From: Escherichia phage ELT1 | DNA: 64,000 bases | Sequence record: MZ892903.1 | Strand: one strand, 5' to 3' | The notes under the pieces: generated by a model | The model's database searches: none | The model's input: the letters and a program-made list of their open reading frames with translations, nothing else | Told to the model about the DNA's origin: nothing | Position numbers and translations under genes: made by a program | Shown: positions 1 to 64,000 of the stretch, piece after piece | How positions within the stretch are numbered: the first letter of the stretch is position 1 | How the letters are laid out: every line of letters starts with the position of its first letter

Positions 1-190
1 AGTTAAGTATTTAGATAACCAAGAACATATCTTAGAGCAATACTCTGATAAAGGAATTACTTTCAAACAAGAAATAATTTCTCCTTCTAAACCCGGGTAT
101 GGAACTTGGCAATTATTAGGTGCGCAAACTGTTACGCTAGATAGTCACACACAACCTACAGTATTTTATTATTTTGAGAGAATAGCATGA
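1..190 (+). CDS. 11: baseplate wedge protein gp11, 3' end (partial, runs off window start)
   Basis: Open frame from window start ending ...[13 protein letters not shown] at 188-190 overlapping the gene 12 ATG (ATGA); position upstream of gene 12 as in T4. Confidence 0.75.
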
Positions 191-1737
191 GTAACAATAC
201 ATATCAGCACGTATCAAATGAATCAAAATATGTTAAATTCGATCCCACTGGATCGAATTTTCCTGACACTGTCACGACAGTGCAGTCTGCATTATCAAAA
301 ATAAGTAATATCGGTGTAAATGGTATTCCTGATGCAACTATGGAAGTTAAAGGAATAGCAATGATTGCGTCAGAGCAAGAGGTTTTAGATGGAACTAATA
401 ATTCTAAAATCGTTACACCAGCTACATTAGCAACAAGATTATTGTATCCAAATGCTACTGAAACTAAGTATGGTTTAACGCGCTATTCAACAAATGAAGA
501 AACATTAGAAGGCTCAGATAATAATTCATCAATAACGCCGCAAAAACTGAAATACCATACTGACGATGTGTTCAAAAATAGATATTCGTCTGAGTCATCA
601 AACGGGGTTATTAAAATATCATCTACACCTGCAGCTTTAGCTGGAGTTGATGATACTACGGCAATGACTCCATTAAAAACGCAAAAACTTGCAATAAAAT
701 TAATTTCACAAATAGCTCCTTCCGAAGATACTGCATCAGAATCTGTGAGAGGTGTAGTTCAATTATCTACTGTTGCACAAACTCGTCAAGGAACTCTCCG
801 AGAAGGATATGCAATTTCCCCGTATACCTTTATGAATTCTGTTGCAACGCAAGAATATAAGGGTGTTATACGTCTAGGAACACAGACTGAAATTAATAAT
901 AATTTGGGGGATGTTGCAGTAACAGGTGAAACACTAAACGGTCGAGGAGCTACCGGTTCTATGCGTGGGGTGGTAAAATTAACGACGCAAGCCGGTATTG
1001 CCCCTGAAGGTGATAGCTCTGGAGCATTAGCATGGAACGCAGATGTAATTAATACTCGTGGTGGACAAACTATTAATGGTTCTTTAAATTTAGACCATCT
1101 TACAGCAAACGGAATTTGGTCGCGCGGCGGAATGTGGAAAAATGGCGATCAACCTGTTGCCACTGAAAGATATGCGTCAGAAAGAGTTCCAGTTGGAACT
1201 ATTATGATGTTTGCGGGAGATTCGGCACCTCCGGGTTGGATTATGTGCCACGGTGGAACAGTGTCAGGAGATCAATATCCTGATTATAGAAACACAGTTG
1301 GAACAAGATTTGGTGGGGATTGGAATAATCCAGGGATTCCTGATATGCGAGGTCTTTTCGTCAGAGGAGCTGGCACAGGAGGTCATATTTTAAATCAACG
1401 AGGACAAGATGGTTATGGAAAGGATAGACTGGGCGTAGGATGTGACGGAATGCATGTTGGTGGTGTTCAGGCACAACAAATGTCATACCATAAACATGCT
1501 GGTGGTTGGGGTGAATATAACAGAAGTGAAGGCCCATTTGGCGCGTCAGTTTATCAAGGATATCTTGGAACTAGAAAATATTCCGACTGGGATAATGCTT
1601 CATACTTCACTAATGATGGATTTGAATTGGGTGGACCGAGAGATGCCCTTGGTACACTTAATCGTGAAGGATTAATTGGTTATGAAACTAGACCATGGAA
1701 TATATCATTAAACTATATTATTAAAATTCATTACTAA
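187..1737 (+). CDS. 12: short tail fiber protein gp12
   Basis: 516-aa ORF, T4 gp12-like length and sequence, followed by wac. Confidence 0.9.
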
Positions 1738-1746
1738 GGATTACAA

Positions 1747-3204
1747 ATGATTGAATTAAAAGAGTTACCTTTTGTTGATAGCGTTCCTGGCGAAGGCCAG
1801 GAACGTATTTCATGGATTAAAAACGGTGAAGAAATATTAGGAGCTAGTACTAAGTATGGAAACGATGGATCAATGAATAGACCAACTGTTTCCCTGTTTA
1901 AAAATGTTGAGGTTCTTGACGAAAATATAGGAATTCTTAAAACAGCATTAGAAACATCCCAGGAAGATATTAAAACCATTCAGGGTATCTTAGATGTATC
2001 TGGTGATATAGAAGCTTTATCGCAAATAAGTATCAATAAAAAGGATATCACTGATCTTAAAACGCTTACGAGTGAACATACCGAAATATTAAATGGAACT
2101 AATAATACTGTCGATAGCATTCTTGCTGACATTGGTCCATTTAATTCGCAAGCAAATTCAGTTTATAGAACGATTAGAAATGATTTGTTATGGATTAAAA
2201 GGGAATTAGGACAATATGCTGGGCAAGACATTAACGGTCTTCCTGTTGTAGGAAATAGCAGCACGGGTATGAAGCACCGCATCATTAATAATACAGATGC
2301 TATAACTTCCCAAGGAATACGTCTAAGTGATTTGGAAGAAAAATTTATTGAATCTGATGTAGGTTCACTGACAATTGAAGTCGGAAATCTTAGACAAGAA
2401 CTTGGACAAAGACCATCTTCATTCAGTGAAAGCATATATTCACGTGTTCATAATTTAGATCAATCGCAGATTAATCTTAGTTCCGAAATTAAATCTATCA
2501 AAACTTCTATTGGATATCCAGGAAATACTTCAATAATCACAGATGTTAACACTAATACACGAGAAGTTTCAGCTTTAAATGATGAACTAAATAAAAGCGG
2601 AGGTATTAAACAACGATTGACTGTCATTGAAACGTCAATTGGCTCAGATGATATTCCTTCTAGTATTAAAGGTAGAATTAAAGATAATACCACATCAATT
2701 GAGTTTTTAAATGGAATTGTTGGTGAAAACACTTCATCTGGACTACGAGCAAACGTTTCATGGCTAAACCAAATCGTTGGAACTGATTCTAGTGGAGGTC
2801 AGCCTTCTCCTCCTGGGTCTCTTTTAAATAGGGTTTCAACAGTTGAAACTTCAGTTAATAGACTGAACAATGATGTTCAAAACTTACAAGTTGAAATTGG
2901 TAATAACACTGCTGGAATTAAAGGCCAAGTTGTTGCACTAAATAAACTAGTAAGCGGCACAAATCCAAATGGTTCAACAGTAGAAGAGCGCGGATTAACT
3001 AATTCAATAAAGGCTAATGAAACTAACATTTCTTCTATTAATCAAGAAATGCGTAGTATTAAAAGTAATGTATCTTCATTACAGGGGGATGTTCAGACTT
3101 TACAGGAAGCAGGTTATATTCCTGAAGCTCCAAAGGATGGTCAAGCTTACGTTCGTAAAGACGGCGAATGGGTATTACTTTCTACCTTTTTATCACCAGC
3201 ATAA
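1747..3204 (+). CDS. wac: fibritin (whisker/neck fiber)
   Basis: 485 aa, heptad-rich coiled coil, C-terminal foldon motif [27 protein letters not shown]. Confidence 0.95.
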
Positions 3205-3207
3205 CAT

Positions 3208-3223
3208 GGGGCCGCAAGGCCCC
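3208..3223 (+). terminator. GC-rich GCAA-tetraloop hairpin after wac (RNA hairpin; weak terminator, no T-run)
   Basis: ggggcc-gcaa-ggcccc immediately after wac stop. Confidence 0.4.
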
Positions 3224-3235
3224 AAAGGATTTTAA

Positions 3236-4937
<1,702 letters not shown>

Positions 4938-4978
4938 TAAATATTATAAACTAATTAAAGCCCAGATTAGGAGAAATC

Positions 4979-8116
<3,138 letters not shown>

Positions 8117-8147
8117 ATATATTAAAGCATATTAAAGAGGATTAAAA

Positions 8148-10127
8148 ATGACTTTATTATCTCCGGGCATTGAGCTCAAAGAAACTACGGTTCAAAGCAC
8201 CGTGGTTAATAACTCTACTGGTACAGCAGCTTTGGCCGGTAAATTCCAGTGGGGTCCTGCTTTTCAGATTAAACAGGTTACAAACGAAGTAGATTTAGTT
8301 AATACTTTTGGTCAACCTACAGCTGAAACTGCTGACTATTTTATGTCTGCAATGAATTTCTTACAATATGGAAATGATTTGCGAGTTGTGCGCGCTGTCG
8401 ATAGAGATACCGCTAAAAACTCATCTCCGATTGCTGGTAATATTGAATACACAATTTCTACCCCAGGTAGTAACTACGCGGTTGGAGATAAAATCACGGT
8501 CAAATATGTTTCAGAAGATGTTGAAACAGAAGGTAAAATTACCGAAGTAGATGCTGATGGAAAAATTAAGAAAATTAATATTCCTACTGCAAAAATTATT
8601 GCTAAAGCTAAAGAAGTTGGCGAATACCCAACATTAGGTTCTAACTGGACTGCAGAAATTTCTTCATCTTCTTCCGGTTTAGCTGCAGTAATAACTCTTG
8701 GAAAAATTATTACTGATTCCGGTATTTTATTAGCTGAAATCGAGAGCGCTGAAACTGCTATGACAGCAGTTGATTTTCAGGCAAATCTTGAAAAATATGG
8801 AATTCCAGGAGTAGTAGCTCTCTATCCAGGCGAATTAGGCGATAAAATTGAAATTGAAATCGTATCTAAAGCTGACTATGCGAAAGGCGCTTCTGCATTA
8901 CTGCCAATTTATCCAGGTGGTGGTACTCGTGCATCTACTGCCAAGGCAGTATTTGGATATGGGCCGCAGACTGACTCACAGTACGCTATTATAGTTCGTC
9001 GAAATGATGCTATTGTTCAAAGCGTTGTTCTTTCAACTAAGCGTGGTGAAAAAGATATTTACGATAGTAACATCTATATCGATGACTTTTTCGCAAAAGG
9101 TGGTTCAGAATATATTTTTGCAACTGCACAAAACTGGCCAGAAGGATTCTCTGGAATTTTAACTCTTTCTGGTGGATTATCATCAAATGCTGAAGTATCA
9201 GCAGGAGATTTGATGGAAGCTTGGGACTTCTTTGCTGACCGTGAATCCGTTGATGTTCAACTGTTTATTGCGGGTTCTTGTGCCGGTGAATCTTTAGAAA
9301 CAGCATCTACTGTCCAAAAACACGTCGTTTCAATTGGAGATGCTCGCCAAGATTGCTTAGTATTGTGCTCACCACCGCGTGAAACTGTTGTTGGAATTCC
9401 TGTAACTCGTGCAGTAGATAATTTAGTTAACTGGAGAACTGCGGCAGGTTCATATACTGATAATAACTTTAATATTAGTTCAACCTACGCAGCAATTGAT
9501 GGTAACTACAAATATCAGTATGACAAATATAATGATGTAAATCGTTGGGTTCCATTAGCAGCTGACATTGCTGGTTTATGCGCGAGAACTGATAACGTTT
9601 CTCAGACTTGGATGTCTCCAGCTGGTTATAATCGTGGTCAGATTCTTAACGTTATTAAACTTGCTATTGAAACTCGCCAGGCGCAGCGCGACCGTTTATA
9701 TCAAGAAGCTATCAACCCAGTAACTGGTACAGGTGGTGATGGTTATGTATTGTATGGTGATAAAACAGCTACTTCTGTTCCTTCTCCATTTGATCGTATT
9801 AACGTTCGTCGTCTGTTTAATATGTTGAAAACGAATATCGGACGTAGTTCAAAATATCGTTTGTTCGAATTAAACAACACGTTTACTCGTTCATCATTCC
9901 GCACAGAAACTTCCCAGTACTTGCAGGGAATTAAAGCTCTCGGTGGAATTTATGAATATCGTGTAGTTTGCGATACAACAAATAACACTCCATCAGTAAT
10001 TGATAGAAATGAGTTTGTTGCAACATTCTACATTCAACCGGCGCGCAGTATAAATTATATTACTTTGAATTTCGTCGCAACTGCTACTGGTGCAGACTTC
10101 GATGAGTTAACTGGTCTTGCAGGTTAA
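8148..10127 (+). CDS. 18: contractile tail sheath protein gp18
   Basis: 659 aa, T4 gp18 length and position. Confidence 0.95.
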   Translation: MTLLSPGIELKETTVQSTVVNNSTGTAALAGKFQWGPAFQIKQVTNEVDLVNTFGQPTAETADYFMSAMNFLQYGNDLRVVRAVDRDTAKNSSPIAGNIEYTISTPGSNYAVGDKITVKYVSEDVETEGKITEVDADGKIKKINIPTAKIIAKAKEVGEYPTLGSNWTAEISSSSSGLAAVITLGKIITDSGILLAEIESAETAMTAVDFQANLEKYGIPGVVALYPGELGDKIEIEIVSKADYAKGASALLPIYPGGGTRASTAKAVFGYGPQTDSQYAIIVRRNDAIVQSVVLSTKRGEKDIYDSNIYIDDFFAKGGSEYIFATAQNWPEGFSGILTLSGGLSSNAEVSAGDLMEAWDFFADRESVDVQLFIAGSCAGESLETASTVQKHVVSIGDARQDCLVLCSPPRETVVGIPVTRAVDNLVNWRTAAGSYTDNNFNISSTYAAIDGNYKYQYDKYNDVNRWVPLAADIAGLCARTDNVSQTWMSPAGYNRGQILNVIKLAIETRQAQRDRLYQEAINPVTGTGGDGYVLYGDKTATSVPSPFDRINVRRLFNMLKTNIGRSSKYRLFELNNTFTRSSFRTETSQYLQGIKALGGIYEYRVVCDTTNNTPSVIDRNEFVATFYIQPARSINYITLNFVATATGADFDELTGLAG

Positions 10128-10784
10128 TTGATTATGGGGCTTCGGCCCCTATTCTCGAGGAAACAAGTGATTATTTCTAAGTTTGTTAAAGTGAAAATTG
10201 TACCATCAAATTTTAAACATTATCAATCAAAGGGTTATAAATTAACACCTCTTGGAGCGGTTAAACATGGATTTAGGTATTATGAAATTGATGTTAAAGT
10301 TGAAGACATTAAAGGTAGTACCGCGTATGTAAAATGCCGTTGCGATAAATGTGGAATTGAATATAACCAACGCATTGGAAGAAACACTGATATTTGTCGT
10401 GATTGCCGTCATAAAGATAAAATGCGCAATAATTCATATGGTTCCGCGAATAAAGGAAAAACAGTAGAATGTATGCATGGCGTAAATCATCCAAGATGGA
10501 ACCCAAATAAATCTGAAATGCGTGAATATATTTCATTGGTATATAAAGAAACTCGTAAGCATAAGAAAATTTGGTCAAAATGGCCAAATGCTGATAAAAT
10601 AGGAGTGTGCGGTACAAAAGGTGCTTACCAACTTGATCATAAGGTATCTATCAAATACGGTTTTGATAATTTAATTCCTGCTGAAATAATTGGCGGTATT
10701 AATAATTTAGAAATAATCACTTGGGAATCTAACCGAGAAAAGTCAAAAAGAAATAGTGTAGATCTTTGGGATTTACTAGAATGA
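10128..10784 (+). CDS. free-standing HNH endonuclease-like ORF with Cys-rich zinc-ribbon (putative homing endonuclease); start uncertain (TTG 10128, ATG 10134, or GTG 10167 with GAGG Shine-Dalgarno)
   Basis: Motifs CRCDKCG...CRDCRH and LDHKVSIKYGFDNLIPAEIIGGINNLEIITWESNREK (DH..GG..NL..N..K His-Me finger pattern); sits between genes 18 and 19. Confidence 0.6.
   Translation: MIMGLRPLFSRKQVIISKFVKVKIVPSNFKHYQSKGYKLTPLGAVKHGFRYYEIDVKVEDIKGSTAYVKCRCDKCGIEYNQRIGRNTDICRDCRHKDKMRNNSYGSANKGKTVECMHGVNHPRWNPNKSEMREYISLVYKETRKHKKIWSKWPNADKIGVCGTKGAYQLDHKVSIKYGFDNLIPAEIIGGINNLEIITWESNREKSKRNSVDLWDLLE
10136..10149 (+). other. UUCG-tetraloop hairpin directly after gene 18 stop
   Basis: ggggc-ttcg-gcccc; overlaps the first codons of the HNH ORF as drawn. 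Confidence 0.5.
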
Positions 10785-10791
10785 TTCTAAA

Positions 10792-10809
10792 GGCCTGTTT
10801 CGGCAGGCC
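10792..10809 (+). terminator. hairpin after HNH ORF, abutting late promoter
   Basis: ggcctg-tttcgg-caggcc. Confidence 0.35.
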
Positions 10810-10810
10810 A

Positions 10811-10818
10811 TATAAATA
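10811..10818 (+). promoter_or_regulatory. late promoter core TATAAATA (distal of tandem pair upstream of gene 19)
   Basis: exact TATAAATA. Confidence 0.6.
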
Positions 10819-10869
10819 CACTATATCCTTAATTCTTTAATTCTATATGCCCTAGGTTAAACATAGGGA

Positions 10870-10877
10870 TATAAATA
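10870..10877 (+). promoter_or_regulatory. late promoter core TATAAATA (proximal, 15 nt before gene 19 ATG)
   Basis: exact TATAAATA. Confidence 0.65.
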
Positions 10878-10891
10878 CTACAGAGGCTAAT

Positions 10892-11383
10892 ATGTTTGTA
10901 GATGATGTAACACGAGCGTTTGAATCTGGTGATTTTGCTCGACCTAACTTATTCCAAGTAGAAATTTCTTATCTTGGACAAAATTTTACGTTTCAATGTA
11001 AAGCCACTGCTTTACCAGCTGGTATTGTAGAAAAAATTCCAGTCGGATTTATGAACCGTAAAATTAACGTAGCAGGCGATCGTACATTCGATGACTGGAC
11101 TGTTACAGTAATGAACGATGAGGCACATGATGCTCGCCAGAAGTTTGTTGATTGGCAAAGCATTGCTGCTGGGCAAGGGAACGAAATTACTGGTGGAAAA
11201 CCAGCAGAGTATAAAAAGAGCGCTGTTGTTCGCCAATATGCTCGTGACGCTAAAACTGTAACAAAAGAAGTCGAAATTAAAGGTCTGTGGCCTACTAACG
11301 TGGGTGAACTTCAATTAGATTGGGATTCAAACAATGAAATCCAAACGTTTGAAGTAACTCTCGCTCTCGATTATTGGGAATAA
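10892..11383 (+). CDS. 19: tail tube protein gp19
   Basis: 163 aa, T4 gp19 length and position. Confidence 0.9.
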   Translation: MFVDDVTRAFESGDFARPNLFQVEISYLGQNFTFQCKATALPAGIVEKIPVGFMNRKINVAGDRTFDDWTVTVMNDEAHDARQKFVDWQSIAAGQGNEITGGKPAEYKKSAVVRQYARDAKTVTKEVEIKGLWPTNVGELQLDWDSNNEIQTFEVTLALDYWE

Positions 11384-11415
11384 AATGAATGGGGAGAAAT
11401 CCCCATCCTGCTTAA

Positions 11416-13040
<1,625 letters not shown>

Positions 13041-13041
<1 letters not shown>

Positions 13042-13280
13042 TGGAAGGTTTAATTGAAGCTATTAAATCAAACGACCTCGTAGCCGCTCGTAAATTATTT
13101 GCTGAAGCCATGGCTGCAAGAACGACTGATTTAATTAAAGAAGAAAAAATCGCTATCGCTCGTAATTTCTTAATCGAAGGTGAAGAACCTGATGACGAGG
13201 ATGATGACGAAGACGAAGATAGTGATGATAAAGACGACAAAAAAGACAAAGACTCTGACGAAGACGAGGATGATGAATAA
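13041..13280 (+). CDS. 67: prohead core protein gp67 (acidic C-terminus)
   Basis: 79 aa, Asp/Glu-rich tail, ATG overlaps gp20 stop. Confidence 0.85.
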
Positions 13281-13705
13281 TGCTTCTGATCCCTGAAACT
13301 CATGAATTAGTTCTCGAGAATGTCGAAGCACTTATTCCTGAAGCACAGGGTCGCTTTGACGAATTGTCTTCTGCTTTAAATAAAGACGATATAAATACAA
13401 TTGTCGAGAATATGCTTGATGATGAAACTGATTTAGCGGTTGCATTAGCTTCTATTAATGAAAATATGCCGTTAAATGAATTTATCGTTAAACATGTTTC
13501 TGCCCGTGGTGAAATTACTCGCACTAAAGATCGCAAAACCCGCGAACGTAATGCATTTCAAACTACCGGGTTGTCTAAAGCAAAACGTAGACAAATTGCT
13601 CGTAAAGCTACCAAAACGAAGATTGCCAATCCAGCAGGTCAATCTCGTGCTCAGCGTAAGCGTAAAAAAGCTCTTAAACGCCGTAAAGCATTAGGATTAA
13701 GCTAA
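13280..13705 (+). CDS. 68: prohead core protein gp68
   Basis: 141 aa, position between 67 and 21. Confidence 0.85.
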
Positions 13706-14343
13706 TGAATGAACCCCAATTACTAATTGAAACTTGGGGTCAACCTGGCGAAATTATTGATGGCGTACCAATGCTTGAATCTCATGATGGAAAAGACTTA
13801 GGTTTAAAACCGGGTTTATACATCGAAGGAATATTCATGCAAGCGGAAGTCGTCAATAGAAATAAACGTCTTTATCCAAAACGTATATTAGAAAAAGCGG
13901 TAAAAGACTATATTAATGAGCAAGTTTTAACTAAACAAGCTCTCGGAGAATTAAATCATCCTCCACGCGCTAATGTTGACCCGATGCAAGCCGCTATCAT
14001 TATAGAAGATATGTGGTGGAAAGGAAATGACGTATACGGACGAGCTCGTGTTATTGAAGGTGACCACGGTCCTGGAGATAAATTAGCAGCTAATATTCGT
14101 GCCGGATGGATTCCAGGAGTTTCTTCTCGTGGATTAGGTTCATTGACTGACACAAATAAAGGTTATCGTATCGTAAACGAAGGATTCAAATTAACTGTAG
14201 GTGTTGATGCAGTATGGGGTCCAAGTGCTCCAGATGCATGGGTAACTCCTAAGGAAATTACAGAATCACAGACGGCGGAAGCCGATACAAGTGCCGATGA
14301 CGCCTATATGGCTCTCGCAGAGGCCATGAAAAAAGCGTTATAA
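13705..14343 (+). CDS. 21: prohead core protease gp21
   Basis: 212 aa, T4 gp21 length and position. Confidence 0.9.
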   Translation: MNEPQLLIETWGQPGEIIDGVPMLESHDGKDLGLKPGLYIEGIFMQAEVVNRNKRLYPKRILEKAVKDYINEQVLTKQALGELNHPPRANVDPMQAAIIIEDMWWKGNDVYGRARVIEGDHGPGDKLAANIRAGWIPGVSSRGLGSLTDTNKGYRIVNEGFKLTVGVDAVWGPSAPDAWVTPKEITESQTAEADTSADDAYMALAEAMKKAL

Positions 14344-14373
14344 ATATTATTATCTAAACAACAGGACTACAAA

Positions 14374-15183
14374 ATGCTTAAAGAACAACTGATTGCCGAA
14401 GCGCAGAAAATTGATGCTTCCGTTGCTCTTGATAGTATTTTCGAATCAGTTAATATTTCTCCGGAAGCAAAAGAAACTTTCGGCACTGTATTCGAAGCTA
14501 CCGTCAAGCAGCACGCCGTTAAATTAGCTGAATCTCATATCGCTAAAATTGCTGAAAAAGCAGAAGAAGAAGTAGAAAAAAATAAAGAAGAAGCAGAAGA
14601 AAAAGCTGAGAAGAAAATCGCTGAGCAAGCTTCTAAATTCCTTGACCATCTTGCAAAAGAATGGCTCACTGAAAATAAATTAGCAGTAGATAAAGGTATC
14701 AAAGCCGAACTGTTTGAATCCATGCTTGGTGGATTGAAAGAGCTCTTCGTTGAACACAACGTTGTTGTTCCAGAAGAATCAGTTGATGTTGTAGCTGAAA
14801 TGGAAGAAGAACTGCAAGAACATAAAGAAGAATCAGCTCGTCTGTTCGAAGAACTCAATAAGCGTGACGCATATATCAATTATGTGCAGCGTGAAGTGGC
14901 ATTGAGCGAAAGTACTAAAGATCTGACTGAGTCTCAAAAAGAAAAAGTCTCTGCTCTGGTCGAAGGTATGGATTATTCAGATGCATTCTCAAGTAAATTG
15001 AGTGCAATCGTAGAAATGGTGAAGAAATCTAATAAAGATGAAAGCACTATTACTGAGAGTATAAATACTCCTGATACTGAAGCAGCCGGACTGAATTTCG
15101 TCACTGAAGCTGTAGAAGATAAATCTGCACAAGGTGCAGAAGATATTGTAAGTGTATATGCGAAAGTCGCATCTCGTTTCTAA
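14374..15183 (+). CDS. 22: prohead scaffold core protein gp22
   Basis: 269 aa, Glu/Lys-rich helical sequence. Confidence 0.9.
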   Translation: MLKEQLIAEAQKIDASVALDSIFESVNISPEAKETFGTVFEATVKQHAVKLAESHIAKIAEKAEEEVEKNKEEAEEKAEKKIAEQASKFLDHLAKEWLTENKLAVDKGIKAELFESMLGGLKELFVEHNVVVPEESVDVVAEMEEELQEHKEESARLFEELNKRDAYINYVQREVALSESTKDLTESQKEKVSALVEGMDYSDAFSSKLSAIVEMVKKSNKDESTITESINTPDTEAAGLNFVTEAVEDKSAQGAEDIVSVYAKVASRF

Positions 15184-15201
15184 TTTTAAAGGTTAACACA
15201 A

Positions 15202-16767
15202 ATGACTATCAAAACTAAAGCTGAACTTTTGAACAAATGGAAGCCATTACTGGAAGGTGAAGGTTTACCGGAAATTGCTAATAGCAAACAAGCGATTATC
15301 GCTAAAATCTTTGAAAACCAGGAAAAAGATTTCCAGACAGCTCCGGAATATAAAGACGAAAAAATTGCTCAGGCATTCGGTTCTTTCTTAACAGAAGCTG
15401 AAATCGGTGGTGACCACGGTTACAATGCTACCAACATCGCCGCAGGTCAGACTTCTGGCGCAGTAACTCAGATTGGCCCAGCTGTTATGGGTATGGTACG
15501 TCGTGCTATTCCTAACCTGATTGCTTTCGATATTTGTGGTGTTCAGCCAATGAACAGCCCGACTGGCCAGGTATTCGCGCTGCGCGCAGTATATGGTAAA
15601 GATCCAATCGCTTCCGGCGCTAAAGAAGCATTCCACCCAATGTATGGTCCAGATGCAATGTTCTCTGGTCAGGGTGCTGCTAAGAAATTCGCTGCTTTGA
15701 AAGCAAGTGATACTCTTGAAGTCGGAACTATTTACACTCACTTCTTCCAGGAAACTGGTACAGTATATCTGCAAGCTACAGCAGCTAAACAAATTGGTTC
15801 AGGCGCATCTGACGCAGACAAATTAGATGCTGAAATTAAGAAACAAATGGAAGCTGGTGTACTGGTAGAAATCGCTGAAGGTATGGCTACTTCTATCGCT
15901 GAACTTCAGGAAGGTTTCAACGGTTCTACCGATAACCCATGGAATGAAATGGGCTTCCGTATCGATAAACAAGTTATCGAAGCTAAATCTCGTCAGCTGA
16001 AAGCTGCTTACTCTATTGAATTAGCACAAGACCTCCGCGCTGTTCATGGTATGGATGCTGATGCTGAACTGTCTGGTATTCTGGCTACAGAAATTATGCT
16101 GGAAATCAACCGCGAAGTTGTTGATTGGATTAACTACTCCGCTCAGGTTGGTAAATCTGGTATGACCCTGACTCCGGGTTCTAAAGCTGGTGTATTTGAC
16201 TTCCAGGACCCAATCGATATTCGTGGTGCTCGCTGGGCAGGTGAATCCTTTAAAGCTCTGTTGTTCCAGATTGACAAAGAAGCAGTTGAAATTGCTCGTC
16301 AGACTGGTCGCGGCGAAGGTAACTTCATTATCGCTTCCCGTAACGTAGTTAACGTTCTGGCTTCAGTTGATACCGGCATTTCTTATGCTGCACAGGGTCT
16401 GGCTACCGGCTTTAACACTGATACTACCAAGTCAGTATTTGCTGGTGTTCTGGGTGGTAAATACCGTGTATATATCGACCAGTATGCTAAACAGGATTAT
16501 TTCACTGTAGGTTATAAAGGTCCGAACGAAATGGATGCTGGTATTTACTATGCTCCATATGTAGCTCTGACTCCGCTGCGTGGTTCCGATCCGAAGAACT
16601 TCCAACCAGTAATGGGATTCAAAACTCGTTACGGTATCGGTATCAACCCATTTGCAGAATCCGCTGCTCAGGCTCCGGCTTCTCGCATCCAGAGCGGTAT
16701 GCCTTCTATTCTGAATAGCCTTGGTAAAAACGCTTACTTTAGACGTGTATATGTTAAAGGTATCTAA
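15202..16767 (+). CDS. 23: major capsid protein gp23
   Basis: 521 aa, near-identical to recalled T4 gp23 (MTIKTKAELLNKWKPLLEGEGLPEIANSKQAII...). Confidence 0.97.
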   Translation: MTIKTKAELLNKWKPLLEGEGLPEIANSKQAIIAKIFENQEKDFQTAPEYKDEKIAQAFGSFLTEAEIGGDHGYNATNIAAGQTSGAVTQIGPAVMGMVRRAIPNLIAFDICGVQPMNSPTGQVFALRAVYGKDPIASGAKEAFHPMYGPDAMFSGQGAAKKFAALKASDTLEVGTIYTHFFQETGTVYLQATAAKQIGSGASDADKLDAEIKKQMEAGVLVEIAEGMATSIAELQEGFNGSTDNPWNEMGFRIDKQVIEAKSRQLKAAYSIELAQDLRAVHGMDADAELSGILATEIMLEINREVVDWINYSAQVGKSGMTLTPGSKAGVFDFQDPIDIRGARWAGESFKALLFQIDKEAVEIARQTGRGEGNFIIASRNVVNVLASVDTGISYAAQGLATGFNTDTTKSVFAGVLGGKYRVYIDQYAKQDYFTVGYKGPNEMDAGIYYAPYVALTPLRGSDPKNFQPVMGFKTRYGIGINPFAESAAQAPASRIQSGMPSILNSLGKNAYFRRVYVKGI

Positions 16768-16781
16768 TCTTTGACGATTTA

Positions 16782-16812
16782 AGGGACCTTCGGGTCCCTT
16801 TAGTTGTTTTTA
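16782..16812 (+). terminator. rho-independent terminator after gene 23
   Basis: agggacc-ttcg-ggtccct hairpin followed by T-rich run. Confidence 0.7.
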
Positions 16813-16815
16813 TGG

Positions 16816-16823
16816 TATAAATA
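16816..16823 (+). promoter_or_regulatory. late promoter core TATAAATA upstream of gene 24
   Basis: exact TATAAATA. Confidence 0.65.
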
Positions 16824-16850
16824 AATCATATAAACCAAAAGGAAAGCGCA

Positions 16851-18134
16851 ATGGCTAAAATCAACGAACTTCTGCGCGAATCAACCACAACGAATAGCAA
16901 CTCAATCGGTCGCCCAAATCTCGTTGCTTTGACTCGCGCTACCACTAAATTAATATATTCTGACATTGTAGCAACGCAAAGAACTAATCAACCTGTTGCT
17001 GCTTTTTATGGTATCAAATACCTTAATCCAGATAACGAATTTACATTTAAAACTGGTGCTACTTACGCTGGCGAAGCTGGATATGTAGACCGAGAACAAA
17101 TCACAGAATTAACAGAAGAGTCTAAATTAACTCTCAATAAAGGCGATTTATTCAAATATAATAATATCGTTTATAAAGTATTAGAAGATACACCATTTGC
17201 TACCATTGAAGAAAGTGATTTAGAATTAGCTCTTCAGATTGCAATTGTTCTTTTAAAGGTTCGTCTATTTTCTGATGCTGCAGTAACAAGCAAATTTGAA
17301 AGCTCTGATAGCGAAATTGCGGATGCTAGATTCCAGATTAATAAATGGCAAACCGCAGTTAAATCTCGTAAACTTAAAACTGGCATTACAGTTGAATTAG
17401 CGCAAGATTTAGAAGCAAATGGATTCGATGCTCCTAATTTCTTGGAAGATTTGCTTGCAACTGAAATGGCGGATGAAATCAATAAAGATATTCTGCAATC
17501 TTTGATTACAGTATCAAAACGCTATAAAGTTACAGGAATTACTGATACTGGATTCATTGATTTGAGTTATGCATCTGCACCTGAAGCTGGTCGTTCATTA
17601 TACCGAATGGTATGTGAAATGGTTTCGCATATCCAAAAAGAATCAACTTATACAGCAACGTTCTGTGTTGCTTCTGCTCGTGCCGCTGCGATTCTTGCTG
17701 CATCAGGTTGGTTAAAACATAAACCAGAAGATGACAAATATCTTTCACAAAATGCCTATGGGTTTTTAGCTAATGGTTTACCACTTTATTGCGATACTAA
17801 CAGCCCATTAGATTATGTAATCGTTGGCGTAGTAGAAAATATCGGTGAAAAAGAAATTGTTGGATCAATTTTCTATGCTCCGTATACAGAAGGTCTCGAC
17901 TTAGATGACCCTGAACATGTAGGTGCATTTAAAGTTGTTGTTGATCCAGAAAGCTTACAGCCGTCTATCGGTTTATTAGTTAGATATGCTTTATCTGCAA
18001 ATCCTTACACTGTAGCAAAAGATGAAAAAGAAGCAAGAATAATTGATGGTGGAGACATGGATAAAATGGCGGGTCGTTCAGATTTGTCTGTTTTATTAGG
18101 TGTTAAGCTACCAAAAATTATTGTTGATGAATAA
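16851..18134 (+). CDS. 24: capsid vertex protein gp24
   Basis: 427 aa, T4 gp24 length and position. Confidence 0.9.
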   Translation: MAKINELLRESTTTNSNSIGRPNLVALTRATTKLIYSDIVATQRTNQPVAAFYGIKYLNPDNEFTFKTGATYAGEAGYVDREQITELTEESKLTLNKGDLFKYNNIVYKVLEDTPFATIEESDLELALQIAIVLLKVRLFSDAAVTSKFESSDSEIADARFQINKWQTAVKSRKLKTGITVELAQDLEANGFDAPNFLEDLLATEMADEINKDILQSLITVSKRYKVTGITDTGFIDLSYASAPEAGRSLYRMVCEMVSHIQKESTYTATFCVASARAAAILAASGWLKHKPEDDKYLSQNAYGFLANGLPLYCDTNSPLDYVIVGVVENIGEKEIVGSIFYAPYTEGLDLDDPEHVGAFKVVVDPESLQPSIGLLVRYALSANPYTVAKDEKEARIIDGGDMDKMAGRSDLSVLLGVKLPKIIVDE

Positions 18135-18140
18135 AACAAA

Positions 18141-18162
18141 GGGACCGAAAGGTCCCTTTTTT
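18141..18162. terminator. bidirectional terminator between convergent genes 24 and rnlB
   Basis: gggacc-gaaa-ggtccc with A-run 5' and T-run 3'. Confidence 0.7.
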
Positions 18163-18164
18163 AT

Positions 18165-19169
18165 TTAACTTACCAATTCAATCCAAGTCGGACGAAGTAC
18201 ATCTTGTACCATTTTAACTAATTCCTTTTTAATCAAAGAAGGATTATCCGCTTGAGTTAAAGTAATACCTTCACGAGAAGTTTCTTCCAAAATATCTTGA
18301 ACAGTTAGTCCCATCACCTTTCCAAAATCTTTTGGACCAATTTCGCCAATTTTAGAAATAACGTTATTTACTCGGTTCAGTGTAACGTAACAAGCTAAAA
18401 TTCCCAGCAATTTATTATCAGCTTCTGACAGTTCAACTTTAGCTTTAATAGGCTTATCAGACTTTTTCTTTTCGCTAAATTTAGAGTTCTTGCATTTAAT
18501 CGCTACACGATTGCCATTAGGCATCCAAAAAGGATAACAAGGTTTCAATACATATCCTTCAGCAGTAAATACTTCGCCTTTTGCTTCGGCATTCCAAACG
18601 CATTTATTTGCATCAACTAATCCAGCGTGGTCTACCGTAAAATTATAATCCTGGACGACAGAATCTAAATCATTTGGCAATTTAATAAGTTCTTCAAATT
18701 TACCACGACCCAAAAGTGGAGCCATTTTAAATTTGAATGTATTACAGAATGATTCCATCATATAATCATCGACATAAGTCACATCACCACTTTCTGTAGT
18801 AACAATAATGTCAAATACATAAAAATCTTTATCACCATAATCAACATTCTTCTGAATGCCAGGTCCAGCGAATTCGCCGAAGACTTGATAAGATACAACT
18901 GCCGAAGTTTCCATAATATCTTGTACTGCTTTAATGGAATCAGCGTAATTCTTCAAAATAATTTCATACCCAAAGAAATCTTCAGCAGGAAGAATCGGTC
19001 CAGTACGTTTAGCACAAGTTGCTTTATCGCGTTCAATAATCAGTGAGAAATTTGTGCCATGAATCTTTTCACGAGCTACCCATTCGCCGCCAGTCAATCC
19101 TAAACTGTAAAGTTTTTCAATGAATTTAGAATTGTAATGATTTTCAAGACTGCTATACTTTTTAAACAT
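18165..19169 (-). CDS. rnlB: RNA ligase 2
   Basis: 334 aa, nucleotidyltransferase lysine motif KIHGTN. Confidence 0.9.
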
Positions 19170-19178
19170 AATTAATCC

Positions 19179-19457
19179 TCAAAATGTAATTTCTAACCAA
19201 TCACCATCACGCTGATCACTATTGACTTTAAAGCTAAATCCTTCTTTTCTCAGCCAATCACCAATTTCTTCAGTAATCAATTTATCGCGAGCGGTACAAT
19301 AATAACTAAAATATGTTTTACCTTGTTCAGCTGCTTTATTAGCAAGTTCCGAAAAATCTTTAATAAAACACTCTAGTTTAAACTGTTTACTTTTAAGTGC
19401 TTTTTCGCGTAATTGATTAGCGAAAGATTCATTTTCATAAAGATCATACTGTTCCAT
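19179..19457 (-). CDS. conserved hypothetical protein (T4 24.2-like position)
   Basis: 92-aa ORF in compact minus-strand operon. Confidence 0.6.
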   Translation of the reverse strand: MEQYDLYENESFANQLREKALKSKQFKLECFIKDFSELANKAAEQGKTYFSYYCTARDKLITEEIGDWLRKEGFSFKVNSDQRDGDWLEITF

Positions 19458-19659
19458 TTTTCACCTTTTTATTAATATGTCTTTTTCTATAGACAACTTT
19501 TTCTCGAGTCTCAAATTTATTCTTAGCAGTCATAGCTCGAGCCCATAATACAGCCACTTCTTTCGCCTGTAAGTTCAATTCACGAGCAATTTCAATGAAT
19601 GACTTTCCAGACTCATGAAGAGTAAACACCACAACCTCAGTTCTCATAATCAATCTCAT
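19444..19659 (-). CDS. small hypothetical protein with helix-turn-helix-like segment (T4 24.3-like position)
   Basis: 71 aa, segment KSFIEIARELNLQAKEV. Confidence 0.5.
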   Translation of the reverse strand: MRLIMRTEVVVFTLHESGKSFIEIARELNLQAKEVAVLWARAMTAKNKFETREKVVYRKRHINKKVKNGTV

Positions 19660-19728
19660 GTTATCGAGTTGGTGCCATTATATACATCATTTTCTGAGTG
19701 TGTTTTGTGTGCTTTCAAAATGAAGAAA

Positions 19729-19742
19729 GGGGCCGAAGCCCC
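19729..19742 (-). terminator. hairpin after hoc on minus strand
   Basis: ggggc-cgaa-gcccc followed on minus strand by T-rich run. Confidence 0.5.
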
Positions 19743-19747
19743 TAAGA

Positions 19748-20878
19748 TTATGGATAGGTATAGATGATACCAGTTTCTAAAGCAGTTTTATGAATGATGT
19801 ATCCATTACGTGATTCTTGAACATCAACTTCTGGATAATCTTGCAACATCTTCTGAAGAGTGTAACGATGCAAGTAATATTTACTATCTGGATCTTCAGT
19901 TTTCCAATCTTTACCTTCTTCGGTCATTTTTTGGATTTCATCCATAACCCACCAACCGCACCAGATATAAGCTGAAGTACGATGTGGAAGAGGATGAACA
20001 TAAGGCAATTCACCTTCTGGTTCTGGAGCAACTTTATCAGTTACCTGAACTTGACCTTCTGCTGTGATAGTTTTGCTATCATAATCAGTAGCGGTAACAG
20101 TTGCAGTAACTTCAATAGTTTGACTTCCAATAGATGATGTATCAACGGTGTATACATTAGTTGACCCTTCTACAGGAGAAGAATCTTTCTTCCATGAATA
20201 CGTAATTTGCGCTTCTTCCGGGGCATCAGTGACATTAGCAGTAAATGTAGCCGAAGCATCTTGCTGAACGTTAATAGAAGGAGGAGTCAATGTAACCTGT
20301 GGATTCATTGTCTTCTTATTAACAGTCAGTGATACTTCATTAGAAGTAACTTCCTTTGCATCATAATCTGTCGCGGTTACTTGAGCTACACACTTAATTG
20401 TTTTAACTCCACTTGTAGTTGGAGTATAGCTAAATGTAGCGGAAGTTGCTTCACTAACAGGAGAATCATCTACATGCCACTGATACGTAGCAGATGCGCC
20501 TGGTGGTTGAGAAGCTAAAGCAGCGGTAAATTCAACAGCTGTTCCGATTACTCCAGCATCAGGGCTACCAGGAGTTACTGCCAAGGTAGTTGTTTGTGTC
20601 TTATTTTGAACTGTGATAGTTGTACTAATTTCAGCTGTTTCGGGACTACTATCGGCAACTTGATTGGTTGCAACTACTTTAATAGTCTTTTGACCGGCAG
20701 GTCCTTTTAGTACATAACTAAAAGTTGCTTCAGCTCCATCCTGTGGAACATCGTCTACAGTCCAAGCATAGGTAATAGTTCCACCTCCAGTTTCACCACT
20801 GGGTGTAGCAGTAAACTGCTGAGTCTGATCTATAACTCCAGTAGGTGTTTTAGGAGTTATATCAACTGTAAAAGCCAT
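19748..20878 (-). CDS. hoc: highly immunogenic outer capsid protein Hoc
   Basis: 376 aa, repeated Ig-like segments, T4 Hoc length and position. Confidence 0.85.
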   Translation of the reverse strand: MAFTVDITPKTPTGVIDQTQQFTATPSGETGGGTITYAWTVDDVPQDGAEATFSYVLKGPAGQKTIKVVATNQVADSSPETAEISTTITVQNKTQTTTLAVTPGSPDAGVIGTAVEFTAALASQPPGASATYQWHVDDSPVSEATSATFSYTPTTSGVKTIKCVAQVTATDYDAKEVTSNEVSLTVNKKTMNPQVTLTPPSINVQQDASATFTANVTDAPEEAQITYSWKKDSSPVEGSTNVYTVDTSSIGSQTIEVTATVTATDYDSKTITAEGQVQVTDKVAPEPEGELPYVHPLPHRTSAYIWCGWWVMDEIQKMTEEGKDWKTEDPDSKYYLHRYTLQKMLQDYPEVDVQESRNGYIIHKTALETGIIYTYP

Positions 20879-20887
20879 AAGTTATCC

Positions 20888-21568
20888 TTATTTTAATGTT
20901 ACGAAAGAAGAGTTGCGTGTTTCACGAATTAGAACTGATCCGTCACGGTTAATGTAGTAAATTAAGCTAAATAAAGTTTGATGTGCCGACGCGTGTTCAA
21001 AACTAGTTGGGTGAGATTTCCAATCCGGAGTTTCAGCAATCCACTGGTAAATCCACCAAGGAACAGTACAGAATCCTGGATTTTTTCCAATCAGCTGAAG
21101 ATTCGGACTAAAGTTTTCCGGAAGAGTAAATACAGACGGCTTTTCAGATTCAATAATCTCAGCTACAGCCTGTTCAAATTTTTCTTCAACAAAAGGAGTA
21201 TCTTCAATCAAAACATCGGTATTTTCGGGAATTTTATCCATTTCTACTACTTCAATTTTAATGTCAGATTTAACCGGAGAATCAATCAGAAGTGCTGCCT
21301 CTGGATTGACTTCTTCATCGTCATATTTTAACCCCTCTGCAGCATCAGCAGCATCAATTAAGTCTTTAATAGATAACCCATCAGTCTCTGGCATAGGTTC
21401 ACTAGCGAGCTTCTGGAGGGCTTCTTCAATATCATTAACGATATTATCAAAAGATTTATTCTTTTTGACCTTTATACCAAACTGTTCAGCATATTCAGCT
21501 AATTTAGCCTTAGCTTCTTTATTATCATCAAGAGCCTTCAGCTCTGCAATATAATCTTTATCTATCAT
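20888..21568 (-). CDS. inh: prohead protease inhibitor-like protein
   Basis: 226 aa, position between hoc and segE. Confidence 0.7.
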   Translation of the reverse strand: MIDKDYIAELKALDDNKEAKAKLAEYAEQFGIKVKKNKSFDNIVNDIEEALQKLASEPMPETDGLSIKDLIDAADAAEGLKYDDEEVNPEAALLIDSPVKSDIKIEVVEMDKIPENTDVLIEDTPFVEEKFEQAVAEIIESEKPSVFTLPENFSPNLQLIGKNPGFCTVPWWIYQWIAETPDWKSHPTSFEHASAHQTLFSLIYYINRDGSVLIRETRNSSFVTLK

Positions 21569-21581
21569 AATATTTCCTCAG

Positions 21582-21589
21582 TATAAATA
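21582..21589 (+). promoter_or_regulatory. late promoter core TATAAATA 29 nt upstream of segE
   Basis: exact TATAAATA. Confidence 0.55.
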
Positions 21590-21617
21590 TAGATATATTT
21601 ATTACTCGGAAAATAGT

Positions 21618-22235
21618 ATGTACCACTTTGTATATGAAACAACAAATCTAATAAACGGTAAAAAGTATATAGGAAAGCATTCTACTGACGACTTGAATGA
21701 TGGTTACCTTGGTTCCGGTAAGGCAATTCAGCAGGCTATAAAGAAATATGGTGAAAACAATTTCTCTAGAAAAATACTAAAAGAGTTTAAAACTTCCGAA
21801 GAAGCGTACATGTATGAAGAAGAAATTATAACTCCTGAACTAATAAAAAGCAAAAATTATTATAATATGAAACCCGGTGGAATTGGTGGAATTGTTATGA
21901 CTACAGAGGTTATAGCAAAGATGAAAGAATCTTCCGCTAAAAGATTTGAAAACTCACCAGGCACGGTATTAGGTAAAACTTGTTACACTAATGGAACTAA
22001 AAATATTTTTATTAAACCTGGAGAACTTGTTCCAGAAGGATTTGTAAAAGGGATGGTTCATCCTAATAGAAAGTCTAGAAAAGGATGTAAAGTTAAACCG
22101 ACTACCACAGGAACTTTTTGGGTCAATAATGGCGTAATAAATAAATTAATACAACCAGACGGTATTATTCCCGACGGATTTATTAAAGGTCGTCTCATGA
22201 AAAGAGACTCTAAAGGCAAATTTAGTAAGGCATAA
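21618..22235 (+). CDS. segE: GIY-YIG homing endonuclease SegE-like
   Basis: 205 aa, N-terminal FVYETTNLINGKKYIGKHS (GIY-YIG), position between inh and uvsW. Confidence 0.85.
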   Translation: MYHFVYETTNLINGKKYIGKHSTDDLNDGYLGSGKAIQQAIKKYGENNFSRKILKEFKTSEEAYMYEEEIITPELIKSKNYYNMKPGGIGGIVMTTEVIAKMKESSAKRFENSPGTVLGKTCYTNGTKNIFIKPGELVPEGFVKGMVHPNRKSRKGCKVKPTTTGTFWVNNGVINKLIQPDGIIPDGFIKGRLMKRDSKGKFSKA

Positions 22236-22237
22236 TT

Positions 22238-23746
22238 ATGGATATTAAAGTACATTTTCACGACTTCAGTCATGTACGCATCGATTGTGAAGAGAGCACG
22301 TTCCACGAATTAAGAGATTTCTTTTCGTTTGAGGCCGATGGATATAGGTTTAATCCTCGCTTCAGATATGGCAACTGGGATGGACGAATCCGTCTTTTAG
22401 ATTATAATCGCCTTCTTCCATTCGGTTTAGTCGGGCAAATTAAAAAGTTCTGCGATAACTTTGGCTATAAAGCCTGGATTGACCCACAAATTAACGAAAA
22501 AGAAGAATTATCAAGAAAAGATTTTGATGAATGGCTTTCTAAATTAGAAATCTATTCAGGAAATAAAAGAATTGAACCGCACTGGTATCAAAAAGATGCA
22601 GTGTTCGAAGGATTAGTTAATCGTCGTAGAATTCTTAATCTTCCAACATCCGCTGGTAAATCTTTAATTCAAGCTTTGCTTGCGCGTTATTATTTGGAAA
22701 ATTATGAAGGTAAAATTCTTATCATTGTTCCAACAACTGCTTTAACAACTCAGATGGCTGATGACTTTGTTGACTATCGTTTATTCAGTCATGCAATGAT
22801 AAAGAAAATCGGTGGTGGAGCATCAAAAGATGATAAATATAAAAATGATGCACCGGTAATTGTTGGTACATGGCAAACTGTAGTAAAACAACCGAAAGAA
22901 TGGTTCTCACAGTTTGGAATGATGATGAATGATGAATGCCATCTTGCTACAGGAAAAAGTATTTCATCCATCATATCAGGTTTAAATAACTGCATGTTCA
23001 AATTCGGTTTGTCTGGTTCATTACGTGATGGAAAAGCCAATATCATGCAGTATGTTGGAATGTTTGGTGAAATATTTAAGCCAGTAACGACTTCTAAATT
23101 AATGGAAGATGGGCAAGTAACTGAGCTAAAAATTAATAGTATTTTTCTTCGCTATCCTGATGAGTTCACTACTAAATTAAAGGGAAAAACTTACCAAGAA
23201 GAAATAAAAATTATTACTGGACTCAGTAAAAGAAATAAATGGATTGCTAAATTAGCTATTAAACTTGCACAAAAAGATGAAAACGCTTTTGTCATGTTTA
23301 AGCATGTATCACATGGTAAAGCTATTTTCGATTTAATTAAAAATGAATACGATAAAGTTTATTACGTATCAGGGGAAGTTGATACCGAAACACGCAACGT
23401 AATGAAAACCTTAGCTGAAAACGGTAAAGGAATAATTATAGTAGCTAGTTATGGTGTATTTTCTACTGGTATTTCAGTTAAAAATCTGCATCACGTTGTT
23501 TTAGCGCACGGCGTTAAATCAAAAATCATTGTATTACAAACAATCGGTCGTGTATTACGTAAGCATGGTTCTAAAACAATCGCAACAGTCTGGGACCTCA
23601 TAGATGACGCGGGCGTCAAGCCAAAATCTGCTAATACGAAAAAGAAATATGTTCATTTGAACTATCTTTTAAAACACGGCATTGATCGTATTCAGCGCTA
23701 CGCAGATGAAAAATTTAATTACGTAATGAAAACAGTTAATTTATAA
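22238..23746 (+). CDS. uvsW: DNA/RNA helicase UvsW
   Basis: 502 aa, superfamily-2 helicase features, T4 UvsW length. Confidence 0.9.
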   Translation: MDIKVHFHDFSHVRIDCEESTFHELRDFFSFEADGYRFNPRFRYGNWDGRIRLLDYNRLLPFGLVGQIKKFCDNFGYKAWIDPQINEKEELSRKDFDEWLSKLEIYSGNKRIEPHWYQKDAVFEGLVNRRRILNLPTSAGKSLIQALLARYYLENYEGKILIIVPTTALTTQMADDFVDYRLFSHAMIKKIGGGASKDDKYKNDAPVIVGTWQTVVKQPKEWFSQFGMMMNDECHLATGKSISSIISGLNNCMFKFGLSGSLRDGKANIMQYVGMFGEIFKPVTTSKLMEDGQVTELKINSIFLRYPDEFTTKLKGKTYQEEIKIITGLSKRNKWIAKLAIKLAQKDENAFVMFKHVSHGKAIFDLIKNEYDKVYYVSGEVDTETRNVMKTLAENGKGIIIVASYGVFSTGISVKNLHHVVLAHGVKSKIIVLQTIGRVLRKHGSKTIATVWDLIDDAGVKPKSANTKKKYVHLNYLLKHGIDRIQRYADEKFNYVMKTVNL

Positions 23747-23771
23747 GGGCTTCGGCCCTTTGGAGAAAAAG

Positions 23772-24002
23772 ATGTTACTAGGATTTAAACAATTTCTTTA
23801 TGAAGCTTCTATTGATGAATTTATGGGTAAAATTGCCTCTTGTCAAACATTAGAAGGTTTAGAAGAACTTGAAGCTTATTACAAGAAAAGAGTCAAAGAA
23901 ACTGAATTAAAAGATACTGATGACATCTCAGTCAGAGATGCTTTGGCAGGAAAAAGAGCTGAATTAGAAGATTCAGACGATGAAGTAGAAGAAAGCTTTT
24001 AA
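23772..24002 (+). CDS. uvsW.1: UvsW.1 small acidic protein
   Basis: Start corrected to ATG 23772 after GGAG (track start is TTG 23760); 76 aa; a UUCG hairpin at 23747-23758 precedes it. Confidence 0.75.
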   Translation: MLLGFKQFLYEASIDEFMGKIASCQTLEGLEELEAYYKKRVKETELKDTDDISVRDALAGKRAELEDSDDEVEESF

Positions 24003-24058
24003 ATTAAAAAAAGGCCCAACCAAAAAGGAAGGGCCAAAACTATAGACTAAAGGTCACA

Positions 24059-24226
24059 CTATAGCAAAAGTTGTGTTTCATTTAATTGTTCTTCCGAACT
24101 TTCTGAAACTGGTAGTTCTTTAATGTAATTATAGCAAGGCCCAGGATGTACAGGACCTTTGTCTGTTTCAACAACCAATGCAGAATCGATTGGAGTTTTA
24201 CAGACAACACAAATCTTATCTGACAT
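24059..24226 (-). CDS. small Cys-containing hypothetical protein (55 aa; T4 uvsY.-2-like position); absent from supplied ORF track (<60 aa)
   Basis: Hand translation: MSDKICVVCKTPIDSALVVETDKGPVHPGPCYNYIKELPVSESSEEQLNETQLLL; start is 5 nt after a GGAG-containing stretch. Confidence 0.5.
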   Translation of the reverse strand: MSDKICVVCKTPIDSALVVETDKGPVHPGPCYNYIKELPVSESSEEQLNETQLLL

Positions 24227-24254
24227 GATTGTCTCCTCTAAATTATATATCTAT

Positions 24255-24479
24255 TTATATAACTCTCATATGCATATCAATGCCCATATCTTTAGAATAA
24301 AAATATTCATCAAGATATCCGGCAAATTTTCCTTTAATATAAAGTACATCTTCACCGCATGGGTGGTCGGCCAGGATACGAATATCCTGACGCTTGAGAT
24401 TATACTTTTTCATTAAGAATTGAATTTCCGTTTCGAATTCTTCTTCATAATTAAAAGCATCATCAATGCTATATCTCAT
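24255..24479 (-). CDS. hypothetical protein (T4 uvsY.-1-like position)
   Basis: 74-aa ORF, stop overlaps uvsY region. Confidence 0.6.
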   Translation of the reverse strand: MRYSIDDAFNYEEEFETEIQFLMKKYNLKRQDIRILADHPCGEDVLYIKGKFAGYLDEYFYSKDMGIDMHMRVI

Positions 24480-24892
24480 TATTTTCCAGCCTCAAATGCT
24501 CGCATGTCTTGAATATGCTTAATAGCAAATCCACGTGATTTTATAGCATCAAGAGCTCCGCTACAAAAATCCAATAAAATTCCCCAATATTGTAATGAAG
24601 TATCAACTTTTAAAACATCCTTATCAGCTGATAGAACTGTCTTCATTTCTGATTTCTCATAACGATCCATACTAAATTCATCACCATCTCCTCGTCCCGA
24701 GTAGTAGTCTAATTTAGCTTTAAGAGCAACTTTTTTCTGTGCGTCAATTCTAAGCATTTCCTTTTTAATACTTGAATGCTTATTAAGCCATTTACTATAT
24801 AACATCACATTATTAGCTGCTTCATACTGTAATTTAGTCGAATCTATAAACACATCTTTCTTCAATTCTTCTTGAAGATCTTCTAATTTCAT
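24479..24892 (-). CDS. uvsY: recombination mediator UvsY
   Basis: 137 aa, T4 UvsY length and position. Confidence 0.85.
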   Translation of the reverse strand: MKLEDLQEELKKDVFIDSTKLQYEAANNVMLYSKWLNKHSSIKKEMLRIDAQKKVALKAKLDYYSGRGDGDEFSMDRYEKSEMKTVLSADKDVLKVDTSLQYWGILLDFCSGALDAIKSRGFAIKHIQDMRAFEAGK

Positions 24893-24958
24893 ATTGTTCT
24901 CTATTCAATTGTTATTGGATGGACTTAGATTCATTATACCACGTTTATACGTGAAGCA

Positions 24959-25357
24959 TTATACTCTGTTACTGGAAGCCAGTTGTAGTTTTATCTGCTC
25001 AATATCATCAGGGTTATCGATGACCGAAAAGCGTATTTCTACTATCAGAGTATAATCATCATAAACTGGTATTACATTAACTGCTAATTTATCAATACGT
25101 GGCTCGTAGTTTCTTACTGCGCTTTCAATGTTACGCTCAACAGTATCAGCAGTAAGAGGAGTCATATTCTCAAAAAGCTGATCAGATAAATCACATCCAA
25201 ATTCCGGGTCAAATGGTCTCGACCCTTTTCTGGTTGTAATAATTCCCAAAAGGCTATTTTTAATTGACCTTAATCCAAGAGATCTAGAAACATCTTTGTC
25301 CCAATCCATTTTCATTTCTGGGTCAATGTCAGAATAAAGTTTATTGATATTTGCCAT
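24959..25357 (-). CDS. 25: baseplate wedge protein gp25
   Basis: 132 aa. Confidence 0.9.
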   Translation of the reverse strand: MANINKLYSDIDPEMKMDWDKDVSRSLGLRSIKNSLLGIITTRKGSRPFDPEFGCDLSDQLFENMTPLTADTVERNIESAVRNYEPRIDKLAVNVIPVYDDYTLIVEIRFSVIDNPDDIEQIKLQLASSNRV

Positions 25358-25983
25358 TACAATAGCTCAAAGAATTCTTTGAGTCCTCTTATTACATGAG
25401 CGTGAGATTTTCCACACTCTGGACATTTAATTGGAACAGCCAAATAAACAGTAGGCTTTAAAAGCATATCTTTTATAGCTACAATATCTGACTCTGTGAT
25501 GATAGAATATAAATCTTCCAACTCTTTTTCATTCAAGTCTTCAATTGGAATGCTTTCACCGTTAGCATGAATCGTTTCTATACATGATACTATCATGTGG
25601 GCTATATTTTTATCATCAAAAATTTTAGGGTATCGGAACTTAATTTTAATGTCACCCAGTGTATACCAGAGGTCTTCTGGTGCATCTATTTGTGTATGTA
25701 ATAGATTTATATGGGTTGGTATTTCAGTTCCACAGGTGCACTTCCAGGAGTTTTCGTGATTAACTTCACCGAGAGAATGTGCCCATAAATGAATCAGCAG
25801 TAGTTCTGATTCTTGGCGGTTTAAATCTTTTGCATTTGTGCAGTCTTTGATTAGCTTTTTAACAATTACTTCTACAGAACCATTATTTTTGGCAGTAATA
25901 AGTTCTAGATATTCTTTAAGTGTGAATGCGCGACAATTGATTATTTTAGAACCAACTCTCACATCAAATTTGTATTCATACAT
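25357..25983 (-). CDS. 26: baseplate hub protein gp26
   Basis: 208 aa. Confidence 0.85.
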
Positions 25984-26004
25984 ATTTAGCTCCTTTATTT
26001 ATCA

Positions 26005-26016
26005 TATTTATAAATA
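26005..26016. promoter_or_regulatory. overlapping divergent late promoter cores (TATAAATA on both strands) between genes 26 and 51
   Basis: palindromic tatttataaata; plus-strand core 26009-26016, minus-strand core 26005-26012. Confidence 0.6.
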
Positions 26017-26033
26017 GAATAAAAGGAGCATCT

Positions 26034-26783
26034 ATGGCAAACATTATTCGTTGTAAATTACCAGATGGTGTTCATCGTTTTAAACCATTTACGGTAGAAG
26101 ATTATCGAGATTTTTTGTTAGTTCGAAACGATATAGAACATCGGTCACCACAAGAACAAAAAGAAATAATTGCTGATTTAATTGCCGATTATTTTGGAGA
26201 CTATCCGAAGACTTGGCAACCATTTATATTTTTGCAGGTATTTGTAGGGTCAATAGGTAAAACTAAAGTACCGGTCACATTTGTATGTCCAAAATGTAAA
26301 AAAGAAAAGACAGTTCCATTTGAAATATATCAAAAAGAATTAAAGGAACCTGTTTTTGATGTAGCTAATGTTAAAATTAAATTAAAGTTTCCTTCTGAGT
26401 TTTATGAAAATAAAGCAAAGATGATTACTGAAAATATTCATTCCGTTCAAGTAGATGAAATGTGGTATGATTGGAATGAAATTAGCGAATCAAGTCAAAT
26501 AGAACTTGTTGATGCCATCGAGATAGAAACATTAGAAAAAATTCTCGATGCAATGAATCCTATTAATTTAACATTGCATATGTCATGTTGTAATAAGTAT
26601 GTAAAAAAATACACTGATATAGTAGATGTGTTTAAGCTATTAGTTAACCCAGATGAAATATTTACTTTTTATCAAATTAATCACACACTCGTAAAAAGTA
26701 ATTATAGCTTAAATTCAATAATGAAAATGATTCCTGCTGAGCGCGGATTCGTATTAAAACTGATTGAGAAGGATAAACAATAA
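26034..26783 (+). CDS. 51: baseplate hub assembly protein gp51
   Basis: 249 aa. Confidence 0.85.
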
Positions 26784-27958
26784 TGAGTATGTTGCAACGC
26801 CCAGGATATCCAAATCTCAGCGTTAAATTGTTTGATAGCTATGACGCTTGGAGTAATAATAGATTTGTTGAATTAGCTGCTACTATTACTACATTAACTA
26901 TGCGGGATTCTCTTTATGGCCGAAATGAAGGAATGCTGCAGTTTTATGATTCTAAAAACATCCATACAAAAATGGATGGAAATGAAATAATTCAGATTTC
27001 TGTAGCTAATGCAAATGATATTAATAATGTTAAAACACGAATTTATGGATGTAAGCATTTTTCCGTGTCAGTAGATTCAAAAGGTGATAACATCATTGCT
27101 ATTGAATTGGGAACTATTCATTCTATAGAAAATCTTAAATTTGGTAGACCATTTTTCCCTGATGCAGGTGAATCTATAAAAGAAATGCTTGGCGTCATTT
27201 ATCAAGATCGCACATTATTAACTCCAGCGATAAATGCTATAAATGCTTATGTTCCTGATATTCCATGGACTAGTACATTTGAAAACTATTTGTCATATGT
27301 CAGAGAAGTTGCTCTAGCTGTAGGAAGTGACAAATTTGTATTTGTGTGGCAAGACATCATGGGAGTTAACATGATGGACTATGATATGATGATAAATCAA
27401 GAACCGTATCCAATGATTGTCGGTGAGCCATCTTTAATAGGTCAATTCATCCAAGAATTAAAATATCCATTAGCATATGATTTCGTTTGGTTGACTAAAT
27501 CGAATCCTCACAAACGTGACCCAATGAAAAATGCTACTATCTATGCGCATTCATTTTTAGATTCTTCATTGCCAATGATTACTACAGGAAAGGGCGAAAA
27601 CTCTATTGTAGTGTCAAGGTCAGGTGCTTATTCTGAAATGACTTATAGGAATGGATATGAAGAAGCTATTCGTCTTCAAACTATGGCACAATATGACGGC
27701 TATGCTAAATGTTCTACTGTCGGTAATTTTAACTTGACTCCTGGTGTTAAAATTATTTTTAATGATAGTAAAAACCAATTTAAAACAGAATTTTACGTTG
27801 ATGAAGTTATCCATGAATTATCCAATAATAATTCAGTAACTCATCTATATATGTTCACTAATGCAACGAAACTGGAAACAATAGACCCAGTTAAGGTTAA
27901 AAATGAATTTAAATCTGATACTACCACTGAAGAAAGTAGTTCTTCCAATAAGCAATAA
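26783..27958 (+). CDS. 27: baseplate hub protein gp27
   Basis: 391 aa. Confidence 0.9.
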
Positions 27959-28436
27959 AGAAGTTTCTATTCCTAAAATGGGTCTTAAACATTATAACAT
28001 TTTAAAGGATGTTAAAGGTCCTGATGAAAATTTAAAACTTCTTATTGATTCTATTTGTCCGAATTTATCACCGGCAGAAGTTGATTTCGTTTCTATTCAT
28101 TTATTGGAATTTAATGGAAAGATTAAATCTCGTAAAGAAATAGATGGCTATACTTATGACATTAATGATGTTTATGTATGCCAAAGATTGGAATTTCAAT
28201 ACCAAGGAAATACATTTTATTTTAGACCGCCTGGAAAATTTGAACAATTTTTAACTGTGAGCGATATGTTATCTAAATGCTTGCTTAAGGTCAATGATGA
28301 AGTTAAAGAAATTAATTTTCTTGAGATGCCAGCATTCGTTTTAAAATGGGCAAATGATATTTTTACAACTTTAGCAATTCCTGGCCCTAATGGTCCAATA
28401 ACTGGAATTGGCAATATTATTGGATTATTTGAATGA
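27903..28436 (+). CDS. 28: baseplate hub distal subunit gp28
   Basis: 177 aa, overlaps gp27 3' end. Confidence 0.8.
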
Positions 28437-30205
28437 AAAAGCCACAAGAAATGCAAACGATGCGTAGAAAAGTTATTTCAGATAATAAACCAACACAGGA
28501 AGCGGCTAAATCCGCTTCCAACACTTTATCTGGACTTAATGATATATCTACGAAATTGGATGATGCTCAAGCTGCTTCTGAACTAATTGCTCAAACTGTC
28601 GAAGAAAAATCGAATGAAATAATTGGAGCAATTGATAACGTAGAAAGCGCAGTGAGTGATACTACTGCTGGTTCTGAGTTAATTGCTGAAACTGTCGAAA
28701 TTGGCAACAATATTAATAAAGAAATTGGTGAATCACTCGGAAGCAAATTAGATAAATTAACAAGTTTACTGGAGCAAAAAATCCAGACAGCCGGAATTCA
28801 ACAAACAGGAACTAGTTTAGCCACGGTTGAAAGCGCTATTCCTGTTAAAGTTGTTGAGGACGATACAGCTGAATCTGTGGGTCCTTTATTACCGGCTCCT
28901 GAAGCAGTTAATAATGATCCTGATGCTGATTTTTTCCCTACCCCTCAGCCAGTTGAACCTAAACAAGAATCGCCAGAAGAAAAACAGAAAAAAGACGCAT
29001 TTAACTTAAAATTATCTCAAGCTTTAGATAAATTAACAAAGACTGTTGATTTCGGATTTAAGAAATCTATTTCAATTACTGATAAAATATCAAGCATGCT
29101 ATTTAAGTATACCGTCAGTGCTGCTATTGAAGCTGCTAAAATGACTGCAATGATATTGGCTGTTGTTGTTGGAATAGACCTGTTGATGGTTCACTTTAAA
29201 TATTGGTCAGATAAATTTTCGCAGGCTTGGGATTTGTTTAGTACAGACTTTACTAAATTCTCTAGCGAAACCGGAACATGGGGTCCTTTATTACAGAGCA
29301 TCTTTAGTTCTATTGATGAAATTAAAAAGTTCTGGGAAGCGGGAGATTGGGGTGGATTGACGGTAGCTATTGTAGAAGGGCTTGGAAAGGTTCTTTATAA
29401 TTTAGGAGAACTTATTCAGCTTGGAATGGCTAAATTATCTGCTGCAATTCTTCGAGTCATTCCTGGCATGAAGGATACCGCTGATGAAGTAGAAGGAAGA
29501 GCACTAGAAAATTTCCAAAATTCTACTGGAGCATCTCTCAATAAAGAAGACCAGGAAAAAGTTGCAAATTATCAAGATAAACGAATGAACGGAGACCTTG
29601 GTCCGATAGCAAAAGGATTAGATAAAATTGCTAATTGGAAAACTCGTGCATCTAACTGGATTCGTGGCGTTGATAATAAAGAATCACTAACTACCGACGA
29701 AGAACGCGCAGCAGAAGAAGAAAAATTAAAGCAACTTTCACCAGAAGAAAGAAAAAATGCTTTAATGAAGGCTAATGAAGCTCGGGCCGCGATGATTCGT
29801 TTTGAAAAATATGCTGATTCAGCTGATATGAGTAAAGACTCAACGGTTAAATCAGTTGAAGCTGCCTATGAAGACCTTAAAAAACGAATGGATGACCCGG
29901 ATTTAAACAATTCACCGGCAGTTAAAAAAGAACTTGCTGCTAGATTTTCTAAAATTGATGCTACTTATCAAGAGCTCAAGAAAAATCAGCCTAATGCCAA
30001 ACCTGAAACTTCTGCTAAATCGCCAGAAGCAAAACAAGTCCAGGTAATAGAAAAGAACGAAGCGCAGCAAGCTCCTGTTCAGCAAGCATCTCCTTCAATC
30101 AATAATACTAATAATGTTGTTAAGAAAAATACTGTCGTTCATAATATGACACCTGTCACAAGCACAACTGCTCCTGGTGTATTTGATGCGACTGGAGTTA
30201 ATTAA
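28433..30205 (+). CDS. 29: tail tape measure / baseplate hub protein gp29
   Basis: 590 aa, helical Ala/Glu/Lys-rich. Confidence 0.9.
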   Translation: MKKPQEMQTMRRKVISDNKPTQEAAKSASNTLSGLNDISTKLDDAQAASELIAQTVEEKSNEIIGAIDNVESAVSDTTAGSELIAETVEIGNNINKEIGESLGSKLDKLTSLLEQKIQTAGIQQTGTSLATVESAIPVKVVEDDTAESVGPLLPAPEAVNNDPDADFFPTPQPVEPKQESPEEKQKKDAFNLKLSQALDKLTKTVDFGFKKSISITDKISSMLFKYTVSAAIEAAKMTAMILAVVVGIDLLMVHFKYWSDKFSQAWDLFSTDFTKFSSETGTWGPLLQSIFSSIDEIKKFWEAGDWGGLTVAIVEGLGKVLYNLGELIQLGMAKLSAAILRVIPGMKDTADEVEGRALENFQNSTGASLNKEDQEKVANYQDKRMNGDLGPIAKGLDKIANWKTRASNWIRGVDNKESLTTDEERAAEEEKLKQLSPEERKNALMKANEARAAMIRFEKYADSADMSKDSTVKSVEAAYEDLKKRMDDPDLNNSPAVKKELAARFSKIDATYQELKKNQPNAKPETSAKSPEAKQVQVIEKNEAQQAPVQQASPSINNTNNVVKKNTVVHNMTPVTSTTAPGVFDATGVN

Positions 30206-30213
30206 GGAATAAT

Positions 30214-31308
30214 ATGGCAATTGTTAAAGAAATAACTGCTGATTTAATTAAAAAGTCCGGTGAGAAAATTTCAGCCGGACAGAGTACTAAATCAGAAGTA
30301 GCAACTAAAACATACACTGCCCAGTTTCCAACTGGGCGTGCTAGTGGTAATGACACTACAGGGGACTTCCAGGTAACAGATCTATATAAGAATGGATTAT
30401 TATTTACTGCATACAATATGTCATCTAGGGATTCTGGAAGTCTTAGATCGATGAGATCTAACTACTCTTCTTCATCTTCGAGTATTTTAAGTACAGCTAG
30501 AAACACTATTAGTAGTACAGTATCAAAACTATCAAATGGATTAATATCAAACAATAATTCAGGAACAATAAGTAAAGCTCCTGTGGCAAATATTCTTTTA
30601 CCGAGATCTAAATCTGACGTTGATACATCATCACATAGATTTAATGATGTTCAAGAAAGCCTTATCAGTAGAGGCGGAGGTACTGCTACTGGTGTGCTAA
30701 GTAATATTGCTTCAACCGCAGTATTTGGGGCACTGGAAAGTATAACACAAGGTATAATGGCTGATAATAATGAACAGATTTATACGACAGCCAGAAGTAT
30801 GTATGGTGGTGCTGAAAATAGAACTAAAGTGTTTACATGGGATTTGACTCCACGTTCAACAGAAGATTTAATGGCTATTATTAATATCTATCAATATTTT
30901 AACTATTTTTCTTATGGTGAAACAGGTAAATCTCAATACGCTGCTGAAATAAAGGGGTATTTAGATGATTGGTATCGTTCTACGTTAATTGAACCTTTAT
31001 CTCCGGAAGACGCAGCTAAAAATAAAACACTATTTGAGAAAATGACAGCAAGTTTAACGAACGTTCTTGTAGTTTCAAACCCGACAGTTTGGATGGTGAA
31101 AAACTTTGGTGCAACATCTAAGTTTGATGGAAAAACGGAAATATTTGGTCCATGCCAAATACAGAGCATTAGATTTGATAAAACACCTAATGGTAACTTT
31201 AATGGATTAGCTATTGCTCCAAACCTCCCTAGTACATTTACTCTCGAGATTACTATGAGAGAAATTATCACGTTAAACCGTGCTTCTTTATATGCGGGGA
31301 CTTTTTAA
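30214..31308 (+). CDS. 48: baseplate-tail tube junction protein gp48
   Basis: 364 aa. Confidence 0.9.
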   Translation: MAIVKEITADLIKKSGEKISAGQSTKSEVATKTYTAQFPTGRASGNDTTGDFQVTDLYKNGLLFTAYNMSSRDSGSLRSMRSNYSSSSSSILSTARNTISSTVSKLSNGLISNNNSGTISKAPVANILLPRSKSDVDTSSHRFNDVQESLISRGGGTATGVLSNIASTAVFGALESITQGIMADNNEQIYTTARSMYGGAENRTKVFTWDLTPRSTEDLMAIINIYQYFNYFSYGETGKSQYAAEIKGYLDDWYRSTLIEPLSPEDAAKNKTLFEKMTASLTNVLVVSNPTVWMVKNFGATSKFDGKTEIFGPCQIQSIRFDKTPNGNFNGLAIAPNLPSTFTLEITMREIITLNRASLYAGTF

Positions 31309-32273
31309 TGTATTCTTTAGAGGAATTTAATAATCAAGCAATAAACGCAGATTTCCAACGTAATAATATGTTTAGCTGCGTTTTTGCAACAACTCCATCA
31401 ACTAAAAGCTCTTCGTTGATAAGTTCAATTAGCAACTTTTCTTATAATAACTTGGGCCTAAATTCAAATTGGTTAGGATTAACCCAAGGTGATATTAATC
31501 AGGGAATTACCACGCTAATTACAGCTGGCACACAAAAACTGATAAGAAAATCAGGGGTTAGTAAATATCTTATTGGTGCCATGAGTCAACGTACTGTCCA
31601 GAGTTTATTAGGCTCATTTACAGTTGGTACATATTTAATTGACTTCTTTAACATGGCATATAACTCATCTGGATTGATGATATACTCTGTAAAAATGCCA
31701 GAGAATAGATTATCCTATGAAACTGACTGGAACTATAATTCTCCTAATATTCGTATAACTGGGAGAGAATTAGACCCTTTGGTTATTTCATTTAGGATGG
31801 ATTCAGAAGCTTGTAACTATCGTGCGATGCAAGACTGGGTTAACGCTGTTCAAGACCCAGTAACTGGATTGCGTGCTTTACCACAAGATGTCGAGGCAGA
31901 TATTCAGGTTAATCTTCATGCTCGTAATGGATTACCTCATACTGCTGTGATGTTCACCGGATGCATTCCAGTGTCAGTGAGCGCTCCTGAGTTATCATAT
32001 GATGGAGATAACCAAATAACTACATTTGATGTTACTTTTGCGTATAGAGTCATGCAGTCTGGGTCGGTTGATAGACAAGCTGCGCTTGAATGGCTTGAAT
32101 CTGCTGCCATAAACGGTATTCAAAGCGTTCTCGGAAATAGTGGAGGTGTTACTGGACTATCTAATTCGCTTTCACGACTTAGTAGACTAGGAGGAACCTC
32201 AGGAAGCATTTCAAACATTAATACTATGACGGGAATTGTCAACTCGCAAAGTAAAATATTAGGAGCAATATAA
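31308..32273 (+). CDS. 54: baseplate-tail tube initiator gp54
   Basis: 321 aa. Confidence 0.9.
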   Translation: MYSLEEFNNQAINADFQRNNMFSCVFATTPSTKSSSLISSISNFSYNNLGLNSNWLGLTQGDINQGITTLITAGTQKLIRKSGVSKYLIGAMSQRTVQSLLGSFTVGTYLIDFFNMAYNSSGLMIYSVKMPENRLSYETDWNYNSPNIRITGRELDPLVISFRMDSEACNYRAMQDWVNAVQDPVTGLRALPQDVEADIQVNLHARNGLPHTAVMFTGCIPVSVSAPELSYDGDNQITTFDVTFAYRVMQSGSVDRQAALEWLESAAINGIQSVLGNSGGVTGLSNSLSRLSRLGGTSGSISNINTMTGIVNSQSKILGAI

Positions 32274-32277
32274 CAAT

Positions 32278-32307
32278 GGGGACCGAAAGGTCCCCATATT
32301 TTTATTT
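32278..32307. terminator. bidirectional terminator between gene 54 and the convergent minus-strand 96-aa ORF
   Basis: ggggacc-gaaa-ggtcccc hairpin plus T-run. Confidence 0.7.
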
Positions 32308-32592
32308 ACGGAATGAAATAAAAGCAGCAACTGAAGCAACTAAACTGTCTTCAATATAAACTTCAATTTTTACCGGAGCTTCTGACTCAAATTTACCTGT
32401 TACTACACCCTGAAAAATAATTTCAGTCTGTTCTGGCTTTGAAAAATTTTCAGAAGGAAAAATTCCGAACTTTTTATCTGTTCCAAAAATTTTAATAAAT
32501 TCATCGTAAACCGCTTCGTTAAAAGCATTATCAGCAGGAATAACGCCTTCAACTACAAGTTCTTGACCTAAAAAGCGTAAAGAAGATTTCAT
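32302..32592 (-). CDS. hypothetical protein (region corresponding to T4 alt.-x ORFs)
   Basis: 96-aa ORF with GAGGA SD supplied by the 54-bp repeat. Confidence 0.6.
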   Translation of the reverse strand: MKSSLRFLGQELVVEGVIPADNAFNEAVYDEFIKIFGTDKKFGIFPSENFSKPEQTEIIFQGVVTGKFESEAPVKIEVYIEDSLVASVAAFISFRK

Positions 32593-32599
32593 TTTGTGT

Positions 32600-32653
32600 T
32601 CCTCATGTTATGTCAGTAAGTCTACTATAACACAACACGAGGGACTTGTAAAC
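32600..32653 (-). repeat. 54-bp perfect direct repeat, copy A (early promoter + leader + SD cassette)
   Basis: Identical to 46418-46471; on minus strand reads GTTTAC-18 bp-TATAGT ... GAGGA. Confidence 0.9.
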
Positions 32654-33010
32654 TACATTTTGAACTTTTTAGTACGCGTAATAGGCATGCGTCGATTTTA
32701 TACTGTTTCATTGTTTGAAGAGCAGTATCAAAAACAGCATTAATGACACCAATTGGATTTCCACCCAAGTTTTTAAGTTTAACTAATGATAGTTTCTCAT
32801 TAACACCTATCATTACGATATGCATCATTTTATCGCCTGGCTTAACGTTTTATCTGTATCATCGCCAGAGGTGTATGTACAAAATCTAAATCCAGGAAGC
32901 ACGCTTTCTTCGCCGGCTTGAATAGCAAAAATTTGTGGTATTTTATGCTTAGGATTTAAGTTAACAACCGGCGCCGAAGCGCCGTCAAATAATTATGTAA
33001 TAAGTTCCAT
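32625..33010 (-). pseudogene. decayed tandem duplicate of the alt 5' region (alt N-terminal paralog remnant)
   Basis: Starts 3 nt after alt stop with ATGGAACTTATTACATAA (MELIT-stop; alt has MMELITELFD); DNA and protein similarity to alt codons 1 to about 117 with a frameshift; includes the 67-aa ORF 32625-32828, which matches alt residues 64 onward. Confidence 0.75.
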
Positions 33011-33013
33011 GAT

Positions 33014-35110
33014 TTATCCTTGAACGAACTTGTAAGGCATGTTTGCAATATCTATGCAAGATGCAATAATTCCAAGAGATGATTCTACTTTTTGTTTAAC
33101 ATTTGATGAAACAAATGATGCAAAGTCAACTCTGTCTTCTATTTCAATATCACCTGTCATTGCAACTACTTCACCAGTTTCCATTAGACGGTCACCGTCA
33201 TAAATGACTGATTCGGTGAGTTCTTCCGTAGTCATAACTTCAGCTTGAATGAGTTTTGTATTATTAGATGTTGTTCCGTCATTATTAGAAGCATCAGTTA
33301 TTTTATTAACTTTGACCATCAATCCACGTGGTAGAATAACTTCAGCTTCTGTTGCTATTCCGAGACTTCCTGGATATACAACATTAACTTTATGAGCTCC
33401 ATCAATTGCCCATCCTATTTGAACTTTAACGTATTCAGGATTTTCTTTATACGCTCTTATTTCGTTTGGATTAATAGTTATTCCTTCTTCATTTTTATCA
33501 ACTGTCAATTCATTACGAGCTTCTGGTTCTAAAAGACCGATACCAGCATGTGTAATTCCAAAACGTCCAAAAATGATAGGAGTTAAAGAAGTAGATACAA
33601 AATTTCTGAAATAGAACACTTTATTTTTAACTAGCGCTTCGTATATAGGAGCAGTCATACTTTGAGCACGATAAACTGTAATGCCTTCTGGTATACGGTC
33701 ACCATTTTCAAAAGCTGAATCTAAATTATTTATCGCAGATTCAATTTCTTTTTCACTCATTACATCATATCGTGCTGGATTGTAGCGGCCTAAAAGAAGA
33801 TTATTGATGTCAGTATATCCTGAACCGCAATATTCTCTAATGCCACGCTTTTGTGATGGAGTATATTTAGAACCATCGCGGGCAATAGTAATATCAATCA
33901 TTGGACCAGCACCAATTCCAGAAAAGCTATAAATCATTCGTTTGAGGAATTTAGTTTTTGCTGCATTCCAGGCATTTTTAGTTATTTCTCCCCAGACTTC
34001 ATCTGATTGCCCTTTACGAGTTTTATTATGTTTATCAAGCCAAGTATCTTTATATTCTTCAAAGAATTTATTAATAGCTGCTGCATACTTCTCTAAACAT
34101 TTTATTGAAGTAGTTGGTTCATTTTTAATCGCATTAAGAATTACATCTTTAATTTTTTCAGAAACTTCACCAACCTCACTCATTGGAAAGAATTTATAGT
34201 CATAATGAAGTTCATCTGCAGTTCCTTCAGCAATAATTTTTGCTGCCTTAGTTTTAGAAGCTAATGAATTAATTCCAAGCTTCATTTCTTCTGCTTCGGG
34301 AATTAAAGGAGCTGTAGCAGGTTTATTGAAATTAGCTGCGGTAGATTCATATTTCTGGAATAATTCGCTTTCATTACGATAAGATTCTAACGATTGACTT
34401 GCCGCAATTGCTCTACGTGAAATTTTAACTTTAACGATTACAGCTTGGTCAGAACGTTTATCATTTTCTTGCGCAATAGATGCTGCAATTGCCTCATTTT
34501 TAGTTACTTGAGCTCCAGTATCTTTATTGATATAAACATCACCGACCTTCGATTCAACCTTAGTAAAGAGCTCGGTACTAATTTCCGGAACTCCTGGAAT
34601 GTCTTCTAGTGATACATTTTTGCGATGTATAAGAATATATGCATACTTTTTATCATAATCCCAGAGTTCCTTAAGAAGGACGTATCTGCCACCTGAACGA
34701 CTACGGATAAGTCTATCAGCAATAACTTGAATTTGTCGAGCTTGACCAGCGGTTTTAGACTTAAGAATACGAAGCATACAAGCATCAATTTTATACTGAC
34801 GCATCGTTTGCATTGCAACAGTAAAAACCGAATTGATATAATTAATTGGGCTTGGACCAAGACCTTTCAATTTAGCAATTGAACCTTTAGCGGTTAATGT
34901 AAAAGGAACAATATGCATCATTTTATCGCCCATCTTTAAATCACGATTAGTATCACCTCCAGATGTATAGGTACATAAACGAAAGCCCGGTTGTTCAATT
35001 GCATCATCAACATGAACTGAAAAAATTTGCGGTATTTTCTTCTTTGGATTTAAGTTTGTAATTGGAAGAGTAGTATCTTCGTCAAATAATTCTGTAATTA
35101 GTTCCATCAT
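33014..35110 (-). CDS. alt: ADP-ribosyltransferase Alt (packaged internal head protein)
   Basis: 698 aa, T4 Alt-like, late promoter immediately upstream. Confidence 0.85.
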   Translation of the reverse strand: MMELITELFDEDTTLPITNLNPKKKIPQIFSVHVDDAIEQPGFRLCTYTSGGDTNRDLKMGDKMMHIVPFTLTAKGSIAKLKGLGPSPINYINSVFTVAMQTMRQYKIDACMLRILKSKTAGQARQIQVIADRLIRSRSGGRYVLLKELWDYDKKYAYILIHRKNVSLEDIPGVPEISTELFTKVESKVGDVYINKDTGAQVTKNEAIAASIAQENDKRSDQAVIVKVKISRRAIAASQSLESYRNESELFQKYESTAANFNKPATAPLIPEAEEMKLGINSLASKTKAAKIIAEGTADELHYDYKFFPMSEVGEVSEKIKDVILNAIKNEPTTSIKCLEKYAAAINKFFEEYKDTWLDKHNKTRKGQSDEVWGEITKNAWNAAKTKFLKRMIYSFSGIGAGPMIDITIARDGSKYTPSQKRGIREYCGSGYTDINNLLLGRYNPARYDVMSEKEIESAINNLDSAFENGDRIPEGITVYRAQSMTAPIYEALVKNKVFYFRNFVSTSLTPIIFGRFGITHAGIGLLEPEARNELTVDKNEEGITINPNEIRAYKENPEYVKVQIGWAIDGAHKVNVVYPGSLGIATEAEVILPRGLMVKVNKITDASNNDGTTSNNTKLIQAEVMTTEELTESVIYDGDRLMETGEVVAMTGDIEIEDRVDFASFVSSNVKQKVESSLGIIASCIDIANMPYKFVQG

Positions 35111-35130
35111 ATCCTCTCTAGTGTTTATTC

Positions 35131-35138
35131 TATTTATA
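35131..35138 (-). promoter_or_regulatory. late promoter core TATAAATA (minus strand) upstream of alt
   Basis: plus-strand tatttata; 21 nt upstream of alt ATG. Confidence 0.55.
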
Positions 35139-35158
35139 AATTAAAGGCCCGAAGGCCT

Positions 35159-35347
35159 TTAATAATCTAATGGTAAGAGAGTACGATATATTTCAAACTT
35201 TGGCCCTTTTTCATAGGCATCAAATGTTTCTGTAAATTTATTATAAGCGTATGCATCTACAAATTCGAGAATGACTTGTGATACAGAAGTAGAAACATCT
35301 CCACCTTCTTTTTGAGCAATGACAATTGTTTCTAAGTAAGCTTTCAT
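35159..35347 (-). CDS. hypothetical protein (T4 alt.1-like position)
   Basis: 62-aa ORF between gene 30 and alt. Confidence 0.55.
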   Translation of the reverse strand: MKAYLETIVIAQKEGGDVSTSVSQVILEFVDAYAYNKFTETFDAYEKGPKFEIYRTLLPLDY

Positions 35348-36807
35348 AGACCAGTTACCTCATGAAAATCACCAAATACATCCTCGAACGTATTAGCTTT
35401 AGTTTTATCTTCGCGTAAACGAATCGCAATCGGAAGAAATAATTTAACGTAATCAGTGCGGCCATCAGATTTTAACCAACCGTTGCATTCGCACTCTAGA
35501 ATTTTTCCAATATAATAATTTTGGTTTTCCATAATGCGAGTACGGTCAAGTTCATGCGATTTTACACCGGCTTTATCTTTTAAGCCTGAACCAGCATTTA
35601 CCTTAATTTTTCCACACTCTGACTCAAGAATAAATCCACCTGCTTTAGTAGGGTCTTTACGGTGAGGATAAATTCCTACAATTTTTAAATCAACATCAAT
35701 TACTTCTTTAAATTTATAAAGATTTTTTGAACGGGCATTTTCCCATAACCCATCAACGTTTTTGAGAATAATACCTTCAAGACCTTGGTCAATATACTTT
35801 TTATAAATTACCTTGGCTTCGTCTAGGTTATTTACTACCTGGTTTTCAATTAAAATTACTTTATCATATCCTGATGTCATTTGTTCTAGTTTAGAAAAAC
35901 GTACATCATATTTTAAACGAAACGTCGGAAGACCGTATATTTCTACCAACGGAACATAATCCCAGACCTGAAACTTCATGCATTGAGCTTCTTTTTCAGA
36001 AATGGTTCCCTTTAAAGATTTATTAGCGATTCCATTAGAAGTAGTACGTGATTCAGCTACTTCGGCGAATTCTTTGGCTTTACTAATTTCAGGATAAGCA
36101 TCAAAAAGAAAATCTAGGCCTTCTGGCTCCTTTTTAACTTGCTCATGGTATACCAATTCGCCATCAATTAACACGCCTTCTGGATGAATCTGGCGGGCTT
36201 CTGCAGTCATTTTGATTAATTCTTCCTTAAGAAGATCTAATCCTAGATATTCATTACCGGCTCGTGATAAAAGACGAACATCATCTAATTCATCACCTCT
36301 GACTTCGGCAAAGCACCGAGCCCCATCAGCTTTTAACTGGGCAAAGGCTGGAAACTTGATATTCTTACTAATGCCTTTTTCATCATAAGAACTTGCCAGC
36401 ATTTGAGGTTGTTCAGGAATTAAACCTGGCCAAACTTTGTTTGCAATAGATACTGAAGCACCGCATTCAAGGTCTCGCATCATCACCCGACGCAAAACTT
36501 CAACATCATCTTTTTTACCATCGGTGATATATCCAGTTAATTCCTCAATTGCTGCATTTCCAGTCAATTTCCGAGTAGCTAATGTGAATTCAATGAAGTC
36601 AAGCATATCGGTAAGAGTCAACATTCCAAAACTCTGGGTAGCAATACCAGGTTTAGGCCATTTCTTGATATAATACTGCAGCCCACGAGAATAAGTCAGA
36701 CGATATACTCGTTTAAGCAATTCATTATCTTTATTCTTTTCAAGAATTGCTTGCTTCTGCTTAGTTGAACCAATAGATGCTATTTCGTTCAGAATTTTAA
36801 GAATCAT
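35344..36807 (-). CDS. 30: ATP-dependent DNA ligase gp30
   Basis: 487 aa, active-site motif KADGAR. Confidence 0.95.
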   Translation of the reverse strand: MILKILNEIASIGSTKQKQAILEKNKDNELLKRVYRLTYSRGLQYYIKKWPKPGIATQSFGMLTLTDMLDFIEFTLATRKLTGNAAIEELTGYITDGKKDDVEVLRRVMMRDLECGASVSIANKVWPGLIPEQPQMLASSYDEKGISKNIKFPAFAQLKADGARCFAEVRGDELDDVRLLSRAGNEYLGLDLLKEELIKMTAEARQIHPEGVLIDGELVYHEQVKKEPEGLDFLFDAYPEISKAKEFAEVAESRTTSNGIANKSLKGTISEKEAQCMKFQVWDYVPLVEIYGLPTFRLKYDVRFSKLEQMTSGYDKVILIENQVVNNLDEAKVIYKKYIDQGLEGIILKNVDGLWENARSKNLYKFKEVIDVDLKIVGIYPHRKDPTKAGGFILESECGKIKVNAGSGLKDKAGVKSHELDRTRIMENQNYYIGKILECECNGWLKSDGRTDYVKLFLPIAIRLREDKTKANTFEDVFGDFHEVTGL

Positions 36808-37073
36808 TGTTCATCCTTCAGAGTTTGGTTTACAGCTCTATTATAAATCAATTCATCATTAAGCTCAGTCAAAGACTTATGATATGTGGTTCTAACTTTA
36901 TTTCCTTGCATCCAGTGCTTGATATAAATGAAACCTTGCTCTACGCATTTTTTAAAAATTCGTTCGTCTTTTTGAGCTCGGAATTCTGGATTGCATCTAA
37001 AAAATTGATTTACGTGACCGTAATCACGTGTAGTATTACCTTCATTTTCATAAATAGTGTGAACAACAAACAT
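36804..37073 (-). CDS. hypothetical protein (30.1-like)
   Basis: 89-aa ORF, overlapping start/stop. Confidence 0.6.
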   Translation of the reverse strand: MFVVHTIYENEGNTTRDYGHVNQFFRCNPEFRAQKDERIFKKCVEQGFIYIKHWMQGNKVRTTYHKSLTELNDELIYNRAVNQTLKDEQ

Positions 37074-37912
37074 TAGAATGCTCCTTGGAAAATATTATCA
37101 CCACAAGTAGGTCTATTATACAAATACTCTATACCGCCGGGTTTAATATAGTTCCATGTCTGAAACGGATGTGTCTGATATGGATGATATAGATGATTAT
37201 AAGGATTTAATCCAGGCGTTCTCCAGGTAGTGTTCCAAGGAAAAGAATCGTTTTTAACCATCTTCTCAATTAAATCTTTTATAGCTTTTTCACTATCAAA
37301 ACTTTCTTTATTTTCCTTCGGCGAAAAAAGCTTATTTTCTACATCATTCCATGTATAAACTCGCTGCGCAGTTTTTGGAATACTGTCACGTTCCCCTCGA
37401 GCCATCCAATAAACTGGAACATTTAATATTTCACTCGCATGATCGCAGTGATGAGCGAGATCGTCAATATAACAAATTACGTTATATTTCTCTTTTGCCT
37501 TTTTGAACAGCTCTTCTTTTGAAGAATCATGACCACACATCATTACTTCTGAGAAGGCACCAGGAAAAAGAGCATTCAAATTAAATTGACGATTCAACAG
37601 AGCGTCAATAGAATCACCCAGTGCTGTAACAGCTACAAAATTATAATCTTCTTTTAATTTGTTAATTACACACAGAGCATCTTTATATGGAGACAAGTAA
37701 CGAATAAAATCTGAACGATTGTATTTTTCAATTAACTTGACACCAAGTTCTTCATCACAATTAAAGAGTTTACCTGGAGAAATAAATTTCTCATCTTGGA
37801 TCATTTTTAAAATATGTTCTAATGGAAGATTATATTTCTGAGCAAAATAAGGAAGACCTGATTGCCAGCTTAAACATACTCCATCAATATCAGTTAAAAT
37901 AGTAGGCTTCAT
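37073..37912 (-). CDS. HAD-superfamily phosphatase-like protein (possible nucleotidase; 30.2-like position)
   Basis: 279 aa, N-terminal motif ILTDIDGV. Confidence 0.55.
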   Translation of the reverse strand: MKPTILTDIDGVCLSWQSGLPYFAQKYNLPLEHILKMIQDEKFISPGKLFNCDEELGVKLIEKYNRSDFIRYLSPYKDALCVINKLKEDYNFVAVTALGDSIDALLNRQFNLNALFPGAFSEVMMCGHDSSKEELFKKAKEKYNVICYIDDLAHHCDHASEILNVPVYWMARGERDSIPKTAQRVYTWNDVENKLFSPKENKESFDSEKAIKDLIEKMVKNDSFPWNTTWRTPGLNPYNHLYHPYQTHPFQTWNYIKPGGIEYLYNRPTCGDNIFQGAF

Positions 37913-38373
37913 AGAGAGTCTCTTAATAGGTTTAACACATCAATAAATTCAGCTTCGGTTAGTATTGTATCATCTTTTGTTAGACCACTAGCCATGCTGT
38001 GCTTCAAAACTTTTCCTTTCGAGGCTTGTAATGCATCACGAAAGCCCTTGTTTTGAATCGCTGCTTCAAAATATGCATTTGTGTATAATTCTTTCCACGC
38101 CGGGGAGTATCTTGAAAACGGAACTCCAAGCCAGAAGAGGGTCCCACGGTCCTGAGCTCTAGCATAAGACCTTCCAGCTTGTTGAGCGGCAAGCCCGGAT
38201 AACCCAAATATACGACGTTGTTGTTCAACATTTTTCACCTTGCACCCTTGGAGGAATCCTTCAAGACCTCCAAATTGAATACCATCCATAACGAAAGGCC
38301 ATTGGGCGAAATTACTTAATGCACATGATGGCCACCTAAAATTGCTTCTAATCTCTAACTCAGACATTTTCAA
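37909..38373 (-). CDS. hypothetical protein (30.3-like)
   Basis: 154-aa ORF. Confidence 0.6.
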   Translation of the reverse strand: MKMSELEIRSNFRWPSCALSNFAQWPFVMDGIQFGGLEGFLQGCKVKNVEQQRRIFGLSGLAAQQAGRSYARAQDRGTLFWLGVPFSRYSPAWKELYTNAYFEAAIQNKGFRDALQASKGKVLKHSMASGLTKDDTILTEAEFIDVLNLLRDSL

Positions 38374-38566
38374 TGCTTATAATTTCAACATCAGCCCAAT
38401 GACCATAGCAAGGAAGACGAAATTCAACTGGCCAGTTAGGGTCCTTTTCTAATATAATAGACTCAACTCGTGGTTCTTCATGTTCATCAGTATATGGATT
38501 TTTATCCGTTACTTTATATGTGACCTTAATGTACTGAATTCCAAAAATCTTATTAATTATATTCAT
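38360..38566 (-). CDS. hypothetical small protein
   Basis: 68-aa ORF in compact operon. Confidence 0.5.
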   Translation of the reverse strand: MNIINKIFGIQYIKVTYKVTDKNPYTDEHEEPRVESIILEKDPNWPVEFRLPCYGHWADVEIISIENV

Positions 38567-38760
38567 ACTAATTCCTTTAATCCGTAAATAGGAGATAATT
38601 CATCACCCATACGAAGGTCTTCATTTCCATCTACCCAGGAAACAATATAAGCCTCTTTTATTTGAATACCACTCCATTTAAATGGAGGTAGAACCTTAGA
38701 AATTAATCCAGGTATACCAACTCCCTTTAATTCAACAGTTTGACCTAAAAAGAATTTCAT
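38563..38760 (-). CDS. hypothetical small protein
   Basis: 65-aa ORF, overlapping start/stop. Confidence 0.5.
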   Translation of the reverse strand: MKFFLGQTVELKGVGIPGLISKVLPPFKWSGIQIKEAYIVSWVDGNEDLRMGDELSPIYGLKELV

Positions 38761-39047
38761 TAGAACCTCATCTGAAAGCCATGTGATTTAACATTACCGC
38801 CGCCAATATCAGAAATGTTAATTTCACGCGCAATTGAAGGGTCAATGTCAATTTCACGATTGAGTTTAGCGATAGCTAAAGTATCGCGCCCATTTACAGT
38901 ACGGAACTCTAAAGGACAGACTACATTAACATAGTTTTTAATCGATTCACTGGTAGGTTGCAAATGAGCAGGAAGGTCTTTAGGCGCCTTTGAGAAAACC
39001 ACTTCACAGAAATTTTTGCGGGTGTCAAAATAAGTAGTCATAAACAT
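38760..39047 (-). CDS. hypothetical protein
   Basis: 95-aa ORF. Confidence 0.55.
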   Translation of the reverse strand: MFMTTYFDTRKNFCEVVFSKAPKDLPAHLQPTSESIKNYVNVVCPLEFRTVNGRDTLAIAKLNREIDIDPSIAREINISDIGGGNVKSHGFQMRF

Positions 39048-39086
39048 AGTATTTTCCTCAATAGGGGCCGAAGACCCTGTTTTATT

Positions 39087-39452
39087 TTAAATATCAAATT
39101 CGTTAAGAACTACATCAAAGATTGCTTCAAGATGCTCAGGTTTAGCTCTGTTACTCAAAATATGACGAATCCAAGTTTTAACCAGAAGCTTACGATTGAC
39201 GCCATTCCAGCAAGGATGAGTACCTAAATCGCGTTGACGGAAATCATCATCTAATGCGATTTTAAAAGAAGAACCTTCTTTCGTGATTGAAACCGTGATG
39301 CCATTTTCAAATCGCATATAAACGTAATTAGGAGTCATATACTGTTCAATTTCGCATACTGATCCATTTTGATGTTTCCAAAGGCAGATAGTATCAATAG
39401 AACCTGCAATACCGTTAGAAACATATTTACGTTCAAAGTTGATGTAGTTCAT
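39087..39452 (-). CDS. hypothetical protein
   Basis: 121-aa ORF downstream of predicted early promoter. Confidence 0.6.
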   Translation of the reverse strand: MNYINFERKYVSNGIAGSIDTICLWKHQNGSVCEIEQYMTPNYVYMRFENGITVSITKEGSSFKIALDDDFRQRDLGTHPCWNGVNRKLLVKTWIRHILSNRAKPEHLEAIFDVVLNEFDI

Positions 39453-39477
39453 TTTTATTCTCCGAGATGTTTAATTG

Positions 39478-39517
39478 CGGTACAGGTATATAATATCATA
39501 TCCTGTACCAAAGTAAA
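39478..39517 (-). promoter_or_regulatory. predicted sigma70-type early promoter with -10 element inside an 8-bp inverted repeat
   Basis: minus strand GTTTAC-17 bp-TGaTATTAT; arms ggtacagg (39478-39485) and cctgtacc (39501-39508). Confidence 0.55.
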
Positions 39518-39520
39518 CAA

Positions 39521-39853
39521 TTATTTTACTACTTTCCAGTGCTGCATGTCAAGTTTACCAACTTTTTTCATCTTCTCAATTAAGCGTTCGGCACGTTGGC
39601 GCGCTGTAACATAATACCATTCACCTAATTCATTTTGTTCAATTTTTCCAACGATTACTGTATTCAATTCATAAATCCAACCAGTAAAGAAATTATGAAC
39701 TTGAATTGTAAAGGTGAAATCTGTTCCCATACCTTCTGTTGTTTCCACTTCAATAATATCACCTTCAACTGCCATTAAGAACCACATAGTTTCATCATAT
39801 TTACCATTGAAACATTTAGTTTTAACTGTAGCGTTCAGATTAATCGTTTTCAT
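39521..39853 (-). CDS. hypothetical protein
   Basis: 110-aa ORF, AGGAG SD. Confidence 0.6.
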   Translation of the reverse strand: MKTINLNATVKTKCFNGKYDETMWFLMAVEGDIIEVETTEGMGTDFTFTIQVHNFFTGWIYELNTVIVGKIEQNELGEWYYVTARQRAERLIEKMKKVGKLDMQHWKVVK

Positions 39854-39880
39854 TTTATTCTCCTTTGTTTGTGTAAGATA

Positions 39881-39910
39881 ATACTATCACAAAGGAACCA
39901 TACTGTAAAC
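39881..39910 (-). promoter_or_regulatory. predicted early promoter
   Basis: minus strand GTTTAC-18 bp-TAGTAT with TGa extension. Confidence 0.45.
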
Positions 39911-39940
39911 AACTTTGTGCAATCTTTGGAAAATAAAAAA

Positions 39941-39958
39941 GGACTCCCGAAGGAGTCC
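39941..39958 (-). terminator. rho-independent terminator (minus strand) after the basic small ORF
   Basis: ggactcc-cgaa-ggagtcc; T-run follows on minus strand. Confidence 0.65.
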
Positions 39959-39963
39959 TCAAC

Positions 39964-40140
39964 TTATGCTTTCTGCTTACCAAAACGAGAAGCATCATCT
40001 CGAAGAACCGCACGTGCTCGGCGCATGATCTTCTCAACAGTTTGATTGATACGAGAGTTCGACCCACGCTTGTAACCAGCGCGTTTAGAATCACCAACTT
40101 TCTTTTCAACTGCTTTCTTTGCTTTAGCTTGTTTTGCCAT
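39964..40140 (-). CDS. small highly basic protein (30.9-like position)
   Basis: Start taken at internal ATG 40140 (MAKQAKAKKAV...); Lys/Arg-rich. Confidence 0.5.
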   Translation of the reverse strand: MAKQAKAKKAVEKKVGDSKRAGYKRGSNSRINQTVEKIMRRARAVLRDDASRFGKQKA

Positions 40141-40428
40141 TATAAATTCTCTTTTAAATGAAAATGCAGGACTTATTGGCATTGCCTGCGAAAGCCCTCA
40201 AGGGGTACTTAGGTTTTGAATATTTACCGACAGGATAACCATAAACCTCGTCAACATACCACCAAGACTTACACAGATAACACTTTTCTGACGCATGATA
40301 GTAACATTCAAGAGGTACACCGTAAAACTGCCGGGGTCTTAAAACTATAATGATTCGCAAATCATCAATCAGACAGTTCGACGGCTCCTCGATTTTAGCT
40401 CACACTAAGGCAGTGAATCTCCAGTAAA

Positions 40429-40677
40429 TTACTTCAGTGTTACCACAAAGTGACGAACTGCTTTTCGTGCAGCAGAAGCCAGAGGCTTAGCATATTTAAG
40501 TTCATCTTTTTCCTGAAGCTCAGCAGCTAATGCAGTTTGAGCAGGATTCAGATGTTTGAAATAACGCAGGATTTCAAGAGCTTCGGCTTCAACATCAATA
40601 GATGCGCCATAGTTTTCGTGACCATTATTCCATGCGTTTCGTTGCAGTTCAAGAGCGTGTTGTAGTTGTTTAATCAT
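40429..40677 (-). CDS. rIII: lysis inhibition accessory protein rIII
   Basis: 82 aa, position before gene 31. Confidence 0.75.
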   Translation of the reverse strand: MIKQLQHALELQRNAWNNGHENYGASIDVEAEALEILRYFKHLNPAQTALAAELQEKDELKYAKPLASAARKAVRHFVVTLK

Positions 40678-40824
40678 TTAAAAATTCTCGTTAGAGATTA
40701 AAACTCGGTAGTCACGTTCTTCTGAATTTCATCTTCTTTCGACAGATCTCTCAGTTGTAGACTACCACGTAGAATTGTTCGGTTAACTTATTATTCCGAC
40801 ACCCAATTCATATTATTATTTATA

Positions 40825-41160
40825 TCACTTATAAAGACACGGAATAGCTTTATAGTGACAAGTGACGAATTTTTGTTTAATTTCTTTTGGCTGCTTAAGA
40901 CCCAGAGCTACAAAAGGATGCGGAACGTTTCGAATTTGACCAACTGGCAGAGAAGTCAAATCACCAACTTCGCAGAAACCTTCAGGAACATCAGGACCAA
41001 CAGAGTGAACTACACACAGTTCAGGAACTTCACCTTGAACACGTTTACCGATAATAAGTCCTGATTCTGTAACTTCTTCATCACCGGCTTGTGCAGGTTC
41101 AGAAACTAAAATAACATATTCACCGACAGCACGAATTGGTAGCTGTTGTACTTCAGACAT
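40825..41160 (-). CDS. 31: capsid assembly co-chaperonin gp31 (GroES-like)
   Basis: 111 aa, matches recalled T4 gp31. Confidence 0.9.
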
Positions 41161-41216
41161 CGTTTTTCCTTTTTGTTAACAGATGAATTAATAATAACAA
41201 ATAATTCTTAAAGCAT

Positions 41217-41525
41217 TTATTTACCAATAAATTGAAGCAAATGCTCAACTTTCATACCATTAACGGAAATCAATTTATCAATAGAAAAACCTCGCCATGC
41301 ACCGAGTTCAACATCAAATACCGGAATCATATCAGTAGATTCTTTCCGAGCACATTCAGTCAATTTACCAGTTTGCATGGTTGGCATAAAGTCCGCATCA
41401 CGAGTGCCTTTCATAGTACGAATAGTACCATCAGACTTTTCAAAAACTACGTTTGAAACCCCCATGGACAATTTAGTTTTCAAAATTTCACGAATTGCTA
41501 CTTTTTGTTCAGTTGTCAGTTTCAT
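41217..41525 (-). CDS. hypothetical protein (31.1-like)
   Basis: 102-aa ORF. Confidence 0.6.
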   Translation of the reverse strand: MKLTTEQKVAIREILKTKLSMGVSNVVFEKSDGTIRTMKGTRDADFMPTMQTGKLTECARKESTDMIPVFDVELGAWRGFSIDKLISVNGMKVEHLLQFIGK

Positions 41526-41762
41526 TTATTTACCTATTACAGTTTTAATATGAGTTGTTCCACGTTCTTTAAGAGTGGAAAGCAATTTTTGACATTTTTC
41601 TAAATCAGATTTCCAACTATACGGCCTATCAATGCAAACCCATTCTGACTTATAATACTGTTTCCATTTAGAGAAAAAATATTTCTTATACTCTACAGCA
41701 AATGAAATGTTCTCGTTAGAATAAGAACTAATTGCTGTGAGCTGTACCAAACGAAATTTCAT
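41526..41762 (-). CDS. hypothetical protein (31.2-like)
   Basis: 78-aa ORF. Confidence 0.55.
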   Translation of the reverse strand: MKFRLVQLTAISSYSNENISFAVEYKKYFFSKWKQYYKSEWVCIDRPYSWKSDLEKCQKLLSTLKERGTTHIKTVIGK

Positions 41763-42343
41763 TATTCACCACAGAATTCGTTGATATTTTCCCAGTTTAA
41801 CTTATTCAAGTTTTTCTTAGGAACATTAAACACTTCAATACCCGCATTTCGCAGAATATCATCCCAGCCAGGTTTATTTTTATCGTATGTTTCGCAATAA
41901 ACCAGCTTTTTAATTCCAGATTGAGCTATTGCTTTTGCACAATCTGGGCAAGGAGAAAGTGTTACATACATAGTAGCACCTTCAATTGAAGAACCGTTTC
42001 GTGCAGCAAACAAAATCGCATTTAGTTCAGCATGAATTTCATTTTTAGACGACCATTCAGAGTGAGCGCTACGGTGTTCTTTCGCCAAGACAAAACGATC
42101 AGTTGAACCAAATGATACGCATTCAGGCTTATGACCTTGAATGATAGTATGTTTAGGCTTATTCAACAACCAACCTTGCTCAGCAGCATAATCACAACAG
42201 TTCACTCCCCCTGCGGGTGAACCATTATACCCAGTAGAAATAATACGTCCATTCTTTTCAATTACTGCTCCGACCTTCCAGGAGCAACATTTTGATTCCT
42301 GCGATACTAAATATGCAATTTGAAGTACTGTACTCGCTTTCAT
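41762..42343 (-). CDS. cd: dCMP deaminase
   Basis: 193 aa, zinc-binding motifs HAELNAI and PCPDCAKAI. Confidence 0.9.
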   Translation of the reverse strand: MKASTVLQIAYLVSQESKCCSWKVGAVIEKNGRIISTGYNGSPAGGVNCCDYAAEQGWLLNKPKHTIIQGHKPECVSFGSTDRFVLAKEHRSAHSEWSSKNEIHAELNAILFAARNGSSIEGATMYVTLSPCPDCAKAIAQSGIKKLVYCETYDKNKPGWDDILRNAGIEVFNVPKKNLNKLNWENINEFCGE

Positions 42344-42678
42344 TTCATAATCACCAGATAAGCAGATTTAGCAGTTTCAACACGATAAATTTCGTGACGA
42401 AGTTTAGTTATACTTTTAATAACAGAACTAATTATATTCTGCCCGTCTTTAAAGCGGTTTTTCTTATCAATAAAAACTGCGCCAGTCATCTTTTTGTGAA
42501 GCTCAACTGGATACTTCGTCACAATAATAGCATCATACACAGAAGGATGAATACTATTCACCAGAGTATCATTCATTAAAGTTATTCTAATGAACTTTGC
42601 TGTTTCAGAATCAAGCGCTCTATGATCACCAGTATCATTTTCAAGACAATTATCAATTATATCAGTTAAATTCATCAT
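42340..42678 (-). CDS. hypothetical protein (cd.1-like)
   Basis: 112-aa ORF. Confidence 0.6.
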   Translation of the reverse strand: MMNLTDIIDNCLENDTGDHRALDSETAKFIRITLMNDTLVNSIHPSVYDAIIVTKYPVELHKKMTGAVFIDKKNRFKDGQNIISSVIKSITKLRHEIYRVETAKSAYLVIMK

Positions 42679-42911
42679 AGTACGCCATACACCCTTTGTG
42701 CTTCAACTAATCCATCAAAATCCAGTTTAAGATGCGATATTTGATCGCCATCACCTGGATTCACAATTACTAATACTGAACGAGGAGTTTCGGTAATAAC
42801 ACGAACCGATGTTTCAGGAAATCGTTCAGAAACCTTATTTACCAATTCCTGAGCAAATAGTTTAACTTTTTCTTGGAATTCTTTAACAGTAATTGGTTTT
42901 TCGCTTAGCAT
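42675..42911 (-). CDS. hypothetical protein
   Basis: 78-aa ORF. Confidence 0.55.
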   Translation of the reverse strand: MLSEKPITVKEFQEKVKLFAQELVNKVSERFPETSVRVITETPRSVLVIVNPGDGDQISHLKLDFDGLVEAQRVYGVL

Positions 42912-43432
42912 GTTGATCCCAGCTCCATACTTTCAACGTTTTTAACTAATTTGACAGAAACTAATTCGGCATCTTGAGTAATCATTACCGGACCTTCTTC
43001 ATACTCTTCAAGATATTCTAGAGCTTTCTTTTTAGCTTCTTCCTTCGTATCAGTTTGAGCATAGATATAGAACATACAACCAGTAATACCTACTACTTTC
43101 CATTTAATTTCTTTATCAGCTTTAATTTCAAATTTACTGACAGAATCATCTTTTTGAACTTCTTCGAAAAAAGAATATTCTAACATATAAGCAATTGAAA
43201 ATAACGGGCTATCTTTATAGGATTCGCCCATTACATCAATAGCTTTATACCAGCAGTCATCAATTTTGCGTTTAATGCTAATAACATTCTTTGCAGGGTC
43301 AATTTTTACTTTAAATGAATTTTCCCCAATAAACTGGGAAATTCGTTTATTAGCCCCGCAAGTTTCATTAAAAATATCTTTATATCCAGTTTTAAAGCGA
43401 TAAACCTTATCTTCTTCAAACCATTCGCTCAT
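42905..43432 (-). CDS. hypothetical protein
   Basis: 175-aa ORF downstream of predicted early promoter. Confidence 0.6.
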   Translation of the reverse strand: MSEWFEEDKVYRFKTGYKDIFNETCGANKRISQFIGENSFKVKIDPAKNVISIKRKIDDCWYKAIDVMGESYKDSPLFSIAYMLEYSFFEEVQKDDSVSKFEIKADKEIKWKVVGITGCMFYIYAQTDTKEEAKKKALEYLEEYEEGPVMITQDAELVSVKLVKNVESMELGSTC

Positions 43433-43453
43433 TTCAATTTCCTCATTTGTTTT

Positions 43454-43492
43454 GGTAGAGCTATAATATCACAACTCTACCATAAAGTAAAC
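43454..43492 (-). promoter_or_regulatory. predicted early promoter with -10 element inside a 7-bp inverted repeat
   Basis: minus strand GTTTAC-18 bp-TATTAT with TGa extension; arms ggtagag / ctctacc. Confidence 0.5.
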
Positions 43493-43494
43493 CA

Positions 43495-43800
43495 TTAAAT
43501 TGCTTTGAATTCTGATGTCTGTGATTCAAAGCGAATATCGCCTTTGATGACTAGCTCAGCATCAAGACCGAATACAACAATGATATGCGCGGAACCTGGA
43601 TACAACGTGATGGCAACAGAATCCACCTGGTCTGGAAGCAAAGTATTCAATACATGAGTCACTTGAGCGTGGATTCGAAGCTCAGCTGCGTTATCAAGTT
43701 TTTCAAACATATTATTAGCGATAATTTGACTAAACACTACTTCTACGATTTTAGAGTAAGTCGGAAACATATTTACCTCACATAATTTTCTTCGAGCCAA
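43495..43800 (-). CDS. hypothetical protein
   Basis: 101-aa ORF. Confidence 0.55.
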   Translation of the reverse strand: MARRKLCEVNMFPTYSKIVEVVFSQIIANNMFEKLDNAAELRIHAQVTHVLNTLLPDQVDSVAITLYPGSAHIIVVFGLDAELVIKGDIRFESQTSEFKAI

Positions 43801-43834
43801 TTAATAATAGTCCAAGTTTCATGGTGCCAAGCCA

Positions 43835-45042
<1,208 letters not shown>

Positions 45043-45270
45043 TTATTTTTTCTCAACCAATGATTGAATATAATCATGTAGGTCTTTAGATGCTTTACCC
45101 CACTTATTTTGATATTCATTTTTAAGATTAGCCCGAGATTGAGCTAATAAAACATCATTAGTTGGAGGTAAAGATTCTAATCGTTGAATCTGGCGCCCAT
45201 AAATCATTGCAGCCATCTCGGATTCATAAATCAATCCTTTGAGATGTTCAAATTGATGCCATGAAATCAT
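45043..45270 (-). CDS. hypothetical protein
   Basis: 75-aa ORF. Confidence 0.5.
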   Translation of the reverse strand: MISWHQFEHLKGLIYESEMAAMIYGRQIQRLESLPPTNDVLLAQSRANLKNEYQNKWGKASKDLHDYIQSLVEKK

Positions 45271-45566
45271 TTACATTTATCCTCTTTTAGCTCTTGACGA
45301 TAATAACATATCATAGTTTTCTGGTCATGTACATATCGTTTTACATCATTAAGCCAAATGCGAAATTCCTGGGAATCTTCAAATGGCATACCGACCCAAG
45401 CTTTACCATCAATAACTTTAACTTGCCAAGATAGTTTAGCTTCGTCATATGACTTTATTTGCACAGGCCAATTAGGATGAACTGTTTCTTTCTTTACTTC
45501 TAGAGGCTTTGTCGAACAACCAACTAGAAGACCAATAGATAATATTACTGCTGATAGTTTAATCAT
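45267..45566 (-). CDS. pseT.2: outer-membrane spanin (o-spanin) lipoprotein
   Basis: 99 aa, signal peptide with lipobox LVGC, C-terminal Cys residues; follows i-spanin with 4-nt overlap. Confidence 0.7.
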   Translation of the reverse strand: MIKLSAVILSIGLLVGCSTKPLEVKKETVHPNWPVQIKSYDEAKLSWQVKVIDGKAWVGMPFEDSQEFRIWLNDVKRYVHDQKTMICYYRQELKEDKCK

Positions 45567-45916
45567 TTAGAAAGGTCCTGGATGTCTTCTGCGAACTTGT
45601 TGAAGGAGTTGTTGATTTGTTTTTCAACCAATCCTGGCTTATGAGCCACCACATCCGCCTTCTTTGCGTCTTTGCGCAGTTTTTCATTTTCACGCTCAAT
45701 AGCAGCAATTGCCTCACGATTTTTATTATTCATCGCATCAATATAATTATACTGAATTCGCAAATTATTTAATGCTAAGGCGTTTTCATTGGACGTTTTT
45801 GTAATTTCTACAACAGACGTTTCTAATCTTTCTACCTTATTTTTTAAAATAATAGATGTTCCGCCAAATGCTATTACAAGTAATAGCAATCCAGCTGTAA
45901 AATTACTTACATGCAT
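45563..45916 (-). CDS. pseT.3: inner-membrane spanin (i-spanin)
   Basis: 117 aa, N-terminal transmembrane helix then charged helical region. Confidence 0.7.
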   Translation of the reverse strand: MHVSNFTAGLLLLVIAFGGTSIILKNKVERLETSVVEITKTSNENALALNNLRIQYNYIDAMNNKNREAIAAIERENEKLRKDAKKADVVAHKPGLVEKQINNSFNKFAEDIQDLSK

Positions 45917-46413
45917 AAAGTTTTAATAACCTCTACAATATCGTCTTGAGAAAGACCGTTAATTAAAATATGATGTTCAGCTGGAGATTTAGAAATTTTA
46001 AAGCATGCCTCAACATCTTCTGCCATATCCGATGCACTACGATTTGGATTACTAACCCCAAGGCGGTGTTTTCCAGTCAAAGGATTAACGATGATGTAGC
46101 ATTTGCAATTATTGATATGAACATTAGGTTGAGTCTGATTAATGAACACTTCACAATCATATTTCGCAAGCTGATTTTCTAAAAAGACTTTCATCTCTTC
46201 AACCGCATCAGGAAGCATATCACGGGCTTGCTCAAGACGACGATTTCGATATTCTTTAATGGTCGTTTTCCGCTTGACTTGCTTTGCTAAATCTTTCTTA
46301 AGATCGGTGATATATCCAACTCGACGATTTCCTTTGAATACAGAAATCCCATCTGTAGTATCACCGTATGCTTCAACGACCATTTCAGTAGTAATAAGTT
46401 GTAAATCCATCAT
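45907..46413 (-). CDS. alc: transcription blocker of cytosine-containing DNA, Alc
   Basis: 168 aa, position between rnlA and spanins. Confidence 0.75.
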   Translation of the reverse strand: MMDLQLITTEMVVEAYGDTTDGISVFKGNRRVGYITDLKKDLAKQVKRKTTIKEYRNRRLEQARDMLPDAVEEMKVFLENQLAKYDCEVFINQTQPNVHINNCKCYIIVNPLTGKHRLGVSNPNRSASDMAEDVEACFKISKSPAEHHILINGLSQDDIVEVIKTLCM

Positions 46414-46417
46414 AAAG

Positions 46418-46471
46418 TCCTCATGTTATGTCAGTAAGTCTACTATAACACAACACGAGGGACTTGTAAAC
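46418..46471 (-). repeat. 54-bp perfect direct repeat, copy B (early promoter + leader + SD cassette upstream of alc)
   Basis: Identical to 32600-32653. Confidence 0.9.
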
Positions 46472-46474
46472 AGC

Positions 46475-48062
<1,588 letters not shown>

Positions 48063-48089
48063 AATAAAATGGGCCTTGCGGCCCACTCC

Positions 48090-48592
48090 TTAAAAATATT
48101 TTTTAAAACTCATCATAACTTTATCATCAACATCATTATCAATCTGTGCTACAAGGTAAGATGACAGTTCTACTTCTTGTGGCGCGGATTGAACATTATC
48201 AGAATTAAGATATTCACGAATCCAAGGATACGGATGTTTAACCGGAGCATCAGTAATTGGGCATGGAAGACCACACTGTTTCATACGAGATACAGTTAAG
48301 TAATCAATAAAGCTCCACATGCTATTTGTATTTAATCCAGGAACATCACCATCTTTAAATAAATGAACTGCCCAGTCTTTTTCTTGGCGGTTGACTTCCA
48401 TAAAAATATCAACTGCTTCTTGTTCACACTCTTGGGCAATTTTAACCCATTCATCACCATCAGTGCCAAGTTGAAGTTGACGAATAATATATTGGGTGCC
48501 TTTAAGGTGAAGCTGCTCGTCACGAGCAATGAACTTCATAATCTTGGCATTACCTTCCATGATTTCCATATTCTTGTGGAAGTTAAAGGTAC
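48090..48592 (-). CDS. nrdB: ribonucleotide reductase small subunit NrdB, exon 2
   Basis: Encodes ...MEGNAKIMKFIARDEQLH... (class Ia R2 ligand region); 3' splice site inferred. Confidence 0.8.
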
Positions 48593-49683
48593 CGTTATGT
48601 TCGATTGAGCTCGCTAATTCTCAACCCGTTCTCTTATGAACTGCTACATATTACTATGCAGACCAGACTATATCACAATCCCAGAGGGATTCTCCCCATT
48701 TCGAGTCGCTTGACCCTACGTCCGAAGACTAGTCGTTGAACCTTGCTTTGCAATTGTCGCCGTGCCATCGTTTATATGTTGATGGTGATAAATCTTTCTT
48801 ATCACAATATGGACAATTCAATTGAATTCTATTTGGATTTAATTTACATCTGTCATTATGTTTTAGATAAAATCCAGGACCTTTACCAATGTGACCGCAG
48901 AAATCACATGTGATTTCTTTTTGTGCAGGATGGGTCCCGTTCTTAACCATTTCTAATGTTTTTGCTGATGTTCTTTTCTTATGGTCTTCTGACAAGAAAT
49001 GATGTGAACCATCATTTACCCGTTTTGATTGAGTTTCTGACTGCATTTTACCACCGCAAAATACATGAGTACCTTCTTTTATAGCTGCAATATTGCGTTC
49101 TTTAACTTTTGCAATATGCTCAGCTTGTTGAAAATTATGTATACCTAATGCAACTCTATTTAAATTAGATTTACGCTGTATTTCACCGTCTAAAAGATGA
49201 AATGTACCATTTTCTATCTTAGATTTAATAGAGGCAATATTTTTAGCTCGTACTTCAGGGATATTAAAAATCTGGATTTCTCTAGATTTTGCAGCTTTAG
49301 AAGCTAATTCAGAAATTTCTTCAGGAGAATATTTCATTCTAAGCTTTATAGCATGACAAGCCTGGTAATCTTTTTGAGCTAAATGTATATCATAATGTTC
49401 CTGTATAGAAAGGCACATCAAATTATCTAAATCATTATTTTCACGGTTACCGTCTTTATGATGGATTTCGTATGTTCTTCCATCAGAATCTTTAGGTATA
49501 GGTCCGTTAGCATCTATCCAAATTTTTCTATAGTTCAATTGTGCATCCTCTTAAAAGTATAATCATATTTATATTATACTAATTAAAGGTGCAAGCAAAA
49601 CCTTGGCTGCTAGTTTTCCTATAAAGGACTTTCCAGCAATTAAAGGAGTTTTCGATAAACGTTACCGTTTAAAGGCGCATTTT
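48593..49683 (-). ncRNA. group I self-splicing intron in nrdB (1091 nt), boundaries inferred
   Basis: In-frame stop right after exon 1; conserved core elements shared with td intron (cagactatatc..., cgtttcgagtc.cttgaccctac); splicing at the inferred sites creates a Cys codon and a continuous R2-like sequence. Confidence 0.7.
48729..49538 (-). CDS. intron-encoded HNH homing endonuclease (I-TevIII-like, full length)
   Basis: 269 aa, motif YEIHHKDGNRENNDLDNLMCLSIQEHYDIH; TTG start after AAGAGGA. Confidence 0.8.
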   Translation of the reverse strand: MNYRKIWIDANGPIPKDSDGRTYEIHHKDGNRENNDLDNLMCLSIQEHYDIHLAQKDYQACHAIKLRMKYSPEEISELASKAAKSREIQIFNIPEVRAKNIASIKSKIENGTFHLLDGEIQRKSNLNRVALGIHNFQQAEHIAKVKERNIAAIKEGTHVFCGGKMQSETQSKRVNDGSHHFLSEDHKKRTSAKTLEMVKNGTHPAQKEITCDFCGHIGKGPGFYLKHNDRCKLNPNRIQLNCPYCDKKDLSPSTYKRWHGDNCKARFND

Positions 49684-50359
49684 ACGCAAAAGATACATAA
49701 AAACGAATAGCTTCTAAGGCATTAATAACGTGTAAACAGAGGTAAAGAGACTTCATTAAAGCACGTTTAGCTTCGGCTTCTTGTTTAATAGCTCGGTTTA
49801 AACGAAAGTCGGCATCAGGAGATTCTTTAGCTAGTTCTACAAATTCTTTAGCATTTTCCCATTCACGGGTTTTAACCAAGACATCATCATAATAGCGACC
49901 GATAGATTCAGCACGTTTCATGATAGCTTCATCTAATACAATCTCATCAAATACCTTCGATGGATCAGTATAAAGATTTCGCATGATATGAGTATATGAA
50001 CGGCTGTGAATAGTTTCACTAAAAGTCCATGTAGCAACCCATGTATCAAGACTTGGGTCTGAAATTAATGACATAAGTACTGCAGACGGTGCACGACCCT
50101 GAATGCTATCTAGAAGTGATTGATACTTCAGGTTATTAGTAAAAATATCTTGCTGATATTGAGGAAGCTTGTTAAATTGTGCAGCATCCATCATCAAGTT
50201 TACTTCTTCAGGACGCCAGAAAAAACTGATCTGCCGCTCAATGAGTTCTTCAAATACTCGATGTCGTTGAATATCATATCGAGCTAAACCTAATCCAGAA
50301 CCAAAGAACATCGGTTCATTCAAAACATCAACTGGATTTGTATTAAAAACTGTACTCAT
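49684..50359 (-). CDS. nrdB: ribonucleotide reductase small subunit NrdB, exon 1
   Basis: 225 codons ending ...ALEAIRFYVSFA. Confidence 0.85.
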
Positions 50360-51054
50360 TTAGAATCCTTAAATTTACATTTATCATAATGCCATCTTAA
50401 AGCATTGCCTTTATTAACTTTCTTACCACAGTGCGGGCAAGGTGGATACTCTGCTCCTTGTTTAGTTCTCAAAGAAATCAAATCACGGGTTTCTTTAGTA
50501 TGAGGAACATCTCTTGTCGGAGAAATTGTACCATACATTGGATTAAGCACGCCGACTTTAGCAGCAGCTATATTCTTTTTAGCTTCTTCAGTTTTAGGCT
50601 TTCTCATCTTTTTCTTAGTTTCTTCGCTTTTAGCCCTTCCTTTGGTTGCCGCCGATATTTTGTGTTTGGTTTCTTCTGTTAAACGCAGACCTGTTTTCGC
50701 TTTTGACATTTTCAGTCTCGTTTCTTCAGAAATGACCGTACCTTTGCGAAATTGTGAATTTAACTTCTTTGCATGGGCATATATCTTAGAATGAACTTTA
50801 TAATGACGTTTCTTAGTTCCTTTCATATTGCACATCATGAAAAATGCGAATATAACAGATTTTACCGGATAAATCTTTGATAAAATAGCATGCGCTATAA
50901 AATGTTCTCTGGCTGTTAATTCAACTAAATTTTCCTTATCATCAGAACCTCCCATACATCTAGGGATTATATGATGTGTCTCTTTATATTCTGATAAAGA
51001 TTCCCGAGCCTGAGCTCGGGAAATTAGGTCATTATAGATTTTTTGATAATTCAT
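50356..51054 (-). CDS. mobE: free-standing HNH homing endonuclease (MobE-like) between nrdA and nrdB
   Basis: 232 aa, motif THHIIPRCMGGSDDKENLVELTAREHFIAH, C-terminal CPHCG zinc motif. Confidence 0.8.
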   Translation of the reverse strand: MNYQKIYNDLISRAQARESLSEYKETHHIIPRCMGGSDDKENLVELTAREHFIAHAILSKIYPVKSVIFAFFMMCNMKGTKKRHYKVHSKIYAHAKKLNSQFRKGTVISEETRLKMSKAKTGLRLTEETKHKISAATKGRAKSEETKKKMRKPKTEEAKKNIAAAKVGVLNPMYGTISPTRDVPHTKETRDLISLRTKQGAEYPPCPHCGKKVNKGNALRWHYDKCKFKDSK

Positions 51055-53318
51055 TACAATTTACACGCTGCGCAATCATCGGCTTTTGGAGTTTCTATTT
51101 CGTAATCATCAGTACCGGAACCATCACGAGTATTATGATAATAGAAGCTTTTAATGCCATAATACCATCCGTATAGCATGTCATCAATCATTACAGACAT
51201 TGGAACCTTTCCTTTTGGAAAAATCTGCGGGTCATAATATGTATTCGCTGAAGCTGATTGACATACCCATTTCAGCATAATAGCTACTTGCGTAAGATAA
51301 GGTTTATTACCTTTTTTAGCTAATTTCCACGTATAATCATACAGGTCTATGTTATGCTCAATATTGGGCACGACTTGATTAAAGGAGCCCTCTTTTGATT
51401 CTTTAACAGAGACTGGTCCACGTGGAGGCTCGATACCGTTTGTACTGTTAGAAACTTGGGAAGATGACTCACATGGCATAAGTGCTGATAATGTGCTATT
51501 ACGGATGCCAAAGAGCTTAAGGTCTTCCCGCAGCGACGACCAGTCACAAACGTATTTTGGAGCTGCGATTTGGTCAATCTTTTTATTGTACCAGTCGATA
51601 GGTAATTCGCCTCGAGACCAACGAGTGTCTGAATAATATTCGCAAGGTCCTTTTTCTTTGGCGAGCTTAATGGATGCTTTAATGAGTCCATACTGTAATC
51701 TCTCAAATAGTTCATGTGTTAAATCGTTAGCATCTTCATAAGAAGCAAAATTACTTGCCAGCCAAGCTGCATAGTTAGTAACACCTACGCCAAGGTTTCG
51801 ACGCTTTTTAGCTTTTTCTGCTTCAGGAACTGGATATCCTTGGTAGTCCAAAAGATTATCAAGAGCACGAACTTGGACTTCTGCCAATTCATTAATTTTA
51901 TCTTGGTCTTGCCAATCGAAGTTATCCAACACAAATGCGCTAAGGGTACACAATCCAATTTCAGCATCAGGGCTATTCACATCATTTGTTGGAATAGCAA
52001 TTTCACAGCACAAGTTACTCTGACGAATAGGTGCCTTTTCACGAATAAACGGAGTATAGTTATTCGTATTATCAATGAACTGTACATAAATCCTTGCTGT
52101 TCCTGATCGTTCAGTCATGAGCAATTCAAATAGTTCACGGGCTTTAATACGCTTTTTACGAATATTAGGATCTTTTTCTGCTGCTTCGTATAATTCACGG
52201 AAACGGTCTTGGTCTTTAAAATAAGAATAATAAAGTTCGCCACCCATTTCATGTGGACTAAACAAAGTAATGTAATCGTTCTTTCCAAAACGTTCCATCA
52301 TCAAATCATTCAGTTGAACGCCATAATCCATATGACGGATACGGTTTTCTTCTACGCCTTTGTTATTTTTCAAAACGAGAAGATTTTCAACTTCCAAATG
52401 CCAAATAGGATAATAAGCAGTAGCAGCGCCGCCACGAATTCCACCCTGTGAGCATGATTTAACAGCAGTCTGAAAATGTTTCCAAAAAGGAATAACACCA
52501 GTATGGCGTACTTCACCCATGCCAATCTTAGAACCTTCGGCACGAATCATACCAACGTTAATACCAATTCCAGCGCGTTTGGAGATATATTCAACAATTG
52601 AAGCGGAAGCCTTATTGATAGACTTTAATGAATCACCTGCCTCAATAACAACGCATGAACTAAACTGTCGAGTCGGAGTACGACAGCCAGCCATAATAGG
52701 AGTTGGCAATGAAATCTGTCGAGTAGATACTGCTTCATAAAAACGAATAACATGTTTTAATCTATCAACAGGTTCATCTTGATGCAATGCCATTCCAATA
52801 GTCATAAATGCAAACTGTGGAGTTTCATAAATTTGACCAGTGGTTTTATCTTTAACTAGATATTTTTCTTTTAATTGCATCGCCCCGGAATAAGTAAATT
52901 CCATATCCCGCTCGTGCTTAATTTTTGATTCTAAAAATGTAATTTCTTCTGCTGAATATTTTGACAGCAGTTCAGGGTCATATTTACCTTCATTTACACA
53001 GTAAGAAATATGGTCAATAAATGAACGTGGTTCATACTGCCCATAAACATGCTTACGAAGAGCGAACATTAAACAGCGAGCGGCTACATATTGGTAATCA
53101 GGCTCTTCAACCGAAATAGAATTCGCAGCAGCCTTAATGACAATAGTCTGAATATCATCAGTTGTCATTCCATCACGGAGATAAGATTTAATATTTTCAT
53201 ATAATTCATAAGGATCTACTGATGTTCCTTCAGCTGCCCAAGATAAAACTTTAATAATTTTTTGCGGGTCAAAGCTCTGAGAAACACCACTACTTTTGAT
53301 AACATTAATTAATTGCAT
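51054..53318 (-). CDS. nrdA: ribonucleotide reductase large subunit NrdA
   Basis: 754 aa, class Ia R1 features. Confidence 0.95.
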   Translation of the reverse strand: MQLINVIKSSGVSQSFDPQKIIKVLSWAAEGTSVDPYELYENIKSYLRDGMTTDDIQTIVIKAAANSISVEEPDYQYVAARCLMFALRKHVYGQYEPRSFIDHISYCVNEGKYDPELLSKYSAEEITFLESKIKHERDMEFTYSGAMQLKEKYLVKDKTTGQIYETPQFAFMTIGMALHQDEPVDRLKHVIRFYEAVSTRQISLPTPIMAGCRTPTRQFSSCVVIEAGDSLKSINKASASIVEYISKRAGIGINVGMIRAEGSKIGMGEVRHTGVIPFWKHFQTAVKSCSQGGIRGGAATAYYPIWHLEVENLLVLKNNKGVEENRIRHMDYGVQLNDLMMERFGKNDYITLFSPHEMGGELYYSYFKDQDRFRELYEAAEKDPNIRKKRIKARELFELLMTERSGTARIYVQFIDNTNNYTPFIREKAPIRQSNLCCEIAIPTNDVNSPDAEIGLCTLSAFVLDNFDWQDQDKINELAEVQVRALDNLLDYQGYPVPEAEKAKKRRNLGVGVTNYAAWLASNFASYEDANDLTHELFERLQYGLIKASIKLAKEKGPCEYYSDTRWSRGELPIDWYNKKIDQIAAPKYVCDWSSLREDLKLFGIRNSTLSALMPCESSSQVSNSTNGIEPPRGPVSVKESKEGSFNQVVPNIEHNIDLYDYTWKLAKKGNKPYLTQVAIMLKWVCQSASANTYYDPQIFPKGKVPMSVMIDDMLYGWYYGIKSFYYHNTRDGSGTDDYEIETPKADDCAACKL

Positions 53319-53448
53319 AAGTCCTCAACTTGAAAATCGTCTTTAAACAGTCGGTTAACTATATGAGCTATTATATCACCATGACACGGCTTTGGTTTAC
53401 ATGTGCATCCTAGCCTCATTCCACGTAAAGGCTCTAAATGTGCTTTAG

Positions 53449-53634
53449 TTATTTCTCCGGATTTAATTCGACGTATAAAATCTTTTTTGAATAATTCAAT
53501 GGCAGCCTCCCGGCTGCCAGCATCTTTACCGACGTAAAGGCTCTAAATGTACCACGGTGAATATTAACATCAAAGTCGGATTTGTATTTATTCACTACCT
53601 GACATAGACGGCCCGCGCGGTAATAATTCGTCAT
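53449..53634 (-). CDS. hypothetical small ORF (overlaps next ORF by 47 nt; weak)
   Basis: 61-aa ORF containing one copy of a 19-bp repeat. Confidence 0.3.
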
Positions 53635-53863
53635 ATTGTTGTTCCGTTAAAACAGTAATATCATAGTAACAATCTGAAGAAGTTTTAACTGTAGAAATTT
53701 TATTATCAAAATACTCACGAGTCATTTTATGAGTATAATATTTTTTGCCATAAATGATAATAGGCTGATTTGGTCCTGGAACTTCTAACTCACTTGGATT
53801 AGGAAGTGTAAAAAGAACTACACCAGAAGTATCTTTAAATCGTAAAATCATATATCCTCGCAA
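53588..53863 (-). CDS. hypothetical protein (nrdA.1/nrdA.2-like position)
   Basis: 91-aa ORF between td and nrdA. Confidence 0.5.
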
Positions 53864-53874
53864 TTAAATTAAAA

Positions 53875-54186
53875 TTACACCGCCATTTTTCCTTTCAAGA
53901 CACCGTGGGATTGATAATCTTTGAGAACGAAATCTTTAGGCCTGAGTTTAAGAATGTATTCCAATTGTTCTTTAGTAGAAAGATAGCGGAATTTATAAGG
54001 CAATCCGCCTATTACCAGTTCACATAGTTCTTTAGGCTCACGACGCAAAATTTCTTTACATTGTTCTACGTGATTCATATAGATATGAGTATTACCACCA
54101 GAAAATATCAAATCTCCTGGAATAAGATTACACATCTTAGCTACAATATGAACTAACGCAGCATATGATGCAATGTTGAACGGTAG
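53875..54186 (-). CDS. td: thymidylate synthase, exon 2
   Basis: Encodes LPFNIASYAALVHIV...KGKMAV; the intron's last three nucleotides read ATG. Confidence 0.9.
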   Translation of the reverse strand, partial: LPFNIASYAALVHIVAKMCNLIPGDLIFSGGNTHIYMNHVEQCKEILRREPKELCELVIGGLPYKFRYLSTKEQLEYILKLRPKDFVLKDYQSHGVLKGKMAV

Positions 54187-54333
54187 CATTATGTTCAGAT
54201 AAGGTCGTTAATCTTACCCCGGAATTATATCCAGCTGCATGTCACCATGCAGATCAGACTATATCTCCAACTTGTTAAAGCAAGTTGTCTATCGTTTCGA
54301 GTCACTTGACCCTACTCCCCAAAGGGATAGTCG

Positions 54334-55071
54334 TTAGGCATTTATGTAGAACCAATTCCATTTATCAGATTTTACACGATAAGTAACTAATCCAGACGAA
54401 ATTTTAAAATGTCTAGCTGCATCTGCTGCACAATCAAAAATAACCCCATCACATGAAATCTTTTTAATATTACTAGGCTTTTTACCTTTCATCTTTTCTG
54501 ATATTTTAGATTTAGTTATGTCTGAATGCTTATGATTAAAGAATGAATTATTTTCACCTGAACGATTTCTGCATTTACTACAAGTATAAGCAGAAGTTTG
54601 TATGCGAACACCGCACTTACAAAACTTATGGGTTTCTGGATTCCAACGCCCGTTTTTACTTCCGGGTTTACTGTAAAGAGCTTTCCGACCATCAGGTCCA
54701 AGTTTAAGCATCTTAGCTTTAACAGTTTCAGAACGTTTCTTAATAATTTCTTCTTTTAATGGATGCGTAGAACATGTATCACCAAACGTTGCATCAGCAA
54801 TATTGTATCCATTAATTTTAGAATTAAGCTCTTTAATCCAAAAATTTTCTCGTTCAATAATCAAATCTTTCTCATATGGAATTTCTTCCAAAATAGAACA
54901 TTCAAACACATTACCATGTTTGTTAAAAGACCTCTGAAGCTTTATAGAAGAATGGCATCCTTTTTCTAAATCTTTAAAATGCCTCTTCCATCTCTTTTCA
55001 AAATCTTTAGCACTTCCTACATATACTTTATTGTTTAAAGTATTTTTAATCTGATAAATTCCGCTTTTCAT
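54334..55071 (-). CDS. intron-encoded GIY-YIG homing endonuclease I-TevI
   Basis: 245 aa beginning MKSGIYQIKNTLNNKVYVGSAKDFEKRWKRHF. Confidence 0.9.
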   Translation of the reverse strand: MKSGIYQIKNTLNNKVYVGSAKDFEKRWKRHFKDLEKGCHSSIKLQRSFNKHGNVFECSILEEIPYEKDLIIERENFWIKELNSKINGYNIADATFGDTCSTHPLKEEIIKKRSETVKAKMLKLGPDGRKALYSKPGSKNGRWNPETHKFCKCGVRIQTSAYTCSKCRNRSGENNSFFNHKHSDITKSKISEKMKGKKPSNIKKISCDGVIFDCAADAARHFKISSGLVTYRVKSDKWNWFYINA

Positions 55072-55105
55072 AAATACCTCTTTAAATATAGAAGTATTTA
55101 TTAAA
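55072..55105 (-). promoter_or_regulatory. I-TevI upstream region: late-promoter-like AATAAATA and hairpin sequestering the GAGG SD
   Basis: minus strand ...TTTAATAAATACTTCTATATTTAAAGAGGTATTTATG; arms AAATACTTC / GAGGTATTT. Confidence 0.5.
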
Positions 55106-55202
55106 GGGCAGTCCTACAATTTAGCACGGGATTGTCTACTAGAGAGGTTCCCCGTTTAGATAGATTACAAGTATAAGTCACCTTATACTCAGGCCTCAAT
55201 TA

Positions 55203-55750
55203 ACCCAAGAAAACATCTACTGATCGTTGATACCACTGCAAATCCAAATATCCATTACGCACATTAAACTGATAAAACATATGACAAGGCGGTAATGACA
55301 TATATTTAAGTTCAGCTGGATTCCACGCAGAAACAATTTGACGCCTATCATTCGGCAGTTTTTTAATACGATCAACAACTTCTACAATTTGGTCTACACC
55401 GCCAAAATCACGCCATTGTTTTCCATAAATTGGACCAAGTTCACCGCTATGGTATCCTAAATCTTTTGCTTGATTTTCGTAATTTTCATCCCAGACTGTT
55501 TTGCCTTGAATTAATGAATCATGCTGAATTAATCGCAAATCATTGACATTTGTGCTTCCCGATAAAAACCATATTAGCTCAGCAATGCAAGCTTTCCAGG
55601 CGAGCTTCTTAGTCGTTACTGCAGGAAAACCTTTAGTTAAATCCCAGCGTAATTTAGTACCGAACAAAGCAATTGTTCCTGTGCCTGTTCGGTCATCGGT
55701 TTCATAACCGTTTTCCAGGATATCTTTAATTAAAAATTGGTATTGTTTCA

Positions 55751-55751
<1 letters not shown>
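55203..55751 (-). CDS. td: thymidylate synthase, exon 1
   Basis: Start at ATG 55751 (MKQYQFLIKDI...; track start is upstream TTG); 183 codons; ends ...QRSVDVFLG at 5' splice site. Confidence 0.9.
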
Positions 55752-56783
<1,032 letters not shown>

Positions 56784-56793
56784 ATTATTTTCC

Positions 56794-57036
56794 TTAAACA
56801 GACTTTTTCACAATTTTCCAATCAGCTTTAAACTGTTCAACGTCAGAATGGTAAATCCAGAATCCTGCGCTTTCTCCGTCTTCATAAAGAGGACATCCAT
56901 CGCATTCATCTTCCCATCCCATATCACGTAAAAGATGTTCAGCTTTTTCAACAAGTTCAGAATCTTTACCGATGATATTAAAATACCATTTACCTCTAAC
57001 TTCTGAATCTTTGATGCTCTGGCGTTGTAATCTCAT
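56794..57036 (-). CDS. hypothetical protein (frd.2-like)
   Basis: 80-aa ORF with GAGGAG SD downstream of predicted early promoter. Confidence 0.6.
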   Translation of the reverse strand: MRLQRQSIKDSEVRGKWYFNIIGKDSELVEKAEHLLRDMGWEDECDGCPLYEDGESAGFWIYHSDVEQFKADWKIVKKSV

Positions 57037-57058
57037 TTTATTCTCCTCAGTAGTTGAT

Positions 57059-57094
57059 AGGGTAATAGTATCACACTACTACCCTGCTGTAAAC
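57059..57094 (-). promoter_or_regulatory. predicted early promoter with -10 element inside a 6-bp inverted repeat
   Basis: minus strand GTTTAC-18 bp-TACTAT with TGa extension; arms agggta / taccct. Confidence 0.5.
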
Positions 57095-57096
57095 AA

Positions 57097-57390
57097 TTAT
57101 TTTTGAATTTTATCGAGCCACTTACCAAGCTTAATCATTTCTTTAGTAGCCTTTTCCATACTTCTGAACTTAACCAATAGAGGATAGGTATCGACACCCA
57201 TAACTAAACTGGTTACAAGACTGTGTTCACCCACAAGCCATAACGAATACGTTTGAATATCGAGTCCGTAATTTCTGTCTTTATGGACCCGTACACCCAT
57301 CACTTCAAATTTCTCACTAGCTTTTTCTACCGCATCCAGGAAATCATCTTTAGTCATATTAGGCCTTAAAAGTTTTTCGCAAAAGTTCAA
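57097..57390 (-). CDS. hypothetical protein (frd.3-like)
   Basis: 97-aa ORF. Confidence 0.55.
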   Translation of the reverse strand: MNFCEKLLRPNMTKDDFLDAVEKASEKFEVMGVRVHKDRNYGLDIQTYSLWLVGEHSLVTSLVMGVDTYPLLVKFRSMEKATKEMIKLGKWLDKIQK

Positions 57391-57745
57391 TGATTTCGTC
57401 TACATTATTTTCGTCAACAATGCAGTGAATTTTTGTTACGCCAGAAACTATACCTTCATTAGCGGATTGAGGCTTTTCTAAAGTTACCTCAGTAAAGTAT
57501 TTGAATTCTTCAGAGTAAATCTCAAAATACGTCTCAAGTGGGCCACCCGCCATGTATTCAGTACCATCTTCCATAGTTACACGTACCACACATTCACCAG
57601 CACAATCATCACTTTCCATTTCATCTACAACAAAACTAGGTCCGTGCTTCTCTATTAAATTTAGCATCATTACATTGCAACGGCACTCGTTAGCAAAGTC
57701 ATTTTTAAATAAAGGGTTAATGATATAAGTTTTTCCAACTTCCAC
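57359..57745 (-). CDS. hypothetical protein
   Basis: 128-aa ORF. Confidence 0.55.
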   Translation of the reverse strand: MEVGKTYIINPLFKNDFANECRCNVMMLNLIEKHGPSFVVDEMESDDCAGECVVRVTMEDGTEYMAGGPLETYFEIYSEEFKYFTEVTLEKPQSANEGIVSGVTKIHCIVDENNVDEIIELLRKTFKA

Positions 57746-57791
57746 TTTGATTTCCTCATTTTAACGGGGCTATCAAATAGCCCCTTGATAA

Positions 57792-58019
57792 TTATTGTTC
57801 AATCAGTCCCATGTAAAATTCTGCGTCTTCAGAATCCATGCCATCGCAATATTCATTAGCCATAAAGAGGGTGAGGTCTTCAAGAGGACCTTTAATAACG
57901 ATTTGAATACTCCAAAACTTAGAATCTTGCACGCTTGTGATACTAAGTTCAGGATAACGATTACGAATAATCTCTTCAATATATTCAAAATCAACGATGT
58001 CAATATCAACTTTAGCCAT
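57792..58019 (-). CDS. hypothetical acidic protein
   Basis: Start taken at internal ATG 58019 after AAGAGGAAA SD (75 aa). Confidence 0.5.
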
Positions 58020-58122
58020 ATTATTTTCCTCTTTAATCATCAGCAGTATTGCCGATAGTTGTATAGTACCATGGAAGGACAAGGATGTAAACAGTTTTGT
58101 GAAAAAATTTTTGAAATAAAAA

Positions 58123-58141
58123 AGGGGACCTCTAGGGTCCC
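58123..58141 (-). terminator. rho-independent terminator after gene 32 (minus strand)
   Basis: ggggacc-tcta-gggtccc; long T-run follows on minus strand. Confidence 0.7.
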
Positions 58142-58164
58142 CAATTAATTAGTAATATAATCTA

Positions 58165-59070
58165 TTAAAGGTCATTCAAAAGGTCATCCAGGTCCGTGTC
58201 ATCAGCACTAGATGAACTGCCAGAGCTTGAGCTCATAAAATCATCTTCAGTTTTTGTTTTGAAGTCATCAACATTGAATGCATCCAAATCATCAGCAACT
58301 TTATCAGCTTTCTTAGCGGCAGTCGCTGCGGCACCACCCATAGCAGCAGTTCCCATAACTTGACTGAACTTAGTGCTCAGTTCTTCGAACGATTTGAATT
58401 TATCTTTAGAAGTCATTTCAGAAAGGTCAACCATTTGTTCGAACAGTTCTTTCTGGAAAGATTCATCATCAATGTTTGGAATCGCAGATTGATTCAGGAA
58501 TTTAGATTCGTCGTAGTTACTAAAACCAGAAACTTGTTTAACTTTCAGTACAAAGTTAGCACCTTCCCACGGACAAGTTACATCAACCGGAGTTTCACCC
58601 ATTTCAACATCAACCGCAATCATCGCGTTGATTTTATCCCAGATTTTCTTACCGAAACGGTATTTAAATACTTTACCTTCGTTTTCTGGAGCAGCCGGGT
58701 CTTTTACAACAAGAATATTAGCCCAGTAAGAAGTTTTACGTTTAACAAGACTGTACTCTTTATTGTCAGTGTTGTACAAATCATTTTTACTGATGTATTG
58801 ACATACTGGGCAAGAATCGTAATCACCGTGGGTAGATGAACATGTTTCAATATACCATTTACCATTTTTCTTGAAACCGTGATTTACAAGAATTGCGAAT
58901 GGTGCTTGTTCATCATTTTTAGACGGAAGAAAACGAATTACTGCTTGACCGTTACCCGCATTATCGAGTTTCAGTTTCCACTCGCCTTTATCTTCAGAAG
59001 AAAAACCTTTATTGCCATTCAGTTTAGCCATTTGTGCAGCGAGTTCAGCAGTAGATTTACGTTTAAACAT
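58165..59070 (-). CDS. 32: single-stranded DNA-binding protein gp32
   Basis: 301 aa, matches recalled T4 gp32 ([49 protein letters not shown]...). Confidence 0.95.
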
Positions 59071-59153
59071 TTTTATTTCCTTTTTAATTTAATTAACAGT
59101 TGGTGCTATGACGATGTATGACCTCATAGCTGGTCAGTGAGATAATTATAATT

Positions 59154-59161
59154 TATTTATA
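59154..59161 (-). promoter_or_regulatory. late promoter core TATAAATA (minus strand) in gene 32 leader
   Basis: plus-strand tatttata, about 85 nt upstream of gene 32 ATG. Confidence 0.45.
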
Positions 59162-59169
59162 ATAAGCAA

Positions 59170-59823
59170 TTAATACTTGCAAGATTTCACAGTTTCAATA
59201 AAAACACTTTTAGCTTTCTGTGAATCAATATTTAAAATTTTTCTATAAGCCTTTAACTTTATAGAATAATTATTCCAGACTAAATTATCAGTCTGTTCAT
59301 CGTGTTTATCAATTATATTTAAAAACGAATCAAGCAAGATAAACGTCTCAAACGAAATTATGTTCGATTGCAGAAGTTTAAAAATATAACTTGATTGAAC
59401 TTTTGGATTATATTCAAAAATTTCTTTAAAAGCAGAAACTTCAACTTTTTTACTGAAATAGTAAATGTTGCGAATATCTTCTTCAAACTTAAATTTAATT
59501 TGCTTTAAGCGTCCGATATATTCACGATAAAACACAAGTGCATCAGCGTCAGAGATGTCACCAATCCAAGCATCTTGGTTAGCAACCAAATTACTTATAA
59601 AGATTAAAGCAAGTTCCTTTAATTTATATTTTTCTGATAACTTCTGAAAAAAATACTTATCCCTTCGCTTTTGATAAGCGGCATCAGACACCCGCATGCA
59701 CCAATTATACTTAATAACATCATACTTTCCATTCATATGTTGTTTTATCATTAAGTATAATTTATAAACTGATTTACCATCAATATATCTTTCACCACCA
59801 GCAGGCATGCGGAGTTTAATCAT
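59170..59823 (-). CDS. 59: helicase loader gp59
   Basis: 217 aa, T4 gp59-like. Confidence 0.9.
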   Translation of the reverse strand: MIKLRMPAGGERYIDGKSVYKLYLMIKQHMNGKYDVIKYNWCMRVSDAAYQKRRDKYFFQKLSEKYKLKELALIFISNLVANQDAWIGDISDADALVFYREYIGRLKQIKFKFEEDIRNIYYFSKKVEVSAFKEIFEYNPKVQSSYIFKLLQSNIISFETFILLDSFLNIIDKHDEQTDNLVWNNYSIKLKAYRKILNIDSQKAKSVFIETVKSCKY

Positions 59824-60158
59824 AGTAGAAAATCTAATGTATTAGTTTTTTCACAACGAACAACAGAAGGACGTAAAAGATTTTCGTCGATAGCTTCTGA
59901 CTGAATTTTTTCAATTATACCCGAAGGAATAAATTTAGCAAATTGAGTTTCAGGAATAGAGTTTTCTTCCAAGAATGCTGTCGTAGCTTCAAGATAACTC
60001 ATTCCAAACTCTTCTACCATTTTTTCAATAATAAATCCATTTTCTTGGCGGTCAAGAAGCTTTGCAATTTCATCCTTTTCTTTCTTAATTGAAAGTTCTT
60101 TTTCTGAAAGACCGGTCTCATCGACCGGACGAATATCATTTAGAGAAAACTGTGTCAT
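59820..60158 (-). CDS. 33: late transcription coactivator gp33
   Basis: Start taken at MTQFSLNDIRPV (112 aa). Confidence 0.8.
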   Translation of the reverse strand: MTQFSLNDIRPVDETGLSEKELSIKKEKDEIAKLLDRQENGFIIEKMVEEFGMSYLEATTAFLEENSIPETQFAKFIPSGIIEKIQSEAIDENLLRPSVVRCEKTNTLDFLL

Positions 60159-60405
60159 AAAGTTCAACTACCTCTTCAGTTTCAGCTTCAAACACATCAC
60201 GGTTATCTTTATGATACAAAGCTAACAGACGATTAAACATCTTACCATCAACGCCAAGTTCATCTTTGGCACGAATTCGAATATCTTTAATCAATTCATT
60301 ATAACCAGAAATTTTCAGTTTATGATCAGATGCTTCTTTAATAAATTTAGCCAAATCTTCGCCATGGATAGCTTCATCAAATTCAACCATTTCTTTTTTA
60401 GCCAT
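60136..60405 (-). CDS. dsbA: double-stranded DNA-binding protein DsbA
   Basis: 89 aa. Confidence 0.8.
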   Translation of the reverse strand: MAKKEMVEFDEAIHGEDLAKFIKEASDHKLKISGYNELIKDIRIRAKDELGVDGKMFNRLLALYHKDNRDVFEAETEEVVELYDTVFSK

Positions 60406-60413
60406 TATTCACC

Positions 60414-61331
60414 TCAAAATTCATTAATGCTATTAGTTAATTTAGAAAGACCCGCTTTTACAAAATATGAATAAATTTTGCCACGTGGTGGTAATTTATA
60501 TGAATTATAGTAATTCACGATGTTTGAAGCAATATTATCAGGAATATAATCAAAATCAATTAGAACTAAATTTTCTTTATAACGATTATATTCAGATTCT
60601 GTGAGAAGCACCTTAGCTTGCTCACGGTCATTAGCAATAGCTTCGACAATAGAGGTTTTCATTGAAGGAGTTCGTTCACCTTCAACTCTAGTAAACCAAA
60701 AGTCAGACCGTACTTTAACTGAAGCAACGTTATCCTTTTTGTCACCTTTAAGGATTTTAGTCATACAGTCAATTTCAGCAGAACCGCTTTTAATTTTAAC
60801 CCATTTCTTGTGCATCGGTGACCATTGCTTAACATTTGGGTATTTGTGAAGTTGAGTAAAGTCACCATCCGACGAAATGATTAAAATCTTATGTCCTTCT
60901 AAAGAGAACTTTTTAACAAGAACAGCAATATGGTCATCTGCTTCATACTTATCAATATCCATAACGATGTATGGCATATAAGCTTTCAGTTCATCTATAA
61001 CTTTATGACTGGATTCAAAATAACCTTCCCAATCCCAAGTAGATTCTTCTCGTGCTTTTCCACGGTTTTTCTTATAATAATAAGCAAAATCACGACGCCA
61101 GTATCCAGATTTCGCGTTATCAATACACAGTACAATTTTAGTGTATCCAAGAGTTTTTGCTTTTTTGACATTAAACTTAATTGAGTTCAATATCAAATGA
61201 CGAACCATTGATAAATTAATTTTTTCTTTATCTGGAAAGTTTACCAAAGCAGTTGAAAGCGCAATCTGACTAAAGTCAATTAAGCAGATTCCTTCTTTGT
61301 AATCTTCATCCAGCATCATTTCTAAATCCAT
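60414..61331 (-). CDS. rnh: RNase H / 5'-3' exonuclease
   Basis: Start corrected to ATG 61331 (GAGG SD; MDLEMMLDEDYKEGICLIDF); 305 aa. Confidence 0.9.
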   Translation of the reverse strand: MDLEMMLDEDYKEGICLIDFSQIALSTALVNFPDKEKINLSMVRHLILNSIKFNVKKAKTLGYTKIVLCIDNAKSGYWRRDFAYYYKKNRGKAREESTWDWEGYFESSHKVIDELKAYMPYIVMDIDKYEADDHIAVLVKKFSLEGHKILIISSDGDFTQLHKYPNVKQWSPMHKKWVKIKSGSAEIDCMTKILKGDKKDNVASVKVRSDFWFTRVEGERTPSMKTSIVEAIANDREQAKVLLTESEYNRYKENLVLIDFDYIPDNIASNIVNYYNSYKLPPRGKIYSYFVKAGLSKLTNSINEF

Positions 61332-61352
61332 ATGAACCTCGTTCAATTAGTG

Positions 61353-61390
61353 AGATTTCTATTATATACTATCCAAATCTTAAAGTAAAC
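61353..61390 (-). promoter_or_regulatory. predicted early promoter for rnh, -10 inside a 6-bp inverted repeat
   Basis: minus strand GTTTAC-18 bp-TATAAT; arms agattt / aaatct. Confidence 0.6.
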
Positions 61391-61393
61391 AAG

Positions 61394-61401
61394 TATAAAT
61401 A
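61394..61401 (+). promoter_or_regulatory. late promoter core TATAAATA upstream of gene 34
   Basis: exact TATAAATA 34 nt before gene 34 ATG, back-to-back with rnh promoter. Confidence 0.65.
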
Positions 61402-61435
61402 CTTATTATTGAAAACACAATAGGAGCCCGGGAGA

Positions 61436-64000
61436 ATGGCCGAGATTAAAAGAAAGTTCAGAGCAGAAGATGGTCTGGACGCAGGTGGCGATAAAATAAT
61501 CAACGTAGCTTTAGCTGATCGTGCCGTAGGAACTGACGGTGTTAACGTTGATTACCTAATTCAAGAAAACACAGTTCAACAATATGATCCAACTCGTGGA
61601 TATTTAAAAGATTTTGTAATCATTTATGATAACCGCTTTTGGGCTGCTATAAATGATATTCCAAAACCGGCAGGAGCTTTTAATAGCGTGCGCTGGAGAG
61701 CATTACGTACTGATGCAAACTGGACAACTGTTTCGTCAGGACCTTATCAATTAAAGTCAGGTGAATCAATTTCAGTTAATACTGCAGCAGGAAATGATAT
61801 CACATTTACTTTGCCAACTTCTCCAATTGATGGAGATACTATCGTTCTTCAAGATATTGGTGGAAAACCTGGAGTTAACCAAGTTTTAATTGTAGCTCCA
61901 GTGCAAAGTATTGTAAACTTTAGAGGCGAACAAGTACGATCAGTACTAATGACCCATCCAAAATCACAGATAGTTTTAATTTTTAGTAATCGTCTGTGGC
62001 AAATGTATGTGGCTGATTATAGCAGAGAAGCGGTAGTTGTGACGCCAGCAAGTCTCTACCAGGCGCAGTCAAACGATTTTATCGTACGCAGATTTACTTC
62101 TGCTGCACCGATAAATATTAAACTTCCGAGATTTGCTAATCATGGCGATATTATTAATTTCGTTGATTTAGATAAATTAAATCCTCTTTATCATACAATT
62201 GTTACTACATATGATGAAACTACATCAGTACAAGAAGATGGAACTCATTCCATTGAAGGCCGTACATCTATTGATGGTTTCTTGATGTATGATGATAATG
62301 AGAAATTATGGAGATTATTTGACGGGGATAGTAAAGCACGTTTACGCGTTATAACAACTAATTCTAATATTCGTCCAAACGAAGAAGTTATGGTATTTGG
62401 TGCGAATAATGGAACAACTCAAACAATTGAACTTCAGCTTCCGACCGATATTTCCATTGGCGATACTGTTAAAATTTCCATGAATTACATGAGAAAAGGC
62501 CAAACAGTTAAAATCAAAGCTGCCGGTGAAGATAAAATTGCTTCTTCAGTTCAATTGCTGCAATTCCCAAAACGTTCAGAATATCCACCTGAAGCTGAAT
62601 GGGTGACTGTTCAAGAATTAGTTTTTAACGGTGAAACTAATTATGTTCCAGTTTTACAACTTGCTTATATCGAAGATTCTGACGGAAAATACTGGGTTGT
62701 ACAGCAAAACGTTCCAACAGTTGAAAGAGTCGATTCTTTAAATAATTCTACTAGAGCAAGATTAGGCGTAATTGCTTTAGCTACACAAGCTCAAGCTAAC
62801 GTCGATTTAGAAAATTCTCCACAAAAAGAATTGGCAATTACTCCAGAAACGTTAGCTAACCGTACTGCTACAGAAACTCGTAGAGGTATTGCAAGAATAG
62901 CAACCACTGCTCAAGTGAACCAGGACACTACATTCTCTTTTGCTGATGATATTATCATCACTCCTAAAAAGCTGAATGAAAGAACTGCTACAGAAACTCG
63001 TAGAGGTGTTGCTGAAATTGCTACACAGCAAGAAACTAACGCAGGTACTGATGATGCTACAATCATCACTCCTAAAAAGCTTCAAGCTCGTCAAGGTTCT
63101 GAATCATTATCTGGTATTGTAACCTTTGTATCTACCGCAGGAGCTACTCCAGCTTCTAGTCGTGAATTAAATGGTACGAATGTTTATAATAAAAACACTG
63201 ATAATTTAGTTGTTTCACCTAAAGCTTTGGATCAGTATAAAGCTACTCCAACACAACAAGGTGCGGTAATTTTAGCAGTTGAAAGTGAAGTAATTGCTGG
63301 ACAGAGCCAAGAAGGATGGGCAAATGCGGTTGTAACGCCAGAAACGTTACATAAAAAGACATCAACTGATGCAAGAATTGGTTTAATTGAAATTGCTACG
63401 CAAAGTGAAGTTAATACAGGAACTGATTATACCCGTGCAGTCACTCCTAAAACTTTAAATGACCGTAAAGCAACTGAAAGTTTAAGTGGTATAGCTGAAA
63501 TTGCTACGCAAGTTGAATTCGACGCAGGCGTCGACGATACTCGTATCTCTACACCATTAAAAATTAAAACCAGATTTAACAGTACTGATCGTACTTCTGT
63601 TGTTGCTCTATCTGGATTAGTTGAATCAGGAACTCTCTGGGACCATTATACCCTTAATATTCTTGAAGCAAATGAGACACAACGTGGTACACTTCGTGTA
63701 GCTACGCAAGTTGAAGCTGCTGCAGGAACATTAGATAATGTTCTAATAACTCCTAAAAAGCTTTTAGGTACTAAATCTACTGAAGCGCAGGAAGGCGTTA
63801 TTAAAGTTGCAACTCAGTCTGAAACTGTAACTGGAACGTCAGCAAATACTGCTGTATCTCCAAAAAATTTAAAATGGATTGTGCAGAGTGAACCTACCTG
63901 GGCAGCTACTACTGCAATAAGAGGTTTTGTTAAAACTTCATCTGGTTCAATTACATTCGTTGGTAATGATACAGTCGGTTCTACCCAAGATTTAGAACTG
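61436..64000 (+). CDS. 34: long tail fiber proximal subunit gp34 (5' partial, runs off window end)
   Basis: Open frame from ATG 61436 (AGGAG SD) with no stop to window end; begins MAEIKRKFRAEDGLDAGGDKIINVALADRAVGTDGVNVDY; internal repeated ...TATETRRG... motifs. Confidence 0.9.
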   Translation, partial: MAEIKRKFRAEDGLDAGGDKIINVALADRAVGTDGVNVDYLIQENTVQQYDPTRGYLKDFVIIYDNRFWAAINDIPKPAGAFNSVRWRALRTDANWTTVSSGPYQLKSGESISVNTAAGNDITFTLPTSPIDGDTIVLQDIGGKPGVNQVLIVAPVQSIVNFRGEQVRSVLMTHPKSQIVLIFSNRLWQMYVADYSREAVVVTPASLYQAQSNDFIVRRFTSAAPINIKLPRFANHGDIINFVDLDKLNPLYHTIVTTYDETTSVQEDGTHSIEGRTSIDGFLMYDDNEKLWRLFDGDSKARLRVITTNSNIRPNEEVMVFGANNGTTQTIELQLPTDISIGDTVKISMNYMRKGQTVKIKAAGEDKIASSVQLLQFPKRSEYPPEAEWVTVQELVFNGETNYVPVLQLAYIEDSDGKYWVVQQNVPTVERVDSLNNSTRARLGVIALATQAQANVDLENSPQKELAITPETLANRTATETRRGIARIATTAQVNQDTTFSFADDIIITPKKLNERTATETRRGVAEIATQQETNAGTDDATIITPKKLQARQGSESLSGIVTFVSTAGATPASSRELNGTNVYNKNTDNLVVSPKALDQYKATPTQQGAVILAVESEVIAGQSQEGWANAVVTPETLHKKTSTDARIGLIEIATQSEVNTGTDYTRAVTPKTLNDRKATESLSGIAEIATQVEFDAGVDDTRISTPLKIKTRFNSTDRTSVVALSGLVESGTLWDHYTLNILEANETQRGTLRVATQVEAAAGTLDNVLITPKKLLGTKSTEAQEGVIKVATQSETVTGTSANTAVSPKNLKWIVQSEPTWAATTAIRGFVKTSSGSITFVGNDTVGSTQDLEL

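Follow-up and report, generated by a model that had tools for sequence, protein, structure and literature searches.

The alt-like remnant of a T4-like phage is very probably the 5′ stump of a second Alt-type ADP-ribosyltransferase gene

The DNA that directly follows alt in the window (the whole stretch of 64,000 nucleotides that was analysed) is, with little doubt, a pseudogene: the 5′ stump of a second Alt-type ADP-ribosyltransferase gene, which most Tequatroviruses still carry at full length, head-to-tail behind alt. Comparison with these relatives indicates that an ancestor of the phage carried the paralog intact, at 2058 nt. Recombination or replication slippage at two CTAAAAAGT repeats, 1699 nt apart, removed codons 114-679, taking the catalytic domain, leaving one CTAAAAAGT copy and an out-of-frame join, and sparing the last 20 nt of the gene together with the alt.-3 early promoter that overlaps the paralog stop. 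The stump then drifted, with the loss of one A from an A5 run splitting it into the ORFs known in T4 as alt.-1 and alt.-2, and this lineage in addition gained GAA>TAA at the Glu of MELITE, after which only a pentapeptide could be made from the original start. We infer that the remnant has no protein function, and that the paralog was dispensable and lost by neutral drift or by headful genome-size pressure. As a pseudogene the remnant is ordinary and already known; what is refined here is its origin, by deletion from an ancient full-length paralog, and since RefSeq already labels the long form "Alt-like", this carries little weight as a discovery.

An alt-like remnant between alt and alt.-3

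The window DNA is that of a Tequatrovirus (T4-like phage). A megablast search with positions 32200-35400 matched 544 phage records, with Escherichia phage JEP6 at the top (99.3% identity over the full length), and many of the top matches were split in two pieces, spanning about 4.9 kb versus 3.2 kb. Genes on the minus strand are ordered DNA ligase (gene 30), alt.1, alt, remnant and alt.-3, with gene 54 convergent from the other side. The intact upstream partner in the tandem pair is alt itself (33014-35110, minus strand), which encodes the packaged ADP-ribosyltransferase of 698 aa and is identified by its ORF, by matches to PF03496 (ADPrib_exo_Tox, E = 5.7e-37) and phrog_802 (Alt-like), and by its annotation in relatives. 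The 3′ limit of the locus is set by the intact downstream neighbour alt.-3 (32302-32592, minus strand), a 96-aa DUF5498 ORF recognised by PF17602 (E = 1.5e-63) and by the T4 annotation.

The remnant occupies 32653-33010 on the minus strand and starts 3 nt past the end of alt. After the TAA that ends alt (33014-33016) come ATC and then ATGGAACTTATTACATAA at 33010-32993, which reads MELIT-stop, exactly the restart that the original prediction had described. Local DNA alignment of the remnant with the 5′ end of alt scores 102, against 20.5 +/- 2.2 (maximum 30) for 200 shuffles, and a repeat search independently recovered the remnant/alt pair at a spacing of 2093-2097 nt. The similarity is far above chance, which bears out the claim of an alt-like copy directly after alt. 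Its degree had been overestimated: nucleotide identity, put at 75-80% by eye, was measured at 65% (64.8%, 219/338) to 67%. Similarly, what had been taken for a 4-nt frameshift resolves into one in-frame 3-nt gap, which is also present in the intact paralog, and a single 1-nt deletion in an A-run.

The first part of the remnant (32825-33010, minus strand), covering paralog codons 1-61, is equivalent to T4 alt.-1, on the basis of alignments to Shfl2 and T4, the T4 annotation and a match of phrog_23015 to the paralog N-terminus. The nonsense mutation noticed earlier at codon 6 is present as GAA>TAA (32993-32995); it hits the Glu that ends the MELITE propeptide and closes the frame, which is further shifted by one A lost from the A-run (A5) at about 32849-32852. 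The second part is contained in a 67-aa ORF (32625-32828, minus strand; phrog_15247, E = 8.8e-50), the equivalent of T4 alt.-2, made up of paralog codons 62-116 and a 12-residue out-of-frame tail, SKCSLQVPRVVL. As had been proposed, this ORF aligns to Alt, matching residues 64-118 ungapped with 34/55 positions identical (62%, E = 1e-21), so that the pairwise comparison suggested earlier is significant for DNA and protein alike. A Pfam search with the 67-aa ORF gave no domain match.

The remnant is homologous solely to the N-terminal region of the Alt-type family (PF03496/phrog_802), and the ADP-ribosyltransferase catalytic domain with its R, S-T-S and E-x-E motifs is absent from it, falling within the 1699 deleted nucleotides. 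A frame that starts at the MELITE propeptide is interrupted three times, by the TAA at codon 6, the 1-nt deletion and the out-of-frame 1699-nt deletion. In Alt, the 7-residue N-terminal propeptide is cleaved off by the gp21 prohead protease (PMC9026906). The conceptual translation of the remnant shares with T4 Alt, a packaged mono-ADP-ribosyltransferase injected with the DNA, the MELITE propeptide and about 62% of N-terminal residues; in contrast to Alt, the remnant lacks the catalytic domain and cannot encode an enzyme, and at 65% nucleotide identity it is a paralog rather than a copy. A PDB sequence search with Alt returned weak matches only (E about 0.005), to the catalytic domains of CdtA and an iota-like toxin, none of them covering the N-terminal region that the remnant represents.

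Inspection of the T4 ORFs between gene 54 and alt, one of the checks proposed at the outset, revealed the counterpart of the remnant. T4 alt.-1 and alt.-2 (NP_049810 and NP_049809; T4 123065-123450) lie at the same site, 3 nt past the alt stop and before alt.-3, on the same strand and in the same order, and are 97% identical to the remnant (328/338), with the same 1699-bp junction, CTAAAAAGTTCAAAATGTAG, and the same A-run frameshift. T4 Alt.-2 and the window ORF are equal in length at 67 aa. The difference lies in the first part: T4 alt.-1 has 61 aa, whereas the window has MELIT-stop (GAA>TAA at codon 6) together with the missense changes G50D and N53D, so that the T4-type pair of short ORFs (61 and 67 aa, with a frameshift between them) is incomplete, its 61-aa member being cut off at codon 6. 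The remnant is a more decayed allele of the T4 alt.-1/alt.-2 locus, with a TAA found in 8/12 of the truncated copies sampled. According to T4 RefSeq, alt.-1 and alt.-2 [quoted passage not shown]; they have been listed as paralogous (partial) duplications of alt (Nolan et al. 2006, PMC1524935), and PHROGs holds them as families of unknown function (phrog_23015 and phrog_15247). Annotation would be improved by treating the "hypothetical proteins" Alt.-1 and Alt.-2 of these two families as fragments of one deleted gene.

The full-length paralog and the deletion junction

Other phages do keep a second intact alt paralog at this place, as the original prediction had asked. In the Shigella phage Shfl2, a complete second ORF of 685 aa begins 3 nt past alt (2058 nt, positions 2892-4949 of the Shfl2 locus, L001; YP_004415089), and is annotated as "Alt-like RNA polymerase ADP-ribosyltransferase". 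A 685-aa ORF likewise lies 3 nt past the alt stop in T2 (YP_010073850), RB32, RB68 and JoYop, T6 also carries the full-length paralog, and elsewhere the gene is annotated as "alt.-2". Counting records with at least 80% of the full-length paralog, we found it in 402 phage records (about 400 of some 500 Tequatrovirus records), while the deletion junction occurs in 90, T4 included, which makes the truncated state a minority allele at about 18%. An IMG/VR search with Alt.-3 gave 5 loci, and the population survey was instead sampled from GenBank phage records. More distantly, the T4-like phage 44RR has a full-length tandem alt duplicate, and RB49, 44RR and T4 carry partial ones (Nolan et al. 2006, PMC1524935); the presence of a full-length duplicate in 44RR indicates that the alt duplication is old.

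The paralog and the Alt of the window are 41% identical end to end (E = 4e-155), with the N-terminal ~235 residues conserved, the middle diverged and the catalytic region conserved, and the paralog retains the catalytic motifs YR.Q, FVSTSL and EAEVILPRG (PF03496, E = 3e-20). Since it keeps both the MELITE propeptide and the catalytic motifs, the paralog is probably packaged and injected like Alt, and its central region, which is unlike that of Alt, suggests different targets. If so, injection of two distinct Alt-type enzymes is probably the rule among T-even phages, and the second of the two is unstudied; we found no literature on it beyond genome annotations. Laboratory T4 represents the minority state, as it lacks this uncharacterised, probably injected enzyme that about 80% of its close relatives carry.

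Alignment of the window with Shfl2 resolves the remnant into the first 339 nt of the paralog, minus one base, and its last 20 nt. The alignment falls into three blocks, which pair window 33060-32852, 32851-32673 and 32672-32282 (all minus strand) with Shfl2 L001 2842-3050, 3052-3230 and 4930-5320 at 97.1%, 98.3% and 95.4% identity, respectively. Overall, the first 339 and last 20 nt of the full-length paralog (T2, T6, RB32, Shfl2) are 97-98% identical to the remnant and share its position and flanks; unlike the remnant, the paralog has 1699 extra nt (the middle region and the PF03496 domain) and no nonsense codon or frameshift. The 1699 bp missing from the window are bounded in Shfl2 by 9-bp direct repeats, CTAAAAAGT, at L001 3231-3239 and 4930-4938 (break points ...CGCGTA|CTAAAAAGTAAAAC... 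and ...GGAATGT|CTAAAAAGTTCAAG...), of which a single copy survives in the window at 32664-32672 (minus strand). The repeat pair is present in Shfl2, T2, RB32, RB68, JoYop and one UViG, and the junction is identical in 12/12 truncated copies sampled.

With repeats at both ends in the undeleted allele and one copy in the deleted one, the event has the form of a microhomology-mediated deletion. In T4, deletions and amplifications between microhomologies of 6-10 bp, with a single copy retained, are documented, as is the loss of alt under genome-size pressure (Srikant, Guegler and Laub 2022, PMC9391042, which cites earlier work on such T4 events by Wu et al. 1991). Those deletions resemble the one described here in having a short direct repeat at the ends, in keeping one copy and in removing non-essential accessory DNA, with deletions of the alt region among those reported; they differ in being laboratory events followed in real time, whereas the window deletion is a natural allele found in ~18% of sequenced relatives. 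The locus thus offers a clean natural case of T4-type deletion at 9-bp repeats, followed by stepwise decay.

Past the surviving repeat, the last 11 nt of the paralog (..TTC AAA ATG TAG; 32653-32663, minus strand) can be recognised by comparison with the right junction in Shfl2, with the former stop TAG at 32653-32655. Since 1699 cannot be divided by three, the paralog frame is lost at the junction and continues as LKS-SKCSLQVPRVVL-stop, exactly the end of the 67-aa ORF, whose tail crosses the former paralog stop and extends as far as the -10 box of the early promoter for alt.-3. Homology to alt therefore ends at LKS (about 32664-32672), at the deletion junction, and not at the start of a 54-bp promoter cassette as had been supposed, the cassette lying 11 nt further on.

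Decay, selection and competing readings

We compared 12 truncated and 7 intact copies in one alignment of 19 sequences. The 1-nt loss from the A5 run was found in 10/12 truncated copies, being absent from fPS-90 and PTE-Eco15, and the GAA>TAA change at codon 6 in 8/12, being absent from T4, BGP and two metagenomic contigs; an exact 60-mer with the TAA was found in 44 records. In fPS-90 (L014) and PTE-Eco15 (L015), at about 2720-3110, the same junction and the TAA at codon 6 occur without the A-run frameshift. Among the copies sampled, TAA and frameshift are seen in all four possible combinations, which implies recombination or recurrent mutation within about 150 nt. The 67-aa ORF is intact in 9/12 of the truncated copies sampled, and one more has an in-frame 9-nt deletion; the private lesions within it are a 1-nt loss in PD112, a 7-nt duplication in HY03 and the 9-nt deletion in F1.

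Over the first 113 codons, the ratio of synonymous to nonsynonymous variants is 31:1 in the 7 intact copies versus 17:9 in the 12 truncated ones (Fisher p = 0.003), where one of the 9 nonsynonymous changes is the nonsense codon and the 19 sequences are related and recombining, so that the counts are not independent events. Despite this non-independence the direction is clear, and points to an intact gene under constraint and a drifting stump. In this small sample, the excess of nonsynonymous and frame-breaking changes relative to the intact orthologue is what relaxed selection on the remnant would be expected to produce.

Neighbour-joining trees of the 339 nt place the truncated alleles in two haplotype groups. 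One, with fPS-90 and PTE-Eco15, falls among the intact copies of T2 and RB32 and resembles these to within about 20 nt of the junction, and the other is T4/JEP6-like. That two haplotype groups share one junction could be due to recombination or to a repeated use of this repeat pair in a second deletion. The paralog contains roughly ten other repeat pairs of 9-10 bp, so that repeat length alone fails to explain recurrence at the CTAAAAAGT pair. A different loss is seen in Escherichia phage sutha (PV245934; L020 4498-4520), where a 1951-bp deletion between AAGTTCGT(T/C)CAA repeats, running from AAGTTCGTTCAA at the alt 3′ end to AAGTTCGTCCAA inside the paralog, leaves an alt that ends ...KFVQ-stop and the last roughly 120 nt of the paralog; this distinct deletion implies that the paralog has been lost at least twice independently. 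From the same junction on two haplotype backgrounds and the separate event in sutha it could be argued that loss of the second packaged Alt paralog is recurrent and adaptive, rather than neutral, a reading that we regard as improbable. Were it true, the injected enzyme could be selected against in some hosts, for instance where a defence system detects it; alternatively, the stump, with its Shine-Dalgarno sequence, MELIT mini-ORF and UUCG hairpin, could be co-opted as a 3′ stabiliser or coupling element of the alt mRNA.

A good deal less likely is that the 67-aa ORF (Alt.-2) is a retained, functional mini-protein that might hinder or aid the packaging of Alt, or contribute to host takeover. 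The ORF is uninterrupted in the window, in T4 and in most truncated copies, forms a PHROG family of its own (phrog_15247), represents a conserved N-terminal segment with 62% identity to Alt, and lies on the transcribed strand downstream of a predicted late promoter; in T4 its start codon and the stop of alt.-1 overlap in an ATGA, an arrangement that would permit coupled translation. Yet the frame is broken in PD112 (-1) and HY03 (+7) and shortened in F1 (-9), the missense changes G83S and F111L occur in truncated copies only, at positions where the intact copies are invariant (the exception among these being K80R), the last 12 residues are accidental read-through, the upstream ORF that would provide coupling is closed by the TAA in the window, and the ORF has no Pfam domain.

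We give very little credence to the view that the tandem duplication took in no more than the 5′ part of alt and that point mutation then eroded the copy to about 65% identity. Its appeal is that only the 5′ part is visible within the window, and that the T4 GenBank notes quoted above are phrased similarly. Against this, a full-length paralog whose 5′ end matches the remnant (97% identity) occupies the same position in 402 records, the remnant retains the last 20 nt of the full-length gene past the junction, and the 1699-nt segment of T2 and Shfl2 aligns to Alt throughout. Nor does the divergence from alt, at roughly 35% of nucleotides, measure decay, as the original prediction had taken it to do: the 5′ end of the intact paralog (Shfl2) is about as far from alt as the remnant (66.7% versus 64.8% nucleotide identity), the remnant is 97% identical to that paralog, and the 31 synonymous and 1 nonsynonymous variants in the N-terminal 113 codons of the paralog indicate divergence under constraint, so that nearly all of it predates the truncation. 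The earlier idea of a head-to-tail alt duplication followed by decay hence survives in so far as the region is a non-functional relic of such a duplication, with the whole gene rather than its 5′ region having been duplicated; and the decay is genuine in the nonsense codon, the 1-nt frameshift and a few missense changes, the truncation itself being one clean 1699-bp deletion.

Least credible of all is the reverse order of events, with the short form as the ancestor and the long form derived from it through a 1.7-kb insertion into alt.-2, a reading taken in the GenBank entry for RB32 ("apparent insertion in alt.-2; similar to alt"). The "inserted" segment runs collinear with residues 119-695 of Alt, catalytic motifs included, so that the note has the polarity reversed. 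An insertion would have to restore exactly one long frame, duplicate a 9-bp target and revert the 1-nt A-run frameshift; the C-terminal tail of the short form is out-of-frame read-through into a promoter; and a tandem duplicate of alt at full length is also present in the more distant 44RR (PMC1524935).

Transcription and neighbouring genes

Some 20 nt ahead of the alt start codon is a late-promoter motif, TATAAATA (35131-35138, minus strand), which, from its match to the T4 late-promoter consensus, is the likely promoter of alt. A terminator search on the minus strand from 33013 to 32297 found no terminator-like site; the first is the hairpin at 32276-32297, a bidirectional terminator between alt.-3 and the convergent gene 54, identified on both strands and annotated at the same place in fPS-90. 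With no terminator between the alt stop and this hairpin, the remnant should be transcribed late, as the 3′ trailer of the alt mRNA.

Within that putative trailer, the centroid fold contains a CGGCGC-UUCG-GCGCCG hairpin (32969-32984, minus strand), 26 nt past the alt stop and within codons 9-14 of the paralog and remnant. The hairpin also occurs in the intact paralog and not in alt, and is invariant in 19/19 of the remnant and paralog copies compared, an invariance that carries no statistical significance on its own. It is the sole stable element in the fold of the first 80 nt of the remnant, whose overall z-score of -1.0 is unremarkable. As a speculative function, it might serve as an mRNA 3′ stabiliser. 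An Rfam scan of 32200-33200 gave two sub-threshold MicX matches only (18 and 16 bits; gathering score 75), attributable to chance.

Downstream of the remnant lies a 54-bp cassette that combines early promoter, leader and Shine-Dalgarno sequence (GTTTACA-17 nt-TATAGT ... GAGGA; 32600-32653, minus strand), identified as a promoter-like site and as an exact repeat. The promoter-like site itself (32652-32624; TTTACA-17-TATAGT, 10/12 matches, with TG) is predicted to drive alt.-3, and since the right end of the deletion falls 11 nt upstream of the GTTTAC element, alt.-3 expression would have been spared. Insertion of the cassette was considered as the cause of the homology end and rejected, as Shfl2 has the cassette at the same place after an intact paralog. 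An exact second copy is found at 46418-46471 (minus strand), for which 0/100 shuffles gave a match, and sits between an rnlA-like ORF of 386 aa and an alc-like ORF of 168 aa. The cassette looks like a shared, possibly mobile, early-promoter unit. Mutations that extend the C-terminus of alt.-3 allow T4 to escape the CmdTAC defence system (PMC11618068); in the window, alt.-3 has its usual 96-aa length.

In the RefSeq entry for HY03 (NC_031047; L011 1-2712), the alt annotation is confined to a C-terminal fragment of 214 aa, the remainder being covered by several small ORFs on the opposite strand, which may reflect frameshifts or sequencing errors within the alt of that record. The alt gene itself falls into two length classes, 2049 nt in T4, PD112, F1, fPS-90, PTE-Eco15 and JoYop versus 2094 nt in this window, JEP6, slur14, BGP, Shfl2, T2, RB32 and RB68. 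Length class does not track the intactness of the second paralog, which indicates that alleles in this region assort independently.

Follow-up and report, generated by a model that had tools for sequence, protein, structure and literature searches.

The DNA analyzed here, referred to as the window, is a stretch of 64,000 nucleotides from Escherichia phage ELT1 (MZ892903.1), a Tequatrovirus of the T4 group, and its gene order is that of T4. A 54-bp cassette is present in it twice: copy A lies between the alt.-2 remnant and alt.-3, adjoining the baseplate gene 54, and copy B separates rnlA from alc. Hundreds of Tequatrovirus phages match the surroundings of both copies at 95–98% identity, with JEP6 and SG1 as the nearest relatives and no identical record for these regions. 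The features at the two loci are as follows.

32276..32297, both strands: bidirectional terminator-like hairpin (9-bp stem, 6 GC pairs) between gene 54 (plus strand) and alt.-3 (minus strand)
32302..32592, minus strand: alt.-3, a 96-aa ORF (DUF5498; T4 annotation), with its ATG 7 nt past the GAGGA of copy A
32600..32653, minus strand: cassette copy A, 54 bp, with −35 TTTACA at 32652–32647, TG at 32632–32631, −10 TATAGT at 32629–32624 and Shine–Dalgarno (SD) GAGGA at 32604–32600
32625..32828, minus strand: alt.-2 remnant, a 67-aa ORF, fragment of a second Alt paralog (phrog_802, Alt-like ADP-ribosyltransferase, residues 64–120)
45907..46413, minus strand: alc, host transcription inhibitor, first gene of the alc-pseT early transcription unit
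46418..46471, minus strand: cassette copy B, 54 bp, with −35 TTTACA at 46470–46465, −10 TATAGT at 46447–46442 and SD GAGGA at 46422–46418
46475..47635, minus strand: rnlA, RNA ligase 1, ORF as listed from a GTG (the T4 gene has 1125 bp)

The minus-strand 54-mer, GTTTACAAGTCCCTCGTGTTGTGTTATAGTAGACTTACTGACATAACATGAGGA, has exactly two sites in the window, 32600–32653 (A) and 46418–46471 (B). As the original prediction had claimed of a perfect repeat 13.8 kb apart in the same orientation, the copies are identical at 54/54 positions (0 mismatches), lie on the same strand and are spaced by 13,818 bp; the self-comparison of the window that it had proposed as a check returned the pair as the sole long exact dispersed repeat (family D3). 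The flanks of A and B are unrelated, and the homology ends abruptly at either side, extending in every genome examined from the G of GTTTAC exactly to the A of GAGGA. None of 100 dinucleotide-preserving shuffles contained a match to the 54-mer even with up to three mismatches tolerated, and this, together with the presence of the pair in approximately 499 independent genome records, rules out chance or an artefact as its origin. A host origin was likewise ruled out by the lack of a match among 5,426 E. coli genomes.

Each copy occupies essentially the whole intergenic gap, from the upstream stop codon to the SD of the downstream gene. At copy B, the rnlA TAA stop (46477–46475) lies 3 nt upstream of the cassette. 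At copy A, the alt.-2 remnant of T4-type genomes, including that of the window, terminates within the −10, and most relatives have there a full-length alt.-2 of 2058 bp, with a TAG stop overlapping the cassette at its first G. The downstream genes are those that had been named, the 96-aa ORF (alt.-3) at A and alc at B, and a predicted gap of 4–8 nt to the ATG also agrees with what we found: 7 nt at A, and 4 nt or 7 nt at B, depending on which of two alc start codons is counted. The first, in-frame alc ATG stands 4 nt after the GAGGA, while T4 annotates the second (46410), which gives an SD–ATG spacing of 7 nt, matching copy A. The alt.-3 product belongs to PF17602 (E=1.5e-63) and phrog_1739 and has no known function. 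Because the hairpin at 32276–32297 ends it, copy A and alt.-3 would form a monocistronic unit.

The neighborhood of copy A varies among relatives. Full-length alt.-2 encodes a second Alt-like ADP-ribosyltransferase between alt and copy A (for example, in RB14; L008, 1107–3164), and in T4, JEP6 and the window (32625–33013) only short alt.-1 and alt.-2 remnants are left; the common sequence after this indel resumes 19 nt upstream of the cassette. A 31-nt repeat (family D7; 32983–33013 and 35080–35110, 90% identity) is a duplicated start of alt.

T4 early promoters are reportedly a described class of their own (Liebig & Ruger 1989; Miller et al. 2003). Our consensus promoter scan placed TTTACA-17-TATAGT with an upstream TG in both copies (10/12 matches), and both carry the extended −10 arrangement TTTACA-17-TG-T-TATAGT, which fits TGn plus TAnnnT. 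The promoter, leader and SD anatomy had thus been read correctly in the original prediction, whose "GTTTAC plus an 18-bp spacer" is the same site in another register. The pair resembles the T4 early promoters of the σ70 "UP/−35/TGn/−10" type (Hinton 2010, PMC2988021) in its GTTTAC(A), its 17-bp spacer, its TGn and TAnnnT and its position directly 5′ of early genes. The A/T-rich UP-like regions of the pair are outside the repeat and differ between the copies: A has AAAA at −44 to −41 and AAAAA further up, and B has ACTAA at −44 to −40 and A-tracts from about −55. Since the published T4 early-promoter numbering puts GTTTAC at −36 to −31, transcription would start at cassette position 37, that is, at about 32617 for A and about 46435 for B, to which T4 123057 and 136300 correspond.

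The leaders of ~24 nt that would result fold no better than shuffled sequences (z = +0.5 and +1.4), and an Rfam search of the whole window gave no match; these two results rule out both RNA structure and membership of a known RNA family. A published time course of the T4 transcriptome and proteome classes alt.-3 and alc as early at both the RNA and the protein level, and puts alt.-1 and alt.-2, just upstream of copy A, in the middle class. Early expression of alt.-3 downstream of middle genes is what a working early promoter at A predicts. A literature search for T4 transcription start site or 5′-end mapping found none for either copy. By its −35, spacer and extended −10, then, the element is a T4 early promoter, and the consensus match and the early expression class suggest that both copies are working ones. 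As for the SD itself, the cassette ends in GAGGA followed by A or C (32600–32604, 46418–46422), and neither leader has GGAG, the motif at which the T4 endoribonuclease RegB cleaves early SD sequences; the counterpart leaders of the outgroup genomes considered below (L027–L029) mostly have GAGGAG and thus contain GGAG.

Identity beyond what the promoter consensus gives had been claimed, and this holds. Among 15 early-type promoter matches in the window, the A/B pair is 100% identical over 54 nt, the next pair 61%, and the median is 37%. T4 early promoters are thus normally alike at the consensus level only (up to 61% over 54 nt in the window), whereas in this pair the identity also takes in spacer, discriminator, leader and SD.

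The repeat had been treated as a peculiarity of one genome, and in this respect the original prediction needs correcting, as the pair is genus-wide and present in T4 itself. Sensitive blastn with the 54-mer located it at 997 places, spread over 499 phage records at two per genome, and at no less than 90% identity throughout. This agrees with the ~496–498 records that encode Alc and Alt.-3 at Tequatrovirus level; in records with a more distant alc (640) or alt.-3 (338), the cassette was undetectable. In the T4 reference, the pair lies at 123040–123093 and 136283–136336, the two copies differ from each other at one base, and the window cassette is present at these sites with one or two differences. 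The repeat is accordingly a normal conserved feature of the T4 group, neither an assembly error nor a rearrangement scar. Two of the records, PV654520.1 and one other, are labelled Pseudomonas aeruginosa phages and have the cassette at 98% identity, which points to mislabelled or contaminated entries and no true host jump.

Outside the genus, Mosigvirus (AV118), Dhakavirus (IME341) and Karamvirus (KMB20) have alt.-3 and alc at the same positions, with an early-type promoter in both gaps. Gaprivervirus VR20 has an early-type promoter in the alt.-3 gap; its alc locus, which a partial duplication of alc disturbs, was left unscored. Within each of the three scored outgroup genomes, the A and B promoters are 0.72–0.74 identical in gapped comparison, and unrelated early promoters 0.55–0.72. 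The outgroup promoters at the two loci are thus only loosely alike, which makes the identity specific to the Tequatrovirus lineage. This suggests that the repeat arose in that lineage when one resident promoter was replaced by the other, and the ends of the replaced tract coincide with motifs common to all these cassettes, GTTTACA and ATGAGGA. The alc locus, which at first looked like the donor, did not hold up as such: identities to the cassette are 0.78 for the Dhakavirus alc promoter, 0.75 for Karamvirus alt.-3, 0.73 for Dhakavirus alt.-3 and 0.68 for another, which are too close together, and to the background of 0.58–0.66, for the outgroups to point to a donor locus, and any direction of the replacement would be conjecture.

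To compare the loci in related genomes, a check that the original prediction had also proposed, we used 31 genomes with both copies each: 24 GenBank phages, four from IMG/VR, two metagenome contigs and the window. Scans of IMG/VR and metagenomes with exact and degenerate patterns had given about eight usable genome pairs. The copies are identical in six of the 31 genomes; the other 25 have non-identical copies, the usual difference being 1–3 bases. The loci nevertheless share their variation. There is no fixed difference between A and B in the set, six haplotypes occur at both loci, and nine polymorphic sites are shared with the same alleles, every site that is polymorphic at B being polymorphic also at A. 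Between genomes, paralogs differ on average by 2.55 mismatches, and orthologs by 2.77 (A–A) and 2.04 (B–B). Parallel mutation, as simulated, produced eight or more shared sites with P≤0.002 even when only 25 positions were allowed to mutate.

The two copies of one genome are also more alike than copies taken from different genomes. The distance between A and B is 2.10 within and 2.55 between genomes (permutation p=0.0008), a modest excess similarity of 0.45 mismatch on average, in a set of genomes that are phylogenetically non-independent and were drawn from a list ranked by similarity to the window haplotype; with the window left out against this ascertainment bias, the excess remains (p=0.003). 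The six genomes with identical copies carry five haplotypes, namely the window's own, A29-A32-T33 (G28), T33 (two genomes), A16-T33 (Ac3) and C27-T33 (KIT06), and without the window there are 5/30 identical pairs where 1.9 are expected (p=0.03). At 6/6 sites tested, A and B of a genome have the same allele more often than expected. The singleton C19, for example, is confined to UGKSEcP2, whose two copies both have it, and C27 is found at B in each of the three genomes that have it at A. Divergence of the cassette is uncoupled from that of its flanks (r = −0.12 and 0.20); in genomes with less than 2% flank divergence, it is 2.6–4.6 times higher than in the flanks.

These comparisons support the claim of cassette transfer or gene conversion through the absence of fixed differences, the shared haplotypes and the within-genome excess. 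Our preferred reading, to which we assign a probability of roughly two in three, is that the two copies undergo recurrent short-patch ectopic gene conversion. The rival that has to be weighed most directly against these data is a single ancient replacement or duplication near the root of Tequatrovirus, after which the copies evolved independently and came to share polymorphisms by recurrent mutation or selection at a few free sites, for instance in tuning of the −10. If the event took place near the most recent common ancestor of the genus, zero fixed differences and a paralog distance close to the ortholog distance are expected without conversion. Several of the shared polymorphisms do fall in the −10, at positions 27 and 29, where TATAGT, TACAGT, TATAAT and TACAAT are found; functional toggling is plausible at these positions, and repeated toggling under selection on promoter strength could explain part of the sharing. 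Many four-gamete violations are seen inside the 54 bp, and those between sites 2–3 nt apart are typical of homoplasy; the violations fit recurrent mutation and short-patch repair equally.

What a single event does not predict, however, is that alleles at A and B should co-occur, yet the A/B distance is smaller inside a genome than across genomes (p=0.0008, and 0.003 with the window left out), identical pairs are in excess (5/30 against 1.9; p=0.03), and the excess of co-occurrence extends to all six sites, with C19 in both copies of its one genome and A29-A32-T33 at both G28 loci. Also, a general hypermutability of early promoters is not seen, as two single-copy early promoters are far less variable (see below). 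Gene conversion is preferred because a single ancient event fails to predict the within-genome similarity and the excess of identical pairs, and we regard the single event as unlikely.

The idea that the cassette is unusually conserved did not survive comparison with its surroundings. In 19 genomes, nucleotide diversity (pi) was 0.057 for cassette A and 0.046 for cassette B, with 13–14 haplotypes, as against 0.021 and 0.006, with six and three haplotypes, for two single-copy early promoters of the same interval in the same genomes, and 0.003 for the 40 nt upstream of copy B. The cassette is thus more variable than single-copy early promoters, a difference that is suggestive, with two controls, and the variability fits a shared, reshuffled pool of variants. 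The single-copy early-type promoters (minus strand, G of GTTTAC at window 43492 and 39518) are themselves conserved islands with a flank pi of up to 0.24; the latter is one of two promoter-like sites in tandem, 39553 and 39518, 35 nt apart.

High polymorphism of the cassette argues against strong purifying selection on the whole 54 bp, which bears on a further explanation, namely that the copies are held alike by a shared function, such as a regulator site or a leader RNA that co-regulates alt.-3 and alc. Both genes are early, the 7-nt SD–ATG spacing is kept at both loci, and the homology covers exactly promoter, leader and SD, as such a function would have it. The cassette is, however, a local hotspot of polymorphism (pi 0.046–0.057 against 0.006–0.021 for the single-copy promoters), the leaders are unstructured and belong to no Rfam family, and the outgroup genera express alt.-3 and alc from dissimilar promoters. 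We consider this explanation very improbable.

Conversion as the mechanism is proposed here from sequence comparison, and the course of events could have been as follows. Host σ70 RNA polymerase would recognize TTTACA-17-TGnTATAGT right after DNA injection and would start ~7 nt past the −10, at cassette position 37, producing an unstructured leader of ~24 nt in which GAGGA precedes the ATG by 7 nt. From copy A, alt.-3 alone would be transcribed, up to the hairpin at 32276–32297, and copy B would stand at the head of the alc-pseT early operon. Early promoters would have been present in both gaps before Tequatrovirus and its sister genera diverged. In the Tequatrovirus lineage, one of them would then have replaced the other over the tract between the −35 GTTTACA and the SD ATGAGGA. 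Ectopic gene conversion in short patches would have recurred since, be it inside one genome or among co-infecting phages, such that both loci draw on one haplotype pool. The perfect identity in the window may then represent the state soon after a conversion event.

The original prediction had further seen in the pair a site through which the alt-to-alc interval could be deleted or duplicated. Through reciprocal recombination of the copies (REARRANGEMENT), 13.8 kb would be lost or doubled. Since genes 30 (DNA ligase) and 31 (co-chaperonin), both essential in T4, lie in this interval, its deletion should be lethal. T4 evolution experiments showed that added DNA has to be compensated by losses (Srikant et al. 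2022, PMC9391042), and a gain of 13.8 kb should exceed the headful capacity. Deletion and duplication are therefore probably both lethal. Neither product of the interval was found among the ~499 database genomes, which have two copies in the same arrangement, and an rnlA-cassette-alt.-3 junction was present in no genome. Rearrangement through the pair is thus formally possible and unsupported.

Local duplications were observed at copy B. In G28 (vB_EcoM-G28, NC_054916.1; L018, 16697–17347), a perfect tandem duplication of 300 bp with a spacing of 351 bp spans the rnlA 3′ end, the cassette and the alc N-terminus, creating a third cassette copy, a 63-aa alc fragment ORF and a 33-aa ORF. Mediation of this duplication by the cassette was ruled out, since the third copy lies in mid-duplication and the ends of the duplication lie elsewhere. 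Gaprivervirus VR20 (L030, 14823–15056) has, independently, part of alc duplicated upstream of the gene itself. Local duplications seem to arise easily at the rnlA-alc junction.

The closest known elements to compare with the pair include the promoter-early stem-loop (PeSL) cassettes of T4-type phages, which consist of an early promoter, an SD and a start codon (Arbiol et al. 2010, PMC2839356; Comeau et al. 2014, PMC4122927). The pair agrees with the PST/T4 consensus TTTACW-N17-TAYWAT, both copies run from early promoter through SD to start codon, and the crossovers mapped in PeSLs fall between the −10 and the SD/ATG, the tract that is homogenized here. PeSLs are defined, however, with an upstream stem-loop and an AT-rich region, neither of which the pair shares. 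There is no stem-loop upstream of copy B, and upstream of copy A there is a weak 6-bp stem (32674–32692) that lies in the alt.-2 remnant, outside the repeat, and is absent where alt.-2 is full-length. Also, PeSLs are neighboring cassettes that flank small non-essential ORFs in hyperplastic regions and give rise to indels and mini-circles, whereas this pair is 13.8 kb apart, flanks essential genes and has been homogenized without rearrangement. The indels near the cassettes are the alt.-2 full-length/remnant site adjoining A, with its boundary 19 nt outside, and, at B, only the tandem duplication of G28. The term "gene conversion" does not appear in the text of the 2010 PeSL paper (PMC2839356).

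That the repeat could be the footprint of a mobile PeSL event, in which a mini-circle with a gene and a cassette integrated at one of the loci, is suggested by the documented recombination of such cassettes to mini-circles in T4-type phages, including the PST/T4 pair, and by the alt.-2 polymorphism next to copy A. Against it, alt.-3 and alc, with their own promoters, occupy the same positions in four other genera, so that neither gene came with the cassette; only 54 bp are shared and no coding sequence; and the stem-loop as well as the alt.-2 indel boundary, 19 nt upstream, lie outside the repeat. We give this origin very little credence.

Gene conversion between the copies, which we prefer, also has to be set beside what is known of recombination at short homologies. 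T4 recombines at microhomologies of 2–10 bp, far below 54 bp (Srikant et al. 2022, PMC9391042, citing Kumagai 1993, Wu 1991 and Wu 2021). Those studies concerned selected amplifications and deletions, whereas the pair has undergone no rearrangement and its non-reciprocal exchange is deduced from comparison. In ectopic gene conversion of dispersed paralogs, such as bacterial rRNA operons, shared polymorphisms and haplotypes, the absence of fixed differences and a within-genome excess are likewise found. Unlike in such paralogs, the tract here is 54 bp long and non-coding, homogenization is weak, with most genomes differing at 1–3 sites, and exchange seems to increase the diversity of haplotypes instead of suppressing it. 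A literature search for concerted evolution of T4 promoters, with the older T4 promoter compilations outside its range, found no description. That two dispersed 54-bp copies would evolve in concert is a modestly new point, the class of element itself being ordinary and known.

Carried further, and only tentatively, since we think it rather doubtful, the pair might constitute a two-locus allele-exchange system near the lower homology limit of T4 recombination, in which frequent short-patch conversion, also among co-infecting phages, both homogenizes and reshuffles variants and strength-altering −10 alleles (TATAGT, TACAGT, TATAAT, TACAAT) are traded between alc and alt.-3. If so, allele exchange would explain the 2–10-fold diversity and the 2–4-fold number of haplotypes of the duplicated over the single-copy early promoters, the pair would be a natural reporter of minimal-homology ectopic recombination in T4 that needs no selectable marker, and there would be a hint that Alt.-3 (DUF5498) is dosed together with Alc in the takeover of host transcription. 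The pair offers a clean natural example of non-coding viral paralogs of 54 bp, 14–15 kb apart, with population-genetic signs of gene conversion, and it extends the PeSL idea of a "regulatory cassette" from gene shuffling to promoter homogenization. Practical consequences for phage biology would be small unless the link between alt.-3 and alc expression is functional.

Other repeats in the window are of different kinds. The hairpin at 32276–32297 has a common core, GGGACCGAAAGGTCCC, with another at 18141–18165 (repeat family D17). Degenerate direct repeats of 68 nt and 33 nt with 66–88% identity (families D1 and D2) lie within a coding region at 62837–63762 and probably reflect a repeated peptide motif of a structural, fibre-like protein.

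Follow-up and report, generated by a model that had tools for sequence, protein, structure and literature searches.

T4-type phages carry promoter-early stem-loop cassettes, the PeSLs (Arbiol et al. 2010, PMC2839356; Comeau et al. 2014, PMC4122927). In the phages RB49 and phi1, the stem-loops of these cassettes lie most commonly between the two promoter elements, -35 and -10, or overlap the -10 element (PMC2839356). G-T pairs were noted in the stems, and analogues with weaker, AT-rich stems were described for the T-even phages (PMC2839356). A terminator or attenuator function was proposed by the authors, and one of the RB49/phi1 stem-loops cut the expression of lacZ to about the extent seen with the rrnB T1 terminator (PMC2839356). 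The PeSLs were then extended to the pair PST and T4, where the stem-loops were placed just upstream of the promoter and not around the -10 element (PMC4122927). Recombination at the motifs is stressed in both papers (PMC2839356, PMC4122927), and the formation of mini-circles by recombining cassettes is among the features given for the class. A promoter nested in a helix is known from the T4 genes e, soc, 49 and I-TevI, where the ribosome-binding site of the read-through RNA is held in a helix and that of the RNA started at the nested promoter is free (PMC3014915). In general reviews of the T4 early promoters we found no mention of the symmetry, and in the literature on 3'-end and start-site mapping in T4 and on dyad symmetry in T4 early promoters we found nothing beyond the PeSL papers.

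The DNA analysed here, called the window, is a stretch of 64,000 nucleotides from Escherichia phage ELT1 (MZ892903.1). It belongs to the T4-like group Tequatrovirus, and on the T4 map it is equivalent to the part from roughly 90 to 154 kb. With 2 kb taken from around the finding, hundreds of Tequatrovirus genomes (SG1, KRT47, wV7, T4-type) were matched at 97-98% identity. A preliminary description of the window had counted seven early-type promoters and had reported inverted repeats around the -10 element at four of them, named sites 1 to 4 in Table 1. Our pattern scan recognised eight good early promoters (61390, 58092, 57094, 46471, 43492, 39910, 39518 and 32653), and at six of the eight the promoter spacer is the 5' strand of a hairpin. 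All four repeats are present on the minus strand, within a long leftward early gene cluster, and only the span given for site 1 was off by 1 nt. Each of the four sites is intergenic and consists of GTTTAC, a spacer of 17-18 bp and a TG-extended -10 element (TAnnnT), which is the form of a sigma70-type early promoter. The perfect arms on either side of the -10 element are 8, 7, 6 and 6 bp long at sites 1, 2, 3 and 4, respectively, with 14-16 bp between them. As had been described, the arm sequences broadly differ between the promoters, although a GGTA/TACC core is common to three of the four sites.

Table 1. Promoters, hairpin arms, duplicated cassette and terminator in the window
Feature	Position	Strand	Details
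Site 1, early promoter 5' of gene 30.7	39479-39518	-	-35 GTTTAC 39518-39513; -10 TATTAT 39495-39490
Site 1, arms	39509-39502 / 39486-39479	-	5' strand ggtacagg (spacer); 3' strand cctgtacc, spans the inferred start
Site 2, early promoter with cd.3 and a 175-aa ORF on either side	43453-43492	-	-35 43492-43487; -10 TATTAT 43468-43463
Site 2, arms	43481-43475 / 43460-43454	-	ggtagag / ctctacc; 8 bp when extended: tggtagag 43482-43475 / ctctacca 43460-43453
Site 3, early promoter 5' of an 80-aa frd.1-like gene	57059-57094	-	-35 GTTTAC 57094-57089; -10 TACTAT 57070-57065
Site 3, arms	57085-57080 / 57064-57059	-	agggta / taccct; in RNA an unbroken 12-bp helix, -10 hexamer included
Site 4, rnh early promoter	61353-61390	-	-35 GTTTAC 61390-61385; -10 TATAAT 61366-61361
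Site 4, arms	61380-61375 / 61358-61353	-	agattt / aaatct, 6 bp; chance match
Sister promoter 5' of gene 30.8	39861-39910	-	-35 39910-39905; -10 TAGTAT 39886-39881
39910 promoter, long-form hairpin	39896-39889 / 39868-39861	-	spacer tcctttgt / acaaagga (the Shine-Dalgarno sequence); -12.1 kcal/mol
54-nt promoter-to-Shine-Dalgarno cassette, copy 1, 5' of alt.-3	32600-32653	-	identical to 46418-46471
54-nt promoter-to-Shine-Dalgarno cassette, copy 2, 5' of alc	46418-46471	-	identical to 32600-32653
Canonical intrinsic terminator directly 5' of the 39910 promoter	39939-39960	-	GAGGACTCC-TTCG-GGAGTCCTT and T-run

The layout of the cassettes was compared with that of the PeSLs. An AT-rich sequence precedes the -35 element at sites 1-3 (aaaataatt, caatttaatg and aaaaataatt, respectively), and a Shine-Dalgarno sequence with the start codon is found at the 3' end of the cassettes (ggagaataaaaATG, gaggaaattgaaATG and gaggagaataaaATG). 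In the PeSLs, which are intergenic too, the order is the same: AT-rich DNA comes first, then the sigma70-type early promoter, next a stem-loop, and last the Shine-Dalgarno sequence with the start codon. They likewise occur in many copies per genome and are linked to gene indels between close relatives. In contrast, the RB49/phi1 stems are typically of the polyG/polyC type and terminator activity is reported for one of them, whereas the stems found here are rich in AU and GU pairs and lack a U-tract. The best reading of these sequences is that the hairpin-promoters of sites 1-3 belong to the published PeSL class.

One further promoter-like sequence was observed in the window. It is a perfect GTTTAC-N18-TACAAT at 61889-61918 on the minus strand, antisense inside the long tail fibre gene 34, and it is kept in T4 at position 151291. 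Neither a Shine-Dalgarno sequence nor an ORF follows it. An antisense transcript or an origin-related transcript would be examples of a possible role.

The sites were then folded as RNA. The sense RNA of site 1 folds with -16.1 kcal/mol (z -5.74 against dinucleotide shuffles). At site 2, the sense RNA reaches -17.2 kcal/mol (z -5.65) and the antisense RNA -10.0 kcal/mol, and U·G pairs prolong the stem into the -10 element. At site 3, the values are -15.2 kcal/mol (z -3.34) for the sense and -11.6 kcal/mol for the antisense RNA. The folds of sites 1-3 have loops of 3-4 nt and stems of 12-14 bp with a large share of A-U and G·U pairs. Site 4 behaved differently. Its sense RNA folds with only -2.1 kcal/mol (z +0.98), and 172 of 200 shuffled sequences folded equally well; therefore, we judge its inverted repeat to be a chance match that lies outside the phenomenon. 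The four repeats had been taken as one phenomenon, and this holds for sites 1-3 (z -3.3 to -5.7) but not for site 4. No enclosing hairpin was seen at the rnh promoter in four genera, the T4, Dhakavirus and Mosigvirus orthologues among them.

In the T4 record AF158101, a misc_feature at 133300-133313 (window 43461-43474) reads 'inverted complement of previously reported sequence; corrects the early promoter Pe133295'. The feature spans exactly the 14 nt between the site 2 arms GGTAGAG/CTCTACC, so the older T4 sequence had the loop of this hairpin flipped, either through an artefact of sequencing the hairpin or through a real inversion mediated by the repeat.

Such arms might be no commoner at these promoters than in control sequence, a doubt already raised in the preliminary description, and it was answered by a genome-wide scan. 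Since the GenBank and RefSeq records of T4 have no promoter features, the T4 promoters were defined by the pattern GTTTAC-N17/18-TAnnnT, which gave 41 promoters in three pieces that cover about 144 of the 169 kb. The stem scored for each promoter was the longest perfect one whose 5' arm lay in the spacer of 18 nt and whose 3' arm lay no more than 22 nt after the -10 element. As a control, each spacer was joined to the downstream flank of another promoter. This chimera keeps the position-specific composition and the consensus. Arms of at least 6 bp that bracket the -10 element were found at 18 of the 41 T4 promoters, whereas 3.3 were expected. With at least 7 bp there were 12 promoters (0.55 expected) and with at least 8 bp there were 8 (0.12 expected), counts which are somewhat inflated by paralogous cassettes. 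None of 5000 permutations matched the observed numbers, and mononucleotide shuffles gave the same baseline. The excess over chance is thus strong. When the loop centres of all T4 stems of at least 6 bp were plotted in a frame of 200 nt, they peaked on the -10 hexamer. A second, smaller peak was located about 65 nt upstream, which is the usual location of a terminator. The result was replicated in a Mosigvirus, where 8 of 35 promoters have arms of at least 8 bp (0.44 expected), and in a Karamvirus with 3 of 22 (0.14 expected). In T4, 19 of the 41 promoters exceed the chimeras in stability by 5 kcal/mol or more, and about half of the early promoters have no such hairpin. Sites 1-3 are members of a real, strong and conserved genome-wide pattern of T4-type early promoters, and promoter-bracketing hairpins are ordinary for these phages.

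The preliminary description had placed the symmetry at the level of the DNA and not of an RNA hairpin, on the ground that the transcript of the promoter itself cannot fold. The ground is correct. We infer that transcription starts about 7 nt after the -10 element, which is inside the distal arm, and the own transcript would then be unable to form the hairpin. The conclusion does not follow, however, because read-through transcripts were ignored. The promoters stand in tandem inside long early gene clusters of the same strand, so RNA from upstream promoters is expected to run through them. Between the 39910 promoter and site 1, a terminator scan found no terminator-like site. The rnh promoter is the only member of the set without upstream transcription on the same strand. 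It opens its leftward unit and is divergent from the adjoining gene 34, so no read-through RNA is expected there, and the lack of a hairpin at this promoter fits the read-through model.

The sense and the antisense strands were compared for the 41 T4 promoters. The minimum free energy was -11.5 kcal/mol for the sense and -8.6 kcal/mol for the antisense strand (p=1.3e-4). When the composition effects were subtracted, the excess over the chimeras was -4.8 kcal/mol for the sense and -3.0 kcal/mol for the antisense strand (p=0.005). The antisense strand was also more stable than the chimeric controls, and none of 5000 permutations reached its value. In two other genera, the sense and antisense excess was -3.6 and -2.9 (p=0.12) and -3.6 and -2.8 (p=0.07), each taken alone, and -3.6 and -2.8 kcal/mol when they were pooled (n=57, p=0.019). 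The first replicate subset of 25 promoters gave p=0.22 for the strand asymmetry, which became significant only once the rest of the two genomes was added. The asymmetry is modest (0.7-1.8 kcal/mol), and a strand-biased C to T mutation spectrum could add to it. In addition, the isolated mismatches inside the helices were of the G:T type in 10 cases and of the A:C type in 1 case, and the helices run past the Watson-Crick arms by G·U pairs that are present on the transcribed strand only.

The spacer of many sister promoters pairs instead with the Shine-Dalgarno sequence, which lies 20-30 nt beyond the -10 flank. This long form was observed in the window at the promoters 39910, 32653 and 46471, and in T4 at 8218, 53943, 62797, 65413, 123093, 130310, 136336 and 166807. 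Two of the window promoters belong to identical copies of a 54-nt cassette that extends from GTTTAC to the Shine-Dalgarno sequence and has unrelated flanks. In this cassette, the spacer cctcgtgttgtgt pairs with acataacatgagg, the Shine-Dalgarno sequence included, with -22.0 kcal/mol on the sense and -12.8 kcal/mol on the antisense strand. At the alc promoter, the pairing with the Shine-Dalgarno sequence is kept across three genera through different sequences, tctcctcat/atgaggaga in Dhakavirus and ctccatttg/caaatggag in Karamvirus. A Shine-Dalgarno partner has no meaning at the DNA level, which favours an RNA helix. Taken together, the G·U extension, the sense-strand asymmetry, the bias towards G:T mismatches and the Shine-Dalgarno partner of the sister promoters make a sense-strand RNA hairpin, formed in read-through transcripts, the most likely form of the element as judged from the sequence.

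The accessibility of the Shine-Dalgarno sequence was predicted for T4 promoters of both forms. At T4 130310, the orthologue of 39910, it was 0.91 in the own transcript and 0.38 in the read-through RNA, which agrees with a silencing by the long form. The T4 orthologues of sites 1-3 had values of 0.66-0.73 in the read-through RNA, which is not below the chimeric controls. At the compact sites, the Shine-Dalgarno sequence is if anything slightly more open than in the controls, a trend opposite to hiding. A hiding of the Shine-Dalgarno sequence in read-through RNA was also considered as a rule for all the hairpin promoters and was rejected (native against chimeric read-through RNA, p=0.11).

To follow the arms through related phages, orthologous promoters were collected. 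At site 1, the arms GGTACAGG/CCTGTACC were invariant in 14 related contigs with a protein identity down to 89%, and the loop, the sequence 5' of the -35 element and the leader diverged around the constant arms. In one contig, a C to T change leaves a G·U pair. The stem of site 1 grows to 11-12 bp in Mosigvirus and Dhakavirus, and the Mosigvirus orthologue of site 2 has a 10-bp stem (TGGTAGAGTT/AACTCTACCA). For site 3, 33 leaders were gathered via the downstream protein. The orthologous promoters carry different arms at the same position, which are AGGGTA/TACCCT, CAGGGTA/TACCCTG, AGGCTAT/ATAGCCT, AGGGCTAT/ATAGCCCT, ATAGGGCT/AGCCCTAT, ATGGGGCT/GGTCCCAT and GGTGTAGAGG/CTTCTACACC. This bears out the earlier view that the symmetry itself is conserved and not a sequence motif.

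A formal covariation test was made for site 3 only, since the arm variation was too low at sites 1 and 2, for which there were few IMG/VR orthologues. Eleven distinct sequences in the same register were aligned, and all 126 of 126 cells were paired, which none of 500 shuffles reached. This alignment was registered by hand with N placeholders for an indel of one pair, and it leans towards the structure. Two pairs had compensatory changes, and five pair positions varied solely between Watson-Crick and G·U. All five one-sided changes are compatible with a wobble pair on the sense strand. When the partner was moved by 1-3 columns, the pairing fell to 27-56%.

The terminators of the region look different. 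In the canonical terminator upstream of the 39910 promoter, the T-run doubles as the AT-rich upstream element of the promoter, and this order of terminator and promoter is seen again at six T4 promoters of the 'ttttttcacaaaacNGTTTAC' subfamily. In these pairs, as at sites 1-3, an intergenic hairpin is tightly packed with a promoter among tandem early genes. The canonical terminators, however, are located 5' of the -35 element, with a tetraloop on a GC-rich stem and a T-run that passes into the upstream element. The hairpins of sites 1-3 surround the -10 element, have no U-run (tails gcaattaa, aaaacaaa and atcaacta) and were not called in the terminator scan. Since a U-tract is missing, a classical or strong intrinsic termination is doubtful at these sites. 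A substitution of the embedded hairpins for the upstream canonical terminators was considered and rejected, as the two showed no clear complementarity (r = -0.15).

A terminator-like hairpin with a T-run was also seen on the plus strand at 39060-39081, between the genes 30.7 and 30.6 and antisense to the early genes. It might stop antisense transcription in the late period or act bidirectionally. In distant T4-like contigs of 142-181 kb (loci L045-L052), a GC-rich terminator (CCCCTTGCC...GGTGAGGGG and TTTT) lies about 60-90 nt 5' of the frd.1-like gene. Its loop carries a TTGCCT -35 element that is followed by TATATT, so the stem-loop encloses the -35 and not the -10 element.

The homology to T4 breaks right at the promoter cassettes of sites 2 and 3. 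Compared to T4, the 175-aa ORF (520 bp, 42911-43429), which is also present in a Dhakavirus, is inserted between the site 2 Shine-Dalgarno sequence and cd.2. Between the site 3 promoter and the frd.1-like gene (window 57051-57365), an additional hydrophobic ORF of about 23 aa occurs in T4 and in two IMG/VR contigs. A link of the cassettes with gene shuffling in T4-type genomes can be seen in this window as well.

The compact hairpins could be terminators or attenuators for polymerases that arrive from upstream and would then insulate the unit of each promoter. This has a precedent in the RB49/phi1 stem-loop that reduced lacZ expression similarly to rrnB T1 (PMC2839356). In addition, the loci L045-L052 hold their canonical terminator at the orthologous position with the -35 element in the loop, and the ARNOLD annotation of a Mosigvirus record has a 'terminator' at about the site 3 orthologue. 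Nevertheless, we consider this explanation unlikely, as sites 1-3 combine AU- and GU-rich stems with the lack of a U-run, the real GC-rich and U-tailed terminators nearby look quite different, and embedded hairpins show no anticorrelation with canonical terminators upstream. Even less probable is that the repeats are a functionless by-product, left and kept perfect by template switching (quasi-palindrome mutation) or by promoter cassettes that recombine and become duplicated, in a spacer and start region that are otherwise unconstrained. It is true that the cassettes are duplicated and shuffled, as seen with the identical 54-nt copy and with the indels at the cassette borders. The PeSL papers stress recombination at the motifs, and the older T4 sequence has the site 2 loop inverted. 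But template switching predicts perfect Watson-Crick repeats and no strand asymmetry, whereas a variation by G·U pairs only was observed. Moreover, the arms stay paired across genera though their flanks diverge, and in orthologues the pairing partner switches between the -10 flank and the Shine-Dalgarno sequence, which suggests a selection for pairing.

An action at the level of the DNA, by cruciform extrusion or by a symmetric protein site on the -10 element that would modulate initiation or the shut-off of the early promoters, appears very improbable to us. By definition, both strands contain the Watson-Crick cores, the stability of the antisense strand over the chimeras would agree with such a role, and the mechanism of the early-promoter shut-off is reported to be not fully understood (PMC3014915). 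However, arms of 6-8 bp with spacers of 14-16 bp are far below what cruciform extrusion generally requires, and the DNA hairpins of sites 1-3 have only -6 to -8 kcal/mol per strand, which is too weak, so the cruciform potential proposed earlier is implausible. The arms differ between the promoters and between the orthologues, and this excludes the common symmetric protein site that had been offered as the other option. The G·U extension exists on one strand only, the sense strand is stabilised more than the antisense strand, and the move of the 3' arm to the Shine-Dalgarno sequence in the sister promoters is sensible only for RNA.

The explanation that we prefer, and hold to be probable from the sequence comparisons, is that of early-promoter cassettes of the PeSL type with a hairpin in the read-through RNA of the minus strand. 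The spacer that separates the -35 from the -10 element would encode the 5' strand of the hairpin, and the -10 element with the start region would encode the 3' strand. The hairpin could then form only in transcripts begun at an upstream early promoter. The own transcript would start inside the 3' strand and would lack the 5' strand. Each promoter would thus have two forms of its leader, a structured one in the read-through RNA and an unstructured one in the own RNA. In the long form (39910, 32653 and 46471), the 3' strand would be the Shine-Dalgarno sequence itself, and the read-through RNA would be poorly translated. By analogy, this effect is likely to be the one known from the T4 genes e, soc, 49 and I-TevI, where the Shine-Dalgarno sequence is hidden in the read-through RNA.

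In both systems the promoter lies within the region coding for the helix's 5' strand, the transcript of the nested promoter is without that strand, and the long form shares the pairing with the Shine-Dalgarno sequence. The promoters of e, soc, 49 and I-TevI differ in being late (or middle) promoters with a temporal control, whereas those described here are early sigma70 promoters. A further difference is that the 3' strand of sites 1-3 ends before the Shine-Dalgarno sequence, so that a silencing of translation is not predicted for them. In the compact form of sites 1-3, the Shine-Dalgarno sequence would remain free and the hairpin may punctuate the polycistronic read-through RNA. It might act as a weak attenuator, or it might keep 3' exonucleases from the upstream cistron once the leader has been cleaved. 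It could also cover the AU-rich promoter sequence in the RNA or insulate the ribosome-binding site from pairing with the pyrimidine-rich spacer. We did not find the strand asymmetry, the logic of a hairpin restricted to read-through RNA or the distinction of a compact and a Shine-Dalgarno-pairing form stated in the PeSL papers.

The main gain of the analysis is that the level of testing is corrected from DNA to RNA; the class of the element was already known, and the practical value is modest. A wider proposal is put forward only tentatively and may well prove too broad. It holds that about half of the Tevenvirinae early promoters are deliberately nested in hairpins, which would mark the leaders genome-wide by the origin of the transcript, with a silencing and a punctuating form. 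If this is true, the form that pairs with the Shine-Dalgarno sequence would extend the principle of e, soc, 49 and I-TevI from a few late to many early promoters. The compact form would punctuate or protect the polycistronic RNA with no U-tract involved; examples would be a halt of polymerases that meet an occupied promoter, or a shielding of the AU-rich promoter sequence from RNase E.

Early transcription in T4 is a classic model, and the standard descriptions of its promoters list only the UP element, the -35 element, the TGn and the -10 element. If the spacer and the start region also encode a hairpin that forms in read-through RNA only, a part of the 'extra' conservation of these promoters would be at the level of the RNA, and data on promoter strength from cloned fragments would miss a layer of control. 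Gene shuffling in T4-type phages has been proposed to use PeSL-type cassettes as its joints. If the hairpins act in this way, stability or translation could differ between the structured and the unstructured RNA of each early gene.

Follow-up and report, generated by a model that had tools for sequence, protein, structure and literature searches.

An RB3-type nrdB group I intron with an intact I-TevIII reading frame in Escherichia phage ELT1

The nrdB gene of Escherichia phage ELT1 is almost certainly interrupted by a group I intron of the RB3 type, with a T-even type ribozyme (containing P7.1 and P7.2) and an intact I-TevIII reading frame carried in the loop of P6a. The element itself is already known, and the RB3-type nrdB intron is well characterised. 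The sequence analyzed was a 64,000-nt stretch of the ELT1 genome (MZ892903.1), hereafter the window, and all positions given are window positions. The window is a segment of a Tequatrovirus (T4-like) genome, and its best 24-kb matches, with ~96-97% identity, were to HY03, JEP6 and the RB3 group. The present analysis established where the intron begins and ends, how it folds, how far it is identical to RB3, and that its ORF is intact, motifs included; splicing, cleavage positions, mobility, and promoter use are taken from the RB3 and T4 literature.

In comparison with the nrdB intron of phage RB3 (X59078, KM606994; Eddy & Gold 1991; Robbins et al. 2007, PMC1865063), the ELT1 intron was found identical at 1088 of 1091 nucleotides (99.73%). 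The three differing nucleotides all fall within the ORF, one of them producing the amino-acid change D23Y and the other two being synonymous. Common to both phages are the insertion site, the 1091-nt length, the ribozyme, the position of the ORF, its TTG start and 269-aa length, the associated promoter, Shine-Dalgarno sequence and hairpin, and the gene order nrdA-mobE-nrdB-denA-rnlA.

Intron boundaries and the predicted spliced nrdB product

The split nrdB and its intron lie on the minus strand. The N-terminus of NrdB begins an ORF that spans 50359..49682 and closes with ALEAIRFYVSFA, followed by TAA, while a second ORF with the C-terminal half of NrdB terminates at 48090. A preliminary description of this DNA, made from the letters alone, had noted that exon 1 ends in RFYVSFA followed by an in-frame TAA, and the minus strand indeed reads CGT TTT TAT GTA TCT TTT GCG T/AA at this place (a slash marks the splice site here and below). 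The splice sites had been deduced there from a protein alignment and the U/G rule. To place them by DNA, the locus was aligned with those of RB3, T4, and PD112 and with the uninterrupted nrdB of phage RB32. The intron-less RB32 allele produced a single alignment gap, which corresponded exactly to window 48593..49683, the same 1091-nt insert that had been described. Across the site, RB32 reads GCA TGT ACC and the window reads GCGT/AAAAUG...AUAACG/GTACC, so that no shifted placement of the gap recreates the junction. The splice sites are thus fixed by the RB32 DNA, and they also show the U.G pair of P1 at the 5′ site and a terminal G at the 3′ site: the last intron nucleotide is G, and the 3′ end reads CAUAACG, ending at 48593. 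The resulting gene structure is as follows.

49684..50359, minus strand: nrdB exon 1, 676 nt, with the 3′ end GCG T; boundary from the RB32 intron-less allele
48593..49683, minus strand: group I intron (1091 nt) that begins with the first A past the splice-site U and closes with its terminal G (omega-G), 48593
48090..48592, minus strand: nrdB exon 2, 503 nt including the stop codon, beginning GT ACC TTT AAC

Through in silico excision of 49683..48593, GCG T is joined to GT ACC, which creates a TGT (Cys) codon, as had been predicted for splicing after a T and after a G, and yields a 392-aa NrdB; the predicted ligated junction in the mRNA is TATCTTTTGCGT/GTACCTTTAAC. The spliced protein matched Pfam Ribonuc_red_sm (PF00268) with an E-value of 1.6e-36, and aligned with Escherichia coli R2 (PDB 1piy) over residues 3-388 in one unbroken alignment (E = 7.6e-125), in agreement with the earlier assignment to the class Ia R2 consensus. 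The Cys formed at the junction is conserved, with FAC/TFNF here and FAC/SFAF in E. coli R2. Judged from these alignments, splicing would give a complete beta subunit (NrdB/R2) of class Ia ribonucleotide reductase. An intein was also considered as the nature of the insert, and was ruled out by the in-frame TAA at the junction, the further stops, and the position of the HNH ORF in a different frame from exon 1.

Beside the splice site, exon position −2 (window 49685, a G on the minus strand) was found to be G in 7/7 intron-containing alleles, where it pairs with C7 in P1, and a synonymous A occupies this position in RB32 (GCA versus GCG), the one intron-less allele inspected. Exon co-conversion during homing could account for the G at exon −2, and so could selection for P1 pairing.

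The ribozyme fold and its compensatory changes

The conserved helices of a group I core were located on both sides of the ORF, in two segments.

49591..49687, minus strand: 5′ ribozyme segment with P1, P2, the 5′ strand of P3, P4, P5, and the 5′ strands of P6 and P6a (helix map and Rfam alignment of the ORF-less copy)
48593..48751, minus strand: 3′ ribozyme segment with the 3′ strands of P6a and P6, J6/7, P7, P7.1, P7.2, and the 3′ strand of P3 (helix map)
48593..48751, minus strand: the same segment, continued, with P8, J8/7, P9, P9.1, P9.2, and the terminal G

In P1, the exon sequence GCGU (49687..49684) pairs with the internal guide GCGC (49678..49675, intron G6-C9), placing a U.G pair at the splice site, and this pairing is kept in seven intron copies. 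The loop of P2 is GUAA, and the P7 pseudoknot is formed by GACUA (48734..48730) and UAGUC (48670..48666). An unconstrained minimum-free-energy fold of a window construct from which the ORF had been deleted recovered P1-P6/P6a, P7.1, P7.2, P8, P9, P9.1, and P9.2.

To evaluate the fold across phages, 74 base pairs from P1 to P9.2 were written out and scored in eight intron copies. All 74 proposed pairs are canonical in the window, the P7 pseudoknot included, and pair disruptions appeared only in the copies of other phages. Double compensatory changes were found in seven helices, and P7 was invariant among the scored copies.

P2: three different pairs (SG1, S16, DCP80)
P5: one pair (SG1, DCP80)
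P7.1: two pairs (pYD6-A)
P7.2: three pairs (pYD6-A, DCP80)
P8: three pairs (pYD6-A)
P9: one pair (T4, SG1, DCP80, pYD6-A)
P9.2: two pairs (DCP80)

The copy of pYD6-A entered this comparison with its 3′ half only, as the 5′ core of its intron could not be reliably aligned. The preliminary description had named the absence of an intron fold in this interval as evidence that would speak against an intron; the canonical pairs, the minimum-free-energy fold, and the compensatory changes show instead that such a fold is present.

A covariance-model search had likewise been suggested as a check, and its outcome was divided. At the gathering threshold, Rfam returned 0 hits in the whole 64-kb window, and a permissive scan of 48400..49900 matched the group I model RF00028 over 48644..48884 only, at 33.9 bits (gathering score 50; E = 1.5e-6), with the 5′ half of the model mis-threaded into the 3′ end of the ORF. 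On their own, these scans would nearly amount to the missing fold named in the preliminary description; the window falls below the gathering score because the 810-nt ORF sits in the P6a loop. The natural ORF-less copy of phage PD112, in contrast, scored 68.6 bits against the same gathering score (E = 2.3e-17), and this copy equals the window over 304/304 nt, lacking 48758..49542 and differing by a 2-nt indel at 49567..49568. The gathering score was therefore reached by proxy, through the sequence of the identical PD112 copy, and not by the raw window.

The Pseudoalteromonas phage pYD6-A (NC_020849.1, our locus L010, 2428..2587) is a marine member of the Schitoviridae, and its intron interrupts a gene annotated ‘ATPase’, given as a joined CDS and containing an internal ORF. 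The 3′ part of this intron showed 86.5% identity over 87 nt to the P7′-P9.2 region of the nrdB intron, with P7.1, P7.2, and P8 retained through compensatory changes, and it matched RF00028 weakly (23.4 bits, E = 0.0019). As far as the aligned part goes, pYD6-A has a close relative of this 3′ ribozyme module, in a gene and a phage family that are both unrelated.

Since all three differences from RB3 fall in the ORF, the ribozyme parts of the ELT1 intron are identical to those of RB3. Splicing of the T4 and RB3 nrdB introns has been shown experimentally. The T4 nrdB intron is called self-splicing, with Eddy & Gold 1991 cited (PMC2988022, PMC2790892). Guanosine-dependent autocatalytic splicing of the ELT1 intron is probable. 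In the proposed reaction, the group I core would form in the nrdB pre-mRNA, an external guanosine would attack after the exon U of the P1 U.G wobble, and the freed exon 1 would then attack after the terminal intron G, by which T/GT would be joined as a Cys codon and the normal 392-aa R2 would be encoded.

The I-TevIII reading frame and its expression signals

The ORF occupies intron positions 146-955, inside the loop closed by P6a (5′ strand 49598..49591, 3′ strand 48751..48743). The end of the reading frame (the last ~8 codons and the stop) overlaps the 3′ strands of P6a and P6, J6/7, and the 5′ strand of P7, the stop TAG taking its first two bases from the end of P7 and its third from the start of P7.1. 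The ORF and its upstream signals are listed below.

48729..49538, minus strand: I-TevIII ORF, 269 aa, TTG start, with the HNH motif at residues 26-48 and zinc fingers at residues 211-231 and 242-263
49546..49552, minus strand: Shine-Dalgarno sequence AAGAGGA, with 7 nt between it and the TTG start codon
49566..49573, minus strand: match to the T4 late-promoter consensus TATAAATA, in the hairpin loop
49542..49593, minus strand: predicted hairpin pairing 5/7 Shine-Dalgarno bases of the endonuclease ORF

A 269-aa HNH ORF had already been recognised in the intron, and here its frame (49538..48729) matched Pfam HNH_3 over residues 4-48 (6e-13). The label ‘I-TevIII-like’ given to it was right about the relation, but too cautious: the protein is identical to that of RB3 (CAA41802, AIT72961) at 268 of 269 residues, with D23Y as the sole difference, and by this identity the ORF can be named I-TevIII outright. 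When the I-TevIII sequence was searched against the PDB, no match was obtained at E ≤ 0.1. The RB3 enzyme drives homing of its intron and is active as a dimer; its catalysis depends on H26, H27, N39, and H48, and its DNA binding on C211/C214 and C242/C245, in two CX2CX12-13HX3C zinc fingers (PMC1865063). The four catalytic residues, and C211/C214/H227/C231 and C242/C245/H259/C263 of the two fingers, are all present in the ELT1 ORF. As in RB3, I-TevIII would accordingly combine a catalytic HNH domain and, C-terminal to it, a domain with two zinc fingers that serves DNA binding and dimerisation. The I-TevIII target sequence was found in intron-less relatives such as RB32, and in a mixed infection double-strand-break repair from intron-containing genomes would copy the intron in.

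D23Y results from a G-to-T difference from RB3 at window 49472 and lies three residues before the catalytic H26. The Y23 protein was found identical in phage JK45, and at least 12 further records, including phiD1, vB_EcoM_112, and AV121, match it at the identity level, differing only at residue 1, where M had been entered in the query for the TTG start. An intact and presumably mobile form of the intron had been proposed in the preliminary description. The full-length ORF bears out the first part, and mobility has been demonstrated by experiment for the RB3 copy (PMC1865063); the ELT1 copy with Y23 is probably active as well.

The main alternative is that the intron splices normally and D23Y cripples the endonuclease, leaving a stagnant intron like that of T4, which would be kept only by vertical descent or by mobilisation in trans through mobE. 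In its favor, D23Y is the only amino-acid change from the characterised RB3 enzyme and is close to the catalytic H26, for T4, homing in trans of a defective nrdB intron through MobE has been documented (PMC2790892), and an intact-looking mobE ORF lies 5′ of nrdB in ELT1. Nevertheless, the I-TevIII ORF is full length and unbroken by frameshifts or stops, both remaining differences from RB3 are synonymous, all residues proven essential by mutagenesis are intact in the Y23 protein, and the spread of this unchanged protein over JK45 and the further records at the same level is the pattern expected of an active, spreading allele. With an intact ORF and a widespread allele, a stagnant copy is unlikely, and the reading of an RB3-type intron with an intact I-TevIII is preferred. 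It is conceivable, though we would give the idea little credence, that D23Y changes cleavage relative to RB3, or that I-TevIII and the 232-aa MobE form a two-endonuclease cassette in which each is a backup for the inheritance of the other; what speaks for these ideas is co-occurrence.

Regarding expression of the ORF, TATAAATA at 49573..49566 is the sole match to the late-promoter consensus within ~8 kb on either side, and the hairpin around the ribosome-binding site (RBS) has a predicted energy of −14.9 kcal/mol (z = −4.08), with 0/200 shuffles folding as well. For the three T4 intron ORFs, the RBS is described as masked on early and middle read-through transcripts and free on late ones, which start inside the hairpin (PMC2988022). 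By analogy, and on the basis of the motif match and the predicted fold, we infer the same late-promoter use and RBS masking in ELT1: on early and middle read-through transcripts the hairpin would pair the Shine-Dalgarno sequence, and late transcripts, starting just downstream of TATAAATA, would be translatable because they would lack the hairpin's 5′ arm.

Shorter versions of the same intron were found at the same site. The T4 nrdB intron (X04140, AF158101) is 598 nt long with a 97-aa ORF annotated as defective, in a T4 nrdB CDS that spans 1765 nt, which agrees with the statement in the preliminary description of an intron of about 600 nt with a truncated endonuclease. It has the same insertion site and ribozyme as the ELT1 intron, with 98.8% identity over the shared 598 nt, and equals the ELT1 intron minus two single bases and the following tract.

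48984..49474, minus strand: 491 nt absent from the T4 intron, comprising ORF codons ~22-185 and the whole HNH motif

The T4 ORF accordingly keeps the C-terminal ~86 residues of I-TevIII, and, according to the literature, the defective T4 intron does not move by itself and relies on MobE for mobilisation in trans (PMC2790892). The alignment with the T4 and RB3 nrdB loci that had been proposed as a check thus confirmed the intron, as an almost identical copy of that of RB3 from which the T4 form differs by a large deletion. ORF-less mini-introns are also present at the same site in vB_vPM_PD112 (304 nt) and DCP80; the PD112 ribozyme is identical to that of ELT1, and its mini-intron is without the whole ORF, the promoter, and the Shine-Dalgarno region (window 48758..49542). 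The unusual context of the DCP80 intron, with a DNA primase 200 nt upstream, proved to come from a run of N in that assembly, in which nrdB exon 1 extends as far as the gap.

Neighboring elements, distribution, and annotation

Identity between ELT1 and RB3 was 91.3% in exon 1 and 96.0% in exon 2, compared with 99.7% in the intron. An intron closer to RB3 than its exons are is the usual signature of an element that moves between genomes faster than these diverge. The identical tract next to the intron extends 49 nt upstream and 16 nt downstream, and identical flanks this short argue neither for nor against recent homing out of an RB3-like donor.

The differences of exon 1 from RB3 (over 49687..50359) are strongly clustered, with 33 of the 59 falling in the first ~150 nt of the gene, which adjoin mobE, and the 49 nt adjoining the intron are identical to RB3. 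Between nrdA and nrdB, the mobE position is occupied by the following ORF.

50356..51054, minus strand: free-standing HNH + NUMOD3 endonuclease ORF in the mobE position, 232 aa

In ELT1 this is one uninterrupted 232-aa frame. Relative to the window, the T4 reference (our locus L004, 140..840) carries two additional bases, an A within an A-run near 50705 and a C near 50619, and T4 has mobE (141 aa) and nrdB.1 (83 aa) because these two extra bases split the same sequence; in the text of PMC2790892, neither ‘nrdB.1’ nor ‘frameshift’ appears. The ELT1 mobE allele is of the T4 type and not of the RB3 type, as the RB3 mobE (243 aa) is alike over the first ~60 residues and unrelated over the rest. 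MobE-dependent recombination maps to the 5′ region of T2 nrdB (PMC2790892). Since this recombination maps to nrdB's 5′ region and ELT1's mobE is T4-type, the cluster in exon 1 may mark the boundary of a mobE-linked co-conversion.

The td (thymidylate synthase) gene was found to be split as well (53875..55763, minus strand), by an intron at ~54190..55199.

55763..55200, minus strand: td exon-1 ORF, ending VDVFLG
55071..54334, minus strand: td intron ORF, a 245-aa GIY-YIG protein beginning MKSGIYQIKN, which looks like I-TevI
54189..53875, minus strand: td exon-2 ORF

RF00028 matched the td intron at 54235..54465 with 42.5 bits (E = 4.3e-9), below the gathering score, and this is a second ORF-bearing group I intron of the window that the Rfam gathering scan missed. 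The Rfam group I model at its gathering threshold therefore misses ORF-bearing phage introns, here both nrdB and td. The T4 td intron with I-TevI follows the same design as the nrdB intron, namely a group I intron in a gene of nucleotide metabolism with a looped-out endonuclease ORF, and differs in the gene, the intron sequence, and the type of endonuclease, which is GIY-YIG and not HNH.

Among 50,697 phage records, 748 matched the nrdB locus, and 128 of these contain the intron. At least 84 cover at least 80% of it, representing the full-length form, while the shorter forms are the T4-type deletion, with ~56% coverage, and introns devoid or nearly devoid of the ORF (29-39%); an uninterrupted nrdB junction was found in several hundred records. 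Many deposited genomes list two nrdB CDSs at this locus (nrdB_1 and nrdB_2, or ‘x2’) together with a ‘hypothetical protein’.

Such records could be read to mean that splicing does not occur and that an endonuclease cassette splits nrdB into separately translated pieces, as in the ‘genes in pieces’ ribonucleotide reductase of Aeromonas phage Aeh1, and exon 2 does hold an ATG-initiated 159-aa ORF. However, a complete group I core with covariation flanks the endonuclease ORF, contrary to genes in pieces, and a start codon is absent at the exon-2 boundary. The first ATG lies 8 codons past the junction, so that a separately translated exon 2 would lose the conserved CTFNFHKN. Moreover, the exons are joined in the curated RB3 and T4 records, and the two-CDS entries are ORF-caller artefacts. 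Separate translation is thus extremely improbable, and interruption of nrdB by a spliced RB3-type intron is retained. An assembly or chimera artefact, for which the higher RB3 identity of the intron than of the flanking exons might be cited and nothing else specific was found, has a negligible probability, since the same architecture and boundaries recur in at least 84 independent phage records and such an excess of intron identity is expected of a homing element.

The two-CDS nrdB records are a systematic annotation error. The correct annotation of the ELT1 locus is an nrdB CDS on the complement joined from 49684..50359 and 48090..48592, with I-TevIII inside the intron, and apart from this correct annotation the significance of the finding is small.
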